Assembly: GCA_016183565.1 (NCBI GenBank)
Contig: JACPEJ010000001.1
Coordinates: forward strand, 226,577-290,576
Reading direction: 5' to 3'
DNA length: 64,000 nucleotides
Source of the DNA: Candidatus Blackburnbacteria bacterium
GTDB lineage: Bacteria; Patescibacteriota; Microgenomatia; UBA8517; UBA10165
Shown: positions 1-64,000 of the stretch, piece by piece
How positions within the stretch are numbered: the first letter of the stretch is position 1
Layout: the number at the start of each line of letters is the position of its first letter
Program-made: the position numbers and the translations under genes
The notes under the pieces: generated by a model
Databases searched by the model: none
Seen by the model: the letters and a program-made list of their open reading frames with translations, nothing else
Told to the model about the DNA's origin: nothing

Positions 1-374
1 GTTCTGTTGCCCAAAAACAGGTTTATCGGGCTTTTGAGATAGTAAAAAGTGAGACAAACGAAGATCCCTTGCACGTATTTTTGCAGGCGATGGAGAACAT
101 AAAGCCTAACACGGAGGTTCGTCCTCGCAGGATTGGTGGGGCGGCCTATCAGGTTCCGGCTCCTGTTCGCGGTGTAAGGAGGGAGAGTTTGGGAATAAGA
201 TGGCTTATTCAGGCGGCAAGTACTCGGCCGAGTAGTCAGTATAAAACTTATGCGGCGAAACTAGCGGGTGAGATAATAAGTGCGAGGAAGGGTGAAGGCG
301 GGGCCATTACAAAGAAACAGGAGGTTGAAAGGGTTGCAGAAAGCAACCGTGCATTTGCGCATTTTAAGTGGTAA
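1..374 (+). CDS. rpsG: 30S ribosomal protein S7 (5' partial; C-terminal ~120 aa present)
   Basis: ORF end ...ISARKGEGGAITKKQEVERVAESNRAFAHFKW matches the S7 C-terminus; it sits upstream of fusA as in the str operon. Confidence 0.85.
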   Translation, partial: SVAQKQVYRAFEIVKSETNEDPLHVFLQAMENIKPNTEVRPRRIGGAAYQVPAPVRGVRRESLGIRWLIQAASTRPSSQYKTYAAKLAGEIISARKGEGGAITKKQEVERVAESNRAFAHFKW

Positions 375-428
375 GTTTCACACTCAGAAAGGAGTTTGTT
401 TGACTGTGGTTGGTAGTTGGTATATAGT

Positions 429-1721
429 ATGAGGGTGGGGAAAATTTTTGTTGCTTTAGCCTCCTTTTTTTCTATCTTCTTTTTGTCTGCTTCGGCTTTT
501 GCTTCAGAACTTGCGCCTTCTGCAAAACCTCTGATTGTTCCCCCTGGAGACAATATCTTCTTTGGTCAAAGTCACTACTATACTGTTGTTTTTAGAAATA
601 ATGGTGAAGCGGTTGTTTACTCCAAGTTTGTTTTGGTAAACCCAGAGGAGAGTTCTCTTTCAACCTTTAGTTTTGAGGTTCCAAAGGTAGTACCAAGCGA
701 TCTTGTTATTTTTCAGCAAAAGCTTAGGGGTTATTGTTTAAGATATGATCCTGTGGACTCTGTAAAGTGTATTGAGGAGCAAGAACCTGATTACCGAAAT
801 TACTATTATGGGCAGGGTGCACAATATCAGAAGATTCAATATGAGAAGATAGGAAATACTTACAAGTTTGATCTACCGGATCCTGTGAATCCAAACACAA
901 CAGGTGCTTTAATTATTGCATATATTGCGAAAGGGTATGCCAAGGAAGAGTTGGGTGCTTTTAAATTCGATTTTGAGACACTTAAAGTTGATTCGAGAAT
1001 TGAGTCTGTTCGTGTTGCTGTTGATGTTGACAGTGATTTGTATCTTAAAGGCAAAAAGGCGAGTGTAAATTATACGGAGTCTACTGTGGCTTCTATTGCT
1101 GAGTTTGAATCCAGTGTTGGAGTAGTAGATAGGGTTGCGAGTCAGATTGGTTCGTATGGCGCTTTGGTTAAAGAATCAAAAGGTCTTGCTCCAAGTGAGA
1201 GTTTTAGTGTTCGTGGCGAATATTCTGATAGTTTGTTTAAACTTTATTTGAGATCTATTGGTTTGTCGGTGGCAATAATTGCTGCGATAATTTTTGTGCT
1301 AGTTTTGTTTAAGAGAGTTTTTGCTAGGATCGGTGATTGGATTAGTAGCTATGGGGATTCAAAAGCAAATTCGTATGGTTTTTTGGGGATTCTTAACATA
1401 AGCATAGGGCTTTTGTCTGCTTTCTTGGCTTTGGGTTTGACTGTGGTTGTGGTTTTTATTCAAAGATCAAACTTTATTTCGTATGAACCGTTTATTACTC
1501 TTTTGGTTGTGGTGATTTTCGTTCTTCTATACTTCCTAGCATTGTTGGCCCCAGCTATTGCTTCGGCCATATCTCGTGGATGGAGATCTTTGTTGACTGT
1601 TTTGCTTTGGGAAACTATTTGGTTATTTGTTTTTGTGGTTTTGTATTTTTTGTTGTTTAAGTCAGGGCTTGATTATTCCAGGTATCCTAAAATTGTTCCT
1701 CAGGAAAGTGTTATAAAGTAG
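429..1721 (+). CDS. hypothetical secreted/membrane protein (N-terminal signal peptide, ~4 C-terminal TM helices)
   Basis: 434-aa ORF; MRVGKIFVALASFFSIFFLSASAFA looks like a signal peptide; hydrophobic helices at the C-terminus; start codon uncertain (TTG 417 or ATG 429). Confidence 0.6.
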   Translation: MRVGKIFVALASFFSIFFLSASAFASELAPSAKPLIVPPGDNIFFGQSHYYTVVFRNNGEAVVYSKFVLVNPEESSLSTFSFEVPKVVPSDLVIFQQKLRGYCLRYDPVDSVKCIEEQEPDYRNYYYGQGAQYQKIQYEKIGNTYKFDLPDPVNPNTTGALIIAYIAKGYAKEELGAFKFDFETLKVDSRIESVRVAVDVDSDLYLKGKKASVNYTESTVASIAEFESSVGVVDRVASQIGSYGALVKESKGLAPSESFSVRGEYSDSLFKLYLRSIGLSVAIIAAIIFVLVLFKRVFARIGDWISSYGDSKANSYGFLGILNISIGLLSAFLALGLTVVVVFIQRSNFISYEPFITLLVVVIFVLLYFLALLAPAIASAISRGWRSLLTVLLWETIWLFVFVVLYFLLFKSGLDYSRYPKIVPQESVIK

Positions 1722-1834
1722 CATATACTTCTTGAATTTGGTAGAATTTATTCAAGGGAGCGAAAGTCGCGTAGCTTACTCACGTGATGCAAGCCCCCGT
1801 TTTTGTGTTCAATATATCTTTTAGAAGGAATTAA

Positions 1835-3994
1835 ATGGCAGCAAAAAAAGGTGCGTTAATTACAACTACAACAGAGAACCGCAAGCTTCCGATGGAGCGG
1901 ATCCGCAATATTGGGATTATTGCACATATTGATGCTGGTAAAACTACAACAACTGAGCGGATTCTTTTTGAGTCAGGGAAGACTTATAAACTTGGATCGG
2001 TGGACGAGGGGTCAACTGTTACAGATTGGATGGAGCAGGAGAGAGAGCGTGGAATTACAATTGTTTCTGCTGCAATCACAACCTTCTGGTCTCCGAAGGT
2101 TAAAGGAGATGTTCCTGCCCAGTCCTACAGGATAAATATTATTGACACTCCGGGTCATATTGATTTTACGGTTGAGGTTGAGAGGTCTTTGCGTGTGCTT
2201 GATGGTGCTGTAATGATTTTTGACGGACGAACTGGGGTTGAGCCTCAATCGGAAACTGTTTGGCATCAGGCCCAAAAATATGGTGTTCCTAGGTTTTGTT
2301 CTCTTAATAAGCTTAATCTTATTGGTGCGGACTGGGCTGGGTCAATTGCCTCTATTCGGGAACGCTTAAGTCCAAATGCAGCTCCTTTGGATATGCCTAT
2401 TGGCATTGAGCATGGCTTTCATGGTGTTGTTGATCTTGTTGAGATGAAGGCTTATGTTTACAAGTCCCAGGAGGATAATCAACTGATAGAGGAAGATATT
2501 CCTGAAAATCTTAAAGATCAGGCTATGAAATATAGGAGTGAGCTTTTAGAAAGAGTTGCGGAATTTGACGATGAAGTACTTGAGAAGTATTTAGAAGGTC
2601 AGGAGTTGACTTCTCAGGAGATAAAAAGAGCAATAAGGAAAGGAACAATTGCTGGGAATTTTTTCCCAATTTTGGGGGGTGATAATCGGATGGCAACGGT
2701 TCAGCGTCTTTTGGATGGTATTGTGGAATATTTGCCTTCTCCTTTGGATATTCCTCCTGTTAAGGGGACTAATCCGGTTACGGGGGAGATAGAGGAGCGA
2801 AGACCCGAAGATGGTCAGCCCCTTGCGGCTCTTGCTTTCAAGATAAATGTTGATCCACATATAGGGCGTTTGGTGTGGCTTAGGATTTATTCCGGGACTG
2901 TAAAAGCTGGTTCTCTTGTTTATAACTCTACAAAAAGGGTTGGCGAGAGGGCGGGGAGATTGGTGCTTTTGCATGCAGATCAGCGGGAACTTATCGAGGA
3001 AGCTTATGCGGGAGAAATAGTTGCTGTTGTGGGACTTAAAGAAACTGTAACAGGAGATACTGTTTGTGAACAAGGTAAGCCAATACTTCTTGAGTCTATA
3101 AGTTTTCCAGAGCCGGTTATTTCTTTGGCAATTGAACCTAAAACTCGACAGGATCAAGAGAAACTTGGGTATGCTATGTCGCGGCTTGGGGAGGAGGATC
3201 CCACATTTAAAGTAAAGACGAACCACGAGACTGGCCAGACTATTATATCGGGGATGGGAGAATTACAACTTGAGGTTTTGGTTGATAGGATGAAGAGAGA
3301 GTTTAACGTAGAGGCGACTACAGGTGCACCTCAGGTTGCATACAGAGAGACGATTAAGAAAGCAGCTATGGGTGAAGGGAAATATATTCGTCAAACTGGG
3401 GGTCGTGGTCAGTATGGGCATTGTCTTTTGAGGGTTGAGCCAAAAGGTAGGGGAGAAGGGAGTGAATTTGTTTCTGAGATTAGGGGTGGTGCGATACCAC
3501 AGGAGTTTATTCCGGCTATAGAAAAAGGAGTTCGTGAGGCTATGGATAATGGGATTTTAGCTGGTTTTCCTTTAACGGATATGAAGGTGGCTGTTTACGA
3601 TGGTTCTTTCCATGATGTGGATTCTTCAGAAATAGCATTTAAGATAGCGGGTTCTATGGCGCTTCAAGCTGCTTCTAAAAAAGCGGAGTTAGTTCTTCTT
3701 GAGCCTATTATGAAGGTCTTTGTTTCAACACCGGACAATTTTATGGGGGATGTGATAGGGGATCTTTCTTCTCGGCGAGCTCAGATATTGGGGACAGAGA
3801 CAAGAGGTGTTTTGCAGGTTATAAACTCTTTAGTTCCCCTTTCGGAGATGTCTGGTTATGCAACAACTTTGCGTTCTATAACTCAAGGTCGTGCAAGTTA
3901 CTTTATGGAGCCAAGCCATTATCAGGAGGTTCCTTCTAATATAACCCAACAGATAGTTGGGAAATTGCAAGCTTCGGTTGCAGCGGTCAGATAG
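1835..3994 (+). CDS. fusA: elongation factor G
   Basis: AHIDAGKTTTTERIL, DTPGHIDF and full-length EF-G architecture (719 aa). Confidence 0.95.
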   Translation: MAAKKGALITTTTENRKLPMERIRNIGIIAHIDAGKTTTTERILFESGKTYKLGSVDEGSTVTDWMEQERERGITIVSAAITTFWSPKVKGDVPAQSYRINIIDTPGHIDFTVEVERSLRVLDGAVMIFDGRTGVEPQSETVWHQAQKYGVPRFCSLNKLNLIGADWAGSIASIRERLSPNAAPLDMPIGIEHGFHGVVDLVEMKAYVYKSQEDNQLIEEDIPENLKDQAMKYRSELLERVAEFDDEVLEKYLEGQELTSQEIKRAIRKGTIAGNFFPILGGDNRMATVQRLLDGIVEYLPSPLDIPPVKGTNPVTGEIEERRPEDGQPLAALAFKINVDPHIGRLVWLRIYSGTVKAGSLVYNSTKRVGERAGRLVLLHADQRELIEEAYAGEIVAVVGLKETVTGDTVCEQGKPILLESISFPEPVISLAIEPKTRQDQEKLGYAMSRLGEEDPTFKVKTNHETGQTIISGMGELQLEVLVDRMKREFNVEATTGAPQVAYRETIKKAAMGEGKYIRQTGGRGQYGHCLLRVEPKGRGEGSEFVSEIRGGAIPQEFIPAIEKGVREAMDNGILAGFPLTDMKVAVYDGSFHDVDSSEIAFKIAGSMALQAASKKAELVLLEPIMKVFVSTPDNFMGDVIGDLSSRRAQILGTETRGVLQVINSLVPLSEMSGYATTLRSITQGRASYFMEPSHYQEVPSNITQQIVGKLQASVAAVR

Positions 3995-4051
3995 ATACAG
4001 ATTGTTCCTTTGGGATTTTTTGTAGACAGGTTGGGGATTTTGATATGCCTA

Positions 4052-4080
4052 TTGACATAGTATTTAAGGCTCGTTACAAT
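4052..4080 (+). promoter_or_regulatory. sigma70-like promoter upstream of tuf (TTGACA-17nt-TACAAT)
   Basis: TTGACA at 4052-4057, 17-nt spacer, TACAAT at 4075-4080; a 7-bp stem-loop ggactag/ctagtcc follows at 4088-4107. Confidence 0.6.
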
Positions 4081-4246
4081 ATCCTCTGGACTAGTTGGAG
4101 CTAGTCCGTTTCTTGTCAGCCTGATCTTAGCATTCGTCTTCAGGTACTATTCGTACACGACTCATGCTGCGATCTTGGGCGGACTGCGAAAACTTGTATA
4201 CAAGTTTTCTTGTCTTTTTACGAGAGACACGTTATAATTTAGGAAA

Positions 4247-5437
4247 ATGGCAGAATCGAAATTTGAACGAACAAAACCACATATAAATGTTGGAACCATT
4301 GGTCATGTTGATCATGGTAAAACTACTCTTTCTGCAGCTATAACCCATGTATTGTCCAAACAACCTGGGAATTCTACAAAACCTCTAGGGTATGGTGATA
4401 TTGATAATGCTCCTGAAGAGAGAGAGCGCGGAGTTACAATTAACATTACCCATCTTGAATACGAGACTGAGAAGAGACACTATGCTCACATTGATGCTCC
4501 AGGTCATGCAGATTATATTAAGAATATGATTACTGGGGCAGCTCAGATGGATGGTGCTATTTTGGTAGTTTCTGCTCCAGATGGTGCGATGCCTCAAACC
4601 AGAGAACATGTTCTTTTAGCGCGACAAGTTAATGTGCCGGCTATTGTAGTTTTTCTTAATAAAACGGACATGGTTGACGATCCTGAACTTGTTGATCTTG
4701 TTGAAGTTGAAATTCGGGAGCTTCTTTCTAAATACCAATATCCAGGGGATGAAGTACCTATTGTTAGAGGTTCTGCACTTAAGGCTTTGGAAGGGGATGC
4801 TGAGGCAGAGAATCAAATTCTTGAGCTTATGAAGGCGGTTGATGAGTATATTCCAACTCCAGAGCGAGAAACCGAGAAGCCATTTTTGATGTCAGTTGAG
4901 GATGTTTTCTCTATAAAAGGTCGGGGAACTGTTGCAACTGGTCGTATAGAGCGCGGAAAAGTTAAGGTTAATGAGGAAACTGAGATTATAGGACTTAAGC
5001 CAACTAAAAAGACTGTTGTAACTGGTGTTGAGATGTTTAGGAAGTCTTTGGATGAAGGGCAAGCTGGGGATAACGTTGGTATTCTACTTCGCGGAATTGA
5101 AAAAGATGATATTGAGCGGGGTCAGGTTTTGGCAAAGCCGGGTAGTATTACTCCACATACTGAGTTTGAAGCAGAAGTTTATATTTTAACTAAAGAAGAG
5201 GGTGGTAGGCATACACCGTTCTTTTCAGGTTACAAGCCACAGTTTTATATAAGAACTACGGACGTTACCGGTGAGGTTACACTTCCTGAGGGTGTTGAGA
5301 TGGTTATGCCTGGGGATAGTGCAAAAATGAAGGTAAAGCTTATTCAACCGATTGCAATGGAAGAAGGTTTGAGGTTTGCTATTCGCGAAGGTGGAAGAAC
5401 TGTGGGAGCCGGGGTCCTTTCTAAGGTAATTGCCTAA
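4247..5437 (+). CDS. tuf: elongation factor Tu
   Basis: [22 protein letters not shown] motifs; 396 aa. Confidence 0.97.
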
Positions 5438-5464
5438 GGAAAGTTGACTCTAGGGTTTGCATTT

Positions 5465-5486
5465 CCCCCGAAAGGGGGTTTGTTTT
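5465..5486 (+). terminator. intrinsic terminator hairpin (cccccgaaaggggg + T-run) directly abutting the rpsJ start codon
   Basis: GC stem cccccg aa aggggg followed by tttgtttt, then ATG at 5487. Confidence 0.5.
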
Positions 5487-5798
5487 ATGGCAGGAGCTGC
5501 GAGGATTAGAATCCGTTTAAAATCTTACGATCATAGGGTCATTGATGAGGCGGCAGCAAAAATTGTTGATGCTGTTTTGGCTGCTGGTTCTAAAGTAGTG
5601 GGTCCGGTTCCTCTTCCGACAGAAAGACACCTAACTGTTGTTAATACTTCTCCTCATACAGACAAGGATGCGCGTGAGCACTTCGAGATGTTGGTGCACA
5701 AAAGAATGATTGATATAATTCAGCCAACAGAGCGAACAATTGACGCGCTTTCTAATATGGAACTTCCTGCAGGAGTTTCGATTGAAGTTAAAATTTAA
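5487..5798 (+). CDS. rpsJ: 30S ribosomal protein S10
   Basis: [23 protein letters not shown]...[12 protein letters not shown] is a typical S10. Confidence 0.92.
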
Positions 5799-6187
5799 TT
5801 GGTAGCTTTCCTATACACCATCAAACCTTCAATTTTTTCGAAATCTTTTGTATTTAGAGTTGCTAATTCAAGATCATGGCTTAAAGCAGTTGCTGCTATT
5901 ACCGCATCTACAATATTTGTGCCATAAGCTGCTCTTATTCGTCCTGCTTTTTTTGATATTTCCTCGTCCAATTGCAATATTTTTATGCCAGAAAAAAGAG
6001 TTTCAAGAGCAACTCTTGCCTTTTCTATTTCCCAGACACTTTTGCCAGCATAGCTTTCAGTGTGTGCCACAATGGAAGTATATAATTGATATTCTTTCTC
6101 CAGGAGATTATACAAAACGGTCTGACTTTTATCTTTTAGTCGTAGGTAGTCGATAATTATTGAAGAGTCCAGAAGTATTTTGGACAT
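5795..6187 (-). CDS. vapC: PIN-domain toxin VapC
   Basis: [11 protein letters not shown] ... [10 protein letters not shown] ... TLNTKDF shows the PIN acidic residue pattern; 1-nt spacing from the upstream antitoxin gene. Confidence 0.75.
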
Positions 6188-6188
6188 T

Positions 6189-6437
6189 TTACCAATTATA
6201 CCTTTTCGATCTTTCTTCAATTTCAGATCTCATTTTCCTGTAATCTTCGTAGTTTTTTTCTGTAAACCAGTCTGTTTTTAAGTTGATAATCTTTTGGGTA
6301 TAATCTTCAGAAGGCTTTTTTGTGCTAAGTTTTTCTCTGATCACAGCCGAAAGGCTCTTTCTTTTCCTAAAAGCCTCTTCTTTAAGACTTAAATAATCGT
6401 CTTCAGGCAATCTGATATTAGTGGTGATGTAGTTCAT
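6189..6437 (-). CDS. vapB: ribbon-helix-helix antitoxin (VapB/CopG-like)
   Basis: 82 aa; N-terminal TTNIRLPEDDYLSLKEEA is an RHH-type beta strand plus helix; operonic with the PIN toxin. Confidence 0.65.
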   Translation of the reverse strand: MNYITTNIRLPEDDYLSLKEEAFRKRKSLSAVIREKLSTKKPSEDYTQKIINLKTDWFTEKNYEDYRKMRSEIEERSKRYNW

Positions 6438-6565
6438 ATAACAATTGTATCATTGTATTACTTCTTGTCAAGTCTAGATGGTTGCTGTGTGTTTAGGTCG
6501 CGATACATACCGTACAGTTGTGTCTACGGCATACTTCCAGTTGCCAGGGTTAGAACTTGCGTTTC

Positions 6566-6594
6566 TTGCGCACTCCGTGCGTATTTGGTATACT
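6566..6594 (+). promoter_or_regulatory. sigma70-like promoter for the rplC operon (TTGCGC-17-TATACT)
   Basis: TTGCGC at 6566-6571, 17-nt spacer, TATACT at 6589-6594. Confidence 0.5.
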
Positions 6595-6660
6595 ACATAT
6601 TGTGGAGGTGGTTTTGAACCTTCTTTAGCACCAGTATTGCCAGAAAGGGCCCCTTGATTG

Positions 6661-6685
6661 GAGCGCTAGAAGGCGCTCTTTTTTG
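6661..6685 (+). terminator. leader terminator/attenuator hairpin 12 nt upstream of the rplC ATG
   Basis: gagcgc-tagaag-gcgctc stem-loop followed by ttttttg. Confidence 0.5.
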
Positions 6686-6696
6686 TGGAAAAACAT

Positions 6697-7452
6697 ATGC
6701 TAAATACTGTATTGGGAACAAAGCAAGGAATGAAGCAGATTTTTACTCGCGAAGGGGTAAGGTTGTCTGTGACTGTGGTTCAAGGTGGACCGAATGTTGT
6801 CACATATTTACGAACTCAAGACAAGGATGGCTATTGGGCGGTTCAGCTTGGGTTTGGAAGCCGAAGAATGAAAACCATCAAGAAGCCAGTTTTGGGACAT
6901 CTTAAGAAAGGACTTGTCCATACAACTTTGGAAGAACCACAAAAATATCCACGATTCCTCAAAGAAGTTAGAATATTATCCACAGAAGAAACAACATTAC
7001 AACTAGGAGATAGGATCAGTCCTACTGATGTTCTCAAGGCTGGGGATATTGTTCAGGTTACTGGGGTTTCGAAAGGTAAAGGTTTTGCAGGGGGAGTTAA
7101 AAGATGGGGTTTTCACGGTGGGCCGAAGACACATGGACAGTCTGATAGACATAGGGCTCCAGGTTCGATAGGTCAGGCTACAACTCCGGGACGGGTTTAT
7201 AAGGGTAAGAAGATGGCAGGGAGAATGGGGAGTGATCAGAAGACTATTAAAAATCTTGTAGTATTGAGTGTTTTGGAGACGGGTGAGATAGAACTTTCTG
7301 GTCCGGTTCCGGGAAGCAGGGGGTCTTTTTTGCAAATTAAAAAGATTGGAGAGGTAAAGACACCGTACGAGTTAGTTTCCACGAGGAGAGATACAGACAC
7401 AGATACAGAGACAGAGGAAAAGTCGGAAGTTGTAGGAGGGAAGGAGGCTTAA
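6697..7452 (+). CDS. rplC: 50S ribosomal protein L3 (with an acidic TDTDTETEE C-terminal tail)
   Basis: LGTKQGMKQIFTREG...FHGGPKTHGQSDRHRAPGSIG. Confidence 0.93.
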   Translation: MLNTVLGTKQGMKQIFTREGVRLSVTVVQGGPNVVTYLRTQDKDGYWAVQLGFGSRRMKTIKKPVLGHLKKGLVHTTLEEPQKYPRFLKEVRILSTEETTLQLGDRISPTDVLKAGDIVQVTGVSKGKGFAGGVKRWGFHGGPKTHGQSDRHRAPGSIGQATTPGRVYKGKKMAGRMGSDQKTIKNLVVLSVLETGEIELSGPVPGSRGSFLQIKKIGEVKTPYELVSTRRDTDTDTETEEKSEVVGGKEA

Positions 7453-7453
7453 G

Positions 7454-8152
7454 ATGGCAGCTAGGATAAGTAAACAGTCTAAGTCTAAGAGTGAGGCTCG
7501 AGCGAAGGTTCGGAAGGTAGTTTTGGGTCTTGAAGTACCTTTATATGTTAAAGCAGGAGTGCAAGAAGGTACTGTAGAACTGCCAAAGGAAATTTTTGGT
7601 CAGAAACCAAATAAGGTGCTTATTGCTCAGGCAGTGAGGGTTTTTCTGTCACGGCAAAGGATGGCTCGAGCGTCTGTTAAGACTCGCGCACAGGTAGATT
7701 TGACGAAAAAGAAGATGTATCGCCAAAAGGGTACGGGGGGTGCGAGACATGGAGCACAGTCAGCTCCTATATTTGTAGGTGGAGGGAGCGCACATGGTCC
7801 CAAGGCGTTTGAAAATTACAAGTTATTGATATCTAAGAAGATGTCCAGAAAGGCTTTGTTCTCGGCTCTTTCTGAGAGAATGATTGACAAGAGGGTTTTG
7901 GTGGCTGATATAGAAGGGATTGCGCCCAAAACCAGAGATTTGGTGCAGTTTCTTAAGAATGCCCAGATAGATCAAGCACTGATTGTACATAAGGCTAGTG
8001 AGAATCTTTTAAGAGCGGGTAGAAATATAAAGAATATAGCTATTGTTAGGGCCGGGCAATTGAATGCTTATGATGTATTGAGAGGGAGGATGATTGTCTT
8101 GACAAAAGAAGCTTTAGATGTGTTGGCACAGAGGGAGGGCAGGAAAGCGTGA
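7454..8152 (+). CDS. rplD: 50S ribosomal protein L4
   Basis: position between L3 and L23; KGTGGARHGAQSAPIFVGGG motif. Confidence 0.9.
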   Translation: MAARISKQSKSKSEARAKVRKVVLGLEVPLYVKAGVQEGTVELPKEIFGQKPNKVLIAQAVRVFLSRQRMARASVKTRAQVDLTKKKMYRQKGTGGARHGAQSAPIFVGGGSAHGPKAFENYKLLISKKMSRKALFSALSERMIDKRVLVADIEGIAPKTRDLVQFLKNAQIDQALIVHKASENLLRAGRNIKNIAIVRAGQLNAYDVLRGRMIVLTKEALDVLAQREGRKA

Positions 8153-8460
8153 TGTTGAAACCATTGATTACTGAAAAGACATTAAGTGAGGTACAAAGTA
8201 GGAATTGCTACACTTTTTTGGTTTCCGCTCATGTTACTAAGGACCAGATTAGAGAATATGTGGAGGGGATTTTTGGTGTTAAGGTTTTGGGAGTGCATAC
8301 GTCAGTTGTAAGAGGAAAGAAAAAGAGACTAGGTAAAAAGAAAATGTTGGTTTCTAAGAGGGATTTTAAGAAAGTAGTAGTGAGATTACCAGAAAAAGAG
8401 AAGATTGATCTTTTTGAAATTGAAGAAAAGAAAAAAGGCAAGAAAGGGAAAAAATCGTGA
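8149..8460 (+). CDS. rplW: 50S ribosomal protein L23 (Lys-rich C-terminal tail)
   Basis: LKPLITEKT...YTFLVSAHVTKDQIREYVEGIFGVKV. Confidence 0.88.
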   Translation: MMLKPLITEKTLSEVQSRNCYTFLVSAHVTKDQIREYVEGIFGVKVLGVHTSVVRGKKKRLGKKKMLVSKRDFKKVVVRLPEKEKIDLFEIEEKKKGKKGKKS

Positions 8461-9191
8461 GAAAACTTAGAAGAATATTGCCAAAAAATTCAGGTAGGGA
8501 TGCTCAAGGGCGGGTTGCTGTTCGGCACCAAGGTGGAAGGCACAAGAGGTTTTTGCGCGCTGTTGATTTTGCGCGCAGCAAACGTGATATTTTGGGGAAG
8601 GTTGAGAAGATTGAGTATGATCCGAACCGAAATGCCAGAATTGCCCTTATTCTCTATTCTGATGGCGAGCGTTCTTATATACTGGCTCCGAAAGGTTTAG
8701 AAGGTGGTAGCAAAGTTTGTGCAGGGGATGCGGTGTCTATAACAGCAGGTAATGCTTTGCCACTTGGAAGGATTCCTGTAGGTACAACCATACACAATAT
8801 TGAGGTTAAGCCGGGTAAGGGAGGACAGCTTGCCAGGTCGGGATTATCAAGTGCAATTGTGCAGGGTCGAGAAAATGGTACGATTTTGGTAAAATTGCCT
8901 TCTGGGGAAATAAAGAGATTTGATCCTCTTTCCTTAGCCACTATTGGTCAGCCTTCTGGTGGTACTCGCGGGAGAATAGGTAAAGCAGGTAGAAAGAGAA
9001 GAATGGGTGTTCGTCCGACTGTTCGGGGTGTAGCAATGCATCCTGATGCTCATCCTCATGGAGGCGGAGAAGGACGCTCAGGGGAAGGTATGCCACCCAA
9101 GACTCCTTGGGGTAAACCGGCAAGAGGAGTGAAGACAAGAAGGAGAGGGAAGTATTCAGATGGGTTGGTTGTCAAAAGGAGGAAGCAATAG
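8457..9191 (+). CDS. rplB: 50S ribosomal protein L2 (GTG start; ~30 aa shorter at the N-terminus than typical)
   Basis: VRHQGGRHKR...GVAMHPDAHPHGGGEGRS; an in-frame TGA at 8421 prevents N-terminal extension. Confidence 0.9.
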   Translation: MRKLRRILPKNSGRDAQGRVAVRHQGGRHKRFLRAVDFARSKRDILGKVEKIEYDPNRNARIALILYSDGERSYILAPKGLEGGSKVCAGDAVSITAGNALPLGRIPVGTTIHNIEVKPGKGGQLARSGLSSAIVQGRENGTILVKLPSGEIKRFDPLSLATIGQPSGGTRGRIGKAGRKRRMGVRPTVRGVAMHPDAHPHGGGEGRSGEGMPPKTPWGKPARGVKTRRRGKYSDGLVVKRRKQ

Positions 9192-9244
9192 GAAGGTTGT
9201 AGGTGGTAGGTTGTAGTGAGTAGGGGTAGTAGGAGAAAGAAATT

Positions 9245-9517
9245 ATGAGTAGATCTAGTAAAAAAGGACCATTTGTTGATCTGAGGCTGTTGAGCAAAAT
9301 TTTGGCAAAGTCTGATGGGCCTATACGAACTTGGAGTCGAGGTAGTCAGATTGCACCAGAGTTTGTTGGACACAAATTCTTGGTACACAATGGCAAGAAA
9401 TTTATTGAGGTTTTTGTGACGGAGGATATGGTAGGACACTGCTTGGGCGAATTTGCACCAACACGCACTTTTAGGGGTCATGGTCAGATTGTTAAGAGGA
9501 CAATGGAGAAAACATAA
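9245..9517 (+). CDS. rpsS: 30S ribosomal protein S19
   Basis: [11 protein letters not shown]...[34 protein letters not shown]. Confidence 0.93.
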
Positions 9518-9522
9518 GCTCT

Positions 9523-9885
9523 ATGTTAATAAAAGCAGAACAAAAATACATAAGGATGAGTCCACGCAAGATAAGGTTAGTGGTAGATTCTGTGCGGGGT
9601 ATTAAGTTGCCTCAGCAGGTTTTGCTTTATCTTGAGCATGTTAACAAGAGGGCGGCAGGAGTGGTCTCGAAGTTAATCAAACAGGCGATTGCGAATGCTA
9701 CCAACAACCTAAGTTTGCCAGCTGATAAGCTCACGATTAAAGAGTTGCAGGTGGGTGGTGGGCCTGTGTATAAAAGAGGACAACCTGTGTCTCGTGGCCG
9801 CTTTCACCCTGTTTTAAAGCGTACTAGCCATGTGAGGATAGTTCTTGAATCTAAAGAGAGAGGAGGGAAAAACGGGAAACGTTAA
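9523..9885 (+). CDS. rplV: 50S ribosomal protein L22
   Basis: IRMSPRKIRLVVDSVRG; position in the cluster. Confidence 0.9.
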   Translation: MLIKAEQKYIRMSPRKIRLVVDSVRGIKLPQQVLLYLEHVNKRAAGVVSKLIKQAIANATNNLSLPADKLTIKELQVGGGPVYKRGQPVSRGRFHPVLKRTSHVRIVLESKERGGKNGKR

Positions 9886-9941
9886 ACGCAAAACGGCAGA
9901 CGAGAAATGTTAAACGTTTCGCGTTTTGCGTATCACATTGT

Positions 9942-10604
9942 ATGGGTCAAAAGGTTAATCCAGTAAATTTTAGAATTGGCGTTTCAAACACTTGGAAGTC
10001 TCGGTGGTTTGCAGAGAGAGGTGAATATAGGAAGTTTTTATTCGAGGATATTTTGTTAAGGCGATCTCTTGAGGAGAAATTGAAACTTGCTGGAGTTTGC
10101 AGTGTTGACATTGAGCGTTTGCCAAAGGCGATGACGATTAGGTTGTTAGTGTCTCGCCCCGGTATTGTTATTGGTAGAGGAGGATCGGGTATTGAGGATG
10201 TTAAAAAATTTGTAGTTGAAAAGTTAGGTTTTACACCCAAGAGCCCAAAACTTTCTAAGATTGAGATTATTGTGGAAGAAGTGAAAAATTCGGATTTGTC
10301 AGCACGATTGGTGGCGCAGAGGATTACTGGTGAACTGGAGCGTAGGATGCCACATCGTCGTGTTGTGACAAAGATTATGGAAAGAGTAATGGCAGCAGGG
10401 GCGAAGGGTATAAGAATATCTCTTGCTGGTAGAATTGGGGGGGCAGACATTGCAAGGTCGGAGAAATTTCAGGTTGGTTCGGTTCCGACACAGAGTTTGC
10501 GGGCAGATATTGATTATGCGCAGGCGCAGGCTCTTTTGAAAAAGGGATATGTTGGAATAAAGGTTTGGGTTTATAAAGGGCAGGAGGAAAATCATGCAGC
10601 CTAA
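9942..10604 (+). CDS. rpsC: 30S ribosomal protein S3
   Basis: MGQKVNPVNFRIGV..., KH domain. Confidence 0.93.
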   Translation: MGQKVNPVNFRIGVSNTWKSRWFAERGEYRKFLFEDILLRRSLEEKLKLAGVCSVDIERLPKAMTIRLLVSRPGIVIGRGGSGIEDVKKFVVEKLGFTPKSPKLSKIEIIVEEVKNSDLSARLVAQRITGELERRMPHRRVVTKIMERVMAAGAKGIRISLAGRIGGADIARSEKFQVGSVPTQSLRADIDYAQAQALLKKGYVGIKVWVYKGQEENHAA

Positions 10605-10998
10605 GAATCAAAAACACAGAAAAGAGTTTAGAGGTAGACGAAGAGGGAAATCTATTCGTGGATCGAATGTTGATTTTGGAGAGTATGGTCTTAAAAGTTT
10701 AGGACGTGGTTGGCTTAGTAGTAAACAGATAGAGGCAGCTCGTCGTGCCATTGCTCATGCTGTTTTACGGGGAGGAAAAATTTGGATTAGAGTTTTTCCT
10801 GCAAAGCCTGTTACCGGGCGTGCTGCTGGGGTTAGGATGGGGGGAGGTAAAGGAGATGTTCAAAAGTATGTTGCGGTTGTAACTCCTGGCAGAATACTTT
10901 TTGAAATAGCAGGGGTAAGTGAGGAGTTGGCTCGTGAGGCATTTGGAAAGGCGTCTTCGAAACTACCTTTTCCAACTAAAATTATACATAGAGGGTGA
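10594..10998 (+). CDS. rplP: 50S ribosomal protein L16
   Basis: RMGGGKGDVQKYVAVVTPGRILFEI. Confidence 0.9.
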   Translation: MQPKNQKHRKEFRGRRRGKSIRGSNVDFGEYGLKSLGRGWLSSKQIEAARRAIAHAVLRGGKIWIRVFPAKPVTGRAAGVRMGGGKGDVQKYVAVVTPGRILFEIAGVSEELAREAFGKASSKLPFPTKIIHRG

Positions 10999-11020
10999 TT
11001 ATTTTTGAAAGGAGTAAGGT

Positions 11021-11230
11021 ATGAAAAGAAGTGAATTTAAAACATTAAAAGAAAAGACGCATGATGAGTTGGCACAGATGGTAAGGATAAAACAATTGGA
11101 GATCTCAAAAGCGAGGATGGAGTTTTTGGTTGGGAAAGTTAAGAATGTACGTTTGGTTAAGAACTTACGGCATGGTTTGGCAAGGGTAAAAACTTTGATG
11201 CGAGAAAAAGAAAGGGAGGAACAAGAATGA
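11021..11230 (+). CDS. rpmC: 50S ribosomal protein L29
   Basis: 69-aa helical protein between L16 and S17; ELAQMVRIKQLEISKARME. Confidence 0.8.
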   Translation: MKRSEFKTLKEKTHDELAQMVRIKQLEISKARMEFLVGKVKNVRLVKNLRHGLARVKTLMREKEREEQE

Positions 11231-11532
11231 AAGTTTTTATAGGAAAAGTAAAAAGCGTGAGTTTGACAAAAACTGTAATTGTGGAAGTTGAGCGTTTTCG
11301 TGTTCATCCAATCTACGAGAAACGCACAAGAAGCACAAAGAGATATCCTGTACATGATGAGATAGGTGTAAAAGAGCGCGATGTGGTGGAGTTTAAAGAG
11401 ACAAGGCCTATATCAAAGACCAAGAGGTGGATGATAACACGAGTGTTGGGGAAGAGAAAAGAGGAAGAACGGGAAACGTTAAACGCAAAACGACAGATGG
11501 GAAACAAACGCAAAGTTGCCACTTCGCGGTAA
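11227..11532 (+). CDS. rpsQ: 30S ribosomal protein S17 (C-terminal extension encoded by a repeat element)
   Basis: GKVKSVSLTKTVIVEVERFRVHPIYEKR. Confidence 0.88.
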   Translation: MKVFIGKVKSVSLTKTVIVEVERFRVHPIYEKRTRSTKRYPVHDEIGVKERDVVEFKETRPISKTKRWMITRVLGKRKEEERETLNAKRQMGNKRKVATSR

Positions 11533-11568
11533 AACGTTGTACGTCTCGCGTTTCTCGTATCACGATCT

Positions 11569-11934
11569 ATGATACAAATAGAATCGGTTTTAAGACTAGC
11601 GGATAATACAGGTGCTAAAGCAATAAGAGTGATTGGCATACCTGGTTCTAATAAAAGAATTGCAACTATTGGAGATGTTGTTAGTGCAGTTGTTGATCGT
11701 GCTGATCCAAATGGTGTTGTGAAGGATAGTGAGAAGGTGAAGGCTGTAATAGTTCGGACCAAAAAAGAATGTAGACGTGTGGATGGGAGCTATGTAAGAT
11801 TTGATGATAATGCGGCTGTTATTATTGATAACCAGAAAAACCCTCGTGGTACACGAATTTTTGGACCTATCGCTCGAGAAGTTAGGGAAGCTGGATTTGC
11901 AAGGATTGCTTCTTTAGCACAGGAGGTGGTATAA
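11569..11934 (+). CDS. rplN: 50S ribosomal protein L14
   Basis: [17 protein letters not shown]... Confidence 0.93.
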
Positions 11935-12047
11935 CCACGCTTCGCGTGGAATTTTCCCGCCTGCTATCGCCTAGCAGCGAAGCAATTGGCGGGCAGGCAA
12001 TTTTCAATGAGCAATTTTCAATTAAAAACAAACAAAAAGGAGAGTAA

Positions 12048-12353
12048 ATGAAGTTACATATAGGTGATGAAGTTTTAGTGACAGCTGGGAAAGATAAAGG
12101 GAGACGTGGGAAAATTGAGCACGTTTTTCCTAAAAAGGACCGAGTTGTTGTGCCAGGAGTTAATGTTTACAAGAGGCACAGGAAGGGTATGGGTGGTGAA
12201 AAGGGAGGGGTAAGCGAGTTTTCTCGCCCTCTTTTTGTTGCCAGTGTGGCGTTTTTTTGTACTTCTTGTAATAAACCTACACGGATTGTGTATGAGGTAG
12301 CCAAGACTGGAGAGAAGACGAGGGTGTGTGCTAAGTGTAGGAGAGAAATTTGA
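12048..12353 (+). CDS. rplX: 50S ribosomal protein L24 (KOW domain plus a C-terminal CxxC...CxxC zinc-ribbon tail)
   Basis: MKLHIGDEVLVTAGKDKGRRGKI; C-terminal CTSC...CAKC. Confidence 0.85.
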   Translation: MKLHIGDEVLVTAGKDKGRRGKIEHVFPKKDRVVVPGVNVYKRHRKGMGGEKGGVSEFSRPLFVASVAFFCTSCNKPTRIVYEVAKTGEKTRVCAKCRREI

Positions 12354-12377
12354 TATTTAATATTTGTTTTATCTACC

Positions 12378-12935
12378 ATGGTTGCACTATTAGAAAAATA
12401 CCAGACTGATGTTAGACCCAAACTTGTTAAAGAGTTAGGTTTAAGTAATACTATGGCTGCTCCTTTGGTTGAGAAGGTTGTTTTGAATATGGGTATTGGG
12501 GATTTGAAAGATAACAAGGAAGAACAAGATAGATTAATTAGTGATCTTGCGAGTATTGTGGGACAGAAACCTTCTTTGAGGAAGACGCGTAAATCTATTG
12601 CTGGTTTTAATATTCGGCAAGGGCAAGTAGTTGGAGTTGTGGTAACTGTGCGCGGGGGCAGAATGTATGACTTTTTGCAGAAACTTTTTAATATTGTTTT
12701 GCCAAGATTGCGCGACTTTAGAGGAGTATCGGGAGGTTGCTTTGACAAAGAGGGTAATTATACGTTAGGCTTGCCAGAGCATACAGTTTTTCCTGAGATA
12801 GATTTGGGGAAGGTTGGTAGGGCTAGGGGTTTGGAAGTAACTATAGTTACTAATACTCATGACAAAGAGAAAAGTAGACGGTTGTTGGAGGAGTTGGGGA
12901 TGCCTTTTGAGAAAGGGGAAAGGGGGAAGGGTTAA
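12378..12935 (+). CDS. rplE: 50S ribosomal protein L5
   Basis: VVLNMGIGD...; position in the cluster. Confidence 0.92.
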
Positions 12936-12958
12936 GGGTAAAGAACCTAACGAATATT

Positions 12959-13144
12959 ATGGCAAAAACAGCAAAAGTTGTAAGAGAGACAAAAAAACTT
13001 AAGTTTGAAGGGCGCTATCGCAATCGGTGTCAAAGGTGCGGCCGGCCTCGTGGGTTTATACGAAGATTCGGTCTTTGCAGACTTTGCTTTAGGGAATTTG
13101 CATCTCAAGGCCAGATTCCAGGCGTAAGGAAGGCATCTTGGTAA
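12959..13144 (+). CDS. rpsZ: 30S ribosomal protein S14 type Z (zinc-binding)
   Basis: 61 aa, [23 protein letters not shown]. Confidence 0.92.
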
Positions 13145-13251
13145 AAAAAGTAAATGTATCAAATGTATCAGAGAAATATCAGAGGAATCAAAAAGATTAA
13201 TAAAGGAAGGAGAGCAGCGAGTTTAGCCGGAGGCCAAGCTTTGCTTGCGAG

Positions 13252-13282
13252 CGTCGAGAGGAAACCTTGGTGTCCTCTCGAG
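13252..13282 (+). promoter_or_regulatory. perfect 10-bp-stem hairpin immediately upstream of the rpsH start
   Basis: ctcgagagga-aaccttggtg-tcctctcgag. Confidence 0.4.
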
Positions 13283-13289
13283 ATTAAGT

Positions 13290-13670
13290 ATGGTTACTGA
13301 TCCAGTAGGAGACTTTCTAACACAAATAAAGAATGCAGCTTATAGAAAAGTGGTGGAGGTTTGTGTGCCTTACTCAAAAATGAAGGATAGTATTGCGCAG
13401 GTACTTAAGGGGGAAGGATATCTTACTGACGTTGTGAAAGAGGATAATCGGTTGCGTGTTGTGCTTACATTTAGAAGGCGTCGTGCGATTATTTCAGATA
13501 TTAAAAACGTATCACGTCCAGGTTTGCGTATTTACAGACCAACAAAGAGATTACCTTCACCCTTAGGAGGGGCTGGTATTTCTATTATTTCAACCTCGAA
13601 GGGGGTTATGTCTAACAGGGAAGCAAAAAGGCTTGGGTTGGGTGGAGAAGTGCTAGGGGAGGTGTGGTAA
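13290..13670 (+). CDS. rpsH: 30S ribosomal protein S8
   Basis: MVTDPVGDFLTQIKNA... Confidence 0.92.
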   Translation: MVTDPVGDFLTQIKNAAYRKVVEVCVPYSKMKDSIAQVLKGEGYLTDVVKEDNRLRVVLTFRRRRAIISDIKNVSRPGLRIYRPTKRLPSPLGGAGISIISTSKGVMSNREAKRLGLGGEVLGEVW

Positions 13671-14215
13671 TGAGTAAGATAGGGAAAAAACCGTTAATAA
13701 TACCAGAAGGTGTCACTCTTCAAAAAGAGGGAAGGATGCTTAGGGTTTTGGGACCTAAAGGTGAGTTGTCGTTTAATCTTCCTGTGGGTGTAGAAGTGGT
13801 TATTAAAGACGATACTGTGAATATTGTGCAGACAGACGGTGATACGACTCGATTGGTTGGCCTTTATGGAAGGCTTATTGCGAATGCTATAGTGGGTGTT
13901 GTAGAAGGGTGGACTAAGACTTTAGAACTTATAGGAACTGGTTATCGTGCGCGATTGGAAGGGAACGATCTTGTTTTAGCTCTTGGTTTTTCTCATCCTA
14001 TTCGGATTACAGCACCTGCTGGTGTAAGTTTTTCTGTGGAGGAGAATAGGATTAAAGTTTTGGGAAGCAATCGAGAAGTGGTTGGGCAGATAGCGGCCAA
14101 TATTCGAATGATGAGGCCACCTGAGCCTTATCAGGGTAAGGGGGTAAGGTATCAGAATGAGTATGTTCGCAGGAAGGCAGGTAAGTCGGCTAAAACGGGA
14201 GCTAAGGCGGCGTAA
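13670..14215 (+). CDS. rplF: 50S ribosomal protein L6
   Basis: [15 protein letters not shown]; TAATG overlap with rpsH. Confidence 0.92.
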
Positions 14216-14237
14216 AGCTCTTTTGGGGAGAGGATAT

Positions 14238-14570
14238 ATGAATAAAGCAAAAAGGGAGAAACAAGTTAAAAGAGTAAGGGCAAAACTAAGGCATGCGACA
14301 CGGCCAAGGCTGTCTGTGTTTGTGTCAAATAAACATATTTATGCGCAGATAATTGATGACCACAAAGGGGAAACAATTGTGTCGGTTAGTGATGTTGGAA
14401 TGGAGAGTAGTAAGAACATTAAAGTGGCTCAAAAAATTGGAGAACTTATAGCTGTTAAGGCGAAGGAAAAGAAAGTAAAAGAAGTAGTTTTTGATAGGGG
14501 TGGGAAGAAATATCATGGTAGAGTTAAGGTTCTTGCGGAAAGCGCAAGAGAGCATGGGTTAGTTTTTTAA
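14238..14570 (+). CDS. rplR: 50S ribosomal protein L18
   Basis: [30 protein letters not shown]. Confidence 0.9.
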
Positions 14571-14572
14571 AC

Positions 14573-15034
14573 ATGGAAAGAGATTTTCAAGAGACAGTAA
14601 TAGAAATAAATAGAATTTCTAAAAAAACGAAAGGTGGAAATCAAATAAGGTTTTCGGCCCTTGTAGTTGTGGGAGACAAGAAAGGTGGAGTGGGTGTTGG
14701 TTTGAGTAAGGCACCGAATGTTGTTTCTGCTATTAGGAAGGCAATTACTCAGGCAAGGAAGAATATGGTTAAAATACCACTCAAGGGAACAACCATACCT
14801 TTTAGTGTGCGAGTAAAGTATGGGGCTGCTAGGGTGATGCTTAAACCAGCAAGACCTGGTTCGGGTGTTGTTGCCGGAGGGCCACTCCGAGCTGTTTTTG
14901 AGTCAGCGGGGGTAAAAGATATTGTTGCCAAGATTTTGGGAACTAACAATAAAACAAGCAATTTATATGCAACCATTGAGGCGGTAAGAATGCTTAATGG
15001 TCTTTTGGAAGTACAAAAGGAGGTAGTATTGTGA
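14573..15034 (+). CDS. rpsE: 30S ribosomal protein S5
   Basis: VVGDKKGGVGVGLSKAPNVVSAIRKA. Confidence 0.93.
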   Translation: MERDFQETVIEINRISKKTKGGNQIRFSALVVVGDKKGGVGVGLSKAPNVVSAIRKAITQARKNMVKIPLKGTTIPFSVRVKYGAARVMLKPARPGSGVVAGGPLRAVFESAGVKDIVAKILGTNNKTSNLYATIEAVRMLNGLLEVQKEVVL

Positions 15035-15480
15035 TTAGTATTGGAAATTTGCCACCAGTAAAACAGAAGACAAAGAAGCGATTAGGTCGTGGGTATGGAA
15101 GTGGCAAGGGTGGTCATACAGCAAGTCGTGGTCAAAAAGGGCAAAAAAGTCGAAGTAAAATTCACCCACTTTTTGAAGGAACGAAGAACAAAAAGTCTCT
15201 TATCCAGCGTTTGCCTTTACTTAGAGGGAAAGGTAAATTGAAACCTTCTGTTTCTCGTCCGTTTGTGGTGGAGGTTGGTAAGCTTAATGTTTTTGCGGAG
15301 GGTAGTGTTGTGGATGTTGATGTTCTTGTTGCAAAAGGTGTTTTGCCTAAAGAGGCGAAAAATGCTGGTGTAAAGATATTGAGTAATGGTAAACTGGAAA
15401 AGAAGTTAACGGTAAATTTGCCGGTAACTCGTGGTGCAGCCTCACAAATTAAGGCTCTAGGAGGAGTTATTCAAGAATGA
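15031..15480 (+). CDS. rplO: 50S ribosomal protein L15
   Basis: [27 protein letters not shown]. Confidence 0.9.
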
Positions 15481-16757
15481 GGGCGGTTTCGAACCTTCTT
15501 CGCGCATGGTCTATACCTGAACTTCGTAGGAAACTTATTTTTACCGGAGTTATCTTTGTTATTTTTCGCTTGGTTGCACATATTCCGGCTTCTGGAATTG
15601 ACCGAGAGGCTTTACGGTTGTTATTTGCACAGAGTCAATTTTTGTCCTTGTTGGATATTTTTTCGGGAGGGACTCTTGCAAACTTTTCTATTTTGGCCCT
15701 TGGCCTTAATCCTTATATTAATGCTTCCATAATCTTGCAGCTTTTAACGTTGGTTTTTCCTCAACTTGAGGAATTATCAAAAGAAGGAGAAGCTGGGCGG
15801 GCAAAAATCAATCAATATACGAGGTTTTTGACTGTTCCCCTTGCTGCGCTTCAGTCGATTGGTATGTATTTCTTGCTTAATAGTCAGAATGTTGTTTCGT
15901 CTTTAGGTGTTGTTCCTTTGGTTGTTTTGATGGTAACAATGACTGCAGGAACGGTTTTTGTAGTTTGGTTGGGAGAGCTTATTACGGAGTATGGAATAGG
16001 GAATGGTATATCTATTCTTATTTTTGCCGGCATTGTTGGTAGGTTGCCTGTAGTTTTCAGTCAAACTTTTTTGACGGTGACTGCTCAAGATCTTTTTCCG
16101 ATAATAACTTTTGCTCTTGTTTCAGTAATTGTGATAGCAGGTGTTGTTTTTATGAATGAAGCGACAAGGCGTATTCCAGTTCAGTATGCTAGGCGTGCTA
16201 GCCGAGGTGGTGTGGTTGCACAACAAACTCACTTGCCATTGCGCCTTAATCAGGCTGGTGTCATTCCAATTATTTTTGCAATCTCTCTTGTTTTGGCTCC
16301 TTCTATGTTTGGTCAATTTTTGTCACGTGTTCCGAATCCTAATATTTCTTGGTTTGCTTCCAATTTGTCCAGCTGGTTTAGTCCTGGTTCTGTTGTTTAT
16401 AATGTTGTCTACTTTTTGTTGGTTGTTGGTTTTACTTTCTTCTACACAGCTTTTATTTTCAATCCTACAAAGATTGCAGATGAGATTAAAAAGCACGGGG
16501 GATTTGTTCCAGGTATAAGGCCGGGTGGGGCAACCAGTCACTATTTAAATTTTGTTTTGAATAGGATAACTTTGGTTGGTGCTTTGTTTTTGGGGTTGAT
16601 TGCAGTACTTCCTTCTGTTGTTCAGTCTTTTACTCAAGTTGCTGCGTTAGCAATTGGTGGTACTGGAATTTTAATAGTTGTCTCGGTTGTATTAGAAACT
16701 ACGAAGAAAATTGAGGCTCAGTTGGCAATGCGGAACTACGATAAATTTCTTACTTAA
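15477..16757 (+). CDS. secY: preprotein translocase SecY
   Basis: 426 aa, 10 TM helices, follows rplO. Confidence 0.93.
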
Positions 16758-16758
16758 G

Positions 16759-17298
16759 ATGAACATTGTATTTTTAGGTCCTCAAGGATCTGGCAAAAGT
16801 ACACAGGCCGAACTTGTAAGTCAGCACTTGAAACTTCCACTTTTAGTTATTGGGGATTTTTTGCGATCTGAGGCTAGAAAAGAAACGTCTGTGGGGAGGC
16901 GTATTGCCCAACTTATCAAAAGAGGGGAACTTATAGAAGATACTTTGCTTGTGTCGCTTCTAAAGAAGGAATTGGTAAAAGAGAAGTACAAGGGTGGTCT
17001 AATTCTTGATGGGGCACCACGGACGTTGAAACAAGCATATCTTTTTGAACCCGTTTTGTCAGTTGATCAAGTGGTTTATCTTTCTATCCCCGACTTGGTT
17101 GCTTACGAGCGCCTCTTCAAGAGAGGCAGGTTTGATGACACTCCGGAGCTTATTAAACGGCGTTTGGAGATTTACCACGATGAAACGGATCCAGTACTGT
17201 CTTATTACAAAAAAGCGGGTGTGCTTACAACGATTGATGGGATACCGGATGTACAGACTATTTTTAAGGAGATAGTCTCAAAAGCGAGATTGCGTTAG
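16759..17298 (+). CDS. adk: adenylate kinase
   Basis: MNIVFLGPQGSGKSTQ P-loop; ...ILDGAPRTLKQA. Confidence 0.88.
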   Translation: MNIVFLGPQGSGKSTQAELVSQHLKLPLLVIGDFLRSEARKETSVGRRIAQLIKRGELIEDTLLVSLLKKELVKEKYKGGLILDGAPRTLKQAYLFEPVLSVDQVVYLSIPDLVAYERLFKRGRFDDTPELIKRRLEIYHDETDPVLSYYKKAGVLTTIDGIPDVQTIFKEIVSKARLR

Positions 17299-17321
17299 TG
17301 TGGGGACAAATTTTGTTTGAA

Positions 17322-17490
17322 AGCGGGGCCTGTCGCGCGCTCGTCCTCGGTCCGTATGTCCTCACTAGCGCTGCGGTCGCTCGACGGGACTCCTCGTTCG
17401 AGTCTGAGCCGATTCGGCCTGAGCTCACGGTCGAAGGACCTGAGGGCTCATCCCTCAGAGTCGAAGACCTCCCATACTGACACCCGCCTT
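17322..17490 (+). repeat. GC-rich structured repeat element, copy 1 (intergenic, ends in a T-run)
   Basis: ~165 nt at >60% GC in a ~40% GC genome; a near-identical copy lies at 49946-50078 inside recJ; internal palindromes (ctgagggctcatccctcag). Confidence 0.8.
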
Positions 17491-17507
17491 TTTTTATTAG
17501 TTAGCTT

Positions 17508-18257
17508 ATGGTTATACCTAAAACTCTTGAAGAGATTGAAATTGTGAGAGAAGGTGGGCAAAGGCTTGCTCGGATTAAGGACGAGTTGCGGCAGATGGTT
17601 TGTCCTTCTGTTACTCCGATTGAAATTGAAAGAAGGGCGGAGTGTCTTATATTGGAGGCTGGGGGCCAGCCTTCGTTTAAGATGGTGCGAGGTTATCGAT
17701 GGGCTACTTGTATTAATATAAACGAGGGGGTGGTTCACGGAATTCCGGGGAAGGTTCCTTTTAAGGAGGGTGATATTGTGACGGTTGATGTAGGTATTTT
17801 TTATAAAGGTTTTCACTCGGATAGTGCTTTTACTTTGGTTGTAGGGCAACCGTCAAAAGAGCGGCAGTCTTTTCTTGGGGCTGGTAAGGAGGCTTTGCGA
17901 AGGTCGATTAAAGAAGCGAAGCAGGGTAACAGAATAGCAGATATCTCAAGAACTATTCAAGAAGTTTTAGAGAAAAGGGGCTATTCGCCAGTTTACGAGT
18001 TGACGGGTCACGGTATTGGGAGACAACTGCATGAAGATCCTCAGATTCCATGTTTTTTAGAAGGAGATCCTTGTAGGTCTCCCCTTATTCCGGAAGGAGC
18101 GGTTCTTGCGATAGAGGTGATTTATACTCAAGGGTCTCCCCGATTGGTGCTATCCGACGATGGATGGACAATAAGCACAAAAGATGGTAAAATTGGCGCA
18201 GTATTTGAGGAAACTGTTGCAGTTGTACATGGGCAACCCCAGATACTAACTGCCTAA
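17508..18257 (+). CDS. map: methionine aminopeptidase type I
   Basis: 249 aa, pita-bread fold motifs (VVHGIPG, GHGIGR). Confidence 0.9.
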   Translation: MVIPKTLEEIEIVREGGQRLARIKDELRQMVCPSVTPIEIERRAECLILEAGGQPSFKMVRGYRWATCININEGVVHGIPGKVPFKEGDIVTVDVGIFYKGFHSDSAFTLVVGQPSKERQSFLGAGKEALRRSIKEAKQGNRIADISRTIQEVLEKRGYSPVYELTGHGIGRQLHEDPQIPCFLEGDPCRSPLIPEGAVLAIEVIYTQGSPRLVLSDDGWTISTKDGKIGAVFEETVAVVHGQPQILTA

Positions 18258-18263
18258 AATATC

Positions 18264-18293
18264 GCCCTCCCAAACCGAGGGCTTTTGTATGGA
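18264..18293 (+). terminator. intrinsic terminator after map
   Basis: gccctc-ccaaacc-gagggc followed by ttttg. Confidence 0.5.
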
Positions 18294-18308
18294 GTTGGAA
18301 TTTTTGCA

Positions 18309-18566
18309 ATGGAAGAAAACACAGGTCAGAGTCTGGCGCAAAATGATGGGGGACAAGAAGAAAATGAGCGGATTCTTGGGACAGTACTTGAATCTTTGCC
18401 CAACACTATGTTTAGGATAGAGCTATCAGATGGTCGCAAGGTCATTGCGACTGTTGCAGGCAAAATGCGAAGGCATTTTATTAGGATTTTGCCGGGTGAT
18501 AAGGTAACTGTTGAGATGACACCGTATGACAAAGAAAGAGGTCGTATTGTGTGGAGACAAAAATAA
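18309..18566 (+). CDS. infA: translation initiation factor IF-1
   Basis: [43 protein letters not shown]. Confidence 0.92.
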
Positions 18567-18682
18567 TGAAGGTACAAGCATCAGTGAAGAAAATTTGTAA
18601 GGATTGTAAAATCGCTAAACGACGGGGAGTTCTTTTCGTGATTTGCAAAAATCCGAGACACAAACAGAGACAAGGGTAAAGA
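18566..18682 (+). CDS. rpmJ: 50S ribosomal protein L36 (38 aa; absent from the ORF track)
   Basis: [37 protein letters not shown]; TAATG overlap with infA. Confidence 0.9.
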
Positions 18683-18704
18683 GAAGAAAGTAGAAGATAT
18701 TATT

Positions 18705-18752
18705 ATGTCGAGAATAAGAACCTGGCTTCGCCAGAACCTTGTTCTCAATTGA
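18705..18752 (+). other. 15-codon upstream ORF created by an 18-nt duplication of the rpsM translation start
   Basis: attattatgtcgagaata occurs at 18697-18716 and 18757-18774; the uORF MSRIRTWLRQNLVLN* contains the palindrome agaacctggcttcgccagaaccttgttct. Confidence 0.4.
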
Positions 18753-18762
18753 AAGGATTATT

Positions 18763-19161
18763 ATGTCGAGAATAGCAGGAATTGATTTACCAGACAGCAA
18801 AAGAATAGACTACTCACTTACCCTTATTTATGGGATTGGCTGGAGATTGTCTGAAAAGGTTCTAGAGGGTAGTCGGGTAGATCCTTCTAAGCGGGTTCGT
18901 GATTTGTCGGAAGAAGAATTAGTTCGTATTAACAAAGCTTTGGAGAGTTATGTTATCGAGGGGGATTTGAGACGAGAGATTCGGCAAAATATCCAAAGAC
19001 TTAGAGATATTAGTTCATATCGTGGTGTAAGACATGGTAGATCTTTACCTGTGAGAGGGCAGCGGACAAAGACAAATGCTCGGACTAAAAGAGGAAAGAG
19101 AAAGACAGTTGGTGCGTTCAAAAAGGAAGCATTGACTAAGATGACACAGTCGAAAAAGTGA
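18763..19161 (+). CDS. rpsM: 30S ribosomal protein S13
   Basis: [14 protein letters not shown]... Confidence 0.93.
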
Positions 19162-19177
19162 AGAGAGAGTAGAAAAT

Positions 19178-19582
19178 ATGGCAAAAAACAAAAAGAAAAC
19201 AGACAAGGGACAGTCGCGCTGGAAAAGAGAACAGGTTCCAGTGGGAAAAGTGTTTGTTAGTGCTTCGTTTAATAACACACTTGTGACTGTGACTGATGAA
19301 AAAGGTGGTGCTTTGAATTGGGGATCAGCAGGTAGATCGGGTTTTAAAGGAACAAGAAAGGCTACACCATATGCTGCTACTTCCGCTGTTGAGTCAGTGA
19401 TACGGCGTGCGAAAGAGGACTTTGGGCTAAAAAATGTTGACGTTTACCTAAAGGGGCCAGGGCCAGGCAGGGATGCTGCGCTTCGAGCAATTAAAAGTGT
19501 TGGGCTTAGGATGAATCTTATTGCTGATGTGACGCCTATGCCGCACAATGGCCCTCGGGCTAGGAAGAAAAGGAGAGTTTAA
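19178..19582 (+). CDS. rpsK: 30S ribosomal protein S11
   Basis: [21 protein letters not shown]. Confidence 0.93.
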
Positions 19583-19584
19583 TT

Positions 19585-20166
19585 ATGAGATATATAGGAC
19601 CTAAAGATAGATTATCAAGGAGAGAGGGAGTGGACCTTTTTGGTACTGGTGCAAAATTAACACGTTTGACTGTGCCGCCTGGTATGCATGGTTCAAAAGT
19701 GATGAGGAAGCTTTCTGGTTACGGAAGGCAGCTAAGGGAGAAGCAAAAAGCAAAAAGAATTTATGGAGTTTCAGAAAAACAGTTTAGGGCTTATGTGGAG
19801 AAATCTCAGAAGAGCAAGAATCTTATTGAGCTTCTTGAGAGAAGGTTGGACAATGTTGTCTACCGATTAGCTTTTGCACCTACTAGGTCGGCTGCTAGAC
19901 AACTTGTATCTCACAGGCATATATTGATCGATGGGAGCTTGGTTAATATTCCATCTTACCAAGTGGAGAAGGATCAAGTAGTTGCTCTTGATTCTAAGGC
20001 GCAAAATATACCAGAGGTTAAAAAGATGCTAGATTTATCTCTGGATGTAATACCAGGGTGGTTGGAAAGAAAGGCTGCAGTAGGTAGGGTTGTACGAATG
20101 CCTAACAGTGAAGATGTGATGGAGCCGATCTCAGAGCAAGAAATTATTGAGTTTTACTCACGCTAG
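19585..20166 (+). CDS. rpsD: 30S ribosomal protein S4
   Basis: MRYIGPKDRLSRREG..., S4 domain. Confidence 0.92.
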   Translation: MRYIGPKDRLSRREGVDLFGTGAKLTRLTVPPGMHGSKVMRKLSGYGRQLREKQKAKRIYGVSEKQFRAYVEKSQKSKNLIELLERRLDNVVYRLAFAPTRSAARQLVSHRHILIDGSLVNIPSYQVEKDQVVALDSKAQNIPEVKKMLDLSLDVIPGWLERKAAVGRVVRMPNSEDVMEPISEQEIIEFYSR

Positions 20167-20308
20167 TGAGCGGGCTCTAGACTTTTAGTGTGTGGTAGCT
20201 TATAATGTGTTTTTGGCAAAGCCAAAAACACATTGAAGCGACTGGTAGGAACTATCAGGAGCGCTATAATGTAAGGTCTGAAAGTATTTGTAAGGAGGTG
20301 AAAAAGCT

Positions 20309-21265
20309 TTGGGTAAAACAAATCAGAATTTCTCTTCAACTTCGTATAAACCGTTATTGTTTCAATTAGAACAAAAAGAAACACAAGAAACCTACGGTGA
20401 ATTTGTAATAGAACCTTTGGAACAAGGATATGGGCACACATTGGGTACTTCTTTGCGTCGAGTTTTGCTAACTGGTCTTTCTGGTGCGGCAATAACACAG
20501 GTTAAAATTGTTGGCATGAAGCATCAATTTGGTCCTGTAAAGGGTGTAAAAGAAGATGGGGTGGATTTACTACTTAATCTTAAGAAGATTAGGGTTTCTT
20601 ATTCAGGCGAGAAGCCTGTTAAACTTACACTCTCTGCGAAAGGAAAGGGTCAGGTTTTAGCAGGAGATATAAAAACACCAGCTGATGTTCAGATAGCGAA
20701 TCCAGATTTTGTTATTGCGACTTTGGCAGATGATAAAAGCAAGCTTGAATTAGAGCTTCAAGTAGAATCCGGTGTTGGCTACTCTCCTTCGGAGGATCGT
20801 AAGACTAATATGGTTGGACAGATTCCATTAGATGCTGACTTTTCGCCACTACGTCGTGTGAATTACAAAGTTGAAGAAACACGAGTTGGGCGTCTTACGA
20901 ATTATGATAAGTTGACTTTGCAGGTGTGGACGGATGGTTCAGTGAATGCTTCAGATGCTGTTAAAAAAGCGTCTGAAATACTGTTAGGTTATTTTAACCA
21001 TCTTGTTTCTCCTGTGGTTAAAAATAGTTCTGCTGTAAAAACTAAAAATTTGGAAACTTCAGTAACAAGTAAGTTTTCAGTTGAAGAGCTAAGTCTTCCT
21101 ACAAGGATTGTAAATGCTTTGATTGGAGCTTCGTATGAAACAGTTGAAGATATTGTTCGTTCGAACAAGACAGAACTTGCCAAGATCAGAAATTTGGGAG
21201 AAAAGTCAGTTAAAATAATAGAAGCAGCTCTTGGAGAAAAAGGTATTTCTTGGAAAGGAGAGTAG
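20309..21265 (+). CDS. rpoA: DNA-directed RNA polymerase subunit alpha (TTG start, strong SD taaggaggtg)
   Basis: EPLEQGYGHTLGTSLRRVLL; 318 aa with a C-terminal domain. Confidence 0.92.
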   Translation: MGKTNQNFSSTSYKPLLFQLEQKETQETYGEFVIEPLEQGYGHTLGTSLRRVLLTGLSGAAITQVKIVGMKHQFGPVKGVKEDGVDLLLNLKKIRVSYSGEKPVKLTLSAKGKGQVLAGDIKTPADVQIANPDFVIATLADDKSKLELELQVESGVGYSPSEDRKTNMVGQIPLDADFSPLRRVNYKVEETRVGRLTNYDKLTLQVWTDGSVNASDAVKKASEILLGYFNHLVSPVVKNSSAVKTKNLETSVTSKFSVEELSLPTRIVNALIGASYETVEDIVRSNKTELAKIRNLGEKSVKIIEAALGEKGISWKGE

Positions 21266-21268
21266 ACT

Positions 21269-21664
21269 TTGTTAAAGCGAAATAGAGTTAAAAAGCTGGG
21301 AAGAGACAAAGATGCTCGTAGAGCTCTTTTTAAGAGCTTGGTTTCTTCTTTGTTTGAGAAAGGGAGTTTAAGTACTTCAGAGCAGAGAGCAAAGGCTGTA
21401 GTTCCTCTCGTGGATCGGATTGTTGCGATTGCTAAAAAGGGTGACCTTAATGCTCAAAAGAGAATATCTGTGCTTTTGAGCGGTGATCGTAGGTTGGTTC
21501 GGCAGGTAATAGAGAGAGCGAAAAATATTGAGAAGACAAGTGGAGTTACCCGAATTGTTAAGCTAGGTAGACGATTGGGGGACGGTTCCCAGAGGGTAAA
21601 GCTGGAACTTTTGTTAAACAAACAGGTGTCTGTGGAAGTACCTTCTGAAGTAGCCAGTGTTTAG
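21269..21664 (+). CDS. rplQ: 50S ribosomal protein L17 (TTG start)
   Basis: KKLGRDKDARRALFKSLVSSLFEKGSL. Confidence 0.88.
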   Translation: MLKRNRVKKLGRDKDARRALFKSLVSSLFEKGSLSTSEQRAKAVVPLVDRIVAIAKKGDLNAQKRISVLLSGDRRLVRQVIERAKNIEKTSGVTRIVKLGRRLGDGSQRVKLELLLNKQVSVEVPSEVASV

Positions 21665-21685
21665 CATATCAGGGAGTTAGGTTAT

Positions 21686-22120
21686 ATGGCTCAGCTATTT
21701 AAAACTTACCATCCAAAAGTAGAAGATATTAAAAGGGAGTGGCATCTTGTTGATGTTAAGGATCAGATTCTTGGGAGAACAGCAACAAAGATTGCAGCTC
21801 TTTTAATGGGTAAACGCAAAAGAATTTATTCACCACATGTGGATATGGGAGACTATGTGGTAGTTGTTAATAGTAGTGGTGTTAGGGTTACTGGGAACAA
21901 AGAGGAAAATAAAGTATACTATCGGCATTCAGGGTACCCAGGGGGTTTAAGAGCAACGGTGTTGGAAGAACAAAGAAAGAAAAATCCAAATAAAATTGTT
22001 GAGCTTGCAGTTAAAAGGATGTTGCCCACAAATCGGTTGAGAGATAAAAGATTGGCGAGATTAAAGGTTTTTTCTGGTAGTGAACATTCTTACGAAAGAA
22101 AGTTTGAGGTTAAAAATTAA
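21686..22120 (+). CDS. rplM: 50S ribosomal protein L13
   Basis: KREWHLVDVKDQILGRTATKIAALLMGK. Confidence 0.92.
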   Translation: MAQLFKTYHPKVEDIKREWHLVDVKDQILGRTATKIAALLMGKRKRIYSPHVDMGDYVVVVNSSGVRVTGNKEENKVYYRHSGYPGGLRATVLEEQRKKNPNKIVELAVKRMLPTNRLRDKRLARLKVFSGSEHSYERKFEVKN

Positions 22121-22122
22121 GT

Positions 22123-22539
22123 ATGGCAGCGAGAAAGAAAGTCAGCAATAATTTTACTTTTGCAGTTGGTCGTCGTAGGACGTCGGTTGCTCGTGTGCGT
22201 CTTTCTAGGGGCAGTGAGCAACATATTGTGAATAATATTGTAATTGGTGAATATTTTCCAGGTGATGAGCAGAAGAGGTTGTGGAATCGACCTTTCCAAA
22301 TTACTCAAACAGAAGGTAAGTATCATGTGACTGCGAGGATTGAAGGAGGAGGTAAGAGGGGGCAGTTGGGGGCTTTTGTGCATGGAGTTGCAAGGGCTTT
22401 GGTAGCTTTGGACTCTGAAAATTATAAACCTCTGCTTCGAAAATGTGGCCTTTTAACTCGTGACCCCCGCGCCAGACAGCGCCGAATGGTTGGAATGGGT
22501 GGAAAGTCAAGAAGAAAAAAGCAGTCTCCAAAGCGATAA
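22123..22539 (+). CDS. rpsI: 30S ribosomal protein S9
   Basis: C-terminal ...KSRRKKQSPKR. Confidence 0.92.
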   Translation: MAARKKVSNNFTFAVGRRRTSVARVRLSRGSEQHIVNNIVIGEYFPGDEQKRLWNRPFQITQTEGKYHVTARIEGGGKRGQLGAFVHGVARALVALDSENYKPLLRKCGLLTRDPRARQRRMVGMGGKSRRKKQSPKR

Positions 22540-23336
22540 TGAACAGCCAACCAATTGGTATTTTTGATTCGGGAGTTGGGGGCTTGACAGTTGCGAAAGG
22601 AATATTGGAAGCTTTGCCCAAGGAAAGTATTGTCTATATAGGAGACACTGCTCGTGTCCCTTATGGCACTCGTGGAATTGAGATAATTACTCAGTTTGCT
22701 ACAGAGCTTGTTCAGTTTCTTCTAAAGCATAATGTCAAAATACTTGTTGCTGCATGTAATACAATATCAGCAACTTGTTTAGATAAGCTTCAAGAGAACT
22801 CTCCGGTTCCGGTTATTGGTGTTATAAAACCTGCTGTTTTAGAAGCGAGCAAAACAACCAGAAACAAAAAAGTTGGGGTAATTGGAACACGAGCTATAGT
22901 GAACAGCAAGATTTACGAAAAGGAGATTGCGAAACTTGATTCAGAGATTGAAGTCTTGTCCCAAGTGTGTCCTTTGTTTGTACCAATTGCCGAAGAAGGG
23001 ATGGGCAATAATGGTATAGCAAAACTTGCCGCGAGTCAGTATTTAGATGTGTTTAATGAAATAAACATAGATACTCTAATTTTAGGTTGTACCCATTATC
23101 CTCTTTTGAGAGAGGTAATTCAGGAAGTTGTGGGGATAGATGTTACGTTAGTTGATTCTGCGCATCCTACGGCCAGAGACTTGAAGGCTTTTCTTGAGGA
23201 GAATAATTTGCTGAATGCGGTTGGTGATGTTACTAAGCAATTTTTTGTTACAGATGCTCCTGAGAGAGTTCGGGAGGTTGCAGATGTGTTTTTGGGTTGT
23301 CATGTGGTACCTGCTTTAGAAAAAGTAACGCTTTAA
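22539..23336 (+). CDS. murI: glutamate racemase
   Basis: IGIFDSGVGGLTV, ACNT, GCTHYP motifs. Confidence 0.88.
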   Translation: MNSQPIGIFDSGVGGLTVAKGILEALPKESIVYIGDTARVPYGTRGIEIITQFATELVQFLLKHNVKILVAACNTISATCLDKLQENSPVPVIGVIKPAVLEASKTTRNKKVGVIGTRAIVNSKIYEKEIAKLDSEIEVLSQVCPLFVPIAEEGMGNNGIAKLAASQYLDVFNEINIDTLILGCTHYPLLREVIQEVVGIDVTLVDSAHPTARDLKAFLEENNLLNAVGDVTKQFFVTDAPERVREVADVFLGCHVVPALEKVTL

Positions 23337-23397
23337 TTTAGCTTCATTCGGAGCATTTTCTGTGGTAAAATAAGGCGGTTTCTATTTAGGGAATCAG

Positions 23398-23468
23398 CGG
23401 GGAATAGTTTAACGGCAGAATGCGCCCATGGGGTGGGTGTGGTAGGTGTTCAATTCACCTTTCCCCGA
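23398..23468 (+). tRNA. tRNA-Pro (anticodon GGG), 71 nt, CCA not encoded
   Basis: hand-folded: perfect 7-bp acceptor stem cggggaa/ttccccg with the C1:G72 pair and A73 typical of bacterial tRNA-Pro; U8; D-loop with GG; anticodon stem cgccc/gggtg; loop aUGGGGu with U33 and G37; T-stem aggtg/cacct; T-loop TTCAATT. Confidence 0.8.
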
Positions 23469-23506
23469 AAGCTATAGGATATGGTAGTAAGAAATATCTA
23501 CTTCTT

Positions 23507-23535
23507 GACTTCGGGTTAAATTTGGCATAATGTAA
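23507..23535 (+). promoter_or_regulatory. sigma70-like promoter (TTGACT-17-TAATGT, extended TGG-C-ATAAT) for the island's first gene
   Basis: seen in sequence upstream of 23540. Confidence 0.45.
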
Positions 23536-23539
23536 GATT

Positions 23540-24376
23540 ATGGCCACTACGATAGCAATTTTTGAAGGTAAAAAAATCCGCAGACATTGGGATGAGGAAA
23601 ATGAAAAATGGTGGTTTGCTGTGGTTGATATAGTATCTGTGTTGTCTGAGAGTACGAACCCACAAGTATATTGGAGAGTACTCAAAAAAAGACTGCTTGA
23701 TGAAGGTGCAAATGAAACCGTTACAAAATGTAACGATTTGAAAATGCTAGCAGCAGACGGAAAAATGCGTCTTACTGATGTGGCAGATGTTGAAACAATG
23801 CTTAGAATAATCCAATCAATTCCTTCTCCTAATGCTGAACCTTTTAAATTATGGCTTGCCCGTGTTGGTTATGAACGGATTGAAGAAGCAGAAGATCCAG
23901 AAAAAGCTATCCAGAGAGCAATGAACTTTTACTTAAAACGTGGCTATTCTAAAGATTGGGTGAACCAAAGACTAAAAAGCATTGAGATTAGAAAAGAATT
24001 AACTTATGAGTGGGAAAACAGAGGAGTTAAAGGAGATAATAAATTTGCCATACTGACTGACGTAATTACTTTTGCTTGGGCTGGTTTAAAAACAAGAGAT
24101 TACAAGAAATATAAGGGATTAAAAAAGGAAAATTTAAGGGACAACATGACTAATCTTGAACTTGTCCTTAATATGTTAGCTGAAGCCTCAACCACAGAAA
24201 TCTCCGAGAAAGTTGAACCGAAAAGCTTTAAGGAGAATAGAAAAGTTGCTAGGGAAGGTGGAACAATTGCGGGGACTGCCAGAAAACAAATTGAAAAAAG
24301 AACAGGTAGAAAGGTTGTTTCAAAATTAAATGCTAAAAAGCTAGGGCTTTTAGACAGCGAGATTGATAAAGAATAA
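23540..24376 (+). CDS. DinD-like protein (Bro-N/KilA-N-type N-terminal domain)
   Basis: N-terminal AIFEGKKIRRHWDEENEKWWFAVVDIVSVL resembles the Bro-N/DinD pattern; ~275 aa like E. coli DinD. Confidence 0.5.
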   Translation: MATTIAIFEGKKIRRHWDEENEKWWFAVVDIVSVLSESTNPQVYWRVLKKRLLDEGANETVTKCNDLKMLAADGKMRLTDVADVETMLRIIQSIPSPNAEPFKLWLARVGYERIEEAEDPEKAIQRAMNFYLKRGYSKDWVNQRLKSIEIRKELTYEWENRGVKGDNKFAILTDVITFAWAGLKTRDYKKYKGLKKENLRDNMTNLELVLNMLAEASTTEISEKVEPKSFKENRKVAREGGTIAGTARKQIEKRTGRKVVSKLNAKKLGLLDSEIDKE

Positions 24377-24502
24377 CGCTTAAATTGAGTTGTCCGAAAG
24401 AATCGTACAACAAAGTTTTGAAGGACTAAAGTGCAAGTGCATACAATCTTGACAAGGGGTTTGTAAAGAATTATTCTACAGATAGGCTAGTCCACAGGAC
24501 GA

Positions 24503-24985
24503 ATGACTGAACCTACAGGCGAAATTAGTCGGGGTTTGGAAGCCGAAGTAAATCTCCAGGGAGAATTACTGTCCTCAGTTTTTTTTTGGTCTCTTCAAAG
24601 AATAGATTCTGAAACTGGTGTTTGGAACGGGAGGGTGGATTGCGAGGGACATGCTGTTGATGTTGTTATCTCGGCACATTCTGCAAAAGATTCTCCGTAT
24701 CCTCGTTATGCAACTATCGAGATCCGGGACGGTTTTAGAGAAGAAACATGGGTTTTACGAGAACATGAAGACCGCCGGATGTTTTCACTGGTGAGTACAT
24801 CGTCTTCTTCTATGCTTTTTGGCGAGTCTGTAAAAACCCCCGAAGAGCGACCTAGTGGTGTTGGTTTGACGGTTTGGTTGCAAGATGGAGGGGTAGATAT
24901 GGCGCGGACTGGGGTGGGTTGTTCGGGGGCAATTAATGCCTTGAAGACGTTTACGGCTGCGGTTTACAAGAGTGATGCTTCTTGA
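24503..24985 (+). CDS. hypothetical protein (160 aa) in the island
   Basis: ORF only; no recognisable motif. Confidence 0.45.
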   Translation: MTEPTGEISRGLEAEVNLQGELLSSVFFWSLQRIDSETGVWNGRVDCEGHAVDVVISAHSAKDSPYPRYATIEIRDGFREETWVLREHEDRRMFSLVSTSSSSMLFGESVKTPEERPSGVGLTVWLQDGGVDMARTGVGCSGAINALKTFTAAVYKSDAS

Positions 24986-25108
24986 GTTACAGAATATCTT
25001 TTTAACCTGCAGACTTTTGACATCTCCAGAGATAGTTTCTACTTACTAAATTCGCGACTTTGAGAAATTTCTTCTACAGGAAGTTTTGTATCGAGTCATA
25101 GCTTATAG

Positions 25109-25137
25109 TTTGAATTCAAAATAGTTTTTTGTTACAA
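25109..25137 (+). promoter_or_regulatory. sigma70-like promoter TTGAAT-17-TACAAT; predicted transcript start ~3 nt before ATG 25147 (near-leaderless)
   Basis: TTGAAT at 25109-25114, TACAAT at 25132-25137. Confidence 0.5.
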
Positions 25138-25146
25138 TCTGGGGAG

Positions 25147-26901
25147 ATGACCATTGAAACCACATCTCAAGACAACCGTGAGGCCAGGCGTCTTAATGCT
25201 GCCATGGACCGTCGGACCACCCCGGCCTCGGCCAAGTTATTAGAGCTGATACATCAACAAAGACATCAAGCAGAAACAGCCTGGCATGAAATGATTAGAC
25301 GGCCTGGCATAAGTTTGGCCCAGCTAATTTATCAAACTGAACCAGTTGTACCGGCTATGGTAGAAAAAATGCGCTCCTTTTCTCAGTCTCTAGCCCAAGC
25401 TAAAGGAGTGAGGCAACCACCAGAGGAGCAACCCCGTCAGCGATGGGCTAAGTACCTCAATGGTTTAAGCAAAGAAGATTATTATTCATTAAAAGTTGGC
25501 GGCATCAAGGGTTTAGGAAGAGAAGGAACATCGCTTTCAGATATTGAAACAATGTCCCTGCCCCTGTCTTTAGAGGATATTAACAGGATTAACCGTATTT
25601 ATCGTCATAATTTGCTGTTTCGTGCTAATAGTCAAGAGACATTTATTGCCCAGTCAGGTCTTGTTTTGGCTGCCCAGCCATGGGCCAGGCCAGATTTAAA
25701 ACAGGCAATCCCTGCTACTATTAGGCCTTTATTTGATCGGTTGACCAACTATTGGGATTACCATACCAACTTAATAGCCAATCCGGTATTTGATACTGGC
25801 GAGGAAGCCAAGCTGGCCACGATGGTTGGTTGGTTAGGTAAAGGTTTTTTTAAAAGTCTGGCCCTGTTTATACCAGCTCGTTTAGGTATTACTCCAGCTT
25901 CAACCATGAAGTTGTTTGAATATCATTCAGCCTTTTCCGGGCTTGATCTAACTTGGAAGATGATCACTGATTTGCTTGGCCCAGAGCTGGTCCAGGCCTA
26001 CCGTCCTGATAATTTGCCACCTGACCTGCAACCATATCAGCAATATGCCCCTGAAGCTGACAAAAAAACCAGTCAGGTTTTGGGTAGATATTATCAAAAT
26101 CAAGCTGCCTCAGAGCTGGTTAGCCACCTTGACAGCTGGCAGAGTTTCTTGAGGCTTGGCCTTTACTGGAAAGCCCTTCGGACAGATATTTTAACTTCAG
26201 GCTCCAACCGGCTGGAGTTTAGATTGCCAGACCACCCAGTCTTTAATGAAGTGATACTGACCTGCCAAAATAAACAGGTCTTGATATTTATTCTCAGTTT
26301 GGCTTTGGATCAGACACATTTAACTTTAGAAATTGATAATCAGGGCCGCCTTTTCGGGTTGCCAGCTGATTTAGTTTGGGAGTCACCATCTGCCGGTCAT
26401 TATCTAATTCAGGATATCCTCAGTCCAATTTTAGAGTGGGCCCGCAACCTTCACCCGCAAATTGAACCAAGCCCACTAGTAGCCACCACTGCTCCAAGTA
26501 AAAAAACCCAGCCAGCTTTAGTCCAAAGCAGTGTTAATCAGGTAGAGGCTGTGCCTCGATCTTCGGTAGTTAAACGCCGTCGTTTGCCTCTACCAGCACC
26601 TTTTCAGGAACCAGACTTACCCTTACCAGTTAGGCCAGTTAGGCAACAGTTGACAGTGATTTACTCCCGGAGTCAGGTTCGTGAATTGTTGGGACCCAAA
26701 ACTCCTGAGAAGGTAGTTACACAGATTATGGGAGCTATTAAACAGCTTGAGTATGGCTCAAGGAAATTAGAGTCAGTTAAAGCACTACCAGGTTGTTATA
26801 AATTTCGCAGTGGTAACTACCGGGTTATAGTTAGACCTGAGGATGGGCAGGTTTACTTTTTAGTGAATATAGGCTATAGGCGGAATATCTATGATTTTTA
26901 G
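25147..26901 (+). CDS. large (~585 aa) protein: unknown N-terminal ~500 aa fused to a C-terminal RelE/ParE-family mRNA-interferase domain
   Basis: C-terminus ...ALPGCYKFRSGNYRVIVRPEDGQVYFLVNIGYRRNIYDF aligns with E. coli RelE ...MPDCYKIKLRSSGYRLVYQVIDEKVVVFVISVGKRERSEVY, including Lys, Arg and Tyr positions; the ORF-track start TTG 25129 lies inside the promoter, so ATG 25147 is preferred. Confidence 0.7.
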   Translation: MTIETTSQDNREARRLNAAMDRRTTPASAKLLELIHQQRHQAETAWHEMIRRPGISLAQLIYQTEPVVPAMVEKMRSFSQSLAQAKGVRQPPEEQPRQRWAKYLNGLSKEDYYSLKVGGIKGLGREGTSLSDIETMSLPLSLEDINRINRIYRHNLLFRANSQETFIAQSGLVLAAQPWARPDLKQAIPATIRPLFDRLTNYWDYHTNLIANPVFDTGEEAKLATMVGWLGKGFFKSLALFIPARLGITPASTMKLFEYHSAFSGLDLTWKMITDLLGPELVQAYRPDNLPPDLQPYQQYAPEADKKTSQVLGRYYQNQAASELVSHLDSWQSFLRLGLYWKALRTDILTSGSNRLEFRLPDHPVFNEVILTCQNKQVLIFILSLALDQTHLTLEIDNQGRLFGLPADLVWESPSAGHYLIQDILSPILEWARNLHPQIEPSPLVATTAPSKKTQPALVQSSVNQVEAVPRSSVVKRRRLPLPAPFQEPDLPLPVRPVRQQLTVIYSRSQVRELLGPKTPEKVVTQIMGAIKQLEYGSRKLESVKALPGCYKFRSGNYRVIVRPEDGQVYFLVNIGYRRNIYDF

Positions 26902-26988
26902 TGGACACAAGTTGCGCTGGAAAATTTTGAATATTTACCTTTACAAGGGTTGTGTTTTAAAATTTTTGCGGTATAATTTTTCTTGATA

Positions 26989-28074
26989 ATGCCAAGAAAA
27001 AATAATTCGGAAACACAGACTCCCACACAAGTAGATGCTTCACAGAAACTTCAGGCAATTAAGGTTGCAATGGAACAGATCCAGAAGCAATATGGGCAGG
27101 GTTCTATTATGCGTCTTGGGGAGAGAATGAATGCTCAAGGAGAGGTAGATGTAATCCCCACGGGTTCTATTGCTTTGGATCTTGCGCTTGGTATTGGAGG
27201 ATTTCCGCGAGGAAGGGTTATTGAGGTTTATGGACCCGAGGCGAGCGGCAAAACCACAGTGGTGTTGCATGCTATTGCAGAGGCGCAGAAAAGAGGTGGA
27301 ACTGCAGCATTTGTTGATGCCGAACATGCATTGGATCCAATTCGAGCTGAGGCTATTGGTGTCAATGTTGATGATCTTCTTATTTCTCAACCTGATACAG
27401 GAGAACAAGCTTTAGAGATTGTCGAAACACTAGTTCGATCCGGGGCTGTTGATATTATTGTTGTAGATTCAGTTGCTGCGCTTGTTCCAAGGGCAGAGAT
27501 TGAGGGGGAAATGGGAGATGCTGTTATGGGTGTTCAGGCGAGACTTATGTCTCAAGCGCTTCGTAAACTGACTGGGGCGATTGCGAAAACACGGACTTGT
27601 TTGATTTTTACAAATCAACTTCGTTTGAAGATTGGTGTAATGTTTGGGAATCCTGAGACTACTCCTGGTGGGTTGGCATTAAAGTTTTATGCTTCAGTAC
27701 GTATTGATCTTCGTAAAACAGAGTCTATAAAAGAAGGAGATAATATTGTTGGTTCACGGCACAGGGCAAGAATTGTTAAAAATAAAGTTGCTCCTCCTTT
27801 TCGGGTTGCTGAATTTGATATTACCAATGAAGCAGGTGTTTCTAAGGCTGGGGGTTTGATAGATGTAGGGGTAGAGCTTGCTTTACTTGAACGAAGTGGT
27901 GCGTTTTATAGATACAATAGTATGGTACTGGGGCAAGGAAAGTCTGCTGCGATTAGTTTTTTGCAAGATCCAACTAATCAAAAAGTTGCTGAGGAAATAG
28001 AAAAGAAAATTAGAAGTACTGCTACCTCTGTTAAGCTTCCTAAAGAAATAGGAGAGGTGACTGAAGAAGAGTAG
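26989..28074 (+). CDS. recA: recombinase RecA
   Basis: GPEASGKTT Walker A, ...FVDAEHALD... Confidence 0.95.
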
Positions 28075-28697
28075 TGTCTACAATTACTAAAGTAGTTCAA
28101 CAGAAAAATAAAAATCGAGCAAATCTTTATTTGGATGGAAAGTTTGCTTTTGGGGTTTCTTTAGAAGCAATTTTTAAGTATGGTTTAAAGCAGGGCAAAA
28201 CTCTAAGTTGGGAAGAGATAGCAAATTTACGCTCTAAGGGAAGCGAGGAAAAGATTTACGCTTCTGCTGTAAACTTTGCTACTGTTAGACCAAGGAGCGG
28301 AAAAGAGATAGTGGATTGGTTTAAACGGAAAGGTGTTGATAAGGAAGTTTCGGAAAAGGTGTTTAATCAATTAAAGAGATTGGATTTGGTGGATGATAAA
28401 AGTTTTGCGAAGTGGTGGGTTGAAAGTCGCACTAGTTTTAAGTTCTACTCGCGCAAACTTTTGAAATTTGAGTTAAAACAAAAAGGGGTTGATCAGAAGA
28501 TTATAGATTTAGTTTTGGAAGAGACAGATGTTCCTTCCGAGATACAGCTTGCAAAGCAGGCTTTGAGGAAAAAGGTAAGAGACAGGGTAGATTTTTCAGA
28601 AGACGATAAGAGGAGGCTTTGCGGCTTTTTGGGGCGTCGGGGTTTTTCTTGGAGCACGATAAAGCGTGCCGTTGACGAAGTGTTTACAAAGGAGTAA
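28074..28697 (+). CDS. recX: regulatory protein RecX
   Basis: ~207-aa helical-repeat protein immediately after recA; LYLDGKFAFGVSLE. Confidence 0.75.
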   Translation: MSTITKVVQQKNKNRANLYLDGKFAFGVSLEAIFKYGLKQGKTLSWEEIANLRSKGSEEKIYASAVNFATVRPRSGKEIVDWFKRKGVDKEVSEKVFNQLKRLDLVDDKSFAKWWVESRTSFKFYSRKLLKFELKQKGVDQKIIDLVLEETDVPSEIQLAKQALRKKVRDRVDFSEDDKRRLCGFLGRRGFSWSTIKRAVDEVFTKE

Positions 28698-28839
28698 GAT
28701 TTGGTAAAGAGGGAAAAAAGATGGATATTGCAAATTCTTTAGAAGTATATCCTCAACTGGCTGTCAACTGATGGTTGATTTAAAGTGCCTCTTTTTTCCT
28801 ATCCATTCCCGAAGGGAGTGATCTTAACTTAAATATAAA

Positions 28840-30003
28840 ATGAGTTCTAGAGAAGATTATCTTAAGAAGTTGGAACAGATTTCTGGTTTAACTCGTGAGC
28901 AAGCAAAACTTCAGTTGCTTGATGAACTTGAGAAGGATCTTGTTGCCGAAAAGGCGAAGAGATTGCGAGCTTTGGAAGAGAACATACGCCTTGAGGCGGA
29001 TGAAAAAGCGCGGGAGATTTTGGTTGACAGTATGCGTCATGGTGCAACGGGGTATGTTGCGGAGTATACGGTTTCGAGTGTGCGCTTACCGGATGAGGAA
29101 ATTAAAGGGAGGATTATTGGACGAGAGGGAAGAAACATTAGGGCTTTTGAGCAAGCTACTGGTGTTGAGATAGAACTTGACGAAACTAATGACATTCGCC
29201 TTTCTTCCTTTGACCCTATAAGGCGGGAGATTGCCAGAATATCTCTTGAGCAATTAGTGAAAGATGGGCGTATACAGCCTACTCGCATAGAAGAGGTTGT
29301 TAAACAGCAGCAAGTAAAGATGGATAATATTCTTCTTGAGGAAGGGAAGAATATTTCGCATGCTTGTGGTGTATATGATCTTTCGCTTGATTTAGTGCGG
29401 ATGATAGGTCGCTATCGCTTCCGTACATCATATGGCCAAAATCTTGCTCAGCACACTATAGAGGAGACGAAAATTGGTGTGCAAATGGCACATGAAGTTG
29501 GAGCAAATGTTGAAATTGTTCGTAAGGGGTGCTTGCTCCATGATATAGGTAAAGTTGTCACCGATGAGGAGGGGACTCATGTTCAGCTTGGAGTTGATCT
29601 TTTACGTCGATATGGAGTGCAACAGGAGGTTATCGATACTGTTGCGGAACACCACGAAGATAGACCTTTTTCATCTGTAGAATCTGTTATTGTTTATACG
29701 GCCGATGCTTTGTCTGGTAGTCGACCAGGGGCTCGTTATGAACCGTACGAGAATTATGCTCAAAGGATGCAGCAGATAGAAGAAGTTGCGAATTCTTTTA
29801 AGGGGGTTTCTCAAGTGTTTGCCTTTCAGGCGGGTCGGGAGGTTCAAGTTATAGTTAGGCCTAGTGAAGTTTCAGATGACGAGCTTACTGTTTTGGCTCA
29901 TGATATTGCTAAGAGGCTTGAAAAGGAAGTGGAGTATGCTGGGCAGATAAAAGTTAATGTAATACGACAAACACAAGTTTCTGAAACTACAAGGGCAAAA
30001 TGA
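28840..30003 (+). CDS. rny: ribonuclease Y (KH + HD domains; lacks the usual N-terminal TM segment)
   Basis: IGREGRNIRAFEQATGVEIELD (KH), LLHDIGK (HD). Confidence 0.85.
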   Translation: MSSREDYLKKLEQISGLTREQAKLQLLDELEKDLVAEKAKRLRALEENIRLEADEKAREILVDSMRHGATGYVAEYTVSSVRLPDEEIKGRIIGREGRNIRAFEQATGVEIELDETNDIRLSSFDPIRREIARISLEQLVKDGRIQPTRIEEVVKQQQVKMDNILLEEGKNISHACGVYDLSLDLVRMIGRYRFRTSYGQNLAQHTIEETKIGVQMAHEVGANVEIVRKGCLLHDIGKVVTDEEGTHVQLGVDLLRRYGVQQEVIDTVAEHHEDRPFSSVESVIVYTADALSGSRPGARYEPYENYAQRMQQIEEVANSFKGVSQVFAFQAGREVQVIVRPSEVSDDELTVLAHDIAKRLEKEVEYAGQIKVNVIRQTQVSETTRAK

Positions 30004-30020
30004 CCTTTGAATCATACCGA

Positions 30021-30049
30021 TTGACTTCATGGCAGGTTTTGAATACACT
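30021..30049 (+). promoter_or_regulatory. promoter TTGACT-17-TACACT placing the transcript start at or next to the hup ATG (leaderless candidate)
   Basis: TTGACT at 30021-30026, TACACT at 30044-30049, ATG at 30058. Confidence 0.45.
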
Positions 30050-30057
30050 TAGTTTTG

Positions 30058-30327
30058 ATGACCAAAAAAGATCTTGTGGAGATTGTTGCCAGGAAGGCAC
30101 ATCTTACAAAAAAAGCGGCAACAGAGTCGATAGAAACTTTCCTCTTGGAAATTCAAAGAGCTTTAATTAAGGGGGAAAAAATTGTAATTAGTGGGTTTGG
30201 TACTTTCTCTGTTGATCAACGGGCAAAAAAGAAAATGTTTTTGCGTGGTCGGGAAGAAGATGTTCCCCCTCACAGATTGCCTCGTTTTCATCCGGGCAAA
30301 ACACTAAAGCGTTTAGTTAAGAAGTGA
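30058..30327 (+). CDS. hup: DNA-binding protein HU
   Basis: MTKKDLVEIVA...GFGTFSVDQRAKKK... Confidence 0.85.
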   Translation: MTKKDLVEIVARKAHLTKKAATESIETFLLEIQRALIKGEKIVISGFGTFSVDQRAKKKMFLRGREEDVPPHRLPRFHPGKTLKRLVKK

Positions 30328-30336
30328 TTATTGGGA

Positions 30337-30708
30337 CTAGTGTTGGTATTTAACTTCTAGATATTTAATGTTTTCATTTAAAAGACTGAATTCTTTTTTT
30401 ATGTAACTTTTGACTTTTTGATAATCGAACTTTTTGCAAGAAAAGATGTCTATACAGAGCTCTCTTTCTTTTGTGAACGTGTGGATTGAGATATGAGAAA
30501 AGTCTATAATTGCAAAACCTGTTACTCCGGGGTTTTCTGGAATTCCATCAATTGCAACAGGTCCGTGTGCTATAGTCATGTCACACAGTGACGCGATCTT
30601 GCAAATTATATTTTTTATTTTATCTTTGTCAGAAAGAGGGGGGATGTCGCAATTGAATGCGTCTATAATAATATGGAAACGTCGGGAGTTGTTTTGGATT
30701 TTCGACAT
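30337..30708 (-). CDS. speH: S-adenosylmethionine decarboxylase proenzyme (small bacterial/archaeal type)
   Basis: ~120 aa; FSHISIHTF matches the ESHISIHTWPE processing-site motif. Confidence 0.7.
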   Translation of the reverse strand: MSKIQNNSRRFHIIIDAFNCDIPPLSDKDKIKNIICKIASLCDMTIAHGPVAIDGIPENPGVTGFAIIDFSHISIHTFTKERELCIDIFSCKKFDYQKVKSYIKKEFSLLNENIKYLEVKYQH

Positions 30709-30765
30709 ATTTAAGGGTTAGCACAATTAGATAGTGAAAGCAATTTTCTTAAAAACTTAAATACC

Positions 30766-31737
30766 ATGTCAATAGGCAACAAGAAACTACTTGTAATTTG
30801 TGGCCCAACAGCAACAGGTAAAACAAATCTTGGTATCTATCTTGCAAAAAAGCTTAATGGCGAAATAATTTCTGCTGACTCTAGACAGGTTTATCGTGGT
30901 CTTGATATTGCTACAGGGAAAGATATATCCGAGAATTTCAAATTTCAAATATCAAATATCAAATATCAGAATGAAGAAATTGGTTATTGGGAAACTGACG
31001 ATGGGGTAAGAGTATGGTTAGTAGATGTGGTTGATTCTACAGCGAACTTTAGTGTTGCTACTTACCGGGGGCTTGCTAGTCTTGTAGTAGAGGATGTGTA
31101 CGGACGTGGCAAACTTCCTATTGTAGTTGGGGGTACAGGCTTGTATATAAGGGCTTTGGTTGATGGGATTGATACCATTGGTGTTCCGCCGAATCCGACT
31201 CTACGAGCATTATATGGGAGGAAAACTTCGGAGGAGCTTTATGATGTTCTGTTTCACTTGGTTCCAGACACAATAATTGGTCTTAGTTTTTCTGAAAGAA
31301 AGAATAAACAGAGGCTTATAAGAAGGATAGAAATTGCACAATCTAACAGGAAGAAAATTAGTGTTTGCTCACCGGACTGGGATGTTCTTTTTGTTGGTTT
31401 GACTGCACAGTGTGGGTTTTTACAGAAACGGATAGAAAAACGAATTGATCAGTGGGTGACTGAGGGGGTTCGGGAGGAAGTGGCAACTCTTTTGGATAAG
31501 GGGGTAAGTTGGGAGGGTCAGGCGATGAGTTCTTTGGGGTATCGTCAATGGAAGCCGTATTTTGAGAAGAAAGCAACGGTGCAAGAGGTTGTCGAGAGGT
31601 GGAAGAAAGAAGAGTGGCAGTATGCAAGACGTCAGCTTACTTGGTTTAAAAAAGACGAAAGGGTTAGGTGGTTTGATGTTAGCAGTGATGGTTGGAGGTC
31701 TGAGGTGGAAAAGTTGGTCTCAGGTTGGTACAATTGA
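30766..31737 (+). CDS. miaA: tRNA dimethylallyltransferase
   Basis: LLVICGPTATGKT...ISADSRQVYRGLDIATGK. Confidence 0.88.
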   Translation: MSIGNKKLLVICGPTATGKTNLGIYLAKKLNGEIISADSRQVYRGLDIATGKDISENFKFQISNIKYQNEEIGYWETDDGVRVWLVDVVDSTANFSVATYRGLASLVVEDVYGRGKLPIVVGGTGLYIRALVDGIDTIGVPPNPTLRALYGRKTSEELYDVLFHLVPDTIIGLSFSERKNKQRLIRRIEIAQSNRKKISVCSPDWDVLFVGLTAQCGFLQKRIEKRIDQWVTEGVREEVATLLDKGVSWEGQAMSSLGYRQWKPYFEKKATVQEVVERWKKEEWQYARRQLTWFKKDERVRWFDVSSDGWRSEVEKLVSGWYN

Positions 31738-31809
31738 CGTAACAGATCATTCCCTTCGGGAATGGAAAACAAATCAGAATTTGTCTTCAACTGCGTATAA
31801 AAATGTAGT

Positions 31810-32820
31810 ATGCCTAAAACAATTGAGATTTCCCATAGAACAATAATTTTTACGGTGTTTTTTTTGCTTTCGCTTTGGGTTTTGTTTCAGATAAGAACAA
31901 TTTTGATAGGTTTGTTTGTGGCAGTTCTTCTTGCAACAGCTCTTTCTCCTATTGTTGATCGTTTATCCAGTTTCAGAATACCACGAGGAATTGCAATTTT
32001 AGTAGCGTATGTTTTTTTCTTGGGGGCATTGGGTTGGGGATTGTCAACAATTGTTGCGCCTTTGGTTGAGCAAACGACTAACTTAGTAAATAGGTTACCA
32101 ATGTTGTTTGATGATTTAGGCCGCTGGCTTGAGGGTGTAGGAATTCAGGGTGTTGACAGTAGTGCAATCGCAAGTCAGGTCTCCCAGCTTGGGGCAATTC
32201 CGGCTGATATTGTTCGCTTTATTGTTTTTATTTTCTCTAATTTAGTTACGGTTATAGCTGTCTTGGTTATTACCTTTTACATGCTTGTTGAGAAGAAAAA
32301 TTTGGATAATTATTTGCTTATTCTTTTAGGGACCGAGAGAGAGCAGAAGGCCAAGTCTTTTATAGATAAATTGGAAGTACGCTTGGGAGGTTGGGTTAGA
32401 GGAGAGCTTTTGTTGATGGTCATAATTGGTGTTATGACTTACATAGGGTTAAGGCTTCTTGGTATACCCTATGCTCTTCCTTTAGCGATACTAGCGGGAT
32501 TTTTGGAGATATTGCCTAACATTGGTCCTATTATCTCAGCGATTCCAGGTGTTCTTCTTGCTCTTACAATATCACCTATCATGGCTTTGGCCACAGGCTC
32601 TTTGTACTTTTTAATTCAACAGCTTGAAAATAGTTTGATAGTACCTAAGGTTATGCAAAAGGCTGCTGGAGTAAATCCGTTGGTTATAATTGTTTCCTTG
32701 GCGGTTGGGTTTGAACTATCAGGGGCTATGGGGGCGATTCTTGCGGTACCTATAATTATTGTTGTACATGTGGTAGCAGTTGAACTTTTGGGCTTCCGGA
32801 TGCAGTATACAGAGAAGTGA
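31810..32820 (+). CDS. AI-2E family transporter (UPF0118/PerM-like permease)
   Basis: 8 TM helices; characteristic ...LAILAGFLEILPNIGPIISAIPGVLLAL... Confidence 0.75.
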   Translation: MPKTIEISHRTIIFTVFFLLSLWVLFQIRTILIGLFVAVLLATALSPIVDRLSSFRIPRGIAILVAYVFFLGALGWGLSTIVAPLVEQTTNLVNRLPMLFDDLGRWLEGVGIQGVDSSAIASQVSQLGAIPADIVRFIVFIFSNLVTVIAVLVITFYMLVEKKNLDNYLLILLGTEREQKAKSFIDKLEVRLGGWVRGELLLMVIIGVMTYIGLRLLGIPYALPLAILAGFLEILPNIGPIISAIPGVLLALTISPIMALATGSLYFLIQQLENSLIVPKVMQKAAGVNPLVIIVSLAVGFELSGAMGAILAVPIIIVVHVVAVELLGFRMQYTEK

Positions 32821-32854
32821 GATTTGTGCTGCGCATACGTACGCTTGCCATGCA

Positions 32855-32886
32855 GCAAAAAAGCCGCATTGCTGCGGCTTTTTTGC
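32855..32886. terminator. bidirectional intrinsic terminator shared by the AI-2E gene (+) and rnpB (-)
   Basis: aaaaaa-gccgcattgctgcggc-tttttt. Confidence 0.7.
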
Positions 32887-33334
32887 ACTAGGAATGAGTA
32901 AGCCAGGTTCTGTTTCCGCTAGTTGGCGGAGGCGATAATCTATCTAACGCCCTCAAACTTTGATGCTTCCGGAAGCTGGTAATAGCCTGCCTAGACTTAA
33001 TGTCTTAGCAGGGCTGGCGCATCGTTCGGAGGTTGCAGCGGGGAGGATTGCCTCTTTTCACCCTCTGCCCTGTTAGCTTTAGGCTAACGAGATGAGTCGT
33101 TGTCTCTGTGGCTCTAACTGGCGGTTTGCCTTCGACTATTTCGACAAACTCAGTACAAGTTCGCTCAGGCAACCCTGAGCTTGCCGAAGGGTTCCCGCCT
33201 CGGCTTACGCCGAGCACCCTGCTTCCTGCTGCCTGGACTTTCCTCCCCGCCATTCGCTTCCCACTTGGCTTTGGGTTCTATTCGAACGCGCCTCGTGGTG
33301 CGCTTCGGCGGGGTAATCGCCCTGTTTCCTAGGT
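32886..33334 (-). ncRNA. rnpB: RNase P RNA (bacterial type; ~449 nt)
   Basis: on the minus strand: GGAGGAAAGTCCAGGC (5' strand of P4) ... AGGGTGAAA ... ACAGAACCTGGCTTAC (3' strand of P4), with compensatory A:U in P4; P1 pairing cctaggaa/ttcctag; terminator follows. Confidence 0.8.
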
Positions 33335-33388
33335 ATGCGTATCATACCAAAAGTAGCCTTAAAAGTCAATTACTACAGGTGAGTCTTG

Positions 33389-33418
33389 ACAAATAGGTTT
33401 GCTTTCACAATACTGGGT
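33389..33418 (+). promoter_or_regulatory. sigma70-like promoter TTGACA-17-AATACT upstream of leader motif copy C
   Basis: seen in sequence. Confidence 0.4.
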
Positions 33419-33550
33419 TAGGTTTAGGTGAATCTGGCTCGCCCAATCTTACCTCTCGCCTTACCTACTATTCGTAGCGCGGCGCGAGGAGCGATTTAGG
33501 TCGAGCTGCGCCAAGTCAGACTTGGCTTGAAAGGAGGTGAGGGAAACAAA

Positions 33551-34234
33551 ATGACACTTTTTCAAGCGTGGCAGGTAGCTCTTTTTACTTCTTGGAATCA
33601 GATTTGGACTTCTTTTGTAGCTTTTTTACCAGCTTTTTTGGGTGCAGTAGTAGTTTTTGTGGTTGGTTTGTTTGTGGCAAGTTGGGGTAAAAAGCTTACA
33701 GAGAGTTTGTTGAGAGCTTTAAGGTTACAAGACCTATCGGAAAGTTCTGGTTTTGCGGGCTATTTAAAGAAAGCGGACATTCGACTTACAGCGACAGAGC
33801 TTGTAGGAACTCTTGTTAAATGGGTTTTACTCTTAATATTTTTTGTTGCTGCAGTGGATATAGTAGGTCTTACGGTTGTTTCAACTGTGTTAACGAGTGT
33901 TTTGGGTTATATACCGAATGTTTTGGCAGCAGCATTGGTTTTTGGCGCAGGAGTTCTTGTAGCAAACTTGGTTGATGGGTTAGTGCGGGGTGCTTTTGCA
34001 ACTATTGATCATGAAGCAGCGAGGCCGGTTGGGAAGTTGGCAAGATGGGTGGTTCTTGTAGTTGCCTTCTTTGCTGCTGTTGATCAACTAAAGATTGCAC
34101 AAACCTTAATTGATACGTTTTTCCAAGGTCTTACGTGGACATTGGTACTTATTTTTGGATTGTCGATAGGATTGGGAGGTAAGGATTTCGTGTCAAGGTT
34201 GTTGGATGATTGGTATAAGAGGATTCAAAAGTAA
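33551..34234 (+). CDS. hypothetical integral membrane protein
   Basis: SD aaggaggtga 12 nt upstream of the ATG; multiple TM helices. Confidence 0.55.
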   Translation: MTLFQAWQVALFTSWNQIWTSFVAFLPAFLGAVVVFVVGLFVASWGKKLTESLLRALRLQDLSESSGFAGYLKKADIRLTATELVGTLVKWVLLLIFFVAAVDIVGLTVVSTVLTSVLGYIPNVLAAALVFGAGVLVANLVDGLVRGAFATIDHEAARPVGKLARWVVLVVAFFAAVDQLKIAQTLIDTFFQGLTWTLVLIFGLSIGLGGKDFVSRLLDDWYKRIQK

Positions 34235-34256
34235 CCTGTAGAAAATTTGATTGTGT

Positions 34257-35366
34257 ATGAAACTTCGTAATTGGAGTATTGCGCTTTTAGCTCTGGGTTT
34301 GATTTTCTTTATTGTCTTTTTGTTTCCCTTAAAGGCGGATATTGTTAATGGGGGATCTAATTTTTTGGGTGAAAGTGGGTTTAAAAAGCTGTTGCGTTGG
34401 AAGCCTTCCTCAGATTATGTTCCAGGAGAGATTGCTCTGGGGAAAGTTTTTCAGGAAGATCACAGCTGGACAAAGAAATTAACAAATGGTCGGACGAGGG
34501 TACTTATAACCACTGGGGATGTTATGCTTGGGCGAGCCGTTAACCAGAAAACTGCCCAAAAAGGTGATTTTATTTGGCCTTTTCAAAATACTGCGGATTT
34601 TTTAAAAAGTGCTGATTTGACTTTTATAAATCTGGAGAGTCCGATTGTTGAGAATTGTCCGGTTAAAATAGATGGTATGACTTTTTGCGGTAACACAAGG
34701 CATGTTGAGGGTTTGCTGTTTTCTGGAATAGATGTTGCGAATTTGGCAAATAATCATATAGGAAATTATGGAACTGAGGGTTTGAATACAACAAGTAATT
34801 TTTTAGAAAGTGTTGGGATTCTTACTACGGGTAATTTGAAGCCAGCATACAAGGAATCAGGAGGAATGGTTTTTTCTTTTTTAGGATATAACGATATTCC
34901 TCCGAAGTTTGAAGGCGTTTCTTGGGTTGATGAGGAGAGGGTCGAAAGAGAAATTAAAGAGGCAAAAGCTAATAGTGATATAGTGATTGTTGCTTTTCAT
35001 TGGGGAGAAGAGTATAGGCGATTTCCAACCAAGCGACAGAAGAAATTGGCTCGGCTAGCTATTGACTTGGGAGCAAGTGTTGTAGTTGGCAATCATCCAC
35101 ACGCTATTCAACCTATTGAAGTATACAAAGGAGGATTAATTGTCTATTCGCATGGGAATTTTGTTTTTGATCAAATGTGGTCAGAGGGGACAAAGGAAGG
35201 AATAGTAGGCAGATTTGTTTTCTACGATGAGAAGTTGGTTGATGCAGAGTTCTTTCCGATTCGAATTGAGAATTATGGTCAACCCTATCTATTGACTGAC
35301 CAGAGGAAGGATGAGATTCTTGAAGAGTTAGAAAAAGACAGTAGGATACTAGCGGAGGGAGAGTAG
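34257..35366 (+). CDS. CapA/PgsA-family metallophosphatase (poly-gamma-glutamate synthesis-like)
   Basis: N-terminal TM; FHWGEEYRRFPT...VVGNHPHAIQPIE...YSHGNFVFDQ. Confidence 0.7.
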   Translation: MKLRNWSIALLALGLIFFIVFLFPLKADIVNGGSNFLGESGFKKLLRWKPSSDYVPGEIALGKVFQEDHSWTKKLTNGRTRVLITTGDVMLGRAVNQKTAQKGDFIWPFQNTADFLKSADLTFINLESPIVENCPVKIDGMTFCGNTRHVEGLLFSGIDVANLANNHIGNYGTEGLNTTSNFLESVGILTTGNLKPAYKESGGMVFSFLGYNDIPPKFEGVSWVDEERVEREIKEAKANSDIVIVAFHWGEEYRRFPTKRQKKLARLAIDLGASVVVGNHPHAIQPIEVYKGGLIVYSHGNFVFDQMWSEGTKEGIVGRFVFYDEKLVDAEFFPIRIENYGQPYLLTDQRKDEILEELEKDSRILAEGE

Positions 35367-35415
35367 GATGGATTATTCTTGACTAGTAGTTAACACGCAG
35401 TTCATACTGGGTTTA

Positions 35416-35985
35416 GTGCAACTTTCTTTAAGTCGAACATTGGGACAGATGAGGCTTGTTTTAAAGGACCCAGAAAGTGTTGGGCCTTTCACTGTTTATG
35501 AGGTTTTTCGCGATGATTCGGATGGTTGGGCAAACAAGACTGTAATTTATCCTGGTAAGTTGGGTGAGGAATATACAAAGACGTTTGGACATTATCATCC
35601 GGAGGGTGCGCCGGATGAAGTATATCGTGTGATTGAAGGGGAAGGTATTCTGGAGCTTCAGAAAAAACATTTGGGGAATGATCAATTGGTTTCTTTCCAG
35701 GTAGACGAAGTTTTATTGATAAAAGCCAAATCAGGGGATGAGATTGTTATTACCCCAGAATATGGTCATTCGTGGTCTAATGTAGGTAGTACTCCTTTGA
35801 TTCTTCTTGATGATTGGGAGGTTGGTCATACAGGAGCTGATTATGAGCAGATTGGGAAATTTCATGGTATGGCTTACTATCTTGTAGAACTAAACGGTGG
35901 GCCTAGAGCTTTTCCTAACCCAAATTACGAGAATCTTCCGGAGCCTGTTTTTTTGACAGCAAAGGAGTTTAAAAGACCCTCCTGA
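35416..35985 (+). CDS. cupin-type glucose-6-phosphate isomerase-like protein (cPGI family)
   Basis: TFGHYHPEGAPDEVYRVIEGEG and EYGHSW are consistent with the His/Glu metal site of cupin PGIs; start codon uncertain. Confidence 0.5.
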   Translation: MQLSLSRTLGQMRLVLKDPESVGPFTVYEVFRDDSDGWANKTVIYPGKLGEEYTKTFGHYHPEGAPDEVYRVIEGEGILELQKKHLGNDQLVSFQVDEVLLIKAKSGDEIVITPEYGHSWSNVGSTPLILLDDWEVGHTGADYEQIGKFHGMAYYLVELNGGPRAFPNPNYENLPEPVFLTAKEFKRPS

Positions 35986-36052
35986 TCTTACCATTCGCCT
36001 TCAGGTACTATTCGTACACGGCTCATGGAGCGATCTTAGGAGGGCAAGGGAG

Positions 36053-36256
36053 GTGATAATAGTGTACAAAACGGTAACTGCATATTTTAAAAAACATGTT
36101 TTATATAACTCATTGGTGCATGTTTTAGGAGGGGTGGGGGTAGGGATTCTTGTAGCGCGTCCATATGTTACCAACCCTGTTAGGTGGGGATTGGGGCTTT
36201 TAGTAATAAGTATAGTTGCTCACCTTTATCCTTTATTGACCAAAAGTTCTAAGTGA
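36053..36256 (+). CDS. small hypothetical membrane protein (67 aa)
   Basis: GTG start with SD aggagg 9 nt upstream; two TM helices. Confidence 0.45.
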   Translation: MIIVYKTVTAYFKKHVLYNSLVHVLGGVGVGILVARPYVTNPVRWGLGLLVISIVAHLYPLLTKSSK

Positions 36257-36279
36257 GTATTTCTGGTATAGTTTAGGTA

Positions 36280-37812
36280 ATGCTTTCGAAGGTTTTTTCC
36301 GGAACTACGTTGGGTTTGTCGGGAATACCAATAGAGGTGGAGGTGGATGTTCCTTCACAGGGCTTTCCTTCGTTTAATATAGTAGGTCTTCCAGATAAGG
36401 CTGTGGAGGAGGCAAAGGAACGGATTCGCTCGGCAATAAAGAATTCTGGTGCGGATCTTCCTCCTAAAAGAATAACTGTAAACTTAGCTCCAGCGGATTT
36501 GCCAAAAGAAGGGCCATCTTTTGATTTGCCTATGGCAGTTGGGATACTACTTGCTTCGGAACAGTTGCCTAAGCAAGATCTTTCTCAAGCTCTTTTTTTA
36601 GGGGAACTGTCTCTTGATGGTTCGCTTCGACATACAAATGGGGTTTTGCCAATTGTGATGTTGGCAAGGGAAAAAGGCTTCAAGGAGGTTTTTTTGCCAT
36701 CAGTGAATGCGCAGGAGGCAGCTGTGGTAAGAGGGGTAAGGATTTATCCTGTTCAAAGTATAGTTGAGTTGATTCGCCATTTGGCAGGGGTTTCAAAGAT
36801 TACTTCAGTAGAACATCTGTCCCTTCAAGAGTTGTTTGAGTTGCCAACCTTGGAGTTTGATTTTGCCGAGGTTCAAGGACAGGAACATATAAAGCGGGCT
36901 TTAGAGATTGCGGCTTCCGGGGGTCACAATGTTTTTATGAAAGGTACGCCTGGGTCCGGAAAAACTATGCTTGCTCGTGCTTTTCCTGGGATTTTGCCTC
37001 GGTTGACAGAAGACGAGGCTTTGGATGTAACAAAGATTTATTCGATTACAGGCAACCTTCAGAGTGGTCAATCAGTTGTTCGTTCACGTCCGTTCAGAAG
37101 CCCACACCATACTACATCGCGTATTGGGTTGATAGGTGGAGGCAGTAAGCCTATGCCGGGTGAGATATCACTGGCCCATCGTGGAGTACTTTTTTTGGAC
37201 GAGTTCCCCGAATTCCCCCGACACGTTCTTGAGGCACTTCGTCAGCCTATGGAGGATGGGGTAGTTACTATCTCAAGGGCAGCTGGGACTGTTTCATATC
37301 CTGCAAGTTTTACTTTGGTTGCGGCATCTAACCCGTGCCCTTGTGGTTATTATGGTTCGGATGTTAAACCTTGTAAATGTCTTCCTGGGCAGGTTTCTAG
37401 ATACGAAAAAAGGATATCTGGGCCAATATTGGATAGAATTGATATACACTTGGAGGTTCCGTCTGTTAGGCCTGAGAAACTTTTGGGTCATCAAGCTTCT
37501 TGTGAGAGTTCTAAAGATATTCAAACAAGAGTTCAAGAGACGCGTGACGTACAGCTTAAAAGGTTTGGGGATTTGAAGATTAAGTCGAACGCTGAGATGA
37601 ATACTCGACAGGTACGCGAATTTTGTCCGCTTTCTTTGGAGTGTGAAGCTTTAATGCGGCAAGCGGTTTCTCAAATGAACTTATCTGCTCGCTCTTTTTA
37701 TAGGGTAATTAAGGTTAGCCGCACAGTTGCGGATATAGCAAGTACAAAAGAAATTTTGCTGGCACATTTAAAAGAAGCTCTTATGTACCGACCTCGCCAG
37801 GATGATCTTTAG
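36280..37812 (+). CDS. comM: Mg-chelatase-like AAA+ ATPase ComM/YifB
   Basis: Lon-like N-domain; GTPGSGKTMLA Walker A; C-terminal ChlI-type domain. Confidence 0.88.
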   Translation: MLSKVFSGTTLGLSGIPIEVEVDVPSQGFPSFNIVGLPDKAVEEAKERIRSAIKNSGADLPPKRITVNLAPADLPKEGPSFDLPMAVGILLASEQLPKQDLSQALFLGELSLDGSLRHTNGVLPIVMLAREKGFKEVFLPSVNAQEAAVVRGVRIYPVQSIVELIRHLAGVSKITSVEHLSLQELFELPTLEFDFAEVQGQEHIKRALEIAASGGHNVFMKGTPGSGKTMLARAFPGILPRLTEDEALDVTKIYSITGNLQSGQSVVRSRPFRSPHHTTSRIGLIGGGSKPMPGEISLAHRGVLFLDEFPEFPRHVLEALRQPMEDGVVTISRAAGTVSYPASFTLVAASNPCPCGYYGSDVKPCKCLPGQVSRYEKRISGPILDRIDIHLEVPSVRPEKLLGHQASCESSKDIQTRVQETRDVQLKRFGDLKIKSNAEMNTRQVREFCPLSLECEALMRQAVSQMNLSARSFYRVIKVSRTVADIASTKEILLAHLKEALMYRPRQDDL

Positions 37813-38078
37813 TGCTTACGAGAATTTTACTTTTGGGGAGATTGACGGTTCTTGTATTTGGTGTCACTTCTAAAAATGGGTAAATTTTCCTGTTCGTAAC
37901 CTACGATTAGTACAATTCATTTGTTTTGTTTTTATGGAGGAAGCGGAGGATTCTTTGGAAAAACTGATGATCAGATTATTTGGAGTGGGTTATTTTTTGA
38001 TTATATCTTTTGGTTTATCGTTGTATTTGTTGTAATTTTAACTGTTACCAAAACCAGCATCAAGAGTGTCAAAGATTT

Positions 38079-38771
38079 TTAAAGGGGCGGTACTACTAAC
38101 TCCCGACGTTTTGCAAGAACCCGCCCTGCTTGGATCCAATTATTATCTCTGGCATATTGAGAATTAGGGCTATCATTTCTCCGAAGTGGATCCTGTGAGA
38201 TTATAAATGCCTCTAGTGCTCTGCGTTGGTTGGAAAAAGCATCTCCGTGATTGTGCGCATCTATAAATCTAATACTATTACCTCGAATAGTTCTTTCTTC
38301 TTCATTACGGGCTTGCATAAAACGATGATACTCTTGCTCGCCAGTTACGCTAGGAGGAGCACTTCTTTCTGCATCAATAAGACGAAGTAAGCCTTCAATT
38401 GGTACTCCTTCGCGAATAAAAAATTGACCGGGAACCTCTACAGGGAAAGTGTAATCATCAGTATCATAAAATAACCCTTTACCATCACCACCTAAATGCC
38501 ATACCGCGCGACTAATTATACAGAAGTCCGAAAGAAAAGTTATTATTTGGGGCTGGTCTTGTTTGAAGCGCTTAGCTAGTAATTCTCGTGATCTATGGCT
38601 TTCCCAACATTCTCGTGCCTGAGCAGTTCTAAAATCTAAACGTTGATACACTGCATTAAAAGCATTAATAATCTCTTGCGGGCTGTCTTTTTTAGGTTCT
38701 TTAGCGGGAGTAGCTTCTCTTTGCCATAGCCGTCTAATGGTTCTTCTTATTCCAGGATTTTTCTCAACCAT
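38079..38771 (-). CDS. hypothetical protein (230 aa)
   Basis: ORF only. Confidence 0.45.
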   Translation of the reverse strand: MVEKNPGIRRTIRRLWQREATPAKEPKKDSPQEIINAFNAVYQRLDFRTAQARECWESHRSRELLAKRFKQDQPQIITFLSDFCIISRAVWHLGGDGKGLFYDTDDYTFPVEVPGQFFIREGVPIEGLLRLIDAERSAPPSVTGEQEYHRFMQARNEEERTIRGNSIRFIDAHNHGDAFSNQRRALEAFIISQDPLRRNDSPNSQYARDNNWIQAGRVLAKRRELVVPPL

Positions 38772-39052
38772 GTCTAGACTCTATCATAAAGCCTATAAAC
38801 ATACAAGACGACACTTTACTCCTTTTTAGGGGTTGCACCCCCCATTTTGTTTACACTGAGCCTGTTGAAGTGTAGGGTCCAAAAGGCTTGTAGATTTAAA
38901 AGAGTGTCTCTGGTCTGGTTTTTAACACTTGACATAGTTTTACGTCATCGCGTATTTTTGTGTCAAGTGTTGAAATAGATTTTTGATCGGCTGCTCCCGA
39001 GGTGCCAACGTATTCCACCTCCCAGGTGGAAGAATAATAGGTAGTCTTTAGT

Positions 39053-39670
39053 CTACAACAACCCCTTTTGTTGTAAAAACTTTTTTAATCTTTCGTTGGT
39101 TCTGTATTGCTGGCCTATTGATACAAATAGATTGTTAATTTTTGTCCAGTGCTTCTTAGGTAGAATTTTTGTAAGGGCTTTTTCTGTTTGCTCTGGGGTT
39201 TTTGTATTAACCCATCCTAGTACATTTGCAATACGGTGAACATGTGTGTCGACACCTATTGCAGGGATATTGAAAGCACGAGCTAAAACTATATTTGCAG
39301 TTTTTCTACCGACACCTGGGAGGGATGTAAGTTCCTCAAGGTTTTTTGGCACATTCCCCCCAAACCTTTTTATTATTTCTTCTGAGAGTTTCTTTAAGTT
39401 TTTTGCTTTGTTTTTATAGAAATTAACCGGTTTTATTGTGTCTGCTAGTTCTTTAACTGATAACTTACTTATGAATTCTGCATCGGCTGTGATTTCAAAG
39501 AGTTTTTTGCACACTTGTGCTGTTGTTTCGTCACGTGTGCGGGCGGACAGCATTGTCGCGACAAGTGTTTGAAACGGTGTTTTTGAGACTTCTATTAAGG
39601 GGATTTCTTGGTAGTGTTTTTGGAAGACTGTAAAAACTTTTTTTACTGATGGGGTCATTTTCTTTCTCAC
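39053..39670 (-). CDS. HhH-GPD base-excision DNA glycosylase, endonuclease III-like but without the C-terminal Fe-S cysteine cluster
   Basis: LVATMLSARTRDETT...LPGVGRKTANIVL; no Cys-x6-Cys-x2-Cys-x5-Cys motif; GTG start. Confidence 0.7.
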   Translation of the reverse strand: MRKKMTPSVKKVFTVFQKHYQEIPLIEVSKTPFQTLVATMLSARTRDETTAQVCKKLFEITADAEFISKLSVKELADTIKPVNFYKNKAKNLKKLSEEIIKRFGGNVPKNLEELTSLPGVGRKTANIVLARAFNIPAIGVDTHVHRIANVLGWVNTKTPEQTEKALTKILPKKHWTKINNLFVSIGQQYRTNERLKKFLQQKGLL

Positions 39671-39809
39671 CTACTGTTTGTAGCGCGGCTCGTGCTGCGA
39701 TTTTAGGAGGACTTTGGGCTATTTGTATTTAGAGTTGTCCTTCGTAACCAAAAGGAACCCCGGAAGGGGTGTCCTCTTGGAATTCAAGTTTAGTCCGCCA
39801 GTTGGTGGA

Positions 39810-39950
39810 TTAGGCCTTTCCGATCTTGAACATTGTTGTGCCACAAACTTCGCAAACAGCTTTTGTTGCTGGTTTGCCGTTTTTCATGGTGACAGGCTGC
39901 AAATTTTTGCCTTCTCGGCTTGATCGACATTTTACACAATACATTGCCAT
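39810..39950 (-). CDS. small zinc-ribbon protein (46 aa; absent from the ORF track)
   Basis: MAMYCVKCRSSREGKNLQPVTMKNGKPATKAVCEVCGTTMFKIGKA with two CxxC pairs. Confidence 0.4.
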   Translation of the reverse strand: MAMYCVKCRSSREGKNLQPVTMKNGKPATKAVCEVCGTTMFKIGKA

Positions 39951-39994
39951 ATATTTTTAAGGATTGATCCCTTTCACCTCCTCTCCAGGACAGC

Positions 39995-40297
39995 TCATTT
40001 GAACCAAAGCCAGTATATCATCAATTCGATTCCAAGCACCAATATAGCAAATACTGCGCTTTTTACAAGGTCTTGGATTATGGCAGTGTTATTTACAAAA
40101 AGTATTGATTTTTCAATCCTTTTTGGGTTTTTAGCCTCGAGAGGGGATTGTTGAAGGTTTTTCAGGCTAAAGCTAAATTCCCTCTTGACAGGTTCAAGAG
40201 AAGCGTTTGAAGAGAGGTTGTTTGAAGAGTTTTGTGAAAACTTGTTTAGGCTTCGTCTTGCTGCTTTCTCTTTTTGCTTTCTTGTTTTCCTTGTCAT
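39995..40297 (-). CDS. hypothetical small protein with a C-terminal TM helix
   Basis: ORF only. Confidence 0.4.
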   Translation of the reverse strand: MTRKTRKQKEKAARRSLNKFSQNSSNNLSSNASLEPVKREFSFSLKNLQQSPLEAKNPKRIEKSILFVNNTAIIQDLVKSAVFAILVLGIELMIYWLWFK

Positions 40298-40428
40298 TTA
40301 GAGGTTATTATAACCGACCCAATAAAAGATTTTTTCTTTTAGAAGAAATCTCTTCAACTACGTATAGCACGGAGTACAATTGGTTATATGAGTTTGTATA
40401 GCAAACGATTATATTATATCATCAACCA

Positions 40429-41748
40429 ATGCAACCAATACTCACTCACGCACTTCCATCACCCGAACTAGAACTTCCGCGCACACTGCACGACGATAGG
40501 CATCAACTTGAGGTGGTTGATGTGCCAATAGTTACTACGTCAGCTAGTTTCAGAAGTGATATCAAGAGAAACTTTGGCGAGTCAACTCGCAGTAAAGGGG
40601 ATGACATTGTTTTTTCCAGAGCACATTTCTCAATGGCTGTGGGAGTTTTAGAGCAAGCTGTTGAGGGGGGTTTAAGCTCTTGGCTTGTGGACCCAATTAA
40701 TTATATTTCGATTAAAGATTGGGGAAAGTTGGTGATGATGGTGAAGGTGGGACGTTTAGTTGCCAGATTTCATTTTTTAAAACACGTTAAGGATTTTGTA
40801 GATGAAATTGCTCGTGGGAAGATGCCGTTGACGAGTGCCATAACTCGACCATTGGTTTATGTAACTGGTGCTACCACGAAGCCAGTAGTATCGCTGCATT
40901 ATGAGACAGGAAATATTTTGGCAAGGGAAGGTAAGCAAGTTTTGCAAGTCGTGACGGATCCTTATGTTAGATCTCAATATCTTTTTGAAGCAGAGCGAGA
41001 GAATATAACTTATGCAGTTTTTGACAAAGAAACAAAGAAAGATTTTTTAGCTCAGGCAAAGGAACTTGGAAAACAGGTTGATCCGGCTCGAATTGTGGTT
41101 ACAGGACCACCTGTTGATCCAAGAATAGTAAGAGCCAGAGAGGGAAAGGCTGCTGTCTCACACAAAAGCCGACCCTTAAGGCTTGTTGTGACCACTGGAG
41201 GTTTGGGACAGAACAAAGAAGAAATTTTTCAAGTTCTTGATAGTATTGGACCTCTGGTTAAAGAAGGGAAGGTACAGGTTTTACTTTATGGGAGTACGTT
41301 GTCTGATTTTAAAAATATGTATAGAGAGGTAGCGCGTAAGTTTGATATTCCGGTTGGAGCAACAGATGATCTACAGGCGGCCTTGCGGATTCTATATTAT
41401 CCCGGCATAGTAGATGCGAATCAGTCTTTAATTAGTTATGCGTTTGACTGGGCTGATGGTTTTATTACCAAACCGTCGGGGGATATGGCGTATGACGCAG
41501 CGGCAGCAGGTTGCCTTCTTTTACTACTTGAACCATGGGGGGAGTGGGAGGAAAGTATTGGAAAAATTTTTACTAAACTTAACATTGCCTGCAAGGTTCA
41601 AACTGATGATTTTAGTCAACAACTGGAAGGGCTTCTTCAGAGTGGGTGGGTTGAAACCTCGATTGCAAATGCACTTAACATAGATAGGCTTTTTTTAAAT
41701 GGAGCGAAAAAGATAGTTGACTTACAGCAAAAAATTGCAATACAATAG
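40429..41748 (+). CDS. putative glycosyltransferase (MGDG-synthase/UgtP/MurG-like C-terminal domain)
   Basis: ...GFITKPSGDMAYDAAAAGCLLL... resembles the ITKPGG donor-binding region of GT28-type enzymes. Confidence 0.35.
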   Translation: MQPILTHALPSPELELPRTLHDDRHQLEVVDVPIVTTSASFRSDIKRNFGESTRSKGDDIVFSRAHFSMAVGVLEQAVEGGLSSWLVDPINYISIKDWGKLVMMVKVGRLVARFHFLKHVKDFVDEIARGKMPLTSAITRPLVYVTGATTKPVVSLHYETGNILAREGKQVLQVVTDPYVRSQYLFEAERENITYAVFDKETKKDFLAQAKELGKQVDPARIVVTGPPVDPRIVRAREGKAAVSHKSRPLRLVVTTGGLGQNKEEIFQVLDSIGPLVKEGKVQVLLYGSTLSDFKNMYREVARKFDIPVGATDDLQAALRILYYPGIVDANQSLISYAFDWADGFITKPSGDMAYDAAAAGCLLLLLEPWGEWEESIGKIFTKLNIACKVQTDDFSQQLEGLLQSGWVETSIANALNIDRLFLNGAKKIVDLQQKIAIQ

Positions 41749-42199
41749 TAGGGAGGTGGTATTAAGTTTTGTAATTGTTGCCTTGTGGTTGTTGGGCTTG
41801 ACTGTTTGGGTTTACAGGGCTACTGTTCACTGCTCTCGTTTAACAGGAAGTAGTGACAAGAAGGATCTTAAGACAATTCTTGACAATTTGCTTTTGAGTT
41901 CGACAAAAACTTCAGATCATGTGAAGGATGTCGAACTTAAGATGGCAGAACTTGGCAGGCAGGTACAAAAGCATATTCAAAAGATAGGTGTTGTAAGATT
42001 TAATCCATTTGGGGACACTGGAGGTAACCAGTCTTTTGCAATAGCTTTCTTGGATGGACAAGATTCGGGGGTTGTGGTTTTGAGCTTGCACGGTAGAGAA
42101 GGAACCAGAGTTTATGTTAAAAATGTTAAGGAGGGTGTTTCTTCCTACGAACTTTCTAAGGAAGAAGCGCAAGCGGTTGAGCAGGCAAGGAAGAGATGA
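41717..42199 (+). CDS. hypothetical membrane-anchored protein (DUF4446-like)
   Basis: N-terminal TM helix; VVRFNPFGDTGGNQSFAIAFLD; start uncertain (TTG 41717 or GTG 41756). Confidence 0.4.
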   Translation: MTYSKKLQYNSREVVLSFVIVALWLLGLTVWVYRATVHCSRLTGSSDKKDLKTILDNLLLSSTKTSDHVKDVELKMAELGRQVQKHIQKIGVVRFNPFGDTGGNQSFAIAFLDGQDSGVVVLSLHGREGTRVYVKNVKEGVSSYELSKEEAQAVEQARKR

Positions 42200-42203
42200 A
42201 GGA

Positions 42204-43364
42204 ATGAGTAATTTAAATATAAAATTAAGAGTAATTGGAGGGTTATTAGGAATTTTTCTTTTATCTGTAGGTATCTCCTACGCGGCTTTTTCATATCTTA
42301 GCAAAATGGGGGTTGGTAAGACGGTCTCTCCGCAAGGGATGGGAGGAGCGAGAAATAAAATAGATCTTTCTCTCCCCAAAACCGAGGAGTGTCCTCTTAA
42401 TGGCCAGATGTTTACTAAGGCAGAGCGGGAAATTTGGGAGAAGAGAAGGCCTCTTGGAGTTATGATTGAAAACCACACAGAAGCCCGTCCGCAATCGGGA
42501 TTGTCATCTGCAGATGTTGTATATGAGGCAGTTGCAGAGGGAGCGATTACTCGTTTTCTGGTGGTGTTTTATTGCGGAGCTTCGGCAGAAGAAGTAATGA
42601 TAGGACCTGTCCGATCTGCTAGAACTTACTATTTAGATTGGGTTTCGGAATACGGACAAGCTCCTCTATATGCTCATGTTGGTGGTGCCAATAGATCTGG
42701 TCCTGCCGACGCGTTGGGCCAAATAGAAAAATATGGATGGTACTTATACAACGATCTCAACCAATTCAGCATAGGGCTTGATGCATTCAGGAAAGAGATG
42801 GAGCGTCTACCTGATGTTGCAACGGAACACCAAATGTATGCAACGACCGATAAATTATGGACAGTTGCTGCCGAGCGTGGACTTACTTACAAGGACAAGA
42901 ATGGAGTTGCTTGGAATAAAGGCTTTGTGCAATGGAAATTTGCTGATGGTCAGCCTTCTGCTTCTCCACCAACAACTCGTATAAGCTTTCCTTTTTGGGA
43001 AGGATATATGCAATACGCGGTTTTGTGGACTTACGATCAAAGCACCAACACATATAAAAGAGAGAATGGTGGTGGATCACACAAAGACCTAAACAATGAC
43101 ACCCAGATTTATGCATCAAATGTTGTGGTTATGTTTACTACAATGAAATACCTTAATGATCCAGAGAAGCATTTGCTTTACACAACAACTGGTTCAGGCA
43201 AAGCACTATTTTTCCAGAACGGAAATGTAACAGAAGGTAAATGGTCCAAGAAATCAAGAACTGACAGAACAATTTTTACAGATAAAGCTGGGAAAGAGAT
43301 ATTATTTGTGCGGGGGCCGATTTGGATTGAAGTTTTAGAGACTGGGTCTAAAGTTACTTATTAA
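42204..43364 (+). CDS. DUF3048 (YerB-like) secreted protein
   Basis: PLGVMIENHTEARPQSGLSSADVVYEAVAEGAITRFLVVF resembles the DUF3048 signature. Confidence 0.55.
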   Translation: MSNLNIKLRVIGGLLGIFLLSVGISYAAFSYLSKMGVGKTVSPQGMGGARNKIDLSLPKTEECPLNGQMFTKAEREIWEKRRPLGVMIENHTEARPQSGLSSADVVYEAVAEGAITRFLVVFYCGASAEEVMIGPVRSARTYYLDWVSEYGQAPLYAHVGGANRSGPADALGQIEKYGWYLYNDLNQFSIGLDAFRKEMERLPDVATEHQMYATTDKLWTVAAERGLTYKDKNGVAWNKGFVQWKFADGQPSASPPTTRISFPFWEGYMQYAVLWTYDQSTNTYKRENGGGSHKDLNNDTQIYASNVVVMFTTMKYLNDPEKHLLYTTTGSGKALFFQNGNVTEGKWSKKSRTDRTIFTDKAGKEILFVRGPIWIEVLETGSKVTY

Positions 43365-43421
43365 CCAAACTACTTGCTTTTGTACCTGCCGAAGGGCTGC
43401 CTCAAACTAAAGAATTGAATC

Positions 43422-44006
43422 ATGGCAACATTAAGGGATTTTATAGTCTCTGGGGTTAGGGTCAAACTCCTTAAAGCTTTTTTGGAAGATTCTCGGGAAA
43501 TGTATCATGTGCGTGACTTGGTAAGGCGCATTGGAGAGGAAATAAATGCGGTAAGACGGGAGTTGTCGAGAATGGAGGAAGCGGGGATGGTTAGGAAAGA
43601 GAAGAGGGGCAATAGGCTTTATTATTGGTTTAGAGGGGACTATGTTTTTTTTCCGGAACTAACAAGTTTGGTTGCAAAAACAACCGGACTTGGCTTTGCA
43701 ATCCGTAAGAATAGAGGAAGGATTGGAAAGCTGGATTTTGTTATGTTTTCTGGGGAGTTTGTACGACATGCTTCTCGCAAAACTAGTGATCAAGTAGATG
43801 TGTTTGTTGTTGGTGATGTTGTTTTGCCTGAGTTGGCTTTACTTATTAGGCAAGAGGAAACAAAACGGGAGCAGGAGATTAATTATACTCCAATGACTAG
43901 GGAAGAATTTGAGTTTCGTAAATCTCGTCGAGATCCTTTTGTGTTGGGTGTTCTTATGAATAAACGAGTTATGATAATTGGTGAAGAAGAGGAGTTTGTG
44001 AGTTGA
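43422..44006 (+). CDS. winged-HTH regulator fused to a minimal nucleotidyltransferase-like domain
   Basis: N-terminal wHTH; C-terminal FVMFSGEFVRHASRKTSDQVDVFVVGD resembles the polymerase-beta/MNT G-S...D-x-D motif. Confidence 0.45.
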   Translation: MATLRDFIVSGVRVKLLKAFLEDSREMYHVRDLVRRIGEEINAVRRELSRMEEAGMVRKEKRGNRLYYWFRGDYVFFPELTSLVAKTTGLGFAIRKNRGRIGKLDFVMFSGEFVRHASRKTSDQVDVFVVGDVVLPELALLIRQEETKREQEINYTPMTREEFEFRKSRRDPFVLGVLMNKRVMIIGEEEEFVS

Positions 44007-44209
44007 TACAGAAAGTTTTTAAGACTGGTAATAGTTTGGCTATCACAATTCCTGCGAAGTTTGTTGCTTGTCTTGGAATTAAACGGGGTGATAATGTTCA
44101 GGTAATAGAACAAAAAGATAAAGCGAGGATTGTGTATCACTTTGCTGGTAGTCGCCAATTGCCTTTGGCCCAAGAGTTTTTCAAAAAAATGGGTAAAAGT
44201 CACTCTTGA
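44003..44209 (+). CDS. AbrB/MazE/SpoVT-family small DNA-binding protein (antitoxin-like)
   Basis: KTGNSLAITIPAKFVACLGIKRGDNVQV swapped-hairpin motif; TTG start overlapping the upstream stop (gtgagTTGa). Confidence 0.55.
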   Translation: MIQKVFKTGNSLAITIPAKFVACLGIKRGDNVQVIEQKDKARIVYHFAGSRQLPLAQEFFKKMGKSHS

Positions 44210-44210
44210 A

Positions 44211-45581
44211 ATGGGTTCTTCTGTAAGACGTGTTTTTATAATAGTTATTCTGATTTTGGTGGCTGCTTTTGTAGCACTTCCTGATGAGTTGCCTATTAAT
44301 TTTGGGTATGGGAACTTTAAGGTTAATTATGTCCTCCAAAGACCTCCTGTTAGTTTAAATTATGGTAGTTTTTCTTTCCAGCGTGATTTGGATCTTAAGT
44401 TAGGTCTTGACCTTGCAGGGGGTAGTCATCTTGTTTTTGAGGCGGATGTAACGGGCATTGATGCTAGTGATCAAGATTTGGCGGTAGAGTCGGCAAGAAG
44501 TGCGATCGATCGTAGGATAAATTTATTTGGGGTTTCGGAAAGTACTGTTCAGACTGCGAAAGTTGGAACATCAAGAAGGATTATTGTTGAGTTGCCTGGT
44601 ATTAAAGATGCGCAACAAGCAGTAAGTTTAATTGGTAAAACAGCTCGGTTGGATTTTAGGGAGTTGACTGATACAGTTGAGGCGACACAGGGTGCTGTTT
44701 TTTTGACTCTAGATAATACTAAAACAACAGGATTTACAGGTGCAGATTTTGAGCGAGCTAAACCAGATTTCGATTCTACAACTGGTAAGCCAGTTGTTTC
44801 TTTTGAAATGAAGCAGGATTCAGCAAAGAAGTTTGGTGAGATTACAACAAGGCTACAAGGTAAAAGACTTGCAATTTTTTTGGATGAAACTCCAATCTCT
44901 GCTCCTGTTATTCAAACTCCAATTACGGAGGGGAGGGGTCAAATAACTGGGGAGTTTACGTTGCAAGAAGTGAAGGATTTGTCGAATTTATTGAGTGCTG
45001 GTGCTTTGCCGGTTCCTGTAAAACCTATTGAACAAAGGACTGTTGAGGCAAGTTTAGGTAGAGAATCTATACAAAAAAGTGTAGTTGCTGGGGTTGTTGG
45101 TTTGGGAATGGTTGTTCTTTTTATGGTTCTTAATTATAGAGTACTTGGTTTTCTTGCGAGTGTTGCTCTGTTAATTTATGGCATATTAACTCTTGCGTTA
45201 TATAAACTTATTCCTATTGTTTTAACACTACCTGGTATTGCAGGTTTTATACTTTCTGTTGGCATGGCGGTTGATTCAAATATATTAATTTTTGAGAGAA
45301 TGAAGGAAGAGCTTATGAGTGGTAGGTCATGGCAAAATAGTATGGAATCGGCTTTTGGAAGGGCATGGGATTCTATAAGAGACGCTAATATTGCTACTCT
45401 TTTGACAGCCTTTGTTTTGTTTAATCCGTTGAACTTTAGTTTCTTGCATACCTCTGGTCCTGTACGTGGGTTTGCGTTAACCTTGGCATTGGGGATAGCA
45501 GTAAGTTTGTTCACAGGGGTATTTGTTACAAGGACATTGATGCGGGTTTTTGCAAAGAAAGATATACAGAAAAAAATATGA
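44211..45581 (+). CDS. secD: protein translocase subunit SecD
   Basis: N-terminal TM, periplasmic domain, 5 C-terminal TM helices; followed by secF. Confidence 0.88.
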   Translation: MGSSVRRVFIIVILILVAAFVALPDELPINFGYGNFKVNYVLQRPPVSLNYGSFSFQRDLDLKLGLDLAGGSHLVFEADVTGIDASDQDLAVESARSAIDRRINLFGVSESTVQTAKVGTSRRIIVELPGIKDAQQAVSLIGKTARLDFRELTDTVEATQGAVFLTLDNTKTTGFTGADFERAKPDFDSTTGKPVVSFEMKQDSAKKFGEITTRLQGKRLAIFLDETPISAPVIQTPITEGRGQITGEFTLQEVKDLSNLLSAGALPVPVKPIEQRTVEASLGRESIQKSVVAGVVGLGMVVLFMVLNYRVLGFLASVALLIYGILTLALYKLIPIVLTLPGIAGFILSVGMAVDSNILIFERMKEELMSGRSWQNSMESAFGRAWDSIRDANIATLLTAFVLFNPLNFSFLHTSGPVRGFALTLALGIAVSLFTGVFVTRTLMRVFAKKDIQKKI

Positions 45582-46450
45582 ACTGGATGAAGTTTCGCTG
45601 GTTTTATTTTTTGGTTTCAGGAATTGTGTTGGCTTTTTCTGTATATGCAATAGCTACCTGGGGTTTTCGCCCCTCAATAGATTTTACTGGGGGGAGTGTA
45701 GTGGAATACAGATTTCAGGGTCGTGTTGAAGCATCAAAAGTATCGGAAGATATTGTAGCGCAAGGTTATGAACTAAAGGAAGTTAAGAGTATAAGTGCTA
45801 ATAGTTTAGAACTGAAATTTGTGCCAACCTTTGAGCAAAGGAATGCGGAGGATTTAAGTGCAATTCTTGCTCAATCTTTAAAAGAAAAACCTGAGATTGT
45901 AAGATTTGAGACTGTTGGTCCGGCCTTGTCTACAGAGATTCTTGAAAAAACATATATAGCAATAGCAATTGCGGCAACAGGAATTCTTCTTTGGGTTGCG
46001 TGGCAATTTAAAAGTATTCAGTTCGGGATTTCTGCGATTCTTGCGACGCTACACGATACGATAATTTTGCTTGGTGTGTTTGCAGTACTTGGGCACTACA
46101 AGGGTGTTGAGGTTGATATACTTTTTGTTACAGCAGTTTTAACAACTTTGTCCTTCTCGGTTCACGATACTATTGTTGTCTATGATCGAATCCGAGAGTC
46201 GAAAAGAAGATTTAGTAGTGTTTCTTTTGTAGATCTTTCTAATAAAGCGGTCACAGAGACAATGGGTCGTTCGCTTAACAATTCTTTGACTATTATTTTC
46301 ATGCTTCTGGCGCTTTTTTTGATGGGAGGAGTAACTATAAAATGGTTTGTTGCAGCACTTCTTGTTGGTACAATATCAGGTACTTACTCATCTCCATTTG
46401 TCGCAGTCCCGCTTTTGGTGATGTGGGATTGGATTAGAGGTAGGTTCTAG
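45578..46450 (+). CDS. secF: protein translocase subunit SecF
   Basis: 290 aa, SecF topology; overlaps secD by 4 nt. Confidence 0.88.
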   Translation: MNWMKFRWFYFLVSGIVLAFSVYAIATWGFRPSIDFTGGSVVEYRFQGRVEASKVSEDIVAQGYELKEVKSISANSLELKFVPTFEQRNAEDLSAILAQSLKEKPEIVRFETVGPALSTEILEKTYIAIAIAATGILLWVAWQFKSIQFGISAILATLHDTIILLGVFAVLGHYKGVEVDILFVTAVLTTLSFSVHDTIVVYDRIRESKRRFSSVSFVDLSNKAVTETMGRSLNNSLTIIFMLLALFLMGGVTIKWFVAALLVGTISGTYSSPFVAVPLLVMWDWIRGRF

Positions 46451-46551
46451 TGGAGCTTCATTGGAAATTATTTTACAGTATACAAGCTTTGAATAAGGCT
46501 ACTTGACAAAGGCTCTTGGTTGTAGTAGTGTATATACATTGTATATATTAG

Positions 46552-46866
46552 ATGGCTACCTTTAGTTTGAGGGGTATTGTTGGTTTTGAATGGGATAAAG
46601 GAAACATTTCTCATATAGCAAAGCACAATGTTGCACCAAGAGAGTCTGAAGATGTGTTTTTCGATAAGAATAATGTGTTGGATGAGGATTTGAAACATTC
46701 GGTGGGAGAACAGCGTTTTTTAATCATCGGAAAAACGAAAAGGGGAAGAATTTTATATCAAATATTTACCGTAAGGGGAGGCAAGATTAGAGTTGTCTCG
46801 TCGCGAGATATTAACAAGAAGGAGGTGAGCTTGTATGAAAAAAAAGTTGATAATTCCAAAATTTAA
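46552..46866 (+). CDS. brnT: BrnT-family ribonuclease toxin (DUF497)
   Basis: FEWDKGNISHIAKHNVAPRESEDVF ... RFLIIGKTKRGRILYQIFTVRGGKIRVVSSRDINKKE. Confidence 0.75.
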   Translation: MATFSLRGIVGFEWDKGNISHIAKHNVAPRESEDVFFDKNNVLDEDLKHSVGEQRFLIIGKTKRGRILYQIFTVRGGKIRVVSSRDINKKEVSLYEKKVDNSKI

Positions 46867-47098
46867 GAGTGAGTCGGAAGAATCCAGATTTTGGGCTAAT
46901 CTTGATTTAATGGAATATTTTGAACCTTCTGATTTTAGAAGGGGAGTTGTGTTTCCGCAATTAAAGCGGAGCAAGCGCCTCGTTTCAATTCGCCTTCCTG
47001 ATGAATTAATAGTTAGAGTTAAAGATAAAGCTAGTAAGCTTGAAGTGCCATATCAAAGTCTTATACGTAGGTATATTCAGCAGGGAGTAGCTAGATAA
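46835..47098 (+). CDS. brnA: BrnA-family antitoxin (RHH/CopG-like)
   Basis: SESEESRFWANLDLMEYFE...SIRLPDELIVRVKDKASKLEVPYQSLIRRYI. Confidence 0.7.
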   Translation: MKKKLIIPKFKSESEESRFWANLDLMEYFEPSDFRRGVVFPQLKRSKRLVSIRLPDELIVRVKDKASKLEVPYQSLIRRYIQQGVAR

Positions 47099-47319
47099 AA
47101 GTTCTTTTGTTCAGGGGCAAGTGAGGTTGAAAGGAAACTTGAGCAATAACCCTGCAGTTTAGTTAGTGGTAGGCCCGAGTTCTCAAAACGATCGCAACAC
47201 CTTAAGGGTTAATTTTTAGGTATCATCACCTCCATGGGAATTAGAATGGAGGTGAGTAAAATACCAAAGTATAGAAAGCTGGTTAAGGAGGATAGGATAC
47301 TGATTGCTCAATGTAGAGA

Positions 47320-47430
47320 CAATGGTTTGTTGCAGCACTTCTTGTTGGTACAGTGTCAGGTACTTACTCATCTCCATTTGTCGCAGTCCCGCTTTTGGTG
47401 ATGTGGGAGAAAATTAAGAGGAGGGTTTAG
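47320..47430 (+). pseudogene. duplicated 3'-terminal fragment of secF (~110 nt, 2 mismatches over the first 92 nt)
   Basis: aatggtttgttgcagcacttcttgttggtaca...gtcccgcttttggtgatgtggga also occurs at 46331-46440 as the genuine secF end. Confidence 0.85.
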
Positions 47431-47668
47431 CAAATGTTTTTTAGTGATTTTGTTGCAGTTTATTCAATTTTATACTTTAAGGTAATCTGAACACTACACT
47501 CCTACGTAGGAGTGTAGTGTCTAATACGCTCATACATATGGATATTATTAAAATTATTGGTGTTATGTTTCGAAACATTGGAACTTAAAACTCAGGATTT
47601 AGAACATGGAGTAGGAATATTTGATTGGTCATTGATATCATGATTCGAATCATGATATCAAATATGAT

Positions 47669-47992
47669 TTACATTAACTGGAAACGGATTATTTTCAAGG
47701 GTGTGGTTTTGTTGATGTCGCAGTTATAGTAATGGGAGTAAGTTTCATACATTTTTTTATCGTTTTTGAAGGATTCGTGTCCATCTTTGTCTTCTTTTGT
47801 TAGTTTACCGAAAGTTGTTTGTTTGACTGAAGTGATTTTTGCTTTTGCAAATTCTTTTAGTGTTTCTCTATTGACCAAACTTAGTTTGTCATCTTCTGTT
47901 AGATTTTTGTCGTCGAAGAGCCGCCATGTGGAAGTTTTAGAACCATTAAGGATAATAGGGACTAATTCTGGGCTAAACTTTAGTATTTTCAT
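47669..47992 (-). CDS. ASCH-domain protein
   Basis: IILNGSKTSTWRL...GDKL pattern. Confidence 0.45.
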   Translation of the reverse strand: MKILKFSPELVPIILNGSKTSTWRLFDDKNLTEDDKLSLVNRETLKEFAKAKITSVKQTTFGKLTKEDKDGHESFKNDKKMYETYSHYYNCDINKTTPLKIIRFQLM

Positions 47993-49364
47993 TATTACCA
48001 ATTTCTTTAATACGCTTCAGAAGATAATCTCTGTTGTTTTTGGAGAGGTCTTCTTCAACTTCTGCAAAAAGTTTACTTAAAATTTGACCGATTTTTGGTC
48101 CTGATGGGATGTTTAATGTTTTCATAACATCATTACCGTCAACTTCTAAATCTTTTACAGAGAATGGTTGTTTTTGTACCTCTTCTAATCTCTTTTTGAA
48201 CTTTTCTAATCGCCAAGAAGTTTCGCTTGCTCCGCCACCTAAGCGGTCACCAGTTCGCAAATCTAGCATGTCTTGGAGGTTGTCTTTTCCAACCTTTCTT
48301 ATAAACCGTCTTAGTGCACCATCGGTTTGTCGCTCGTCGACGGTAAACTGGTGATAGCGTATAAGAGTCCATAGTTTATCTTTTTGTTTTTTTGAGAGTC
48401 TTAGGCGATCCGCAATCTCTTTTGCCATACGTGATCCAATTACTTCATGGTTATAAAAAGTGATAATGCCTTTTTCTGTCACCTGTTGTGTTTGTGGTTT
48501 CCCAATATCATGCAAGAGTGTTGCTAAACGGACAAGTGGATCTTTTGATGGACAGTTTTTAAGGGACATAAAAAGATGAGTACCTACATCATAAAGATGG
48601 TGTCTTTTTGGACTTTTCTGTTTAACTCCGAAAGATTTTTCGACTTCTGGTAGGATTTGTGTGAGCAATCCTGAATTTCTAAGCATTACTACCCCCTCGT
48701 AAGGGTAGAGGGATGCGAGGAGTTTTAATAGCTCATCCCGTATTCTTTCTTTTGAGACGAGATTTACTGATTCTCCTTGCATTTTTATTGCTTCGAAAGT
48801 CTTCTCTTCAATGGTGAATCCTAACTCGGAAGCAATTCTTACTCCCCGTATCACGCGAAGGGCATCTTCTCGAAATCTTTCGACAGGGTCGCCGACCGCT
48901 TTTATTAGTTTGTTTTTTAAATCATTCTGTCCGCCATGAGGATCAATTAACTCAAAGGGTAAATTGGATAGTTTACCTTGAGCAAGCGTGGCGCGTCGAA
49001 GGGCCATTGCATTTATTGTAAAATCACGCCTTGATAAGTCTTCTTCAAGACTTTCGCCCCATTCGACTTTGTCAGGGTGACGCTTATCTGTAAACCCAAT
49101 TTCTCGTCGGAAAGTTGTAATTTCGTAGGGCTTGAGGCAGGATTCGTGTGCGATGCCGATAGTACCAAATACGTTGTCGTAAAAGCCGTCGGGAAAAAGT
49201 TTTAAGATTTGGTCAGGTGTTGCGTTTGTTGTGAAGTCCCAGTCATTTACATCACGGTTTGTTAGGATATCTCGGACAGCTCCACCGACTATATAGATTT
49301 GGAACCCCGCTTGTTCGAAAGTATTGATGATGATTTTTACAAATTCTGGAAACTTGGTCGTCAT
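47973..49364 (-). CDS. cca: CCA-adding tRNA nucleotidyltransferase with HD domain
   Basis: GGAVRD..., D-x-D, HD domain LHDIGKP. Confidence 0.88.
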   Translation of the reverse strand: MTTKFPEFVKIIINTFEQAGFQIYIVGGAVRDILTNRDVNDWDFTTNATPDQILKLFPDGFYDNVFGTIGIAHESCLKPYEITTFRREIGFTDKRHPDKVEWGESLEEDLSRRDFTINAMALRRATLAQGKLSNLPFELIDPHGGQNDLKNKLIKAVGDPVERFREDALRVIRGVRIASELGFTIEEKTFEAIKMQGESVNLVSKERIRDELLKLLASLYPYEGVVMLRNSGLLTQILPEVEKSFGVKQKSPKRHHLYDVGTHLFMSLKNCPSKDPLVRLATLLHDIGKPQTQQVTEKGIITFYNHEVIGSRMAKEIADRLRLSKKQKDKLWTLIRYHQFTVDERQTDGALRRFIRKVGKDNLQDMLDLRTGDRLGGGASETSWRLEKFKKRLEEVQKQPFSVKDLEVDGNDVMKTLNIPSGPKIGQILSKLFAEVEEDLSKNNRDYLLKRIKEIGNNENTKV

Positions 49365-49381
49365 GGTATTATTGTAACAAA

Positions 49382-51148
49382 ATGGAAAGCAGTAAGCAGG
49401 TAGAAAAGGTTATCAGCACACTTTTGGTCAATCGTGGGGTAGTGACAAAAAAACAGAGGGAAGAGTTTTTTAATCCTCCACATCCCACAAAGATTACTTT
49501 TCGCCAGGTAGGTATTGATAAGAAGCAGGTTGCGCGGGCTGTTGCAAGGGTTAAAAAAGCGATTGACGAGAAAGAGAAAATAATTGTTTATGGAGATTAT
49601 GATGTTGATGGGATTTGTGCAGCTGCAATTTTGTGGGAAACCTTAAAAAGTTTGGGCGCAGATGTTTTGCCATATATACCAAGTAGATTTACGGAAGGGT
49701 ATGGCTTAAACATAGAGTCTATACAGAAACTCAAAGAAGAAGATCCTGCCATTGGTCTTATTATTACTGTAGATAACGGTATTGTTGCTCACGAAAAGAT
49801 TGATTTCGCGAAGGGGTTGGGAGTGGATGTAGTTATTACTGATCATCATCAGCCGGCGGAAACCTTACCATCTGCGCATGCGATTGTACATACCACACAA
49901 GTATCTGGTAGTGCTGTTGCTTGGTTTTTTGCGTGTGAACTTGTTGCCGCGGGGCCTGTCGGGAGCTCGTCCTCGGCCCGTATATCCTCGCTTAACGCTG
50001 CGGGCGCTCGGCGGGACTCCTCGTTCGAGTCTGAGCCTGAGGGCTCATCCCTCAGAGTCGAAGACCTCCGCTCCCGACACCCGCTTGAGTTGCTCGCTGA
50101 CCATCTGGGGCTTGCAGCTCTTGGGACAGTTGCAGATATTTTACCTTTAGTTGGGTATAATCGGTCACTTGTTTATCATGGCCTCGAGATTTTAAGAAAA
50201 ACTAAACGTCCTGGGGTGGTGGCCATATGTCGCGAGGCAGGGATAAAACAGGAAGAAATTGACATTTTCCATATCGGCTTTATGATTGCCCCTCGACTTA
50301 ATGCGGCGGGTCGTATGGAACACGCTATCAATAGCTTGAGACTTTTGTGTACTACACAAAAAGCGCGGGCGGAGATGTTGGCCCTTGCTTTGGGGCAAGC
50401 AAATAGAAAAAGACAAGAAAGTACAGAGCTTGCTGTAAAGCATATTGAAACTAATTACTCGTCCCAGTGGACTCAAAATGGTCTGCCTAAGGTTTTGTTC
50501 GCTTACCATAGTTCTTACGAGGAGGGTGTAGTCGGGATTGTTGCGGGGAGATTGGTCGAGAAGTATTATAGGCCAGCAATAGTGGTTTCTTATGGCGAAG
50601 CTTTATCAAAAGCATCAGCAAGGTCAATTGCTGGTATCGATATTATTGATACTATAAGAAAGGCTGGTGAAGGAATTTTACTAGGTGCGGGGGGGCACCC
50701 TATGGCAGCTGGTTTTAGTTTAGAGAGTAAGAAGATAAGTGAGTTTGCCGCTCGTTTAGATGAAGTGATGTTGGATGTTCCGGAAGGGGTTTTTAAAAGA
50801 GAGTTTCGAGTGGACTGTGACCTTCTATTTGCTGGTATTTCAGAAGAGCTTTATGGGGTTATTGTTAAGTTTGCTCCTTTTGGTTTTGGTAATCCTCAGC
50901 CGACATTTCGCACATCAGAAGTCTTTGTACAGGATGCAAGGTTGCTAGGAAAACAAAATGAGCATCTCAAGCTTTTTGTTGCTCAAGAAAAAGAGGGGAA
51001 AGGGTATGAGGCTATTGGTTTTAGAATGGGTGAACTATATTCAAGGTTGGATTCTTGTAATCCTGTAACTATTATATATTCGCTTGAGGAGGATCAGTGG
51101 AATGGGAGGAAGAAACTTCAATTGCGGCTGCGGCAGGTTGAATTATAG
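49382..51148 (+). CDS. recJ: single-stranded-DNA-specific exonuclease RecJ, carrying an in-frame ~43-codon GC-rich insert
   Basis: DHH motifs (YGDYDVDG, DHH), DHHA1 with GGHPMAAG; insert GPVGSSSSARISSLNAAGARRDSSFESEPEGSSLRVEDLRSRHP. Confidence 0.88.
   Translation: MESSKQVEKVISTLLVNRGVVTKKQREEFFNPPHPTKITFRQVGIDKKQVARAVARVKKAIDEKEKIIVYGDYDVDGICAAAILWETLKSLGADVLPYIPSRFTEGYGLNIESIQKLKEEDPAIGLIITVDNGIVAHEKIDFAKGLGVDVVITDHHQPAETLPSAHAIVHTTQVSGSAVAWFFACELVAAGPVGSSSSARISSLNAAGARRDSSFESEPEGSSLRVEDLRSRHPLELLADHLGLAALGTVADILPLVGYNRSLVYHGLEILRKTKRPGVVAICREAGIKQEEIDIFHIGFMIAPRLNAAGRMEHAINSLRLLCTTQKARAEMLALALGQANRKRQESTELAVKHIETNYSSQWTQNGLPKVLFAYHSSYEEGVVGIVAGRLVEKYYRPAIVVSYGEALSKASARSIAGIDIIDTIRKAGEGILLGAGGHPMAAGFSLESKKISEFAARLDEVMLDVPEGVFKREFRVDCDLLFAGISEELYGVIVKFAPFGFGNPQPTFRTSEVFVQDARLLGKQNEHLKLFVAQEKEGKGYEAIGFRMGELYSRLDSCNPVTIIYSLEEDQWNGRKKLQLRLRQVEL
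49946..50078 (+). repeat. GC-rich structured repeat element, copy 2 (in-frame inside recJ)
   Basis: ~90% identical to 17322-17490 except for a 30-nt internal deletion. Confidence 0.8.
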
Positions 51149-51191
51149 GGAGACTTGCTGTGGGAGACTCTTCTCGTTTACAATGTAGGTT

Positions 51192-52556
51192 GTGGAAAGA
51201 ACTTTAGCTATAGATACTGTAAAAAAAGTAGGTCAGGAGGTACGGCTTTTGGGTTGGGTGCACACAAAGAGGGATCATGGAAAAATTGTTTTTGTTGATT
51301 TGCGCGATAGGAGCGGGATAGTTCAGGTTGTTGGTGGTCAGGATTTGGTTGGTCTTCGTCCGGAGGATGTTGTTGAATTGACCGGCAATGTAATTAAAAG
51401 ACCGGATAACTTGATTAATCCTAAAATTCCGACCGGGGAAGTGGAACTTAAGGCCTCACGCGTTCAAGTTTTGTCAAAATCCTCGGATTTGCCTTTTCCA
51501 ATTGAAACTGATGGCTTGGAGATCGAGGAAGCGTTGCGTCTTAAGTATCGATATTTGGATTTAAGGAGAGAGAGAATGCAGCGCAACATTAGAGTTCGAA
51601 GTAAAGTTGTTCGGAGAATGCGAGAGTTTTTGATGGAACGGGATTTTGTGGAGATAGAGACCCCGATACTTTCGAAGGCGACTCCGGAGGGTGCACGGGA
51701 TTTTCTAGTGCCGTCCCGTTTACAAAAAGGGAAATTCTATGCTCTTCCCCAGTCTCCTCAGCAATATAAGCAATTATTAATGGTTGCTGGTATGGAAAGA
51801 TATTTTCAGATTGCAAGATGTTTTCGTGATGAGGATGCTCGGGCGGATAGAGCTTATGGGGAATTTACTCAGCTTGATATGGAAATGTCTTTTGTTACAC
51901 AAGATGAAATACTTTCTTTGGTCGAAGAGCTTTTTTTGGAGATTACAGAGAGTGTTTTGAACAAGAAGGTTTTTAAGAAGCCGTTTCCTAGGTTTACTTA
52001 TGGGCGGGCTTTGGAACAATTTGGAGATGATAAGTTTGACCTTCGAGAAGAGAAAGATCCGGATGTTTTAGCTTTTGCTTGGGTTGTGGACTTTCCTCTT
52101 TTTGAGCAGACGTCGGGAAGGAATGTTGCGCCGATGCACCATCCTTTCACAGCTCCTCGGGAGGAAGATATATCGCTTTTGGATACTGATATTTTCCAAG
52201 TTAGGTCTTTGCAGCATGATTTGATTTGCAATGGATTTGAGGTTGGGGGAGGGTCAGTAAGGATTACAGATCCTGAACTTCAAGCGAAAATCTTTGAAAT
52301 CCTTGGTCATACGCGGGCGGAAGTTGAGCGAAAGTTTGGTCATCTTTTGAGAGCTTTTCAGTATGGTGTTCCACCGCATGGGGGAATTGCTCCTGGTATA
52401 GATAGATTTTTGATGGCTGCGTTTGGAGAACCTTCAGTTCGGGAAGTAATGGCTTTTCCAACTAGCACTTCTGGTCAGACTGCGGTTATGGATGCTCCGT
52501 CTGAGGTTGAAGAAGATCAGTTGAAAGTTCTTGGAATTCAAGTTGGCAAAAAGTAG
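51192..52556 (+). CDS. aspS: aspartyl-tRNA synthetase (short type lacking the GAD insertion; GTG start)
   Basis: OB anticodon-binding domain, class II motifs (FRDE, GGGSVRI, GIDR). Confidence 0.9.
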   Translation: MERTLAIDTVKKVGQEVRLLGWVHTKRDHGKIVFVDLRDRSGIVQVVGGQDLVGLRPEDVVELTGNVIKRPDNLINPKIPTGEVELKASRVQVLSKSSDLPFPIETDGLEIEEALRLKYRYLDLRRERMQRNIRVRSKVVRRMREFLMERDFVEIETPILSKATPEGARDFLVPSRLQKGKFYALPQSPQQYKQLLMVAGMERYFQIARCFRDEDARADRAYGEFTQLDMEMSFVTQDEILSLVEELFLEITESVLNKKVFKKPFPRFTYGRALEQFGDDKFDLREEKDPDVLAFAWVVDFPLFEQTSGRNVAPMHHPFTAPREEDISLLDTDIFQVRSLQHDLICNGFEVGGGSVRITDPELQAKIFEILGHTRAEVERKFGHLLRAFQYGVPPHGGIAPGIDRFLMAAFGEPSVREVMAFPTSTSGQTAVMDAPSEVEEDQLKVLGIQVGKK

Positions 52557-52568
52557 ACAATTTTCGGT

Positions 52569-53507
52569 ATGCCCAAAAAACTTGTAAATTATTTTTCTGC
52601 GGAAGACCAATTCCTTTTTTATGTTTGCGCTTTTTGGGTCAGTGTAGTTTTTGCAGGTTTGGTTATAGGGGAGACAGGAAAGGTTAAGGCAGAGAGGGAA
52701 GTTCTTCCACCTCAGCCTTTTGTGCAGGAGGTGCCGCGAGTGCCAAAGCCCGATTTGAGGTCAGGTGCTATTTTACCGCCTGTTCTTTCTGCCAAGGCGG
52801 TGTATGTGGTTGATGATGAATCGGGGGAAGTGTTATTCTCGAAGAATGAGAGTGAGCCTGTTCTTCCTGCTTCGACTACAAAGATTGCGACTGCGTTGGT
52901 TGCCTTAACACACTATAATCTTCAGGATGTACTTACGGTTGGTAAGTTAGATGCTACTGGTCAAACTATGGATCTTCAGGTGGGTGAAGAGATGAGTGTG
53001 GAAAATCTTCTTTATGGGTTATTGATTTTTTCAGCTAATGATGCGGCGGAGGTATTGGCACAAAACTACCCAGGAGGTAGAAGTAATTTTATAGATGCGA
53101 TGAATCGTTTAGCGAAACAGCAAGGTTTGGAGAATACTCATTTTGTGAACCCTGTTGGTTTTGATGAATATTTGCATTTCTCTTCTGCACAAGATTTGAC
53201 TAAGTTAGCGCAGTACGCAATAAAAAACCCGGTGTTTGCAAAGATTGTTGCAACTCCTGAGTTTAGTGCAACTAATGTAGACGGAACTGCGGTGCATAAG
53301 CTTGCGAATATAAATGAGCTGATTGGTAAGGTGCCTGGTGTTTTGGGAATAAAGACTGGTTGGACTGAGAGTGCAGGAGAGTCGTTGATAACTTTGATTG
53401 AGAGGGATGGGCATAAGGTTGTTATTTCTCTTTTGGGGAGTGCTGATCGTTTTGAAGAGACAAAGGTTCTTTTGGATTGGATATTTGGGAGTTATGAGTG
53501 GAAGTAA
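52569..53507 (+). CDS. D-alanyl-D-alanine carboxypeptidase (PBP5/6 family)
   Basis: SxxK (ASTTK), SxN (FSAND), KTG (IKTGWT). Confidence 0.8.
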   Translation: MPKKLVNYFSAEDQFLFYVCAFWVSVVFAGLVIGETGKVKAEREVLPPQPFVQEVPRVPKPDLRSGAILPPVLSAKAVYVVDDESGEVLFSKNESEPVLPASTTKIATALVALTHYNLQDVLTVGKLDATGQTMDLQVGEEMSVENLLYGLLIFSANDAAEVLAQNYPGGRSNFIDAMNRLAKQQGLENTHFVNPVGFDEYLHFSSAQDLTKLAQYAIKNPVFAKIVATPEFSATNVDGTAVHKLANINELIGKVPGVLGIKTGWTESAGESLITLIERDGHKVVISLLGSADRFEETKVLLDWIFGSYEWK

Positions 53508-53521
53508 TATGATATTATAAT

Positions 53522-53725
53522 GTGCTACACATGATGAAACCCGTTGATTTAACTAAACTTTTAAAGAAGTACACTTCAGGGTGGGTTGCACTGTCTAAAG
53601 ACTACAAAAGGGTGGTAGCTGCAGCTGAATCCTTAGAGGAGCTTGATGGGAGGCTGAAGAAGCTTAGAAATCCAAAAGTAGTTTTGATCTCTGCTGCACC
53701 TAATTATCGTAGTTTTATTACATAA
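53522..53725 (+). CDS. small protein (67 aa), DUF5678-like
   Basis: KKYTSGWVAL..D.KRVVAAAESLEEL...; coupled to the next gene by an ATAATGA overlap. Confidence 0.45.
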   Translation: MLHMMKPVDLTKLLKKYTSGWVALSKDYKRVVAAAESLEELDGRLKKLRNPKVVLISAAPNYRSFIT

Positions 53726-54129
53726 TGACACTTCCGTATTTTATGCTGCCTGGCGATCCCACCAAAGTTCTACGGCCACTTGTGCCAGTCAAATATAAGT
53801 ATCAAGGTAAAGAAACCAAACCCATACTTACCCTTATTGATTCAGGTGCTGACTACTCTTTTGCGACTCTCAAGATTGCTCTTTATTTGGGTATAAAATT
53901 TAAGGGTATTAAACCTGTATCAATTACTGGTTTTAACCAGGCTACAACAGGCTGTTTTCCCAAAGAGGTGGGTGTTGAGGTCGCAGGGCGAGAAATCCAG
54001 ATGCCAGTGTATTTTGGTGGCTCACTGACTCAGGAGTATCCCAGTATTTTAGGCCAGGATATATTCTTTGATAAAGCAAGAATTACATTTGAAAGATACA
54101 ATTGGAGTTTTGGTATCTATTGGCAGTGA
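53725..54129 (+). CDS. retropepsin-like aspartic protease
   Basis: LTLIDSGADYSF matches the D-S/T-G-A active-site motif; 134 aa. Confidence 0.6.
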   Translation: MTLPYFMLPGDPTKVLRPLVPVKYKYQGKETKPILTLIDSGADYSFATLKIALYLGIKFKGIKPVSITGFNQATTGCFPKEVGVEVAGREIQMPVYFGGSLTQEYPSILGQDIFFDKARITFERYNWSFGIYWQ

Positions 54130-54163
54130 AACCCTCTCGAGTTAAAATAGATGAGTATAAGAA

Positions 54164-55207
54164 TTAGTTTCCGTAATATTCGGGGGTGATGGCGGGGATA
54201 AAGCTTCGGAAGTTGTTGTCTCCCTCGAAGGCGAAGACTGGTTGGAGGAATTGTTGGGGGGTTCCTGAATCATAATACGCAAGATAAACTCTTCTTATAG
54301 GTATGTTTCCGCCGGTTGGCGGAGCGGAGATTATAAGAGCCTTGCCACTTGTTAGTTCCTCCCAGGCGGTTTGTACAGTCTTTATAGGATAGGTAGATTT
54401 TTGCTCTTGGGATATTGGGAAGTAATGATATTCTCCGGCGACAATTTGGCGTGGTCCGTATGTTTCTCCTGAGACTAAAAGCCACACGGTTGAACGGTCT
54501 ATCTTTGGGGTTAGAATTGGTAGGTTATTGTAGTCCTGTCTCCAAAAGTTAACTCTTACGAAGTTTGCTTGGGATATGGAGGACACAGTTTCGAGAGCCT
54601 CAGGCGCGCTGCGCAAGAATTCGAAGGTTTGTCGGCCTTGTACTAAATCTTGAGCAAGGAGGCTAGCGGAGTTTAGGAAGGAACGTGCACTTTGGCTTGC
54701 GTCTTCGGTTGATTTTGGGTGAAGGTTTAGTAATTCTGTGTCTTGATTTAAGTTGTAACTGAGAGATAGTGTTCGGTTGACTATGTTTATATCTAATACC
54801 GAAGGAACGGTTGGATGTTGGAATCTGTATGTGACATCTGATAAAGCAGTGACTTCTTTGGGGAAACCGAGATATTTTGCAATTCTTGATGCTTCGTCAA
54901 GGTTTAAAAAGGAGGTTTGTGGTGTGGGCATAAAATGGACCGTTGCCTGGGATGAGAATTTTGGTAGTTCTCCGGTTGGTGTTTGTAAAGAATAGGAAAA
55001 GGTTGGTAAACCCGGTTTGGGTGTGAATACAATTGCAGGGAGTTTTTTAAACCTCACCTCTGGTGGTGGAGGAGGAGCGGGAAAAAAATGCCGGTAAGTG
55101 CTGAAGCCTGCGACCCAGGCGATACGAAGACCCAGGAGGATACTTATAAAAATTATTCCGTACTTGATTACACTTCTGGACCAATAGGCGGTTTCAGTTA
55201 GTGTCAT
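54164..55207 (-). CDS. hypothetical membrane-anchored extracytoplasmic protein
   Basis: N-terminal TM helix then a PPPPPE linker; 347 aa. Confidence 0.5.
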   Translation of the reverse strand: MTLTETAYWSRSVIKYGIIFISILLGLRIAWVAGFSTYRHFFPAPPPPPEVRFKKLPAIVFTPKPGLPTFSYSLQTPTGELPKFSSQATVHFMPTPQTSFLNLDEASRIAKYLGFPKEVTALSDVTYRFQHPTVPSVLDINIVNRTLSLSYNLNQDTELLNLHPKSTEDASQSARSFLNSASLLAQDLVQGRQTFEFLRSAPEALETVSSISQANFVRVNFWRQDYNNLPILTPKIDRSTVWLLVSGETYGPRQIVAGEYHYFPISQEQKSTYPIKTVQTAWEELTSGKALIISAPPTGGNIPIRRVYLAYYDSGTPQQFLQPVFAFEGDNNFRSFIPAITPEYYGN

Positions 55208-55269
55208 TAGTTTGATTCTACCATGTTTTATACGTATACTGAAGGTGTTTTTGGAAGGGGTTGGTGGTT

Positions 55270-56592
55270 ATGAGAAAAACTGGAAAATCTATTAAAGGTG
55301 TGCGTACGAGGGTTGCGCCTTCTCCTACGGGATTTGCTCATGTGGGTACTGCGTACGTAGCGCTTTTTAATTATGCTTTTGCAAAAAAGCATGGTGGTCA
55401 ATTTATACTTCGGTTGGAGGATAGTGACGTTAAAAGAAATGTACCTGGTGCTGAGGAGGCAATTTATAAAGGGCTTTCTTGGTTAGGTTTGTCTTGGGAT
55501 GAAGGGCCGGATATTGGTGGAAGCTACGGACCTTATCGGGAGTCAGAGAAGCTGGAGATTTATCAAGGACAAGCAAAGAAGCTCGTGGGGGAAGGTAAGG
55601 CTTATGAGGATAATGGGGCTATAAGGTTTAAGAATCCGGGCGAGGAGGTTAGTTGGAATGATCTTATTCGGGGGGTAATTACGTTCCCAGGAGAAGAGAT
55701 AACGGATTTTGTAATTATGAAATCTGATGGGTATCCGACCTACAACTTTGCTGTGGTTGTGGATGATATTGAGATGAAAATTTCCCATGTGATTCGGGGG
55801 GAGGAGCATATATCAAATACTCCGAGGCAGTTGGCTATTTATAAGGCTTTGGGTGTTGTGTCTCCACAATTTGCACATCTTCCGACACTGCGTAATTTTG
55901 AGCGCAAAAAGCTTTCTAAAAGGCGTGATCCTGTTGACTTGCGTATTTATCAAAAGGAAGGGTATTTGCCCGAAGCTTTGGTTAATTTCTTGTGTCTTTT
56001 GGGGTGGTCGCATCCGGAGGAAAAAGAGGTGTTTTCCTTGAACGAGTTTGTTACGAGTTTTGATTTGGGGCGAGTAAGGAAGGCGGGGCCGATTTTTGAT
56101 GTAAAAAAGCTTGACTGGATAAATGGGGTTTATATAAGAAATTTGGATGATAATACTCTTTCTGATTTGGTTGGTAAATATCTGTCCGTGAGTGTTTCGG
56201 AGGATTTTTTGAGGCAAGTTGTTCCTTTGATAAAAGAGAGGATTTCAAAGCTTTCAGAGGCGGAGAATCTTTTGTCGTTTTTTTGGGAAAGGCCGAGTTT
56301 GCAACCGGAGCTCTTTAGTCCTCACGGGGTTTCGCATGTGGCGTCAGCTGCTCGTGCTCTTGGCGAGATTTCGGATTGGATACTAGAAGACGTTAACAAC
56401 AAACTTGGAGAGCTGATTGCTGAAAAAAAATTTAAGACTGGTGAATTCTATATGAGTTTAAGACTTGCCCTGACTGGAAAGCGGGTTACGCCGCCAATTA
56501 ATGAGTCAATAGTTATTTTAGGTCAGGATGAGGTAATACATCGCCTGGAAGAGGCTGAAAAGGTTTTGGTTGAAGTTGGAGCTCGGGTTTAG
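55270..56592 (+). CDS. gltX: glutamyl-tRNA synthetase
   Basis: VRTRVAPSPTGFAHVGTA (HIGH-type), KLSKR (KMSKS). Confidence 0.92.
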   Translation: MRKTGKSIKGVRTRVAPSPTGFAHVGTAYVALFNYAFAKKHGGQFILRLEDSDVKRNVPGAEEAIYKGLSWLGLSWDEGPDIGGSYGPYRESEKLEIYQGQAKKLVGEGKAYEDNGAIRFKNPGEEVSWNDLIRGVITFPGEEITDFVIMKSDGYPTYNFAVVVDDIEMKISHVIRGEEHISNTPRQLAIYKALGVVSPQFAHLPTLRNFERKKLSKRRDPVDLRIYQKEGYLPEALVNFLCLLGWSHPEEKEVFSLNEFVTSFDLGRVRKAGPIFDVKKLDWINGVYIRNLDDNTLSDLVGKYLSVSVSEDFLRQVVPLIKERISKLSEAENLLSFFWERPSLQPELFSPHGVSHVASAARALGEISDWILEDVNNKLGELIAEKKFKTGEFYMSLRLALTGKRVTPPINESIVILGQDEVIHRLEEAEKVLVEVGARV

Positions 56593-56605
56593 GTAATTCA
56601 ATTCA

Positions 56606-57613
56606 ATGTCAAAAACTGCCTATTGTACGACGTCTGCAGCACGGAATCGGATTAAGCTACGGCATTTTGAGGCGCAGGCAAGGTTTCGGCAGAGACATCC
56701 TCACGCTTCTGAGTTTTTCCAAAAAGTAGGGGTTGATCCGGGGAAAATAAGAGAACATTCCGCTCGGCTTTTGACAGCCGGAGCTTTAGGTGGTGCTTTG
56801 CTTCTTGCGCCTGGTATAAGTGTTAGTAATCAGCAGAATCAGGTTGGCCAGCCCCCTTCTTTGAAAATGTTGCCTCTATCAAGTACCGCAAACCCTCTTG
56901 TTTTGCCTGCTCCTATTGTCCCGTCACTTGAGGATGCTGGGAAAGTTTGGACAACAAATCCTCAGGAATGGTTAACTTACCAATTAGGAAAACTTCTCCC
57001 TCCAATTACGAATCGTTGGGGGTTGCCTTTTTTAAGCAGGGAAGAAGAAAAGATAATCGAGAAGGTTGTGGAGCGTGCAACGGGTGTGCCGGCAAAGGCT
57101 ACTTTAGAAGGTGAACGTTTGAACACTGTTTACGGGTACATTGGTGCTGAACAACACCTTGCGCGTTATCCTGGTGACACAATGGCTGGTCATGAGTTGA
57201 AGGCGGAGGGGATGGCTCCGGGTTTGGGAGGTTGGGGATATTTTACCGTTGCTGGTAAATTAACCAGTGATGCTATTGAGCGGGAGAAATATTATGTTGC
57301 TGTGCAAACTCTTTATTTGCCTGATTGGGGGAAGAGGGTGAAGTATCTTGCTCAGTGGTATAAGTGGAGGAAGGTTATAGTTGTTGATGTTGAGCGGGGG
57401 ACGGCAGTAGTTGCGGTGGTGGGGGATGCTGGACCGGCTGCTTGGACAGGAAAACATTTTGGCGGAAGTCCTGAGGTAATGTACTCTTTGGGAGGGCCGC
57501 GATATAAGAAAGGACGAGTGCTTTTGTATTTTGTGGATGATCCGGAGAATAAGATTCAACTTGGGCCAGTTGATTATAATAAGCTTAATGTTCCGATGGT
57601 AAAATCAATCTAA
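56606..57613 (+). CDS. hypothetical secreted protein (possible DPBB/3D-like C-terminal domain)
   Basis: ORF; C-terminal VVDVERGTAVVAVVGDAGP resembles RlpA/3D-type barrels (weak). Confidence 0.4.
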   Translation: MSKTAYCTTSAARNRIKLRHFEAQARFRQRHPHASEFFQKVGVDPGKIREHSARLLTAGALGGALLLAPGISVSNQQNQVGQPPSLKMLPLSSTANPLVLPAPIVPSLEDAGKVWTTNPQEWLTYQLGKLLPPITNRWGLPFLSREEEKIIEKVVERATGVPAKATLEGERLNTVYGYIGAEQHLARYPGDTMAGHELKAEGMAPGLGGWGYFTVAGKLTSDAIEREKYYVAVQTLYLPDWGKRVKYLAQWYKWRKVIVVDVERGTAVVAVVGDAGPAAWTGKHFGGSPEVMYSLGGPRYKKGRVLLYFVDDPENKIQLGPVDYNKLNVPMVKSI

Positions 57614-57662
57614 TATGAGTAAGATATTTTATACGAGCGAAGCGAATTGAAGAAAGTTTTGT

Positions 57663-57998
57663 ATGTCAAAAATTTTTTACGATCACTTGATAATCCTTGA
57701 GGAAGTTGAGATTGAGTTGAGTAGGCTTGAGATAGAGCGGGAGGAGCGGACCGAGATTGAACAATTGATAGATGAGTTGGTTCATCACAGAGTTTTGGAC
57801 AGAGTTCTTACACATCTTCCACGAGAGCATCATGAGGAATTTTTGGAGAAGTTTCATCGGGCTCCTTATGATTCTAAACTTCTTTCGTACCTTGATGAGA
57901 AGATTGAGGAAAGTGTTGAGGAGCATATCAAAGATGAGGTTGGGAAGTTAAAAAAGGAAATACTAGAAGATCTTCGTTCTTCTTCTAAAAAGGATTGA
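57663..57998 (+). CDS. hypothetical acidic coiled-coil protein
   Basis: ORF only. Confidence 0.35.
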   Translation: MSKIFYDHLIILEEVEIELSRLEIEREERTEIEQLIDELVHHRVLDRVLTHLPREHHEEFLEKFHRAPYDSKLLSYLDEKIEESVEEHIKDEVGKLKKEILEDLRSSSKKD

Positions 57999-58008
57999 TT
58001 TTCCTACT

Positions 58009-58038
58009 TGACTTTTTTTACAGAATAACATTATAGTG
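58009..58038 (+). promoter_or_regulatory. sigma70-like promoter TTGACT-18-TATAGT upstream of the giant surface-protein gene
   Basis: seen in sequence. Confidence 0.4.
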
Positions 58039-58060
58039 TTCAGATACTGTTAATTTCTGA

Positions 58061-61000
58061 ATGAAGATTGGAATATATAGTAGAATACTATCTTCAGCGT
58101 TAGTTCTTTCTTTGGTTTTTACACAAGGTGTTTTCCCCTCATTGGTTATTGCTCAAGAGGCAACTCAACCAGCTGAATTATTTAGTGGAATTGACGGCCA
58201 GGAACAGCAAACGCAGTTAACTTTAGAAATTACTCCTACACCATCAATAACTCCTACTGATACCCCAACTCCCACTGCAACCACAACCCCTACCACTACT
58301 CCAGAACCAAACCCTACGCCAACACCATTAAATCCACAAGCGCTATGGACAAATAATAATGATTCATACACAACAGAAATACTAAAATTAGGTGTAACCT
58401 ATAAATTCCCTCTTAACGAAAAAGTCAGTTTAACATTTACCAAACTTCCTACTGAATCTGGCACTGTCACGGTTACAGAACATGATGCGCCTGCCACTAT
58501 CAACAATCCAGGCAGCAAAGATTATGAAATTACTTCAACAATGGAGAATGGTAGTTTCGAATTTGACTTAACTCTACCAACTAATGATCCCAATAAAAAC
58601 GTTCTTTCCTCCCAGGATGGACAAAATTATTCTCCTCTTAATAATGAAAAAATAACATCTTTAGATGCGGTCACTATTAAAGGCATCAATCATCTAACCC
58701 ATTTTTTAGTAGGGGAGTTAAATAATTCTAATGATACTAAACATCCGGTTATTAATGAGTTCTTTTCTAGTGGATCAAACGACTGGATAGAATTATATAA
58801 CCCTAGAGCGGACCCAATAGATTTGTCTGGGTGGAAGTTGGATGATAACGGAGGTACCTCAGCTGTATATACCTTTGGCTCGGTAACTATCCCGGCGGGA
58901 GGGTTTGTCCTACAAGGTGGTACTTTCGGCTTAAACAATGACGGAGATACGGTAAGGCTTATCGACTCCTCAGGCAATACTAGAGACGCTGTTCCATATG
59001 GATCAGAACCTAATGCTTTATTAGCAGCCCCAAGTTCATCCCAATCTGGTAGACGAATAATCAATAGCGGAACTACCTGGGAAATATCATCTAATATTAC
59101 TCAAGGTTTTACTAACGAGAATTCCATTATTTATGTTGATGACAGTTACACAGAAGGCAGCGAATTCGGCACCACTACTTTTCCATTTAACACCATCCAG
59201 GAAGGAGTTAATGCGGTTATATCCGGCGGTACAGTCAATGTGGCGGCGGGAACATACACAGAATCTGTTGTTGTAAATAAAACTTTGACATTGTCTGGGG
59301 TTGGTGCAACCACTGTTATTAGTCCAACAGTTGACCAGGATGGTATTAAAGTTACAGCAAACAATGTGGTAATAAAGGACTTAAAAGTTGTTACGTCTAA
59401 TTCTGGTGTTACTCCTAATATTGCAGTTCGGATTGAGGGAACAAGCGGAGTTGAAATTAGCGGCAATGTGATTGAAACTACCGGCAACAAAGCCATGGGA
59501 ATTTGGATCTGTGGCACTACTTCCGGTTGCTCAACGACCAGCAACCTAACTATAAAAAAGAATACGATTACAATTAATGACTCCGCAACTGGTATTTATG
59601 CCGAAGAAGCCAGTCCTGCGCATGCTGGTTGGACAATTGGGGGGACAAGTACCTCTAACGCCAATACTATTACAGCTAATTTAGGCAATCCTTTAGAGCT
59701 TTATGATGTGTCAGCCTCAGAAGTTAGTTACAATAACCTTACTACAGCTGCGACGGGCGGATCTAATGTTATATGGTCAAGCCAATTATCTGATATCTCC
59801 AACTTGGTGTTTAAAAATAACACAGTTGTCGGCTCCGGAGGTAGTCAGGTTGCTTTCTTGACAGACTTTCTTGTTCTCGGTGACGGTTTGGCGAATACCC
59901 ATGTAAGTATCGTGACAATTTCAGAGAATACTTTTAGTAGTTGGGGTTCAAGAGCGTTAAGAATTGGAGATGGAGCTGGTGTAAACGGAACAACTGTTAC
60001 TGGAGTTACTATTAGTTCAAACACGTTTAATATGACCGCTGACCCGGAAGTTATTGGAGGTACGGCTGGTGGCAGTGCGACCGGAACTGGAAATACATTC
60101 AACGTAAGTGGAACAGCAAAAATCCAAAAAGCCATTGATGCTGCTAGAACCAACGATATAATCAACGTAGCAGTAGGAACATATACCGAGGACTTAACGA
60201 TTGCTTCGGGCAAGACGAATCTTGAACTGTCGGGGACTGGTTCACCAACTATTAAGGGCGTTTCAACAGTCCCCGTTGCGAATTATCCCCAAGCAGTGCC
60301 AAATATAGAAATTTTAGCAAGCGGAGTAAAGCTTCATGGCTTTACTATCGAAGGGCCTGATTATTCTGCCAGTACTTATGCAAGCGGTATGATTGTTGGT
60401 AGCTCAAACGTAGAAATTTACTCAAACGCTTTTAGGGTGCCTACGTACAGTAATGGTAATACTGCTATGAGCAATGCTATTCAAACTTGGCATAAGAATA
60501 ACAAACCAACTGTTGATATTTCAGGTCTGAATATCCATGACAATACTTTTGCTGGTTTGTCTTCTGAAAATGCTGGTTATGAGGGTATTTATCTAAACTT
60601 GGATACAGGCACTAGTGTTGCAACGATTCAAAATAATATTTTTACAGGCAATATTTTTCGTGCTATTACCACAGAAAGATCCAAGACTACTATTACTGGC
60701 AACACAATAACCAACAATCTTCCTGCAAGTGGTGGTAGTTATACGGGTACTGGTGGGTGGCAAGGTATAAATATAGGTGGTGCAAATGACTTTGGGGCGG
60801 TGACAGACATTTTGGTTTCTGCTAACACAATAACTGGGTCTAGTGAAGACAGAGGTTTTTCCTATGGTGTGAAACTAGGATTTAACTCGGTAAATGCGTT
60901 TAGTGGAGTTTCGGTGACAAACAACACAATACACAGAGCTGGTATTGCAGGAGTTCGGGTAATGCACACTGCAAACGGGATTTTGGCGAACACCAACGAT

Positions 61001-64000
61001 TTGTCTGATAATGTTTTGGGTGCAAAAAATGAAGATGCTACAAATATTCTTAATGCAATTAACAACTGGTGGGGAGTTGCGAGTCCGAGTTGGGCAAGTA
61101 CTGTTTTTGGGCTTGTCAGTTATGATCCTTGGTGGATGGATGCTAATAAAACGCTTCCATCAACATTTATTAACACCTTCAATACCATCCATGACGACCT
61201 TGTTGACCAAGATATAGAAAATAATATCGATACTTGTGGCACTCATCCAAATTCCTGCTCTGGGTTATATTTTAAAAAGGTGGTTAACGGAATCTCCCTG
61301 GGGAAACTGTTCTTTACCAATACGCTTGATTTAACCAGCAATGAAACAACAACATTTCTACAAAATCTTGGTAACAAACTTGAACAAGGCAGTGGTAGAA
61401 TTGCCTTTGATGCCAGAGAGTCATCATTATTTTCTGCCACCGGCGCCACTCTGGAAATGTATAACTTGCCTGTTGTTACCCAGTCAAACCTGGTTGTTAG
61501 AAATGATACTGGAACAATACTTGACCAGACAGGACTAATCAGTAATTTTAGCTATAGTACTGGACCAAATGCAGACGGAGACACCAATATTGTTTCTTTC
61601 AATGCTGCCCACTTCACGCAATTTGATATTGATACCACAAAACCGACAACTTTGGATAATGTTGATGGCGCATGGCACAACACAACTCAAACTATCACAT
61701 TAACATGCATCGATAATCTGTCCGGTTGTGACAAAACCTATTACACCACAGACGGAAGCATACCCACCACCAGTTCTTCCCAAGGCAATTCTGTTGTATT
61801 AGCTACGGACGGTACTTATACTATTAAATATTTCTCAGTTGATAAAGCTGGAAACGCAGAAGAGGTAAAAACCTCTGCCAACCAGATAAGAATTGACAAG
61901 ACCAATCCCGATGCTCCAATTGTTACTTCTATAGCAACTGATAATAAAATAAACAATGCAGAAAAATCAGCTATTGTGGTTACGGGAACTGCTGAGGCCA
62001 ACTCTTTGGTTAGCGTCACTTTAAGTGATGGCGCTAACAGTGTTACTAATACTCAACAATTAACCAATGGCGCTGCTAATTTTTCTGTTACTCTTAATGG
62101 GGCTAATGCTTTGCCAGCTGGTTTAACTGATGGTACTATTACTCCTTCTGTCACAGCCAAAGATGCTGCTAATAATGTTAGTAATCCTGCCACTACTCCC
62201 ATAGCTATTCTAGATACTGCTTCTCCTTTAGCGCCAAATATTACTCTACTTGATCCAATCAATAATTCTAATAAAACCGCAGTCACTATCACAGGCACAG
62301 GAGAAGCAAATGCAGCTATCAACTACACAATTACTGACAGCACTAACACAATCACTGGCACTTCTACTGTTAATAATGAAGGTGTAATTAATATCACCGG
62401 TATTAATGTATCAACGCTTATTGACGGAACACTTACCGCTAGTGTTACTATAATTGATACGGCAGGAAATATTAGCACTACTGGTGCTGATAGCGCTGCT
62501 AAAGACGCTGTTATTCCCAGTTTGTCCTCTGTAGGCCTATCTTCCAGTAATTCCAACAACGCCGCAGCAAAAGTAGGTGATACTGCTACTCTCACTTTTG
62601 TCTCTTCTGAATCTATTCAAGCGCCTACGGTGACAATTGCTGGTCATACCGTTACAGCTACTAATACTACTGGTAATACTTGGACTGCTATCTATACTCT
62701 GACACCAACGGACACAGAAGGGGTAGTTATTTTAACTATTGGGTTTGTTGACATAGTAGGAAATGCAGGAAATACAGTCAATGCCACGACAAATAACTCT
62801 TCTGTATTGTTTGATAAAACTGCTCCTTCTCAAATAGTAGCCAATCCGATTGCTGGATCTTATTCTTCAGCTCAAACTATTAGTTTTACCAGTAGCGGTA
62901 GTTCTGTCATTATGTATAGCACCACACAAACATTAAGTGGGTGTGCTTTTGGTAATGTTTATTCCTCACCTATTACCATCTCCTCGTCTACGAATCTTTT
63001 CACAATTTCGTGTGATGACGCTGGTAATAGCAGTAAGGCTGATTTTAGCTATACTATTGGTAACACTAATTTACAGCCGCCTTCAGAGAATCTTGGCCAG
63101 GTTTCCACTCCTGCCACTGTTATGTTAAATAATAATGCCAGTTTAGATGTAAGTGGTGGTCGGAATATAGCGGTAGGAGGGATTATAAAAGTCGATGGGG
63201 TGGATAAATCCCTGAGCAGTTTTTCTAGTAATGATCTGAGTAATAAAGATTTGACTGTTCCTCAATCGGTAGGTGGGCAATTAATTACTATTAATCAAGC
63301 TGTGAAGCTTGAGTCGACTTCTGATATTAGTTTGGCTAATGCTGATTTGACAAATGTTAATGTTTCTATTCCGAACAATACTACGGTTTTAGCGCCAACT
63401 GGGTGGGATGGTAGGATTCAACCGCCTAAGGCTGTTGGGGGTTCTGGTAGTGCACCAACGGGGTTTTCTTTGGGCAATACAGTTATTGAGGTTGGGTCAG
63501 CTGATACAGTACTGCTTTTTGACAAACCCGTTGTTGTAACTCTAAGCGGGGTTACGGGGGATGTGGGCTACAAAGCTGCAGGATCGACGACTTGGCACAA
63601 GATAGATACGATTTGTAATAGTTACGATAGTCCAACGAATGTTGTGTTTCCTGGAGAGTGTCGTGTTTCGAATGGCACGGACACGCGGATATACACTTAT
63701 CACTTCACGACTTTTGGTTCGTTGGATGTTGCTCCTGTGGTTTCTGGTGAAGGTTCTGTTGGGGGAGTAAGTGGTTTGTCAGCAAGTGGGGCCCCGGTTT
63801 GCGTGGACACTAAGCCTTCGAGTGCTCCTAAGCTTCTTTCAGCACAAATCACAGGTTTTAATGAGGTTACTTTAACATGGTCTCCTGCTTCGGATCCTGT
63901 TACATATTATTTAGTGGCCTATGGAACGAAATCGGGAGAGCTTGTTTATGGGAATCCGGATGTGGGAGGTAGGGGTACGACGAGTTTTACAGTTGAAGGA
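58061..64000 (+). CDS. giant secreted surface protein (>1980 aa; 3' end beyond the window): signal peptide, Thr/Pro linker, lamin-tail domain, parallel beta-helix repeats, Big/chitobiase-C-like Ig domains, FN3
   Basis: open frame 2 from ATG 58061 to the window end, not listed in the ORF track; LTD motif INEFFSSGSNDWIELYNPRADPIDLSGWKLDD; beta-helix repeats NVAAGTYTESVVVNKTLTLSG; YTTDGSIPT...YTIKYFSVDKAGNAE. Confidence 0.8.
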   Translation, partial: MKIGIYSRILSSALVLSLVFTQGVFPSLVIAQEATQPAELFSGIDGQEQQTQLTLEITPTPSITPTDTPTPTATTTPTTTPEPNPTPTPLNPQALWTNNNDSYTTEILKLGVTYKFPLNEKVSLTFTKLPTESGTVTVTEHDAPATINNPGSKDYEITSTMENGSFEFDLTLPTNDPNKNVLSSQDGQNYSPLNNEKITSLDAVTIKGINHLTHFLVGELNNSNDTKHPVINEFFSSGSNDWIELYNPRADPIDLSGWKLDDNGGTSAVYTFGSVTIPAGGFVLQGGTFGLNNDGDTVRLIDSSGNTRDAVPYGSEPNALLAAPSSSQSGRRIINSGTTWEISSNITQGFTNENSIIYVDDSYTEGSEFGTTTFPFNTIQEGVNAVISGGTVNVAAGTYTESVVVNKTLTLSGVGATTVISPTVDQDGIKVTANNVVIKDLKVVTSNSGVTPNIAVRIEGTSGVEISGNVIETTGNKAMGIWICGTTSGCSTTSNLTIKKNTITINDSATGIYAEEASPAHAGWTIGGTSTSNANTITANLGNPLELYDVSASEVSYNNLTTAATGGSNVIWSSQLSDISNLVFKNNTVVGSGGSQVAFLTDFLVLGDGLANTHVSIVTISENTFSSWGSRALRIGDGAGVNGTTVTGVTISSNTFNMTADPEVIGGTAGGSATGTGNTFNVSGTAKIQKAIDAARTNDIINVAVGTYTEDLTIASGKTNLELSGTGSPTIKGVSTVPVANYPQAVPNIEILASGVKLHGFTIEGPDYSASTYASGMIVGSSNVEIYSNAFRVPTYSNGNTAMSNAIQTWHKNNKPTVDISGLNIHDNTFAGLSSENAGYEGIYLNLDTGTSVATIQNNIFTGNIFRAITTERSKTTITGNTITNNLPASGGSYTGTGGWQGINIGGANDFGAVTDILVSANTITGSSEDRGFSYGVKLGFNSVNAFSGVSVTNNTIHRAGIAGVRVMHTANGILANTNDLSDNVLGAKNEDATNILNAINNWWGVASPSWASTVFGLVSYDPWWMDANKTLPSTFINTFNTIHDDLVDQDIENNIDTCGTHPNSCSGLYFKKVVNGISLGKLFFTNTLDLTSNETTTFLQNLGNKLEQGSGRIAFDARESSLFSATGATLEMYNLPVVTQSNLVVRNDTGTILDQTGLISNFSYSTGPNADGDTNIVSFNAAHFTQFDIDTTKPTTLDNVDGAWHNTTQTITLTCIDNLSGCDKTYYTTDGSIPTTSSSQGNSVVLATDGTYTIKYFSVDKAGNAEEVKTSANQIRIDKTNPDAPIVTSIATDNKINNAEKSAIVVTGTAEANSLVSVTLSDGANSVTNTQQLTNGAANFSVTLNGANALPAGLTDGTITPSVTAKDAANNVSNPATTPIAILDTASPLAPNITLLDPINNSNKTAVTITGTGEANAAINYTITDSTNTITGTSTVNNEGVINITGINVSTLIDGTLTASVTIIDTAGNISTTGADSAAKDAVIPSLSSVGLSSSNSNNAAAKVGDTATLTFVSSESIQAPTVTIAGHTVTATNTTGNTWTAIYTLTPTDTEGVVILTIGFVDIVGNAGNTVNATTNNSSVLFDKTAPSQIVANPIAGSYSSAQTISFTSSGSSVIMYSTTQTLSGCAFGNVYSSPITISSSTNLFTISCDDAGNSSKADFSYTIGNTNLQPPSENLGQVSTPATVMLNNNASLDVSGGRNIAVGGIIKVDGVDKSLSSFSSNDLSNKDLTVPQSVGGQLITINQAVKLESTSDISLANADLTNVNVSIPNNTTVLAPTGWDGRIQPPKAVGGSGSAPTGFSLGNTVIEVGSADTVLLFDKPVVVTLSGVTGDVGYKAAGSTTWHKIDTICNSYDSPTNVVFPGECRVSNGTDTRIYTYHFTTFGSLDVAPVVSGEGSVGGVSGLSASGAPVCVDTKPSSAPKLLSAQITGFNEVTLTWSPASDPVTYYLVAYGTKSGELVYGNPDVGGRGTTSFTVEG

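Follow-up and report, generated by a model that had tools for sequence, protein, structure and literature searches.

PDC-M05 is a candidate defense or toxin-antitoxin (TA) pair made of a nucleotidyltransferase (NTase) and a HEPN protein (PMC12988326). Its component PDC-M05A consists of an ArsR-like winged helix-turn-helix (wHTH) fused to a KNTase-like nucleotidyltransferase, and PDC-M05B is the HEPN protein (PMC12988326; bioRxiv 10.1101/2024.09.26.614923). One PDC-M05 system reportedly conferred some phage protection on E. coli (bioRxiv 10.1101/2024.09.26.614923). In the type VII TA system HepT/MntA, the residues of the GSX10DXD motif of MntA hold ATP and two Mg2+ ions, and the MntA variants G27S/S28T and D39E/D41E show a reduced neutralization of HepT (PMC7641770). 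Neutralization by minimal nucleotidyltransferase (MNT) antitoxins depends on adenylylation via GSX10DXD (PMC7641770). The domestication of MNT and HEPN components is an established idea (PMC3710099). Here, we describe a relative of PDC-M05A that lies in a conserved gene block next to secDF in Candidatus Blackburnbacteria. Our literature search turned up no account of this CPR family, its synteny, the motif upstream of it, or the function of DUF3048, its most constant upstream neighbor.

Locus layout and protein families

We analyzed a 64-kb stretch of DNA, referred to below as the window, in which all the features given below with coordinates lie on the + strand. The gene under study, which we call X together with its product, spans positions 43422 to 44006, starts with ATG, and encodes a 194-aa protein with a wHTH and an MNT-like domain, a HEPN-less member of the PDC-M05A/MntA family. 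Its TGA stop codon (44004 to 44006) overlaps the TTG start codon (44003 to 44005) of a 68-aa AbrB/MazE/SpoVT-fold gene (44003 to 44209) as TTGA, and a Shine-Dalgarno-like box, GAGGAG, can be read directly from the sequence 8 nt 5' of this TTG (43989 to 43994). A single base separates the stop codon of the small ORF (44207 to 44209) from the ATG of secD (44211 to 45581; Pfam SecD_1st, SecDF_P1_head, and SecD_SecF_C), which itself overlaps secF (45578 to 46450) by 4 nt (45578 to 45581). On the other side of X, beyond a 57-nt spacer, lies the gene for a DUF3048 protein (42114 to 43364; Pfam DUF3048 and DUF3048_C), the listed ORF start of which may be too far upstream, and the conserved block begins with the gene for a DUF4446 protein (41717 to 42199). 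A first-pass annotation of this DNA had reported both ORFs, the overlap of the TTG with the stop codon, and secD as the next gene, with no MazF/PemK-like toxin after the pair, and reading the sequence again confirmed each of these points.

No terminator-like site was found between 43422 and 44777, from gene X into secD. Scans around both genes returned 11 promoter candidates, against 15 expected, and short inverted repeats confined to coding sequence; neither result was above chance. Any argument for an operon is weakened by the fact that nearly all genes of the window are co-directional. A BrnT/BrnA TA cassette is inserted at the 3' end of secF and provides an example of a mobile TA insertion in this window.

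Public data contain a protein 100% identical to X, from a Ca. Blackburnbacteria metagenome-assembled genome (MAG), under the NCBI name wHTH transcriptional regulator. The 68-aa protein also has an identical public entry from a Ca. Blackburnbacteria MAG, named AbrB/MazE/SpoVT family DNA-binding domain-containing protein. Neither gene has a paralogue in the 64-kb window. A database search with X retrieved 3299 homologues, and an exhaustive HMMER search yielded 2788 clusters at 50% identity (E < 1e-3), the full-length members of which were nearly all 190 to 200 aa long among the 150 matches listed. Searching with the single sequence of the 68-aa protein gave 8 matches, and a profile search gave at least 811 relatives. 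The closest pairs of the latter family had dN/dS values of 0.05 to 0.24, showing that the 68-aa gene is real and under purifying selection. With this selection and with so many relatives of both proteins, neither ORF can be due to chance.

X matched the PADLOC profile PDC-M05A (PDLC04368) over its full length (residues 3 to 192, E = 1.7e-31) with a score of 108 bits, compared to 165 to 191 bits for canonical members. The latter can be aligned with X end to end and share its two-domain architecture and its length of about 190 to 200 aa. The wHTH fold of the N-terminal half (residues about 10 to 70; 43449 to 43631) was confirmed, and the Pfam and NCBIfam matches of X were limited to sub-threshold ArsR/PaaX/IclR-type hits over residues 10 to 70, with none on the C-terminal half. 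In the region aligned to that C-terminal half, 27 of 80 diverse relatives matched NTP_transf_2 and 25 of the 80 matched Polbeta. The AF2 model of X reached a pLDDT of 95.9, and the C-terminal domain (residues 76 to 194; 43647 to 44003), when modeled alone, adopted a Pol-beta NTase fold, that of minimal nucleotidyltransferases. The N-terminal winged helix and the C-terminal NTase-like domain proposed in the first-pass annotation are therefore both borne out by the wHTH fold, the PDC-M05A match, and the Pol-beta fold model. X retains the family-wide motifs REINY and DPF. Its recognition helix INAVRRELSRMEE and its wing RGNRLYY are invariant in close orthologues. Since HEPN-linked relatives keep the same recognition helix (VRREL..LE), X may not read a lineage-specific operator.

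The wHTH fold is also that of the ArsR/SmtB repressors, but X scored under all curated cutoffs for them (26.4 bits for NF033788, cutoff 55; 14.8 bits for Pfam HTH_5, cutoff 22), showed no evidence of a metal site, and carries its C-terminal NTase-fold domain where ArsR proteins have their dimerization helices. The resemblance of X to AbiE goes no further than the broad concept of combining a wHTH antitoxin with an NTase of the Pol-beta superfamily, and the NTase of AbiE is a toxin and a separate, larger protein. X had been likened to AbiEi and AbiEii condensed into one chain, an analogy that we reject: Pfam gave neither AbiEii (PF08843) nor AbiEi, including its C-terminal domain, at E ≤ 1, and the PADLOC AbiEi profile reached E = 0.013 on residues 14 to 66 only, within the wHTH. 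On sequence grounds, we assign the NTase domain of X to the MntA/PDC-M05A type and not to the AbiEii type.

The 68-aa protein had been placed in the AbrB/MazE type, and it indeed passed the gathering score of PF04014, MazE_antitoxin (34.6 bits versus 24.7). It also matched TIGR02609, "doc_partner" (E = 1.9e-8), and scored under the cutoffs of all NCBIfam antitoxin equivalogs. Its TTG start codon is credible because orthologues share this first residue (M-x-QK...), for which most of them use ATG. These orthologues are 59 to 72 aa long and share the pattern QK[VI]xKTGNSLAVTIP...G.K.GD.V...F....QL.LL. The swapped-hairpin AbrB-type domain is common to the AbrB/MazE/SpoVT antitoxins, such as PemI/MazE and VapB. 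In contrast to these, the 68-aa gene occupies a fixed, vertically inherited position after X and before secD, with no MazF, PIN, or Doc-type toxin gene beside it, here or in any orthologous locus examined. Together, these data show that X and the 68-aa protein both descend from antitoxin-type families.

Degenerate catalytic motif and HEPN context

Canonical relatives of X share an invariant ..YGS..(10)..SDxD.. pattern, which equals the GSX10DXD motif of minimal nucleotidyltransferases. When aligned to them, X displays in the same register F109-S110-G111-E112 ... D123-Q124-V125-D126 (region F109 to D132; 43746 to 43814). The Gly (G111) and the second Asp (D126) are kept, and the Ser and the first, metal-binding Asp are replaced by E112 and Q124, respectively. 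The NTase-like motif pointed out in the first-pass annotation thus aligns with GSX10DXD, as proposed, but is not intact.

We then compared 81 orthologues of X. Position 112 is occupied by R, K, E, N, G, Q, or H and never by Ser (0/81). Position 124 is E in 38 sequences, D in 22, Q in 13, and another residue in 8 (A, G, S, K, and R included), so that it is acidic in 60 of the 81. G111 and D126 are found in 74/81 and 78/81 orthologues, respectively, and many orthologues have non-acidic residues at positions 124 and 152. As the Ser and the first Asp are replaced and as the corresponding MntA variants are impaired, canonical adenylyl transfer by X is unlikely, and the protein is probably non-catalytic. 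The retention of G111 and D126 and the acidic residue at position 124 in 60/81 sequences make a modified enzymatic or nucleotide-binding function possible in the family. In a neighbor-joining tree, the canonical members formed one clade, apart from two CPR clades whose motifs are degenerate. Because the tree was midpoint-rooted, we deduced the direction of motif change from the state that is ancestral in the superfamily.

The gene context of X also departs from that of canonical members. Two relatives with the YGS...SDxD motif, P0164 and P0222, were placed on their contigs, and each gene was followed by an overlapping PDC-M05B/HEPN gene. No HEPN gene adjoins X, the neighbors of which are the DUF3048 gene, the AbrB-like gene, and secD, and PDC-M05B had no match among the 89 ORFs of at least 100 aa in the 64 kb covered. 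X therefore differs from the canonical PDC-M05 members, which keep both the motif and the HEPN gene, and it sits in a conserved housekeeping block. Likewise, MntA poly-adenylylates HepT via GSX10DXD (PMC7641770) and has no DNA-binding domain, whereas X carries a fused wHTH and a degenerate motif and its locus lacks HepT.

Conserved synteny, the AbrB-like gene, and the upstream element

To place X in other lineages, we surveyed one genome per GTDB species and found 282 stretches encoding a relative of X. The best 80 were fetched, and the neighboring genes were mapped by tblastn with the proteins encoded around X in the window. The order DUF4446-DUF3048-X-(MazE-like)-SecD-SecF-CCA(-) emerged, and among these best 80 of 282 loci, DUF4446 was present in 66, DUF3048 in 79, SecD in 77, SecF in 76, and the CCA-adding enzyme, on the opposite strand, in 60. 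In 77 of the same 80 loci, secD followed X or the small gene. Many of these MAGs are titled "uncultured Gammaproteobacteria" in their records, and one is titled "Bathyarchaeia," but they have the gene order of Microgenomates, and we considered such titles unreliable. The block was retained around orthologues with 39%, 43%, and 36% identity to X, and in a Dojkabacteria relative (31% identity), DUF3048 was still upstream and secD was not adjacent. Median identities to the window proteins over the 80 loci were 60% for X, 60% for the CCA enzyme, 54% for SecD, 50% for SecF, and 47% for DUF3048. X is thus about as conserved as SecD in loci that were ranked by similarity to X, a selection of the best 80 out of 282 that inflates its relative conservation. 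X is syntenic in 80 or more species, and we regard it as vertically inherited and as specific to Microgenomates.

The MazE-like gene was found in 22 of these best 80 of 282 loci and was absent from the other 58, in which the X stop codon and the start of secD are at most a few tens of bases apart and so leave no room for it. In all loci where it was seen but one (L082), it came right after X; in that one, an inserted gene parts the two. In another locus (L096), two reverse-strand genes part it from secD, and it still starts 2 nt after X. The pair occurs in Blackburnbacteria, Amesbacteria, Shapirobacteria, the lineage with 39% identity, and deeper lineages. The AbrB-like gene is therefore a real and old partner of X, to which it is tied by position, and it has been lost from, or was never present in, most lineages. 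Residues of X that differed with the presence of the AbrB-like gene followed lineage, with no covariation beyond phylogeny.

The spacer before X carries the sequence (T/C)CCTGCC(C/T)C. Of 79 loci, 49 had its core, CTGCC[CT], within 60 nt upstream of the X start codon, with a cluster at -11 to -20 and a background of 0.024 per 60 nt. We counted 61 occurrences upstream of X versus at most 1 upstream of any other mapped gene, and in the window the core is not a general pre-start signal. There, the 57-nt spacer contains a C-rich element, CCTGCC ... CTGCCTC (43385 to 43403), a candidate cis-regulatory site made of one copy (43397 to 43403) and a half copy (43385 to 43390). The core was more common in loci without the MazE-like gene (44/58) than in loci with it (5/21), and the CCTGCCYC motif was absent from more distant lineages. 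In Amesbacteria-type loci, a promoter-like box, TTGCAT-N17-TGGTATCTT, lies directly upstream of X, suggesting that in these loci X is the first gene of a transcription unit.

Competing explanations and proposed role of X

The first-pass annotation had suggested that X and the AbrB-like protein could be an atypical TA or abortive infection (Abi) module, with an AbiEi/AbiEii-like fusion, a MazE-type partner, and rearranged roles. Such a module would fit the origin of both proteins in antitoxin-type families, the overlap of two genes that look translationally coupled, the recurrence of the pair in Blackburn-, Ames-, and Shapirobacteria and deeper lineages, and the phage protection that one PDC-M05 system reportedly gave to some extent in E. 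coli (bioRxiv 10.1101/2024.09.26.614923). It also withstands the refutation set out in the first-pass annotation, as the C-terminal domain has an NTase fold and the pair recurs elsewhere. However, no toxin-fold protein is present, both folds, AbrB and wHTH, belong to DNA binders, nothing matches AbiEii or the C-terminal domain of AbiEi, and the NTase motif is degenerate. In addition, 58 of the best 80 of 282 loci do without the small gene. The position of X is fixed down to 36 to 43% identity and its conservation is close to that of SecD, unlike the mobile and fast-evolving genes of TA and defense systems, the contrasting look of which is illustrated by BrnT/BrnA in the same window. A working TA/Abi module thus fails for want of a toxin, because its partner is facultative, and because X does not evolve as mobile modules do, and we regard it as highly improbable. 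The relationship of X with HEPN-linked antitoxins, its closest relatives in sequence, could also mean that it is an orphan antitoxin, an "anti-addiction" or immunity factor directed against HEPN toxins whose genes lie outside the 64 kb that our inspection covered, or against those brought in by phages or plasmids. We consider this very unlikely, since MNT neutralization needs the GSX10DXD adenylylation (PMC7641770) for which the motif of X is degenerate, the window has no HEPN gene, and an immunity gene is not expected to show such high conservation or so tight and ancient a synteny with DUF3048 and secDF.

The MNT-like domain might still be an enzyme with altered chemistry, or at least a nucleotide-binding switch, that nucleotidylates or binds a new partner. 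In lineages with the AbrB-like protein, the latter might replace HEPN as its substrate or partner, and the two would make up a toxin-free pair for post-translational regulation. G111, D126, and the frequently acidic position 124 agree with this proposal, as do the REINY and DPF motifs and the location of the small gene, which is exactly in the HEPN slot and keeps its distance of 2 nt from X despite an insertion that parts it from secD. Against it, the protein of the window has E112 and Q124, no orthologue has the Ser of the GS motif, positions 124 and 152 are non-acidic in many, and even conservative substitutions at such positions weaken MntA (PMC7641770). Moreover, most orthologues lack the AbrB-like partner, with which no residue of X covaries beyond phylogeny. 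We therefore view an altered enzyme as unlikely. A related proposal, to which we give a little less credit still, is that X makes up, with its AbrB-like neighbor, a TA-derived and toxin-free regulatory switch dedicated to the DUF3048/SecDF envelope-secretion block of CPR bacteria, in which the NTase-fold domain would have acquired a new ligand or protein substrate and the AbrB-like protein would sit in the former HEPN slot.

The explanation that we favor, and consider probable, is that X is an antitoxin homologue exapted as a lineage-specific regulator, likely of its own cluster, with the AbrB-like protein as an optional cofactor and no TA/Abi module. X would have descended from a wHTH-MNT antitoxin, with loss of the HEPN toxin partner and of the canonical GSX10DXD chemistry. 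It would act as a DNA-binding, possibly RNA-binding, regulator whose winged helix contacts the nucleic acid, and its dead or altered NTase domain may provide dimerization and perhaps nucleotide sensing. Its target would be the X-secD-secF transcription unit to which it belongs, perhaps together with DUF4446-DUF3048, with the conserved CCTGCCYC element just 5' of the X start codon as the candidate site. What points to the regulation of secDF by X is gene order. The 68-aa protein would be a genuine accessory, coupled to X in translation yet dispensable, which probably partners X or adds a further small DNA-binding subunit. It is encoded in the slot of the HEPN gene of canonical modules.

These findings do not reveal a new kind of defense system, and that TA components can be domesticated is already well accepted. 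They offer a clear case of an MNT-type antitoxin scaffold retained beyond the loss of its toxin and its catalytic motif. If the toxin-free switch proved true, a whole antitoxin scaffold would have been recruited into core physiology in minimal-genome organisms. HMM-based annotation of defense and TA genes (PDC-M05A, "MazE antitoxin") would mislabel two core-like genes across a CPR class. As the regulators and the gene-cluster logic of CPR bacteria are almost unknown, X, which lies ahead of secDF, offers a testable entry to the regulation of their secretion and envelope.

Elements upstream of the wHTH-MNT-like gene

A C-rich element specific to this gene, (T/C)CCTGCC(C/T)C, was recognized by conservation at positions 43385-43403 of the window and in the orthologous spacers of related contigs (L005-L084). 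In 49 of the 79 species loci, it lies 11 to 20 nt 5' of the wHTH-MNT-like start codon, the background rate being 0.024 per 60 nt, and some loci contain two copies. The element was more frequent in loci lacking the MazE-like gene (44/58) than in those containing it (5/21). It is neither a Shine-Dalgarno sequence nor palindromic. In Amesbacteria-type loci (L015, L016, L019-L023, L032, L049, L056, L059, and L076), the C-rich element is replaced by a conserved TTGCAT(TTT)-N17-TGGTATCTT box, which resembles a sigma-70 -35 plus extended -10 promoter and is located immediately 5' of the orthologue, about 20 to 60 nt from its start.

Deposit titles of the related contigs

Many contigs with a typical Microgenomates gene order were deposited as TPA assemblies under the title "uncultured Gammaproteobacteria bacterium," and one was deposited as "Bathyarchaeia archaeon." These titles, found on L005, L009, L010, L012, L017, and others, as well as on L082, are probably taxonomic mislabels.

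Other defense-type matches

The window contains 89 ORFs of at least 100 aa, of which one matched the PADLOC candidate PDC-S13 (E = 2.9e-129), another matched PDC-S04 (E = 4.7e-24), and two showed weak matches to Cas10 models (1.5e-10). As the window is rich in ribosomal and housekeeping genes, these ORFs may be housekeeping homologues rather than defense genes. A real AbiEii gene (PF08843) is carried by a Roizmanbacteria locus (L093:142-1004, minus strand), with a small gene upstream and at ∼3 kb from the wHTH-MNT-like orthologue. Thus, genuine AbiE modules do occur in these genomes, and their appearance is different.

Insertions and a possible scar in the conserved block

In the window, secF and the CCA-adding enzyme gene are separated by a BrnT toxin gene (46552-46866) and a BrnA/CopG-type antitoxin gene (46835-47098), a pair that was absent from related loci. 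Within this region (46340-47424), the pair is flanked by near-identical direct repeats of ∼97 nt (about 46340-46438 and 47320-47418), which duplicate 35 codons at the 3' end of the secF gene (83% amino acid identity). The pair looks like a mobile toxin-antitoxin cassette that inserted into the end of secF and carried or regenerated that end.

In a Blackburnbacteria-like locus, an 81-aa ORF (L009:4582-4827) fills the space between the wHTH-MNT-like gene and secD. Its C terminus, ...ILGDEQEFVS, copies that of the wHTH-MNT-like protein itself, suggesting that an insertion or a duplication left a scar at the 3' end of the gene. Such a scar would parallel the secF end duplication in the window.

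Elsewhere, a 264-aa gene separates the wHTH-MNT-like gene from the MazE-like gene (L082:4548-5342), and two reverse-strand genes, one of them encoding an MFS transporter, separate the MazE-like gene from secD (L096:3211-4748). As these two loci illustrate, the conserved block tolerates insertions.

Follow-up and report, generated by a model that had tools for sequence, protein, structure and literature searches.

How does a toxin-antitoxin operon come to lie between two versions of the end of one and the same gene? In the window, by which we mean the whole 64-kb stretch of Candidatus Blackburnbacteria DNA that was analysed, secF is followed by brnT and brnA, and these in turn by a second copy of the last coding segment of secF. 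A sequence-only reading of the locus took the arrangement for the trace of an integrative element that had delivered the operon. Here we examine the two boundaries of the insert, the relatives' loci and other brnTA loci, and we ask which recombination route could have produced this structure.

Results

Two copies of the secF end bracket brnT and brnA

The gene and the parts of the repeat are as follows.

45578-46450, plus strand: secF as now read, 290 aa (PF02355 SecD_SecF_C, E 3.6e-45)
46341-46428, plus strand: direct-repeat core, copy 1, coding for the last transmembrane helix segment WFVAALLVGTISGTYSSPFVAVPLLVMW; 86/88 nt identical to copy 2
46429-46482, plus strand: diverged arm of copy 1, with secF tail 1 (DWIRGRF), TAG at 46448-50 and then 32 nt
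47321-47408, plus strand: direct-repeat core, copy 2 (orphan), whose first 6-7 nt, AATGGT(T), also fit a transposase frame
47409-47462, plus strand: diverged arm of copy 2, with secF tail 2 (EKIKRRV), TAG at 47428-30 and then 32 nt

The repeat that had been claimed at the end of secF exists, its near-identical core being corrected to 46341-46428 and 47321-47408, and the two copies start 980 nt apart rather than being spaced by about 880 nt. As had also been claimed, they bracket brnT-brnA, since the genes matching PF04365 and PF12441 lie between them. The left edge of the repeat is sharp, the match upstream of it being at background level (11/60 nt). On the 3' side of the core, homology runs on in register for 54 nt more at 30/54 identity (~56%), which is the decay described earlier; the background for 54-mers of this window is 14.8 +/- 3.3 matches, and about 1e-4 of them reach 30. 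Including the diverged arm, the whole repeat measures 142 nt, with a TAG stop at the equal position in both copies. Elsewhere in the 64-kb window there is only one local direct repeat of at least 28 nt, and the secF-end repeat is not due to chance.

The last seven codons of secF and its stop (46427-46450, ...MW-DWIRGRF and stop) lie beyond the identical core, in the diverged arm, and copy 2 read in the secF frame gives WFVAALLVGTVSGTYSSPFVAVPLLVMWEKIKRRV followed by a stop. Two secF tails are therefore present in these readings, WDWIRGRF, which is in use, and WEKIKRRV, which is orphan. The combination of flanking direct repeats with a replacement 3' end that is known from integrative elements is found here, in the form of the 142-nt repeat and the two in-frame tails. 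Both mismatches of the core fall in a single codon, ATA in copy 1 and GTG in copy 2 (Ile/Val), a feature for which the capture model discussed below does not account.

One reading would make the whole arrangement an artefact of assembly or population structure, in which a cassette-free chromosome carrying tail 2 and a separate circular or variant molecule were threaded into one path. The assembly graphs of an integrated state and of an empty site plus circle do share a topology, and the Logan contig L001 ends exactly within the repeats. Yet in the assembly ATA goes with tail 1 and the body of secF, and GTG with tail 2 and the IS30 stump described below, which corresponds to the integrated phase; a sequencing read is longer than the 88-nt repeat; and L001, an independent assembly found in four samples, confirms both inner junctions. 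We consider an artefact very improbable.

The insert carries a self-contained brnT-brnA operon

46488-47131, plus strand: brnTA unit of ~645 nt common with locus L018 (blastn), made up of putative promoter and operator, brnT, brnA and 33 nt
46503-46547, plus strand: promoter-like -35 TTGACA (46503-08) and -10 TAGTGT (46526-31), read from alignment columns
46552-46866, plus strand: brnT toxin gene, 104 aa, intact (PF04365, E 2.6e-18)
46835-47098, plus strand: brnA antitoxin gene, 87 aa, CopG/RHH type (PF12441, E 6.8e-22)

BrnT scores 66.5 bits against PF04365 (DUF497; cut-off 34.5), belongs with 107 homologous clusters, mostly of Patescibacteria, and has every residue that is unvarying across 33 of its closest homologues. 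The toxin gene comes first and brnA is co-oriented, with an overlap of 32 nt between the genes; BrnA also matches NF047399 BrnA_antitoxin_add (E 7.7e-8), under the NCBI curated cut-off. Both a toxin domain and an adjacent, overlapping CopG/RHH antitoxin are thus in place, as in BrnT/BrnA type II toxin-antitoxin systems. Upstream, the -10 element is overlapped by a perfect 8+8 palindrome, TATATACA-t-TGTATATA (46531-46547), which is probably the BrnA operator. Of the functional traits of such systems, a ribonuclease toxicity that the antitoxin neutralises and autoregulation at an operator, the sequence shows only this palindrome. The promoter and palindrome columns are unvarying in five independent cassettes, and a consensus promoter scan did not list the brnTA promoter at 46503-46531. 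The operon would in this way keep its own promoter and operator inside the insert, whose base composition is the same as that of the flanks. The arrangement resembles BrnT/BrnA of Brucella abortus in pairing PF04365 with PF12441, in its upstream, overlapping toxin gene and in the palindrome within the promoter; it differs in that the operon belongs to a distant Patescibacteria subfamily, the activity of which is putative.

The right joint lies within an IS30-family transposase gene

Between the operon and copy 2 the insert holds a feature that had been overlooked.

47174-47326, plus strand: left-end stump of an IS30-family element, by protein and DNA homology, cut at the edge of copy 2

DNA homology to L111 and L112 begins near 47174, and the stump has a putative terminal repeat, AGTTCTCAAAACGATCGCAAC (47178-47198), of which the window contains one copy only. 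A hairpin (47226-47255; fold z = -2.8) covers the Shine-Dalgarno sequence, and from the ATG at 47234 codons 1 to ~31 of the transposase remain. This 31-aa fragment is 79-85% identical to the N-termini of P0228, P0230, P0231 and P0232 and 88% identical to an internal stretch of P0229 (E 6e-6 to 6e-5 in a search of 1.84 billion proteins); these proteins, or their second ORFs, match NF033563 IS30 transposase and PF13936. A weak tblastx match to L076, which had suggested an XRE-type regulator, is superseded by the IS30 match.

The break in the transposase gene coincides with the edge of copy 2, and AATGGT(T) fits both sequences, reading Asn-Gly in the transposase frame (...AQCRDNG in the window versus ...AQW(K/R)N.G(F/Y)S in the N-termini of the family). 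Given that the first 6-7 nt of copy 2 fit the transposase frame as well as secF, the joint is one of microhomology, and since the transposase gene is interrupted at about codon 31, the insert does not end on this side at the terminus of an element. With only the left terminal repeat and a transposase ending at about codon 31, the stump does not amount to an IS30 insertion sequence or composite transposon, and the duplication here is 88-142 nt as against the 2-3 bp target duplication that marks IS30 insertion. A right joint produced by IS30-mediated adjacent deletion was also considered and rejected, the break lying inside the transposase gene and not at the IS terminus.

A truncated IS, the sharp left edge and 6-7 nt of microhomology also look like the endpoint of a deletion, which would fit a trimmed remnant of a larger duplication. 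According to this explanation, a plasmid-like circle that bore brnTA, a full-length IS30 element and a large part of secF entered by a single homologous crossover and duplicated much of secF, and a later deletion from the transposase gene to the second secF copy, at AATGGT(T), left only the last 110 nt of that copy; RecA is present. Two events are needed, however, the near-identical cores with differing tails stay unexplained unless the donor was conspecific, and there is no trace of the remaining IS or of plasmid genes. We judge such a history distinctly unlikely.

The orphan secF end stands in the native context

47491-47520, plus strand: perfect palindrome of 30 nt that folds into an RNA hairpin of 13 bp, 60 nt past the orphan stop
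47669-48001, minus strand: ASCH-domain gene (Pfam match), convergent with secF
47973-49364, minus strand: CCA-adding enzyme gene (Pfam match), convergent with secF

The orphan end is followed by the hairpin, the ASCH gene and the CCA gene, in a native-like order as in relatives, which places it in the native position. The fold of 47431-47530 has z = -3.1 versus -0.2 for the 100 nt past the current secF stop, and only four palindromes of such kind are found in the 64 kb. The hairpin at 47491-47520, which has no U-tract, is probably the original terminator of secF or a 3' stabiliser, a putative role read from its structure and position.

An NCBI protein from a MAG of Ca. Blackburnbacteria matches the SecF product at 100% identity, the next-nearest SecF among 5.8 billion proteins being 69% identical; an exact-sequence look-up of SecF returned no record, and JGI metagenomes, scanned for an exact 40-nt piece of the core, yielded no matches. 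The IRG motif of tail 1 is common to SecF homologues, e.g. P0011, P0012 and P0016, and tail 2 is similar to SecF tails such as WEEIKNRFKRN in P0042. Across the 49 SecF homologues compared, both tails are inside the range of the family, a comparison that does not distinguish the native one. Indirect arguments from the context suggest that the arm with tail 2 (47409-47462) is the resident, displaced end of secF, in which case the arm with tail 1 (46429-46482) would have come in with the insert.

Over the 88 nt of the core, genus- or family-level relatives share only 52-68/88 nt (59-77%) at the DNA level, and both core copies therefore come from one lineage. The two tails differ as much as those of different genera. 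Divergence of the tails by drift in situ was rejected, as the insert is missing in all relatives, yet the tails differ at the between-genera level.

Relatives have a single secF end and no brnTA

The order secD-secF / CCA-recJ is kept in the loci of 16 relatives, 13 of which have CCA, while ASCH is found in L003 and L004. None of the 16 loci contains brnTA or a second secF end. Nearly all relatives carry a small gene of their own in the secF-CCA gap, which in L013 contains another toxin-antitoxin pair; L002, L010 and L014 are nearly empty, with a gap of only ~40-80 nt. A nearly empty site with one secF end, close to what the integration idea predicts, is thus seen in three relatives, at the genus or family level; a strain-level relative, and with it a true empty site or a donor, was not found in the databases searched. 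Nor do relatives without brnTA carry the duplicated secF fragment, a finding that would have separated the repeat from the insertion, and the idea of an insertion withstands this comparison.

No recombination system of its own was found with the insert

The insert contains only brnT, brnA and the 31-codon IS30 transposase stump, so that no integrase gene lies inside it beside an att site. Likewise, no integrase or transposase is found among the ORFs of at least 140 aa scanned between 24.5 and 57.6 kb, and the earlier statement that there was none is correct over this range. No dif-like site is present in the window (pdif/dif-type pattern, up to 3 mismatches; Patescibacteria dif may diverge strongly from this pattern), and 46300-47500 contains no RYYYAAC...GTTRRRY pair of the attC type; the locus qualifies neither as a Xer dif module nor as an integron gene cassette. 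There is no Rfam match to a structured RNA in the region or the whole window, nor does the stretch from 38 to 56 kb contain a tRNA; a structured RNA or tRNA as target was therefore rejected. A phage or plasmid vehicle was likewise set aside, since a scan of viral contigs gave only relatives of BrnT at up to 45% identity. As for the host's own machinery, the window includes genes for RecA, RecX and RecJ.

Similar footprints recur at other brnTA loci

Close flanking direct repeats are present at 9 of 43 dereplicated brnTA loci, L037 and L057 among them, and at none of 213 controls, which were random 543-nt segments. The nearest unit is that of L018 (BrnT 81%, BrnA 94% identity), where window positions 46488-46550 correspond to 894-956 and 47099-47131 to 1505-1537 by blastn; it occupies a different site, and the 20-nt repeat around it bears no relation to that at secF. 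At L037, three zf-FPG orphan ends with their own stop codons stand in series and separate three cassettes, L057 has an orphan NUDIX gene end with its own stop codon, and at L023 a truncated transposase together with brnTA lies between perfect 137-nt duplicates, the homologous intergenic region being in single copy in its relatives L116 and L117. Repeats of the L042 type, which are really promoters of paralogous neighbouring genes, and the low-complexity repeat of L089 were not taken as footprints.

The flanking repeat is different in sequence at every brnTA locus, a secF fragment was not found beside any other brnTA locus, so that no related element shares this target, and the insert ends of 12 loci have no shared terminal inverted repeats or att motif. 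Given the L018 unit in another site with another repeat, the locus-specific repeats and the lack of common terminal inverted repeats, site specificity is to be denied. The integrative element at the secF 3' end that was proposed earlier is not supported, with a right boundary in a transposase gene, the L018 unit elsewhere and no integrase among the ORFs scanned.

Spelled out, that proposal starts from a site-specific integrative element that has since decayed, or else from a cis-mobilisable remnant dependent on an integrase whose gene lies elsewhere; the attP of the element would have carried a replacement secF 3' end, crossover would have taken place where the repeat begins on the left, and the integrase gene would later have been lost. 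Direct repeats around a cargo, a replacement 3' end and an orphan end make up the classical attL/attR picture, the polarity from identical core to diverged arm fits a fixed crossover point, and the three serial zf-FPG ends of L037 resemble tandem accretion at one site, L057 being alike at its NUDIX gene end. Set against this are the absence of an integrase or recombinase from the ORFs scanned, the right boundary within a truncated IS30 transposase gene and its microhomology, where an element end would be expected, and the related brnTA units in other targets with unrelated repeats and variable insert ends. Moreover, at 88 nt the core greatly exceeds the length of a recombinase core, its 98% identity next to an arm of 56% is not what one crossover between diverged att sites yields, and dif-like or attC-like sites are lacking. 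On balance we think this origin unlikely, if still worth serious attention. As an observation on the repeat itself, an identical core followed by an arm that diverges toward the cassette is also predicted by site-specific integration with a replacement 3' end.

Discussion

An insertion footprint with a replacement secF 3' end is supported by the structure of the locus. What stands of the sequence-only reading is this footprint, the incoming replacement end and the displaced original; what is not supported is a dedicated integrative element that targets secF. As to its origin, we put at about even the chance that ~0.84 kb of foreign DNA was captured in the 3' end of secF by host recombination rather than a dedicated integrase, through one homologous and one microhomology joint. 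An event of this sort is of an ordinary kind.

The captured fragment would have consisted of the secF tail of another lineage, the self-contained brnT-brnA and the start of an adjacent IS30-family element. The left joint would be homologous and would lie within the conserved segment that codes for the last transmembrane helix, with resident sequence to its left; to its right, secF would end in the imported tail DWIRGRF and stop. The right joint would be illegitimate, fusing about codon 31 of the IS30 transposase to codon 255 of secF by way of AATGGT(T), 6-7 nt. In resident coordinates, the right joint would fall 88 nt upstream of the left one, and for this reason the same 88 nt, a duplicated piece of the target, would flank the insert left and right. 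The resident end, EKIKRRV and stop, would have moved with its hairpin 980 nt downstream, where it remains as an orphan. Despite the insert, secF is kept intact.

This anatomy would fit homology-facilitated illegitimate recombination in its left joint in secF homology, its right one at AATGGT(T) in a foreign transposase gene and its probably foreign tail; recipient DNA, however, is duplicated, not deleted. Such recombination, reportedly first described in Acinetobacter and pneumococcus, usually deletes or replaces recipient DNA, and a duplication needs an extra assumption: the fragment would have been circularised, or its ends would have paired with sister chromosomes, or ends-in gap repair would have taken place. 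The likeness is that one end is anchored by homology and the other set at 3-8 nt of microhomology, with unrelated DNA between; the difference is that the secF locus has 88 nt duplicated and a short apparent anchor. The process is named in connection with natural transformation in PMC6382021.

Several known systems share parts of this picture. Of the dif modules on Acinetobacter plasmids, several carry toxin-antitoxin pairs, brnT/brnA among them (PMC6449649, PMC13141974, PMC7530245). These likewise present the BrnTA operon as a discrete, integrase-less and shuffled module bounded by short repeats, but they have 28-bp XerC/XerD sites and move by Xer recombination, whereas the secF repeats are locus-specific target sequence.

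In E. coli icd, the incoming DNA of prophage e14 and phage 21 replaces the 3' end of the target gene. There too an alternative 3' end keeps the target intact, and beyond the insert the original end persists as a pseudo-end in direct repeat; however, e14 and phage 21 have their own integrase, defined ends and a constant target, whereas the secF insert lacks an integrase, its right end breaks in an IS30 transposase gene, and related cassettes are found in unrelated sites. The streptococcal cis-mobilisable elements (CIMEs) are att-flanked remnants of integrative elements without an integrase. Like the insert at secF they are small repeat-flanked cargoes with no recombinase, but their att sites are genuine and recognised by the integrase of a related element, while no such site or partner is evident at secF. 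Chromosomal integrons, in turn, hold small toxin-antitoxin cassettes between repeats, and the addiction that these cause presumably keeps the array stable. The array of L037 is superficially similar; here, in contrast, there is neither attC nor integron integrase, and the repeats consist of pieces of neighbouring genes.

A question remains, why would such an insert persist? Repeats identical at 86/88 nt should favour its deletion, and cells in which it was deleted would be selected against through toxin-antitoxin addiction. Since addiction would select against loss, those repeat-flanked inserts that persist would often be the ones that carry brnTA.

Whether the same account extends to other brnTA units is a more tentative matter. 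It is possible, although we would not call it probable, that Patescibacteria brnTA units are integrase-less cassettes without terminal repeats, which are spread by host recombination, leave duplications of 15-142 nt and are kept by addiction. About one fifth of the independent Patescibacteria brnTA loci examined have locus-specific direct repeats or orphan gene ends with no recombinase seen. If the generalisation is true, capture leaves a long, locus-specific target duplication, often as the orphan end of a neighbouring gene, addiction preserves inserts that would otherwise be deleted through their own flanking repeats, and tiny Patescibacteria genomes, poor in mobile elements, have a general route to accessory genes.

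The locus is a well-preserved case of an essential gene that survived insertion into its coding end by means of a substitute tail, with joints that can be read almost to the nucleotide. In candidate-phyla-radiation bacteria, genomes are small and recognisable mobile elements scarce. Should the account hold up, it would provide a testable explanation of how toxin-antitoxin systems move and persist in these bacteria, and a specific example in which addiction modules keep structurally unstable insertions in place.

Two copies of the secF 3' end

We find that the 3' end of secF occurs twice in the window as a direct repeat, whose cores (copy 1, 46341-46428; copy 2, 47321-47408) share 86 of 88 bases, both mismatches falling within a single codon (ATA/GTG). 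The sequence-only reading placed the copies about 880 nt apart; this was wrong, the measured start-to-start distance being 980 nt. Sequence 5' of the two copies is unrelated (11/60 matches). Past the core, the copies remain in register for 54 further nt, 30 of them identical against a background for 54-mers of the window of 14.8 +/- 3.3 matches (empirical p ~1e-4), and a TAG stop is met at the same position in both. The whole repeat therefore measures 142 nt, 88 nt at 98% identity and then 54 nt at 56%. It encodes alternative SecF ends, ...LLVMW-DWIRGRF (tail 1, in use) and ...LLVMW-EKIKRRV (tail 2, orphaned downstream of the insert), each followed by the stop; compared with 60 homologues, both look like genuine SecF tails. 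The window belongs to a Candidatus Blackburnbacteria MAG (Microgenomates/Patescibacteria). An NCBI protein from a 686-kb contig matches its SecF exactly, and an independent Logan contig (L001), found in four samples, reproduces both inner junctions; an assembly artefact is highly improbable.

Features of the repeat and of the insert between its copies (window positions)
45578-46450, secF, ending with core copy 1
46552-46866, brnT, intact (PF04365)
46835-47098, brnA, intact (PF12441), in an operon with brnT
47178-47198, putative IS30 terminal repeat, occurring once in the window

Apart from the secF repeat, the 64-kb window contains a single local direct repeat of at least 28 nt, a 42-nt sequence (90% identical; 9866-9907 and 11463-11504) at the 3' ends of rplV (L22) and rpsQ (S17) in the ribosomal-protein operon. 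After either copy come a partly complementary stretch and an identical ...CGTATCAC, and the repeat lengthens both proteins by Lys/Arg-rich tails. It looks like a small repeated hairpin element.

The insert joins a brnTA unit to a broken IS30 gene

The brnTA operon is preceded by a TTGACA/TAGTGT promoter and a perfect 8+8 palindrome, both invariant across independent cassettes, and by its definition the locus is a BrnT/BrnA system. Homologues of BrnT with 50-81% identity fall into 107 clusters, almost all of them from Patescibacteria. The nearest unit, L018 (BrnT 81%, BrnA 94% identical), is homologous in DNA to 46488-47131 only, which delimits the brnTA unit to about 645 nt, starting at the promoter and ending 33 nt beyond brnA. 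In L018 this unit lies 3' of an unrelated gene, between perfect 20-nt repeats that have nothing in common with the secF core.

A second component of the insert, overlooked in the sequence-only reading, is the left end of an IS30-family insertion sequence. In a search of 1.84 billion proteins (E about 1e-5), the ORF fragment MGIRMEVSKIPKYRKLVKEDRILIAQCRDNG matched the N-termini of four database proteins (P0228, P0230, P0231, P0232) at 79-85% identity and an internal stretch of a fifth, the 49-aa P0229, at 88%. These proteins, or ORFs continuing them, match the NCBIfam IS30 transposase model and Pfam HTH_38. DNA homology to two IS30-family copies begins near 47174, and the homologous segment includes both the putative terminal repeat and a conserved hairpin sequestering the Shine-Dalgarno sequence. 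The transposase gene breaks off at about codon 31, exactly at the start of copy 2, where AATGGT(T) is compatible both with the transposase frame (Asn-Gly) and with the first bases of the secF core. On its right side the insert thus ends in a microhomology joint inside the transposase gene and not in a mobile-element end.

The IS30-family copies nearest to this stump (L111 349-1367 and L112 1047-1869) are each split into two ORFs, by frameshift or as pseudogenes, and the L112 copy lies directly 3' of an rve-domain (IS481/IS3-like) transposase gene.

A variable spot, and the probable resident tail

We compared 16 secF loci from other Microgenomates and Patescibacteria (SecF 39-67% identical). 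The order secD-secF, then a convergent gene for the CCA-adding enzyme and recJ, is kept in 13 of them, except that recJ was not detected in L013. None of the 16 carries brnTA or a second secF end; a duplicated secF fragment in relatives lacking brnTA, the observation that would have uncoupled repeat and cassette in the sequence-only reading, is absent from this set. The gap between secF and the CCA gene is only about 40-80 nt in three relatives (L002, L010, L014). In the others it holds a different small gene in nearly every genome (NUDIX hydrolase, nuclease-like, ASCH-domain, 100-aa ORF), and in L013 a Zn-ribbon protein, a Phd/RelE-type toxin-antitoxin pair and an MBL-fold hydrolase, which makes this gap (window 46450-47973) a variable spot. 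No closer relative turned up: among 5.8 billion proteins the most similar further SecF is 69% identical, and a scan of metagenomes for the exact core found nothing.

Which of the two tails is resident? Two perfect palindromes lie within the 240 nt that separate the orphan secF end from the ASCH gene:

47491-47520, 30 nt, no spacer, a strong 13-bp hairpin 60 nt past the orphan secF end (z = -3.1)
47632-47661, 30 nt, no spacer

Folding of the 100 nt past the current secF stop is no stronger than that of shuffled sequence. Beyond the orphan end come ASCH and then CCA, as in the relatives L003 and L004. Given that both the hairpin and this gene order follow the orphan end, we infer that tail 2 is the original and tail 1 imported. 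Palindromes with arms of at least 12 nt number four in the 64 kb; two are classical terminators, and the pair described here probably represents the native secF and ASCH 3' hairpins. Rfam gave no matches across the whole window.

Flanking repeats at other brnTA loci

Among 61 dereplicated brnTA loci, 43 had at least 350 nt on either side. Direct repeats ending no more than 150 nt upstream of brnT and restarting no more than 300 nt after brnA flank 9 of these 43, against 0 of 213 random control segments. The repeated sequence differs at each locus, and no terminal repeats are common to the insert ends across loci. Three loci are particularly instructive. In L057 a NUDIX gene ends in ...TPWFLEDWKLINP and a stop, and an orphan ...TSWFLEDWKLP with its stop lies beyond the insert. 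At L037 (3740-6200, the same locus as L038) three cassettes stand in a row, holding brnTA, an unknown 192-aa ORF and an RHH-PIN pair. A diverged zinc-finger end of about 30 codons, from an Fpg-type gene and closed by its own stop codon, precedes each of them, and a complete fpg gene was not found near the array. In L023 (4365-5732; also L030, L114) a perfect 137-nt intergenic repeat upstream of yebC encloses a 1094-nt insert with a truncated IS481/IS3-like HTH ORF and brnTA, and the homologous intergenic region is single-copy in L116 and L117, whose YebC is 82% identical to that of L023.

Flanking repeats of the L042 type were rejected as footprints, being promoters of paralogous neighbouring genes. 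A further brnTA lies 7.5 kb from the L037 array, on the same 50-kb contig.

Other features of the window

A 590-aa ORF adjoining recA (25129-26901) matches the ParE toxin domain over its final ~70 residues (PF05016, E 5e-5), its large N-terminal part having no Pfam match; it may encode a multidomain ParE/RelE-type protein. A 68-aa MazE/AbrB-type ORF (PF04014, 44003-44209) lies between an HTH regulator gene and secD and, as called, overlaps the two; no adjoining toxin gene was seen. It was also found in L002 and L006 and not detected in the remaining relatives. From about 58000 to 64000 no closed ORF of at least 140 aa is listed, only antisense-looking ORFs, and a very long gene probably extends past the window end.

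Origin of the insert

The replacement-end logic of the secF locus is that of e14 and phage 21 at icd, and its integrase-less state is like that of CIMEs. Its joints resemble those of homology-facilitated illegitimate recombination (PMC6382021). BrnTA is also known as a discrete shuffled module, in Xer-dependent dif modules of Acinetobacter plasmids (PMC6449649, PMC13141974, PMC7530245). The secF locus falls short of the definitions of an integrase-borne island, of an IS30 transposon, of a dif module and of an integron cassette.

The sequence-only reading saw an integrative element bringing a replacement 3' end. A tail 1 probably imported and a tail 2 probably displaced survive from it; a dedicated integrase is unlikely. 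The insert holds none and the scanned ORFs (at least 140 aa, 24.5-57.6 kb) gave none; that reading had likewise found no integrase. Searches for dif-like and attC-like sites were negative. Moreover, the right joint is a break within the IS30 gene, and closely related brnTA units occupy unrelated sites. The equivalent 88 nt in relatives are only 59-77% identical in DNA, and near-identical cores with tails diverged to the degree seen between different genera are incompatible with a single crossover between diverged attP and attB. A decayed element, or one mobilised in trans, would fit the polarity from identical core to diverged arm and the serial orphan ends of L037; we consider it rather doubtful.

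Both cores are best explained as resident sequence. In the model we favour, the left joint would have formed by homologous crossover where core and tail meet, and the right joint by illegitimate joining 88 nt further upstream, so that the intervening stretch would be duplicated. This would require a circularised fragment, sister-chromosome bridging or ends-in gap repair; RecA, RecX and RecJ are all encoded within the window. A close variant, in which a larger Campbell-type duplication was later trimmed by microhomology deletion, appears less probable still than the decayed element.

Repeats matching at 86 of 88 positions should favour deletion of the insert, and loss of brnTA would be counter-selected through the toxin. 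Such selection would explain why surviving repeat-flanked inserts so often carry brnTA; by analogy with known type II toxin-antitoxin behaviour, BrnTA addiction may stabilise them.

What the first reader, a model, noticed from the sequence alone, without database searches (positions are those of the whole stretch)
49946..50078. GC-rich structured mini-element inserted in-frame inside recJ, with a second copy in the adk-map intergenic region
A ~130-165 nt element (>60% GC against a ~40% GC genome) occurs at 17322-17490, between adk and map, where it ends in a T-run. It occurs again at 49946-50078, where it is translated in-frame as a ~43-aa insertion (GPVGSSSSARISSLNAAGARRDSSFESEPEGSSLRVEDLRSRHP) in the loop between the DHH core and the helix preceding DHHA1 of RecJ. 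Other RecJ proteins have only ~10 residues there. The two copies are ~90% identical apart from a 30-nt indel and contain nested palindromes (ctgagggctcatccctcag). Both copies are open in the same frame. This looks like a MITE-like mobile element, or a small structured RNA that can invade coding sequence without breaking the frame.
Basis: seen in the sequence. Interest (0 to 1): 0.65.

Follow-up and report, generated by a model that had tools for sequence, protein, structure and literature searches.

The report
In-frame palindromic repeat of CPR bacteria
Two GC-rich repeats in this Candidatus Blackburnbacteria genome, one translated as a floppy 46-residue loop inside the DNA-repair enzyme RecJ, are local versions of a small palindromic DNA element whose 45-base core is almost identical across many phyla of ultra-small (CPR) bacteria and sits, in frame, inside many of their housekeeping genes.

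Summary
Two copies (17323-17489, between adk and map; 49949-50086, codons 190-235 of recJ) are 88% identical apart from a 30-nt indel. They are the window's strongest GC islands, and shuffles give 0 chance matches.

Both are derived insertions. Relatives have adk and map overlapping by 8 nt. A RecJ 88% identical to that of a second carrier genome keeps only the element's termini.

The 138-nt element is composite. A Blackburnbacteria-specific shell surrounds a 45-nt core, CTC(A/G)TTCGAGTCTGAGCCTGAGGGCTCATCCCTCAGAGTCGAAGA. That core occurs nearly unchanged in at least 150 distinct places in Saccharibacteria, Berkelbacteria, Microgenomates, Parcubacteria, Peribacteria and others.

About 10-20% of copies lie inside housekeeping genes of 16 Pfam-confirmed kinds, including aminoacyl-tRNA synthetases, UvrD, LepA, Tgt, RF2 and PolA. 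They are always in one of the three stop-free frames.

A filled/empty pair in tgt shows an exact 45-nt insertion with no target duplication, at the centre of a pre-existing repeat. AlphaFold models the RecJ insert as a disordered loop.

Best reading: a selfish, non-autonomous palindromic element that behaves like Rickettsia palindromic elements. No Rfam family, no mobilising enzyme and no publication was found.

The parts
49949..50086 (+). Composite element inside recJ (138 nt = 46 codons, RecJ residues 190-235), translated in frame as AGPVGSSSSARISSLNAAGARRDSSFESEPEGSSLRVEDLRSRHPL
   Evidence: AlphaFold2 gives pLDDT below 50 for residues 193-224 only. The alignment to solved RecJ structures breaks here.
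49949..50019 (+). 5' shell of the recJ copy (71 nt, Blackburnbacteria-specific). It begins GCGGGGCCTGTCGGGAGC, which pairs with the 3' end of the element.
   Evidence: It is 66% identical to the same-site copy in L001, about the same as the host gene's 60% nt identity.
50020..50065 (+). Universal core CTCGTTCGAGTCTGAGCCTGAGGGCTCATCCCTCAGAGTCGAAGAC. The mobile unit is 45 nt; one boundary base is ambiguous. It forms a 12-bp imperfect palindrome, TTCGAGTCTGAG/CTCAGAGTCGAA, around a 15-nt loop.
   Evidence: nhmmer E=7.5e-19
50066..50086 (+). 3' shell of the recJ copy (CTCCGCTCCCGACACCCGCTT), complementary to the 5' terminus
17323..17489 (+). Composite element in the adk-map spacer (167 nt). It is the same shell and core, with a 30-nt module nested in the core loop.
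   Evidence: Relatives have no spacer here.
17393..17468 (+). Universal core of the intergenic copy, interrupted by the nested module
   Evidence: nhmmer E=1e-13
17411..17440 (+). Nested 30-nt module GATTCGGCCTGAGCTCACGGTCGAAGGACC (its boundary is ambiguous by 1 nt). The same module sits at the same position in a Saccharibacteria copy (L012) and a Levybacteria copy (L023).
17490..17496 (+). T-run directly after the intergenic copy. A terminator role is possible but not supported by the scan.
49382..51148 (+). Host gene recJ (588 aa; DHH, DHHA1 and RecJ_OB domains)
16711..17298 (+). adk, upstream neighbour of the intergenic copy. In relatives its stop overlaps the map start.
17508..18257 (+). 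map (type I methionyl aminopeptidase), downstream neighbour of the intergenic copy

Best explanation
The two window sequences are copies of a selfish, non-autonomous palindromic DNA element. Its conserved mobile unit is a 45-nt (15-codon) hairpin-forming core that is spread across CPR/Patescibacteria. In Blackburnbacteria the core is carried inside a longer lineage-specific palindromic shell, giving a 138-nt (46-codon) composite. Inferred mechanism: the core, and in this lineage perhaps the whole composite, is inserted without target-site duplication, preferentially at the centre of pre-existing local repeats or hairpins, including the loop of its own hairpin (nesting). The enzyme is supplied in trans and is unidentified. 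CPR genomes have little intergenic DNA, so many insertions land in genes. Those that survive are the ones that keep the frame, contain no stop codon, and fall in surface loops. There the element is simply translated as a hydrophilic, disordered peptide, here a 46-residue loop between the DHH core and the next helix of RecJ. Copies can later be lost by internal deletion, leaving only their termini. What is shown: repetition, derived insertion at both window sites, presence/absence with a footprint, an exact 45-nt insertion without duplication, and in-frame residence in many unrelated genes in three frames. What is inferred: active transposition, the mobilising enzyme, horizontal spread between phyla, and that the peptide is made and is functionally neutral.
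For: Repetition beyond chance. Both window sites are derived. In two other Blackburnbacteria genomes adk and map overlap by 8 nt, whereas the window has a 209-nt spacer built around the element. Most RecJ orthologs lack the insert. Presence/absence with a footprint: L001 and L002 RecJ are 88% identical; L001 carries the element, while L002 keeps only 24 nt and 9 nt of its two termini. A second genome (L001) also has one genic and one intergenic copy. That gives 152 distinct copies, 140 of them the plain core. 47 of 50 plain cores are one of two 46-mers. In a set selected on the 5' half only, the 3' half is identical in 72 of 121 copies and differs by 1-2 nt in most of the rest. Clean filled/empty pair: Tgt of L051 against L071 (about 80% identical proteins) differs by exactly 45 nt of core inserted between two pre-existing tandem 13-mers, with no duplication. 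The core sits at centres of local symmetry: flank-flank duplex energy is -11.05 against -9.05 +/- 0.22 in permutations, and shared direct words average 5.67 against 4.47 +/- 0.12. Nested modules lie in the core's hairpin loop. Pfam-confirmed coding hosts are RecJ (two different positions), UvrD, a PD-(D/E)XK nuclease-helicase, a class-V aminotransferase, a T2SSE ATPase, GlyRS, AlaRS, ThrRS, LeuRS, another class-I aaRS, Tgt (two copies), LepA, an HhH-GPD glycosylase, RF2, PurA and PolA. All three stop-free frames are used (SFESEPEGSSLRVED, HSSLSLRAHPSESKT, antisense SSTLRDEPSGSDSNE). Copies tightly wedged between ORFs separate different complete genes and never split one gene. The RecJ model is confident (pLDDT 87, pTM 0.83) except for residues 193-224 inside the insert, which are coil. 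Independent Logan assemblies of the same strain break inside the core at window 17456, as expected at a repeat. Precedent for in-frame palindromic repeats: RPEs (PMC10969869, PMC3184786).
Against: No transposase or other protein family is enriched next to the copies. The two Y1_Tnp genes seen nearby have their own unrelated hairpins. No autonomous parent element was found. Exact-core copy number looks low: often one per genome, about 10 in the richest, and 2 in this 64-kb window. The core is far more conserved than junk DNA should be. Between the two Blackburnbacteria genomes the core and 3' shell are nearly identical, while the 5' shell (66%) has diverged like the host gene (60%), and this holds even between copies within one genome. 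That requires recent spread, gene conversion or a sequence-specific constraint, and none of these was demonstrated. No insertion polymorphism between near-identical strains was observed. The core was not found in phage, plasmid or IMG/VR collections, so no vector for horizontal transfer is known. Translation of the insert is inferred from frame logic, not observed.
Confidence: 0.7

Rival explanations
1. The core is a functional cis-element kept by selection, either a DNA site or an RNA hairpin bound by a conserved CPR protein (for example a processing, termination, segregation or regulatory signal). Its copies are recruited signals rather than selfish insertions.
For: The core is extremely conserved across phyla while its shells diverge, even between copies in one genome. 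Copy number per genome is low. The hairpin folds better than shuffles (DNA z -2.65; composites z -3 to -4). The window's intergenic copy lies between two genes and is followed by a T-run.
Against: Copies occur in both orientations and three reading frames inside unrelated housekeeping genes, where a signal would be disruptive. Intergenic copies have no preferred orientation relative to neighbours (12 co-oriented, 9 anti-oriented). Contexts vary: between operon genes, between divergent genes, next to tRNA genes. There is no Rfam family and the terminator scan makes no call. The core is invariant, so covariation cannot be assessed.
Confidence: 0.13
2. The recJ insertion is an adaptive protein module. 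The 46-residue loop was retained because it gives RecJ a new interaction or regulatory surface in Blackburnbacteria.
For: The same insert sits in the same loop of RecJ in two genomes whose RecJ proteins are only 61% identical. The frame is intact and the catalytic motifs are conserved.
Against: The same nucleotides lie intergenically in the same genomes. In other proteins they are read in other frames, giving unrelated peptides. A close relative has lost the interior without disrupting the gene. The loop is predicted to be disordered. This loop is variable in length and sequence in all orthologs.
Confidence: 0.05
3. The element is removed after transcription or translation (intron-like or intein-like), so it never appears in the mature protein.
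For: CPR bacteria are known for introns in rRNA genes (my own knowledge). One host gene here (UvrD in L048) also carries a real intein.
Against: The core matches no intron or ribozyme family in Rfam. At 45 nt it cannot encode an intein. Every genic copy is stop-free, and the measured insert lengths (45, 138 nt, and a separate 21-nt palindrome) are multiples of three. No copy splits a gene in a stop-containing frame. A spliced element would not be under those constraints.
Confidence: 0.04
4. Assembly artefact or chimeric joining at a repeat.
For: Short-read assemblies do break at this repeat.
Against: recJ sequence continues in frame on both sides. An independent MAG shows the same arrangement. 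Copies with unique flanks come from many laboratories' assemblies and from raw-run Logan contigs.
Confidence: 0.01

Closest known systems
Rickettsia palindromic elements (RPE; Ogata et al. 2000, as summarised in PMC10969869 and PMC3184786)
   Same: They are short palindromic repeats found both between genes and fused in frame inside many unrelated housekeeping genes of a small-genome bacterium. They are translated as extra peptide segments judged compatible with the fold. No transposase of their own is known.
   Different: RPEs are about 105-150 bp and confined to Rickettsia. Here the conserved unit is 45 nt, nearly invariant across many CPR phyla, modular and nested with lineage-specific shells, and apparently low in copy number per genome. 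Sequence similarity to RPE families was not tested.
Bacterial MITEs with in-frame copies (ERIC, Correia/CREE, Coxiella QMITEs, pneumococcal BOX/RUP; PMC10969869, PMC5896051)
   Same: They are small and non-autonomous, have terminal inverted repeats, come as variants with or without an internal segment, and are occasionally fused in frame with ORFs.
   Different: MITEs normally make target-site duplications and share ends with a known IS. The one clean filled/empty pair here has no duplication, and no parent IS was found. The 45-nt core is smaller than most MITEs.
REP/BIME elements and their RAYT (Y1) transposases (PMC3733652)
   Same: They are short GC-rich imperfect palindromes in composite mosaic arrangements, insert without target duplication, and are presumed to be mobilised in trans through hairpin recognition.
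   Different: REPs are extragenic, carry a GTAG or CGTC head, occur in tens to hundreds of copies, and flank a RAYT gene. The core has no such head (read directly from the sequence). About 10-20% of copies are genic. The Y1_Tnp genes seen nearby are flanked by different hairpins.
Insertion into palindrome loops, as for IS1397/ISKpn1 in BIME palindromic units (my own knowledge, not checked here)
   Same: The preferred target is the centre or loop of a pre-existing palindromic repeat.
   Different: Those are full insertion sequences with transposases. Here the inserted piece is a 45-nt hairpin with no coding capacity.
Mitochondrial GC clusters and double-hairpin elements (my own knowledge); coding palindromes in Nematomorpha mitochondrial genes (PMC6649704); PARCELs (PMC2996958)
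   Same: They are GC-rich or palindromic mini-elements that reside inside protein-coding genes and are read through.
   Different: They occur in different genetic systems and have unrelated sequences. None is shared across phyla of free-standing bacteria.

Membership tests
Rickettsia palindromic elements (RPE) | Palindromic repeat of about 100-150 bp found in many copies, inside genes as well as between them | tested here: met
   The composite is 138/167 nt and palindromic. It has genic and intergenic copies. However, the conserved unit is only 45 nt.
Rickettsia palindromic elements (RPE) | Genic copies are in frame, stop-free and located where the fold tolerates them | tested here: met
Rickettsia palindromic elements (RPE) | Sequence homology to one of the RPE families; host genus Rickettsia | not tested
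   No RPE consensus was available in the tools. The hosts here are CPR bacteria. So this works like an RPE but is not filed as a member.
MITE | Terminal inverted repeats | tested here: met
   The core ends TTCGAGTCTGAG/CTCAGAGTCGAA match at 11 of 12 positions. The composite ends GCGGGGCCTGTCGGGAGC/GCTCCCGACACCCGC pair.
MITE | Target-site duplication flanking the insertion | tested here: not met
   The L051/L071 pair shows an exact 45-nt insertion with no duplication. The AT-rich direct repeats next to some copies already exist in the empty site. This rests on one clean pair only.
MITE | Ends shared with an autonomous IS that encodes the transposase | tested here: inconclusive
   No transposase is enriched within about 4-8 kb of 66 copies. 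Whole genomes could not be searched.
REP / RAYT system | Conserved GTAG or CGTC tetranucleotide at the head of the palindrome | tested here: not met
   The core begins CTC(A/G)TTCG and its reverse strand begins GTCTTCGA. Definition taken from PMC3733652.
REP / RAYT system | A RAYT (Y1 transposase) gene flanked by the same repeats | tested here: not met
   Y1_Tnp genes in L006 and L013 are flanked by unrelated hairpins. None was found in the window by tblastn.
REP / RAYT system | Extragenic location | tested here: not met
   14 of 71 copies in one set and 12 of 121 in the other lie inside ORFs.
Described structured RNA family (Rfam) | Match to a covariance model | tested here: not met
   There are 0 hits at gathering score in the window. 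At E<=10 on 49850-50200 the only hit is an irrelevant one outside the element.
Intein / self-splicing intron | Splicing domains or a ribozyme core | tested here: not met
   A 45-138-nt insert has no room for an intein. No intron family matches. The frame and stop constraints point to translation.

The most novel reading that the evidence does not exclude
The 45-nt core is an active, horizontally spreading mobile DNA specific to CPR/Patescibacteria. It inserts without target duplication into hairpin loops and repeat centres by a mechanism not yet described for so small an element, possibly a trans-acting ssDNA-hairpin (HUH/Y1-type) or guide-directed recombinase. Together with similar mini-palindromes, such as the 21-nt CCTGCC...GGCAGG unit, it is a main source of the many lineage-specific loops that make CPR housekeeping proteins so variable in length.
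Probability: 0.3. Interest if true: 0.8.

Novelty: new variant of a known kind. Interest (0 to 1): 0.62.

Why it matters
[quoted passage not shown] First, a single 45-nt sequence is shared almost unchanged by phyla whose proteins are only about 50-60% identical. That makes it a ready marker of DNA exchange, or of a shared constraint, among uncultivated episymbionts. Second, it inserts cleanly, without target duplication, at the centre of existing repeats, which points to an unidentified mobilisation mechanism. Third, it visibly adds disordered loops to essential enzymes such as aminoacyl-tRNA synthetases, RecJ, UvrD, LepA, RF2 and PolA, so it is a tractable case of new protein sequence arising from non-coding DNA in streamlined genomes. 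On the practical side, the repeat breaks short-read assemblies. It also inflates and distorts alignments of marker proteins used for CPR phylogeny, so recognising and masking it would help.

Tried and rejected
(1) Rfam at gathering score on the whole window, and at E<=10 on the element, found nothing relevant.

(2) Intrinsic terminator role for the intergenic copy. The scan does not call it, and its fold is no better than shuffles.

(3) Target-site duplications. AT-rich 9-13-bp direct repeats flank 9 of 69 copies, but the empty Tgt site shows they pre-exist as tandem repeats, so I rejected them as duplications.

(4) A mobilising enzyme. All-against-all clustering of ORFs around 66 copies shows only housekeeping families recurring. 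Y1_Tnp/RAYT-like genes in L006 and L013 looked promising but are flanked by unrelated hairpins.

(5) Orientation bias. In the first set all 14 confirmed genic copies were sense, and the 3 antisense 'ORF' cases lay upstream of the true starts. This did not replicate in the independent metagenome set, which had 6 sense and 6 antisense with real genes, so I dropped it.

(6) 'Designed' open frames. Three stop-free frames out of six is about the chance expectation at this GC content (my estimate).

(7) Full-length Blackburnbacteria-type copies in JGI metagenomes: 0 hits for the shell-core junction.

(8) Phage, plasmid and IMG/VR carriers: none.

(9) Intron-like split genes: none among the tightly wedged copies.

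(10) Exact deletion mechanism in L002. A 7-bp direct repeat (TCCCGCC) lies 102 nt apart in L001, but L002 lacks 105 nt, so this is suggestive only.

(11) A look-up of the window's own RecJ in the contig index found no record, so the rest of the 686-kb genome could not be scanned.
Full report
OBSERVATION. The sequence is as described. The refined limits are 17323-17489 (167 nt, between adk 16711-17298 and map 17508-18257) and 49949-50086 (138 nt, codons 190-235 of the recJ ORF 49382-51148). Two sub-motifs of 25 and 33 nt each occur exactly twice in the window, with 0 matches in 100 shuffles. Profile searches find no third copy. The copies are 88% identical over 137 aligned nt and differ by one 30-nt indel. 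They are 65% and 67% GC in a 41.6% GC window and are its two strongest GC islands. The recJ copy folds into a closed rod whose ends pair (GCGGGGCCTGTCGGGAGC with GCTCCCGACACCCGC), with z = -4.0 and -3.6 on the two strands. The intergenic copy has diverged ends and folds no better than its shuffles. The intergenic copy has a 1-nt indel, so although it is stop-free from its first base it reads the core in a different frame. The T-run after it is not called a terminator by the scan.

ORGANISM AND BOTH SITES ARE DERIVED. The RecJ protein is 100% identical to one from a Candidatus Blackburnbacteria MAG (CPR, Microgenomates) on a 686-kb contig. In an alignment of 19 orthologs the loop holding the insert is short and variable. 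Solved RecJ structures have 32 residues where this protein has 69. AlphaFold2 gives a confident fold (pLDDT 87, pTM 0.83) in which the only segment below pLDDT 50 is residues 193-224, inside the insert and modelled as coil. One other ortholog, from a different Blackburnbacteria MAG (L001; RecJ 61% identical), has the same element in the same loop. Its close relative (L002; 88% identical to L001) keeps only 24 nt and 9 nt of the element's two termini and lacks the 105 nt between them. At the other site, two Blackburnbacteria genomes have adk and map overlapping by 8 nt, whereas the window has a 209-nt spacer made mostly of the element. Independent Logan assemblies of the same strain are 100% identical over 3.3 kb and all start inside the core at window 17456, which is what a repeat does to an assembly graph.

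THE ELEMENT IS COMPOSITE. L001 also has an intergenic copy. Copies within a genome are more alike (87-88%) than the same-site recJ copies between genomes (80%). The 5' shell has diverged about as much as the host gene (66% against 60% nt identity), while the core and most of the 3' shell are unchanged. A scan of one genome per species for a 25-mer of the core gave 66 stretches. By their record titles these come from Saccharibacteria, Berkelbacteria, Curtiss- and Levybacteria, Doudna-, Komeili-, Uhr-, Falkow- and Colwellbacteria, Paceibacterota, Peribacteria and Altimarinota, plus a few MAGs labelled outside the CPR. Those last labels are unverified. All but one of them have CPR-like GC. In that set the unselected half is identical in 72 of 121 copies and differs by 1-2 nt in most of the rest. 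Altogether there are 152 distinct copies. Of these, 140 are the plain core, 9 have extra modules nested in the core, and only the four copies from the two Blackburnbacteria genomes have the long shell. The shell-core junction has no match in JGI metagenomes. The window's 30-nt 'indel' is one such nested module, and the same module at the same position occurs in a Saccharibacteria and a Levybacteria copy. The core is a 12-bp imperfect palindrome (TTCGAGTCTGAG/CTCAGAGTCGAA) around a 15-nt loop, and the nested modules sit in that loop.

HOW IT INSERTS. The tgt gene of a Saccharibacteria MAG (L051, 527 aa) carries two cores. Against an ortholog about 80% identical (L071), the empty site reads CAAATTTCTAATT|CCAAATTTCTAATT|TCTAAC. 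The filled site has exactly 45 nt of core at the first bar and a separate 21-nt GC palindrome at the second. Neither has any target duplication, and both are multiples of three. So the AT-rich direct repeats seen next to some copies are pre-existing tandem repeats and not duplications. Across 146 copies the two flanks are more complementary to each other (-11.05 against -9.05 +/- 0.22 kcal/mol) and share longer direct words (5.67 against 4.47 +/- 0.12) than permuted flank pairs. The core therefore tends to sit at the centre of local hairpins or repeats. No protein family is enriched near the copies. Two nearby Y1_Tnp genes have unrelated hairpins of their own. No phage, plasmid or viral contig carries the core. 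The mobilising mechanism is therefore unknown.

IN GENES. Pfam confirms copies inside RecJ (at two different positions in different lineages), UvrD (twice), a PD-(D/E)XK nuclease-helicase, a class-V aminotransferase, a T2SSE ATPase, GlyRS, AlaRS, ThrRS, LeuRS, another class-I synthetase, Tgt (twice), LepA, an HhH-GPD glycosylase, RF2, PurA and PolA. All three stop-free frames are used: SFESEPEGSSLRVED, HSSLSLRAHPSESKT and antisense SSTLRDEPSGSDSNE. An apparent sense-only bias in the first set (14:0) did not replicate in the second (6:6). Intergenic copies have no orientation preference. Copies tightly wedged between ORFs always separate two different complete genes, for example atpA|atpG and PPDK|pyruvate kinase, and never split one gene. 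So genic copies are seen only where the frame stays open. That fits translation plus purifying selection and argues against removal by splicing. Only 10-20% of copies are genic. From my own knowledge these genomes are roughly 90% coding (not measured here), so most genic insertions are evidently purged.

INTERPRETATION. The best-supported reading (confidence 0.7) is a selfish, non-autonomous palindromic element that works like the Rickettsia palindromic elements, the known case of repeats fused in frame into many housekeeping genes (PMC10969869, PMC3184786). It is not filed as an RPE, MITE or REP. RPE homology was not testable. The MITE hallmark of target duplication was tested and not met. 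The REP hallmarks (GTAG/CGTC head, extragenic location, flanking RAYT) were not met.

OPEN PUZZLE AND RIVALS. The main unresolved point is the near-invariance of the core across phyla and between diverged copies. It needs recent horizontal spread, gene conversion or a sequence-specific constraint. The main rival, a selected cis-element, gets 0.13. It is weakened by the use of both orientations and three frames inside unrelated genes and by the lack of any Rfam match. An adaptive RecJ module (0.05), an intron- or intein-like element (0.04) and an artefact (0.01) are unlikely, for the reasons given under each rival.

NOVELTY. Four full-text searches pairing CPR, Patescibacteria or Saccharibacteria with repeat-element terms, and one search for the element's nucleotide and peptide strings, found no description of this element in CPR bacteria. 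I rate it a new variant of a known kind. The behaviour is RPE-like, but the element has a 45-nt cross-phylum core, nested loop-targeted insertion without duplication, and low copy number.

Noticed in passing
window 4120-4182, 33251-33313, ~33440-33500, 35981-36043: A second repeat family (~63 nt; consensus ..CCTGATCTTACCATTCGCCTTCAGGTACTATTCGTACACGGCTCATGGAGCGATCTTAGG..) has four intergenic copies. One lies just upstream of tuf and one just upstream of the ORF starting at 33527. There is no Rfam hit at gathering score. It could be a leader or promoter-associated motif, or another repeat.
   Followed up: partly
window 32820-33527: A gene-free stretch of about 700 nt contains a GC island (33140-33339, up to 68% GC). 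A segment at 33130-33200 is built from the same TTCGAC / CTCAG / CTGAGC motifs as the element's shells and modules but lacks the universal core. No tRNA, tmRNA or Rfam family was found there.
   Followed up: partly
window 46341-46482 and 47321-47462; 9866-9907 and 11463-11504; 20315-20350 and 31766-31801: These are other two-copy direct repeats (142 nt at 82%, 42 nt at 90%, 36 nt at 94%), reported by the repeat finder and not examined.
   Followed up: no
RecJ orthologs P0039, P0040, P0004, P0002 (alignment A2, columns ~655-695): A different in-frame insert sits near the C-terminus (WPARNAS...SVAGGNGKKKL, up to about 40 residues in P0040). P0051 and P0084 have odd extra segments as well. These suggest other element families in CPR RecJ genes.
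   Followed up: no
L051:1360-2949 (tgt of a Saccharibacteria MAG) against L071:51-1253: A separate 21-nt GC palindrome, CCTGCCTCGCCGGCAGGCGGG (translated PASPAGG), is inserted without duplication next to the core. The protein has at least four insert regions, and CPR Tgt orthologs range from 363 to 527 aa.
   Followed up: partly
L048:86-3487 (- strand): This UvrD helicase carries both the 45-nt core in frame and a genuine intein (Pfam Intein_splicing).
   Followed up: no
L013:5051-5759 and L006:390-1062: These IS200-like Y1 transposase (PF01797) genes are each flanked by their own hairpin or tandem repeats, i.e. REP/RAYT-like arrangements in CPR genomes. They are unrelated in sequence to the core.
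   Followed up: partly
L065:~2020-2115 (lepA): A partial copy of the 3' half of the core (CTCATCCCTCAGAGTCGAAGAC) lies 6 nt upstream of a complete core, and both are read in frame. It looks like a partial duplication or a second, truncated insertion.
   Followed up: no
window 17299-17507 compared with L194:1501-1508 and L195:1501-1508: In relatives the adk stop and the map start overlap, which allows translational coupling. The element insertion has separated them by 209 nt in this genome.
   Followed up: yes
L086:1483-3243: A RecJ from another lineage carries the core in antisense orientation at a different position, between the DHH strand ending ...VLNP and the following helix. RecJ has therefore been hit independently more than once.
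   Followed up: partly

Follow-up and report, generated by a model that had tools for sequence, protein, structure and literature searches.

A small gene of the DUF5678 family and a gene for a retropepsin-like aspartic protease were found to form one unit, in which the two genes are obligately adjacent and the small gene always precedes the protease gene. HMM searches of the window, i.e. the whole stretch of 64,000 nucleotides analysed here, and of 118 further loci returned 105 pairs, 74 of which were non-redundant, with protease identities to the window protein ranging from 27 to 77%. Every protease with readable upstream DNA among the 118 loci adjoined a small gene, and proteases deprived of a partner were exclusively located at contig starts or were second fragments of broken genes. 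Likewise, partners for which no protease ORF had been called were situated at contig ends or next to broken protease genes; in one case (locus L097), a protease match was detected by tblastn just 3' of the partner. The original prediction for this locus was made to depend on the conservation of the small gene next to the protease, and this adjacency was observed wherever it could be checked.

A genome scan restricted to one genome per species yielded 26 loci, distributed among Blackburn-, Davies-, Gottesman-, Levy- and Roizmanbacteria, other Patescibacteria, one Actinomycetota MAG and one Nitrosopumilus MAG, and a DUF5678-type ORF was found immediately 5' of the protease gene in 26/26 of them. 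A metagenome scan added 80 loci and a scan of viral contigs one more. The module was mainly distributed among Microgenomates, bacteria of the candidate phyla radiation. Its surroundings were variable: the closest protease homologues alone displayed four genomic contexts beyond that of the window, with the small gene upstream wherever the DNA there was readable. The neighbours were ordinary housekeeping genes, flanks were common to closely related genomes only, and no third gene was conserved beside the module. Both component families are already known to annotation pipelines; what appears to be new is the obligate DUF5678 partner, the C-terminal motif that it carries (see below) and the behavior of the module. 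No paper on a DUF5678-protease association was found in a literature search whose coverage excluded most subscription journals.

In the window, the module consists of two plus-strand ORFs, at 53522..53725 (67 aa when read from GTG) and 53725..54129 (134 aa), and the peptides KKYTSGWVAL, from the small protein, and LIDSGAD, from the protease, were both recovered in the window translations. The family HMMs detected the two genes with E-values of 3e-44 and 5e-32 and matched no further ORF of the 64 kb. The public record corresponds to a 686-kb contig of a Candidatus Blackburnbacteria MAG (Microgenomates group, Patescibacteria), on which NCBI annotates the first gene as encoding a hypothetical protein (64 aa) and the second as a 'retroviral-like aspartic protease' of 128 aa. 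The pair of 67-aa and 134-aa ORFs originally predicted is present, with TAA and ATG sharing one base as expected of an overlapping junction. The length of 67 aa stands for the ORF but probably not for the protein, since the start of the small gene is more likely to be ATG 53531, as called by NCBI, or ATG 53534, which fits the family consensus MK-x-[IV]-DL, rather than GTG 53522. The partner gene of family DUF5678 is thus given here as 53531..53725 on the plus strand, encoding 64 aa (63 aa from ATG 53534). The gene for the retropepsin-like (clan AA) aspartic protease extends on the same strand over 53725..54129 (134 aa). NCBI places its start at Met7, hence the 128 aa, but Pro4 is conserved in 89% and Tyr5 in 97% of 74 non-redundant homologues, and ATG 53725 is for this reason a better start. 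With this start the overlap with the partner gene is real. Both start sites need correction in the public record.

The TAATG junction of the window (53723..53727, plus strand) combines the stop codon TAA of the partner (53723-53725) and the start codon ATG of the protease (53725-53727), in the sequence context ATT ACA TAA TGA CA. Among the 74 non-redundant pairs, junctions of -8 nt were the most frequent (26 pairs), followed by -4 (14), -1 (12) and 0 to +3 nt (12), with few larger ones, and the two genes overlapped by 8, 4 or 1 nt in 52/74 pairs. A Shine-Dalgarno-like motif was detected before the protease gene in one pair out of 74 and before the partner gene in 11, as compared to 13% of the long ORFs in the same loci. 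The tight translational coupling put forward in the original prediction is plausible with regard to these data, and consensus matches suggest that translation of the protease would most simply be taken up by ribosomes that have reached the stop codon of the partner. A fusion of both ORFs by frameshifting, as in Gag-Pro, was also considered and ruled out. The relative frame of the protease is +1 for overlaps of 8 nt and -1 for those of 4 or 1 nt, while gaps of 0 or 3 nt leave it in frame behind the stop codon; junction frames thus vary among homologues, and no partner-protease fusion protein occurred among 150 deep-search matches.

Upstream of the partner gene, the hexamer TATAAT (53516..53521, plus strand) matches the -10 consensus, directly before the GTG and 9 nt before ATG 53531. 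It represents a candidate for an own promoter that would give a leaderless or near-leaderless transcript; an alternative promoter candidate is located at 53485-53513. A -10-like box, often TGnTATAAT, ended 6-9 nt before the partner ATG in 41 of the 74 modules, and these consensus matches suggest that the module often carries its own promoter. The same geometry was found for 29% of the long ORFs nearby in the same loci, so that leaderless starts seem to be common in these organisms.

The window protease taken alone scored 21 bits against Pfam Asp_protease_2 (cut-off 24.3) and matched no NCBIfam model at E <= 10, TIGR03698 included. Its family is a large one: an exhaustive profile search returned 884 cluster representatives at E <= 1e-3, nearly all of which were free-standing proteins of 125-150 residues aligned from end to end, and the description of such proteases as rare was therefore an overstatement. 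In an alignment of 126 relatives obtained by profile search, 96 sequences matched Asp_protease_2 (E <= 0.01), 79 gag-asp_proteas and 39 RVP, and TIGR03698 was weakly matched by 34. The family profile also matched solved retropepsins and DDI1 at E-values spanning 2e-7 to 1e-4; its solved matches comprised the EIAV protease (E 2e-7), DDI1/DDI2, the FIV, Ty3, HTLV and RSV proteases, and ApRick, an enzyme from Rickettsia (E 6e-3). The identification as a retropepsin-like aspartic protease is supported by these matches.

A D[ST]G[AS] motif was present in 141 of 148 deep-search matches. In the window, the catalytic motif reads L37-I-D39-S-G-A-D43 (53833..53853, plus strand), as delineated by alignment and by conservation in the 74 pairs, among which L37, D39, S40, G41 and A42 were invariant and D43 was conserved at 95%. 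Profile alignments place this LIDSGAD on LLDTGAD of the EIAV protease and make D39 the equivalent of HIV D25; likewise, alignment of the HIV-1 protease to the family profile with hmmalign superposed D25 on D39 and D29 on D43. The second clan-AA signature, two hydrophobic residues and a glycine (IIGRN in HIV), corresponds to I108-L-G110-Q-D112 (54046..54060, plus strand), which aligns with ILGRD of the EIAV protease and in which G110 was invariant, L109 conserved at 97% and Q111 at 92%. The same hmmalign comparison identified R17-P18-L19-V20 (53773..53784, plus strand) as the equivalent of R8-P9-L10-V11 of the HIV-1 protease, where R8 and D29 of opposite subunits form a pair. P18 and F115 were also invariant in the 74 pairs, and the counterparts of HIV R8, P9 and D29 were all conserved. 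Judged by these motifs, the protease is a complete retropepsin-type catalytic unit and, by analogy with the chemistry of the family, it should need to form a homodimer in which each subunit provides one catalytic aspartate (D39). Its sequence contains neither a signal peptide nor a membrane segment, and it is basic (pI 8.9).

The AlphaFold model of the protease, based on a 12-sequence alignment, was of moderate quality (pLDDT 67.5), and its C-terminal residues 106-134 were of low confidence. Used as a Foldseek query, it retrieved almost only clan-AA proteases, the best 50 matches being retroviral proteases. The location of the DSGA motif in a pepsin-like fold had been set beforehand as a test of the original prediction; in the model and in the profile alignment, the motif lies within a single-lobe retropepsin fold. 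It is hardly credible that the two genes are mere neighbours without functional link, or that the protease serves as a scaffold devoid of catalytic activity. Such a view may draw on the scores of both window proteins, slightly under the Pfam gathering cut-offs, and on the low confidence of the last 29 residues of the protease model, but the catalytic residues are all invariant, and adjacency holds in every testable locus of the 118, over identities of 27-77% and in changing surroundings.

With retroviral proteases (HIV-1, SIV, EIAV, RSV; MEROPS A2), the window protease shares the one-lobe clan-AA fold and an expected homodimer, as well as the succession of R-P-L-V before the first strand, the hydrophobic-hydrophobic-D-[ST]-G-A-D motif and the later hydrophobic-hydrophobic-Gly signature. 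Unlike them, it is encoded by a free-standing cellular gene and is not part of a polyprotein; identity is limited to 20-27%, and about 16 residues are added at the N-terminus and 11 at the C-terminus. The retropepsin domain of the eukaryotic proteins DDI1/DDI2, matched by the profile at E 1e-5 over residues 21-129, is likewise cellular and soluble, with about 130 residues and the same pattern of C-terminal extension. The characterised bacterial retropepsin-like enzymes are different from the window protease: APRc (ApRick) of Rickettsia is anchored in the membrane (PMC4140852), and RimB and RloA of Pseudomonas belong to another subfamily, cleave glutamate-rich sequences and have ATP-grasp proteins as partners (PMC11957791, PMC11957051). 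As these three enzymes have been studied, the original qualification of free-standing bacterial enzymes of this type as uncharacterised went too far. TIGR03698 (clan_AA_DTGF, the AF_0612 family) and Asp_protease_2 have in common with the window protease their size class and their status of stand-alone prokaryotic clan-AA proteins. The motif of TIGR03698 is DTGF instead of DSGA, and no description of a partner was found for either family. The window protease is a new member of the known group of stand-alone prokaryotic clan-AA proteases, with Asp_protease_2 and, more distantly, TIGR03698, which includes COG3577/COG5550 (Llorens et al. 2009, PMC2642776).

The small protein reached 22.0-22.2 bits against Pfam DUF5678 (PF18929; cut-off 23.2), the match covering profile positions 1-46 of 49 and residues 9-53 of the protein. 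DUF5678 was matched by 104 of 109 aligned partner homologues (E <= 0.01), a profile search gathered 335 homologues of 61-70 residues, and many relatives of the partner carry the PF18929 tag, one of them being named 'DUF5678 domain-containing protein' by NCBI. As proposed in the original prediction, the small protein is by these profile matches a DUF5678 member in practice, albeit slightly under the formal cut-off. Its AlphaFold model, derived from the 109-homologue alignment, was confident (pLDDT 86.4) and displayed a short helix (8-11), two strands (18-22 and 28-32), a helix (35-44) and a further strand (50-54), followed by an unstructured end. No match to this compact fold was found among solved structures, and neither RHH, HTH, AbrB and Phd/YefM antitoxin folds nor a ubiquitin-like domain were recognised in the predicted structure or by fold search.

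These features bear on two possible roles of the partner. Instead of inhibiting the protease, it could serve as a positive cofactor, i.e. as an adaptor or activator that aids dimerisation of the protease, delivers its substrates or tethers it to nucleic acids. Retropepsin dimer interfaces are beta-sheets, which an additional strand could extend, and the conserved N-terminal x-F/Y-P-Y motif of the protease may be counted on the same side, as may the very basic character of the partner (median pI 9.8). Moreover, other protein factors are involved with characterised bacterial A2-type peptidases, according to the review text of the RimB paper. We nevertheless consider this role distinctly unlikely: a high pI is common in these AT-rich, lysine-rich proteomes and the protease shares this basic character, no fold match points to nucleic-acid binding, and a strict, partner-first coupled translation would rather be expected of a protective arrangement. 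Another possible role is that of a DNA- or RNA-binding regulator that the protease would inactivate by cleavage upon a signal, in the manner of the repressor-protease switch ImmR/ImmA. The gene order and the overlap, with the regulator first, are those of immR-immA (Makarova et al. 2009, ImmA/COG2856), the partner is basic and many modules have a promoter-like element of their own. Such a switch appears quite improbable, because the HTH, RHH and AbrB-like folds were not found in the partner, and neither an integrase or mobile element nor a set of regulated genes was conserved beside the module.

The most characteristic part of the partner is its C-terminal tail, AAPNYRSFIT in the window (53693..53722, plus strand), a putative protease-recognition element through which the original idea of an inhibitor or a substrate can be put in concrete terms. 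Across the family, the consensus reads A-S-x-N-Y-[F/R]-G-F-[V/I]-T. This segment is located outside the Pfam DUF5678 domain and is devoid of secondary structure, its last four residues having a mean pLDDT of 50; its conservation (Tyr 89%, Gly 81%, Phe 78% and Thr 82% in the 74 pairs) equals that of the core. Conserved tail residues are encoded by various synonymous codons, four for Gly, six for Arg and three for Thr, which indicates that it is the peptide that is constrained, rather than an RNA signal serving the overlapping start of the protease gene. Retropepsins accommodate 7-10 residues of an extended peptide, with a preference for aromatic or hydrophobic side chains next to the scissile bond. 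By comparison, a tail of 10-11 residues suits an extended peptide lying in a retropepsin cleft. Its S-[QK]-N-Y segment moreover resembles the HIV-1 MA/CA site, SQNY/PIV, a similarity which is to be regarded as a lead only. The tail motif was not encountered in other proteins of the window, which were searched as possible substrates. Covariation between partner and protease (APC-corrected mutual information) was calculated on the 74 pairs; the top pairs included tail R59 with protease R17, S45 and V95, but the sample is small and phylogenetically structured, which renders the result uninformative.

The same tail can be interpreted as a cleavage site, the DUF5678 protein then being the dedicated substrate of its own protease. 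Removal of a C-terminal peptide, e.g. after Tyr59, would mature or activate the partner or release a short peptide; an analogous case is SpoIIGA, which cleaves pro-sigma-E encoded in the same operon. The evidence for a tail-protease interaction and the obligate adjacency apply equally here; the surroundings of Y-[F/R]-G-F are aromatic and hydrophobic, as is usual for retropepsin sites, and 0-5 variable residues follow the conserved Thr. These post-tail residues are few, and the protease start, which overlaps them by 8 nt, largely imposes their identity (-NG or -NA endings), so that the released peptide would be tiny and poorly conserved. In addition, the downstream function of the partner is not visible, and a discordant, relocating and decaying module is less expected of a maturation pathway. 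A processing pair is thus rather unlikely in our opinion.

Relocation and decay of the module were observed. The module is relocated between related genomes: in other Blackburnbacteria (L009, L013 and L043-45), it lies between an MS-channel gene and DUF218/ComM, whereas the orthologues of these genes in the window genome (MS-channel gene at 33527-34234, 68-70% identity; ComM gene at 36280-37812, 71-72%) are separated by three unrelated ORFs and the module is found 19 kb away. The window protease is 53-57% identical to those of the modules of L009, L013 and L043-45. Discordant levels of divergence were also recorded: the window module is 72% and 63% identical to the modules of L003 and L041, respectively, and the adjacent S11 peptidase, which may be a paralogue of the window's, 33%; in L035/L110, identity is 66% for a housekeeping neighbour and just 33% for the protease. 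Decayed protease genes were found beside partner genes in L009-11, L034/L107 and L102, with an intact partner in L009 and one that may be N-terminally truncated in L034/L107. By contrast with these cases of instability, four Daviesbacteria genomes display synteny around the module, with a RodZ-like HTH protein encoded upstream and AlaRS downstream, and the module can therefore be inherited stably, as ordinary genes are. No copy was detected by tblastn in plasmid or phage records. One IMG/VR contig (L038) contains the pair, and its viral nature is weakly supported, by a tail-protein match that is itself weak and a neighbouring sigma-factor-like gene. The GC skew at the module is 0.095, at the 18th percentile of the window, for which the mean is 0.225, and constitutes a weak compositional sign of recent acquisition.

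These observations can be accommodated by an autonomous two-gene module made of a protease and its regulator, comparable to a toxin-antitoxin or protease-inhibitor pair, in which the tail of the partner would serve as pseudo-substrate in the protease cleft. We put this reading forward as a possible one, although it falls short of being probable. The second gene would encode a cytoplasmic retropepsin-type homodimer, with R17 and D43 equivalent to the inter-subunit R8-D29' pair of the HIV protease. The partner would be translated first, and synthesis of the protease would be restricted to ribosomes that have just completed the partner. The aromatic C-terminal tail would then occupy the protease cleft, either as a pseudo-substrate or as a slowly cleaved substrate, and keep the enzyme inactive in the way an antitoxin acts on a toxin or staphostatin on staphopain. 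Once the partner is lost or cleaved, the protease would be free to cut cellular or viral proteins. That the two proteins bind each other, that the partner inhibits the protease and that the free protease has a harmful or defensive effect is what we infer from the arrangement. The partner-first coupled translation, the relocation, the discordant phylogeny and the decayed protease genes are all compatible with a role of the partner as protective inhibitor or antitoxin.

Several traits are shared with type II toxin-antitoxin systems and with the staphopain-staphostatin pair, namely two short, overlapping and apparently co-translated genes, the occurrence of decayed copies and, less clearly, a patchy and shifting location. 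The architecture of the partner, predicted as a folded core followed by an unstructured conserved tail, resembles that of type II antitoxins, in which the upstream protein is also a folded core with a disordered conserved tail. Differences exist as well: the partner lacks a known antitoxin DNA-binding fold and plasmid copies of the module were not found, and in the staphostatin operon the inhibitor gene is downstream of the protease gene. To our knowledge, no toxin-antitoxin system has an aspartic protease as toxin or, more generally, a protease as toxin, and the interpretation of the protease as a toxin is consequently without precedent. Aspartic proteases were not mentioned in a 2009 survey of toxin-antitoxin systems (Makarova et al. 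2009).

A hint of a defence role for the protease family came from PADLOC PDC-M52 and PDC-M08, two-gene A>>B phage-defence candidates (Payne et al., bioRxiv 10.1101/2024.01.29.577857) that were proposed on the principle of 'guilt by embedding', from their location within defence systems. The B protein of PDC-M52 was matched by 102 of the 126 protease relatives and that of PDC-M08 by 58 (best E 9e-10), while the window protease itself gave a weak, full-length match to the PDC-M52/PDC-M08 B model (E 0.018). None of 109 partner homologues matched PDC-M52A or PDC-M08A at E <= 0.1; the window module thus falls outside both candidates and has a different partner family. It is conceivable, but in our view doubtful, that the module represents the first toxin-antitoxin-like or abortive-infection-like system with a retropepsin-type effector, held in check by the pseudo-substrate tail of a DUF5678 protein, widespread and mobile in the ultra-small bacteria of the candidate phyla, and that DUF5678 is a new antitoxin or inhibitor scaffold.

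Metagenomes are rich in stand-alone prokaryotic retropepsin-like proteases, just three or four of which have a known role. A fixed partner, with a short peptide motif as the likely contact point, offers an entry point to the function of this protease family. A partner that inhibits the protease would represent a naturally occurring protein inhibitor, of the pseudo-substrate type, of an HIV-protease-like enzyme, and in that case aspartic proteases would join the effector types of toxin-antitoxin or defence cassettes. For DUF5678, the association with the protease provides a first functional context.

In the public annotation (P0001, NCBI), the retropepsin-like protease of the module starts at Met7 and counts 128 aa, a choice that affects window positions 53725-53742. 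With this start, the N-terminal x-[FY]-P-Y motif is left out, which is conserved among 74 non-redundant homologues (Pro4 in 89%, Tyr5 in 97%), and the TAATG overlap joining the stop codon of the small DUF5678 gene to the protease start codon is concealed. As for the small gene itself, its longest ORF begins at GTG 53522, immediately 3' of a TATAAT box; this GTG is probably not the start codon in use.

Protease copies interrupted by frameshifts or premature stops were found at several of the related loci, namely L009 (4001-4415), a Blackburnbacteria locus, likewise L010 and L011, as well as L034/L107 (1376-1779) and L102 (170-573). The DUF5678 gene located 5' of the broken protease is still intact in L009, and that of L034/L107 may be N-terminally truncated.

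The surroundings of the module were also compared. Among Blackburnbacteria genomes, the interval from the MS-channel gene to ComM is variable: in L013 (2801-4049) it holds the module and a DUF218 gene, whereas in the window (34251-36256) ORFs of 371, 189 and 67 aa are found instead. A gene for an S11 D-Ala-D-Ala carboxypeptidase adjoins the module in three differing arrangements, being located upstream in the window (52569-53507), downstream with a 4-nt overlap in the related metagenome contig L003 (4402-5337), and downstream in locus L041 (3892-4833). These S11 proteins share only 33% identity, and their adjacency to the module could be due to chance, to paralogy or to some loose connection in function. 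In L003, the module is also adjoined by an FtsH gene (304-3501; 1065 aa), whose product has an intein (Intein_splicing, with a faint LAGLIDADG match) separating the AAA portion from the peptidase M41 portion. Additionally, a divergent DUF5678/protease pair was located in L038 (4792-5423; IMG/VR UViG 3300029268_002474), where it closes off a contig of 22.9 kb with a viral classification; its neighbours there are a gene resembling a sigma factor (phrog_351, E 2e-11) and a region with weak similarity to a tail protein (E 6e-4).

Other features of the window were recorded. A single reading frame (58061-64000, + strand), open over at least 1980 codons and with an N-terminus that resembles a signal peptide, continues past the window end and probably encodes a giant surface protein; the lack of listed long ORFs and the GC skew drop over this region are explained by this single frame. 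On the - strand, a 347-aa ORF (54164-55207) displays a membrane segment at its N-terminus and has no Pfam match. The + strand GC skew over this ORF (0.295) is no lower than that of the surrounding + strand genes, so that, in contrast to those genes, the ORF has a C-rich coding strand. A tRNA-Pro(GGG) was identified by ARAGORN at 23398-23468; when all 64 kb were scanned against Rfam with gathering thresholds, zero matches were returned, and this tRNA was thus also missed.

Start-codon signals were surveyed among the long ORFs of the window and of the 118 related loci (L001-L118). A -10-like hexamer ending 6-9 nt 5' of the ATG precedes 29% of them, with a distance peak at 6 nt, and Shine-Dalgarno-like motifs were found in only 13%, proportions which suggest frequent use of leaderless mRNAs by these Microgenomates.
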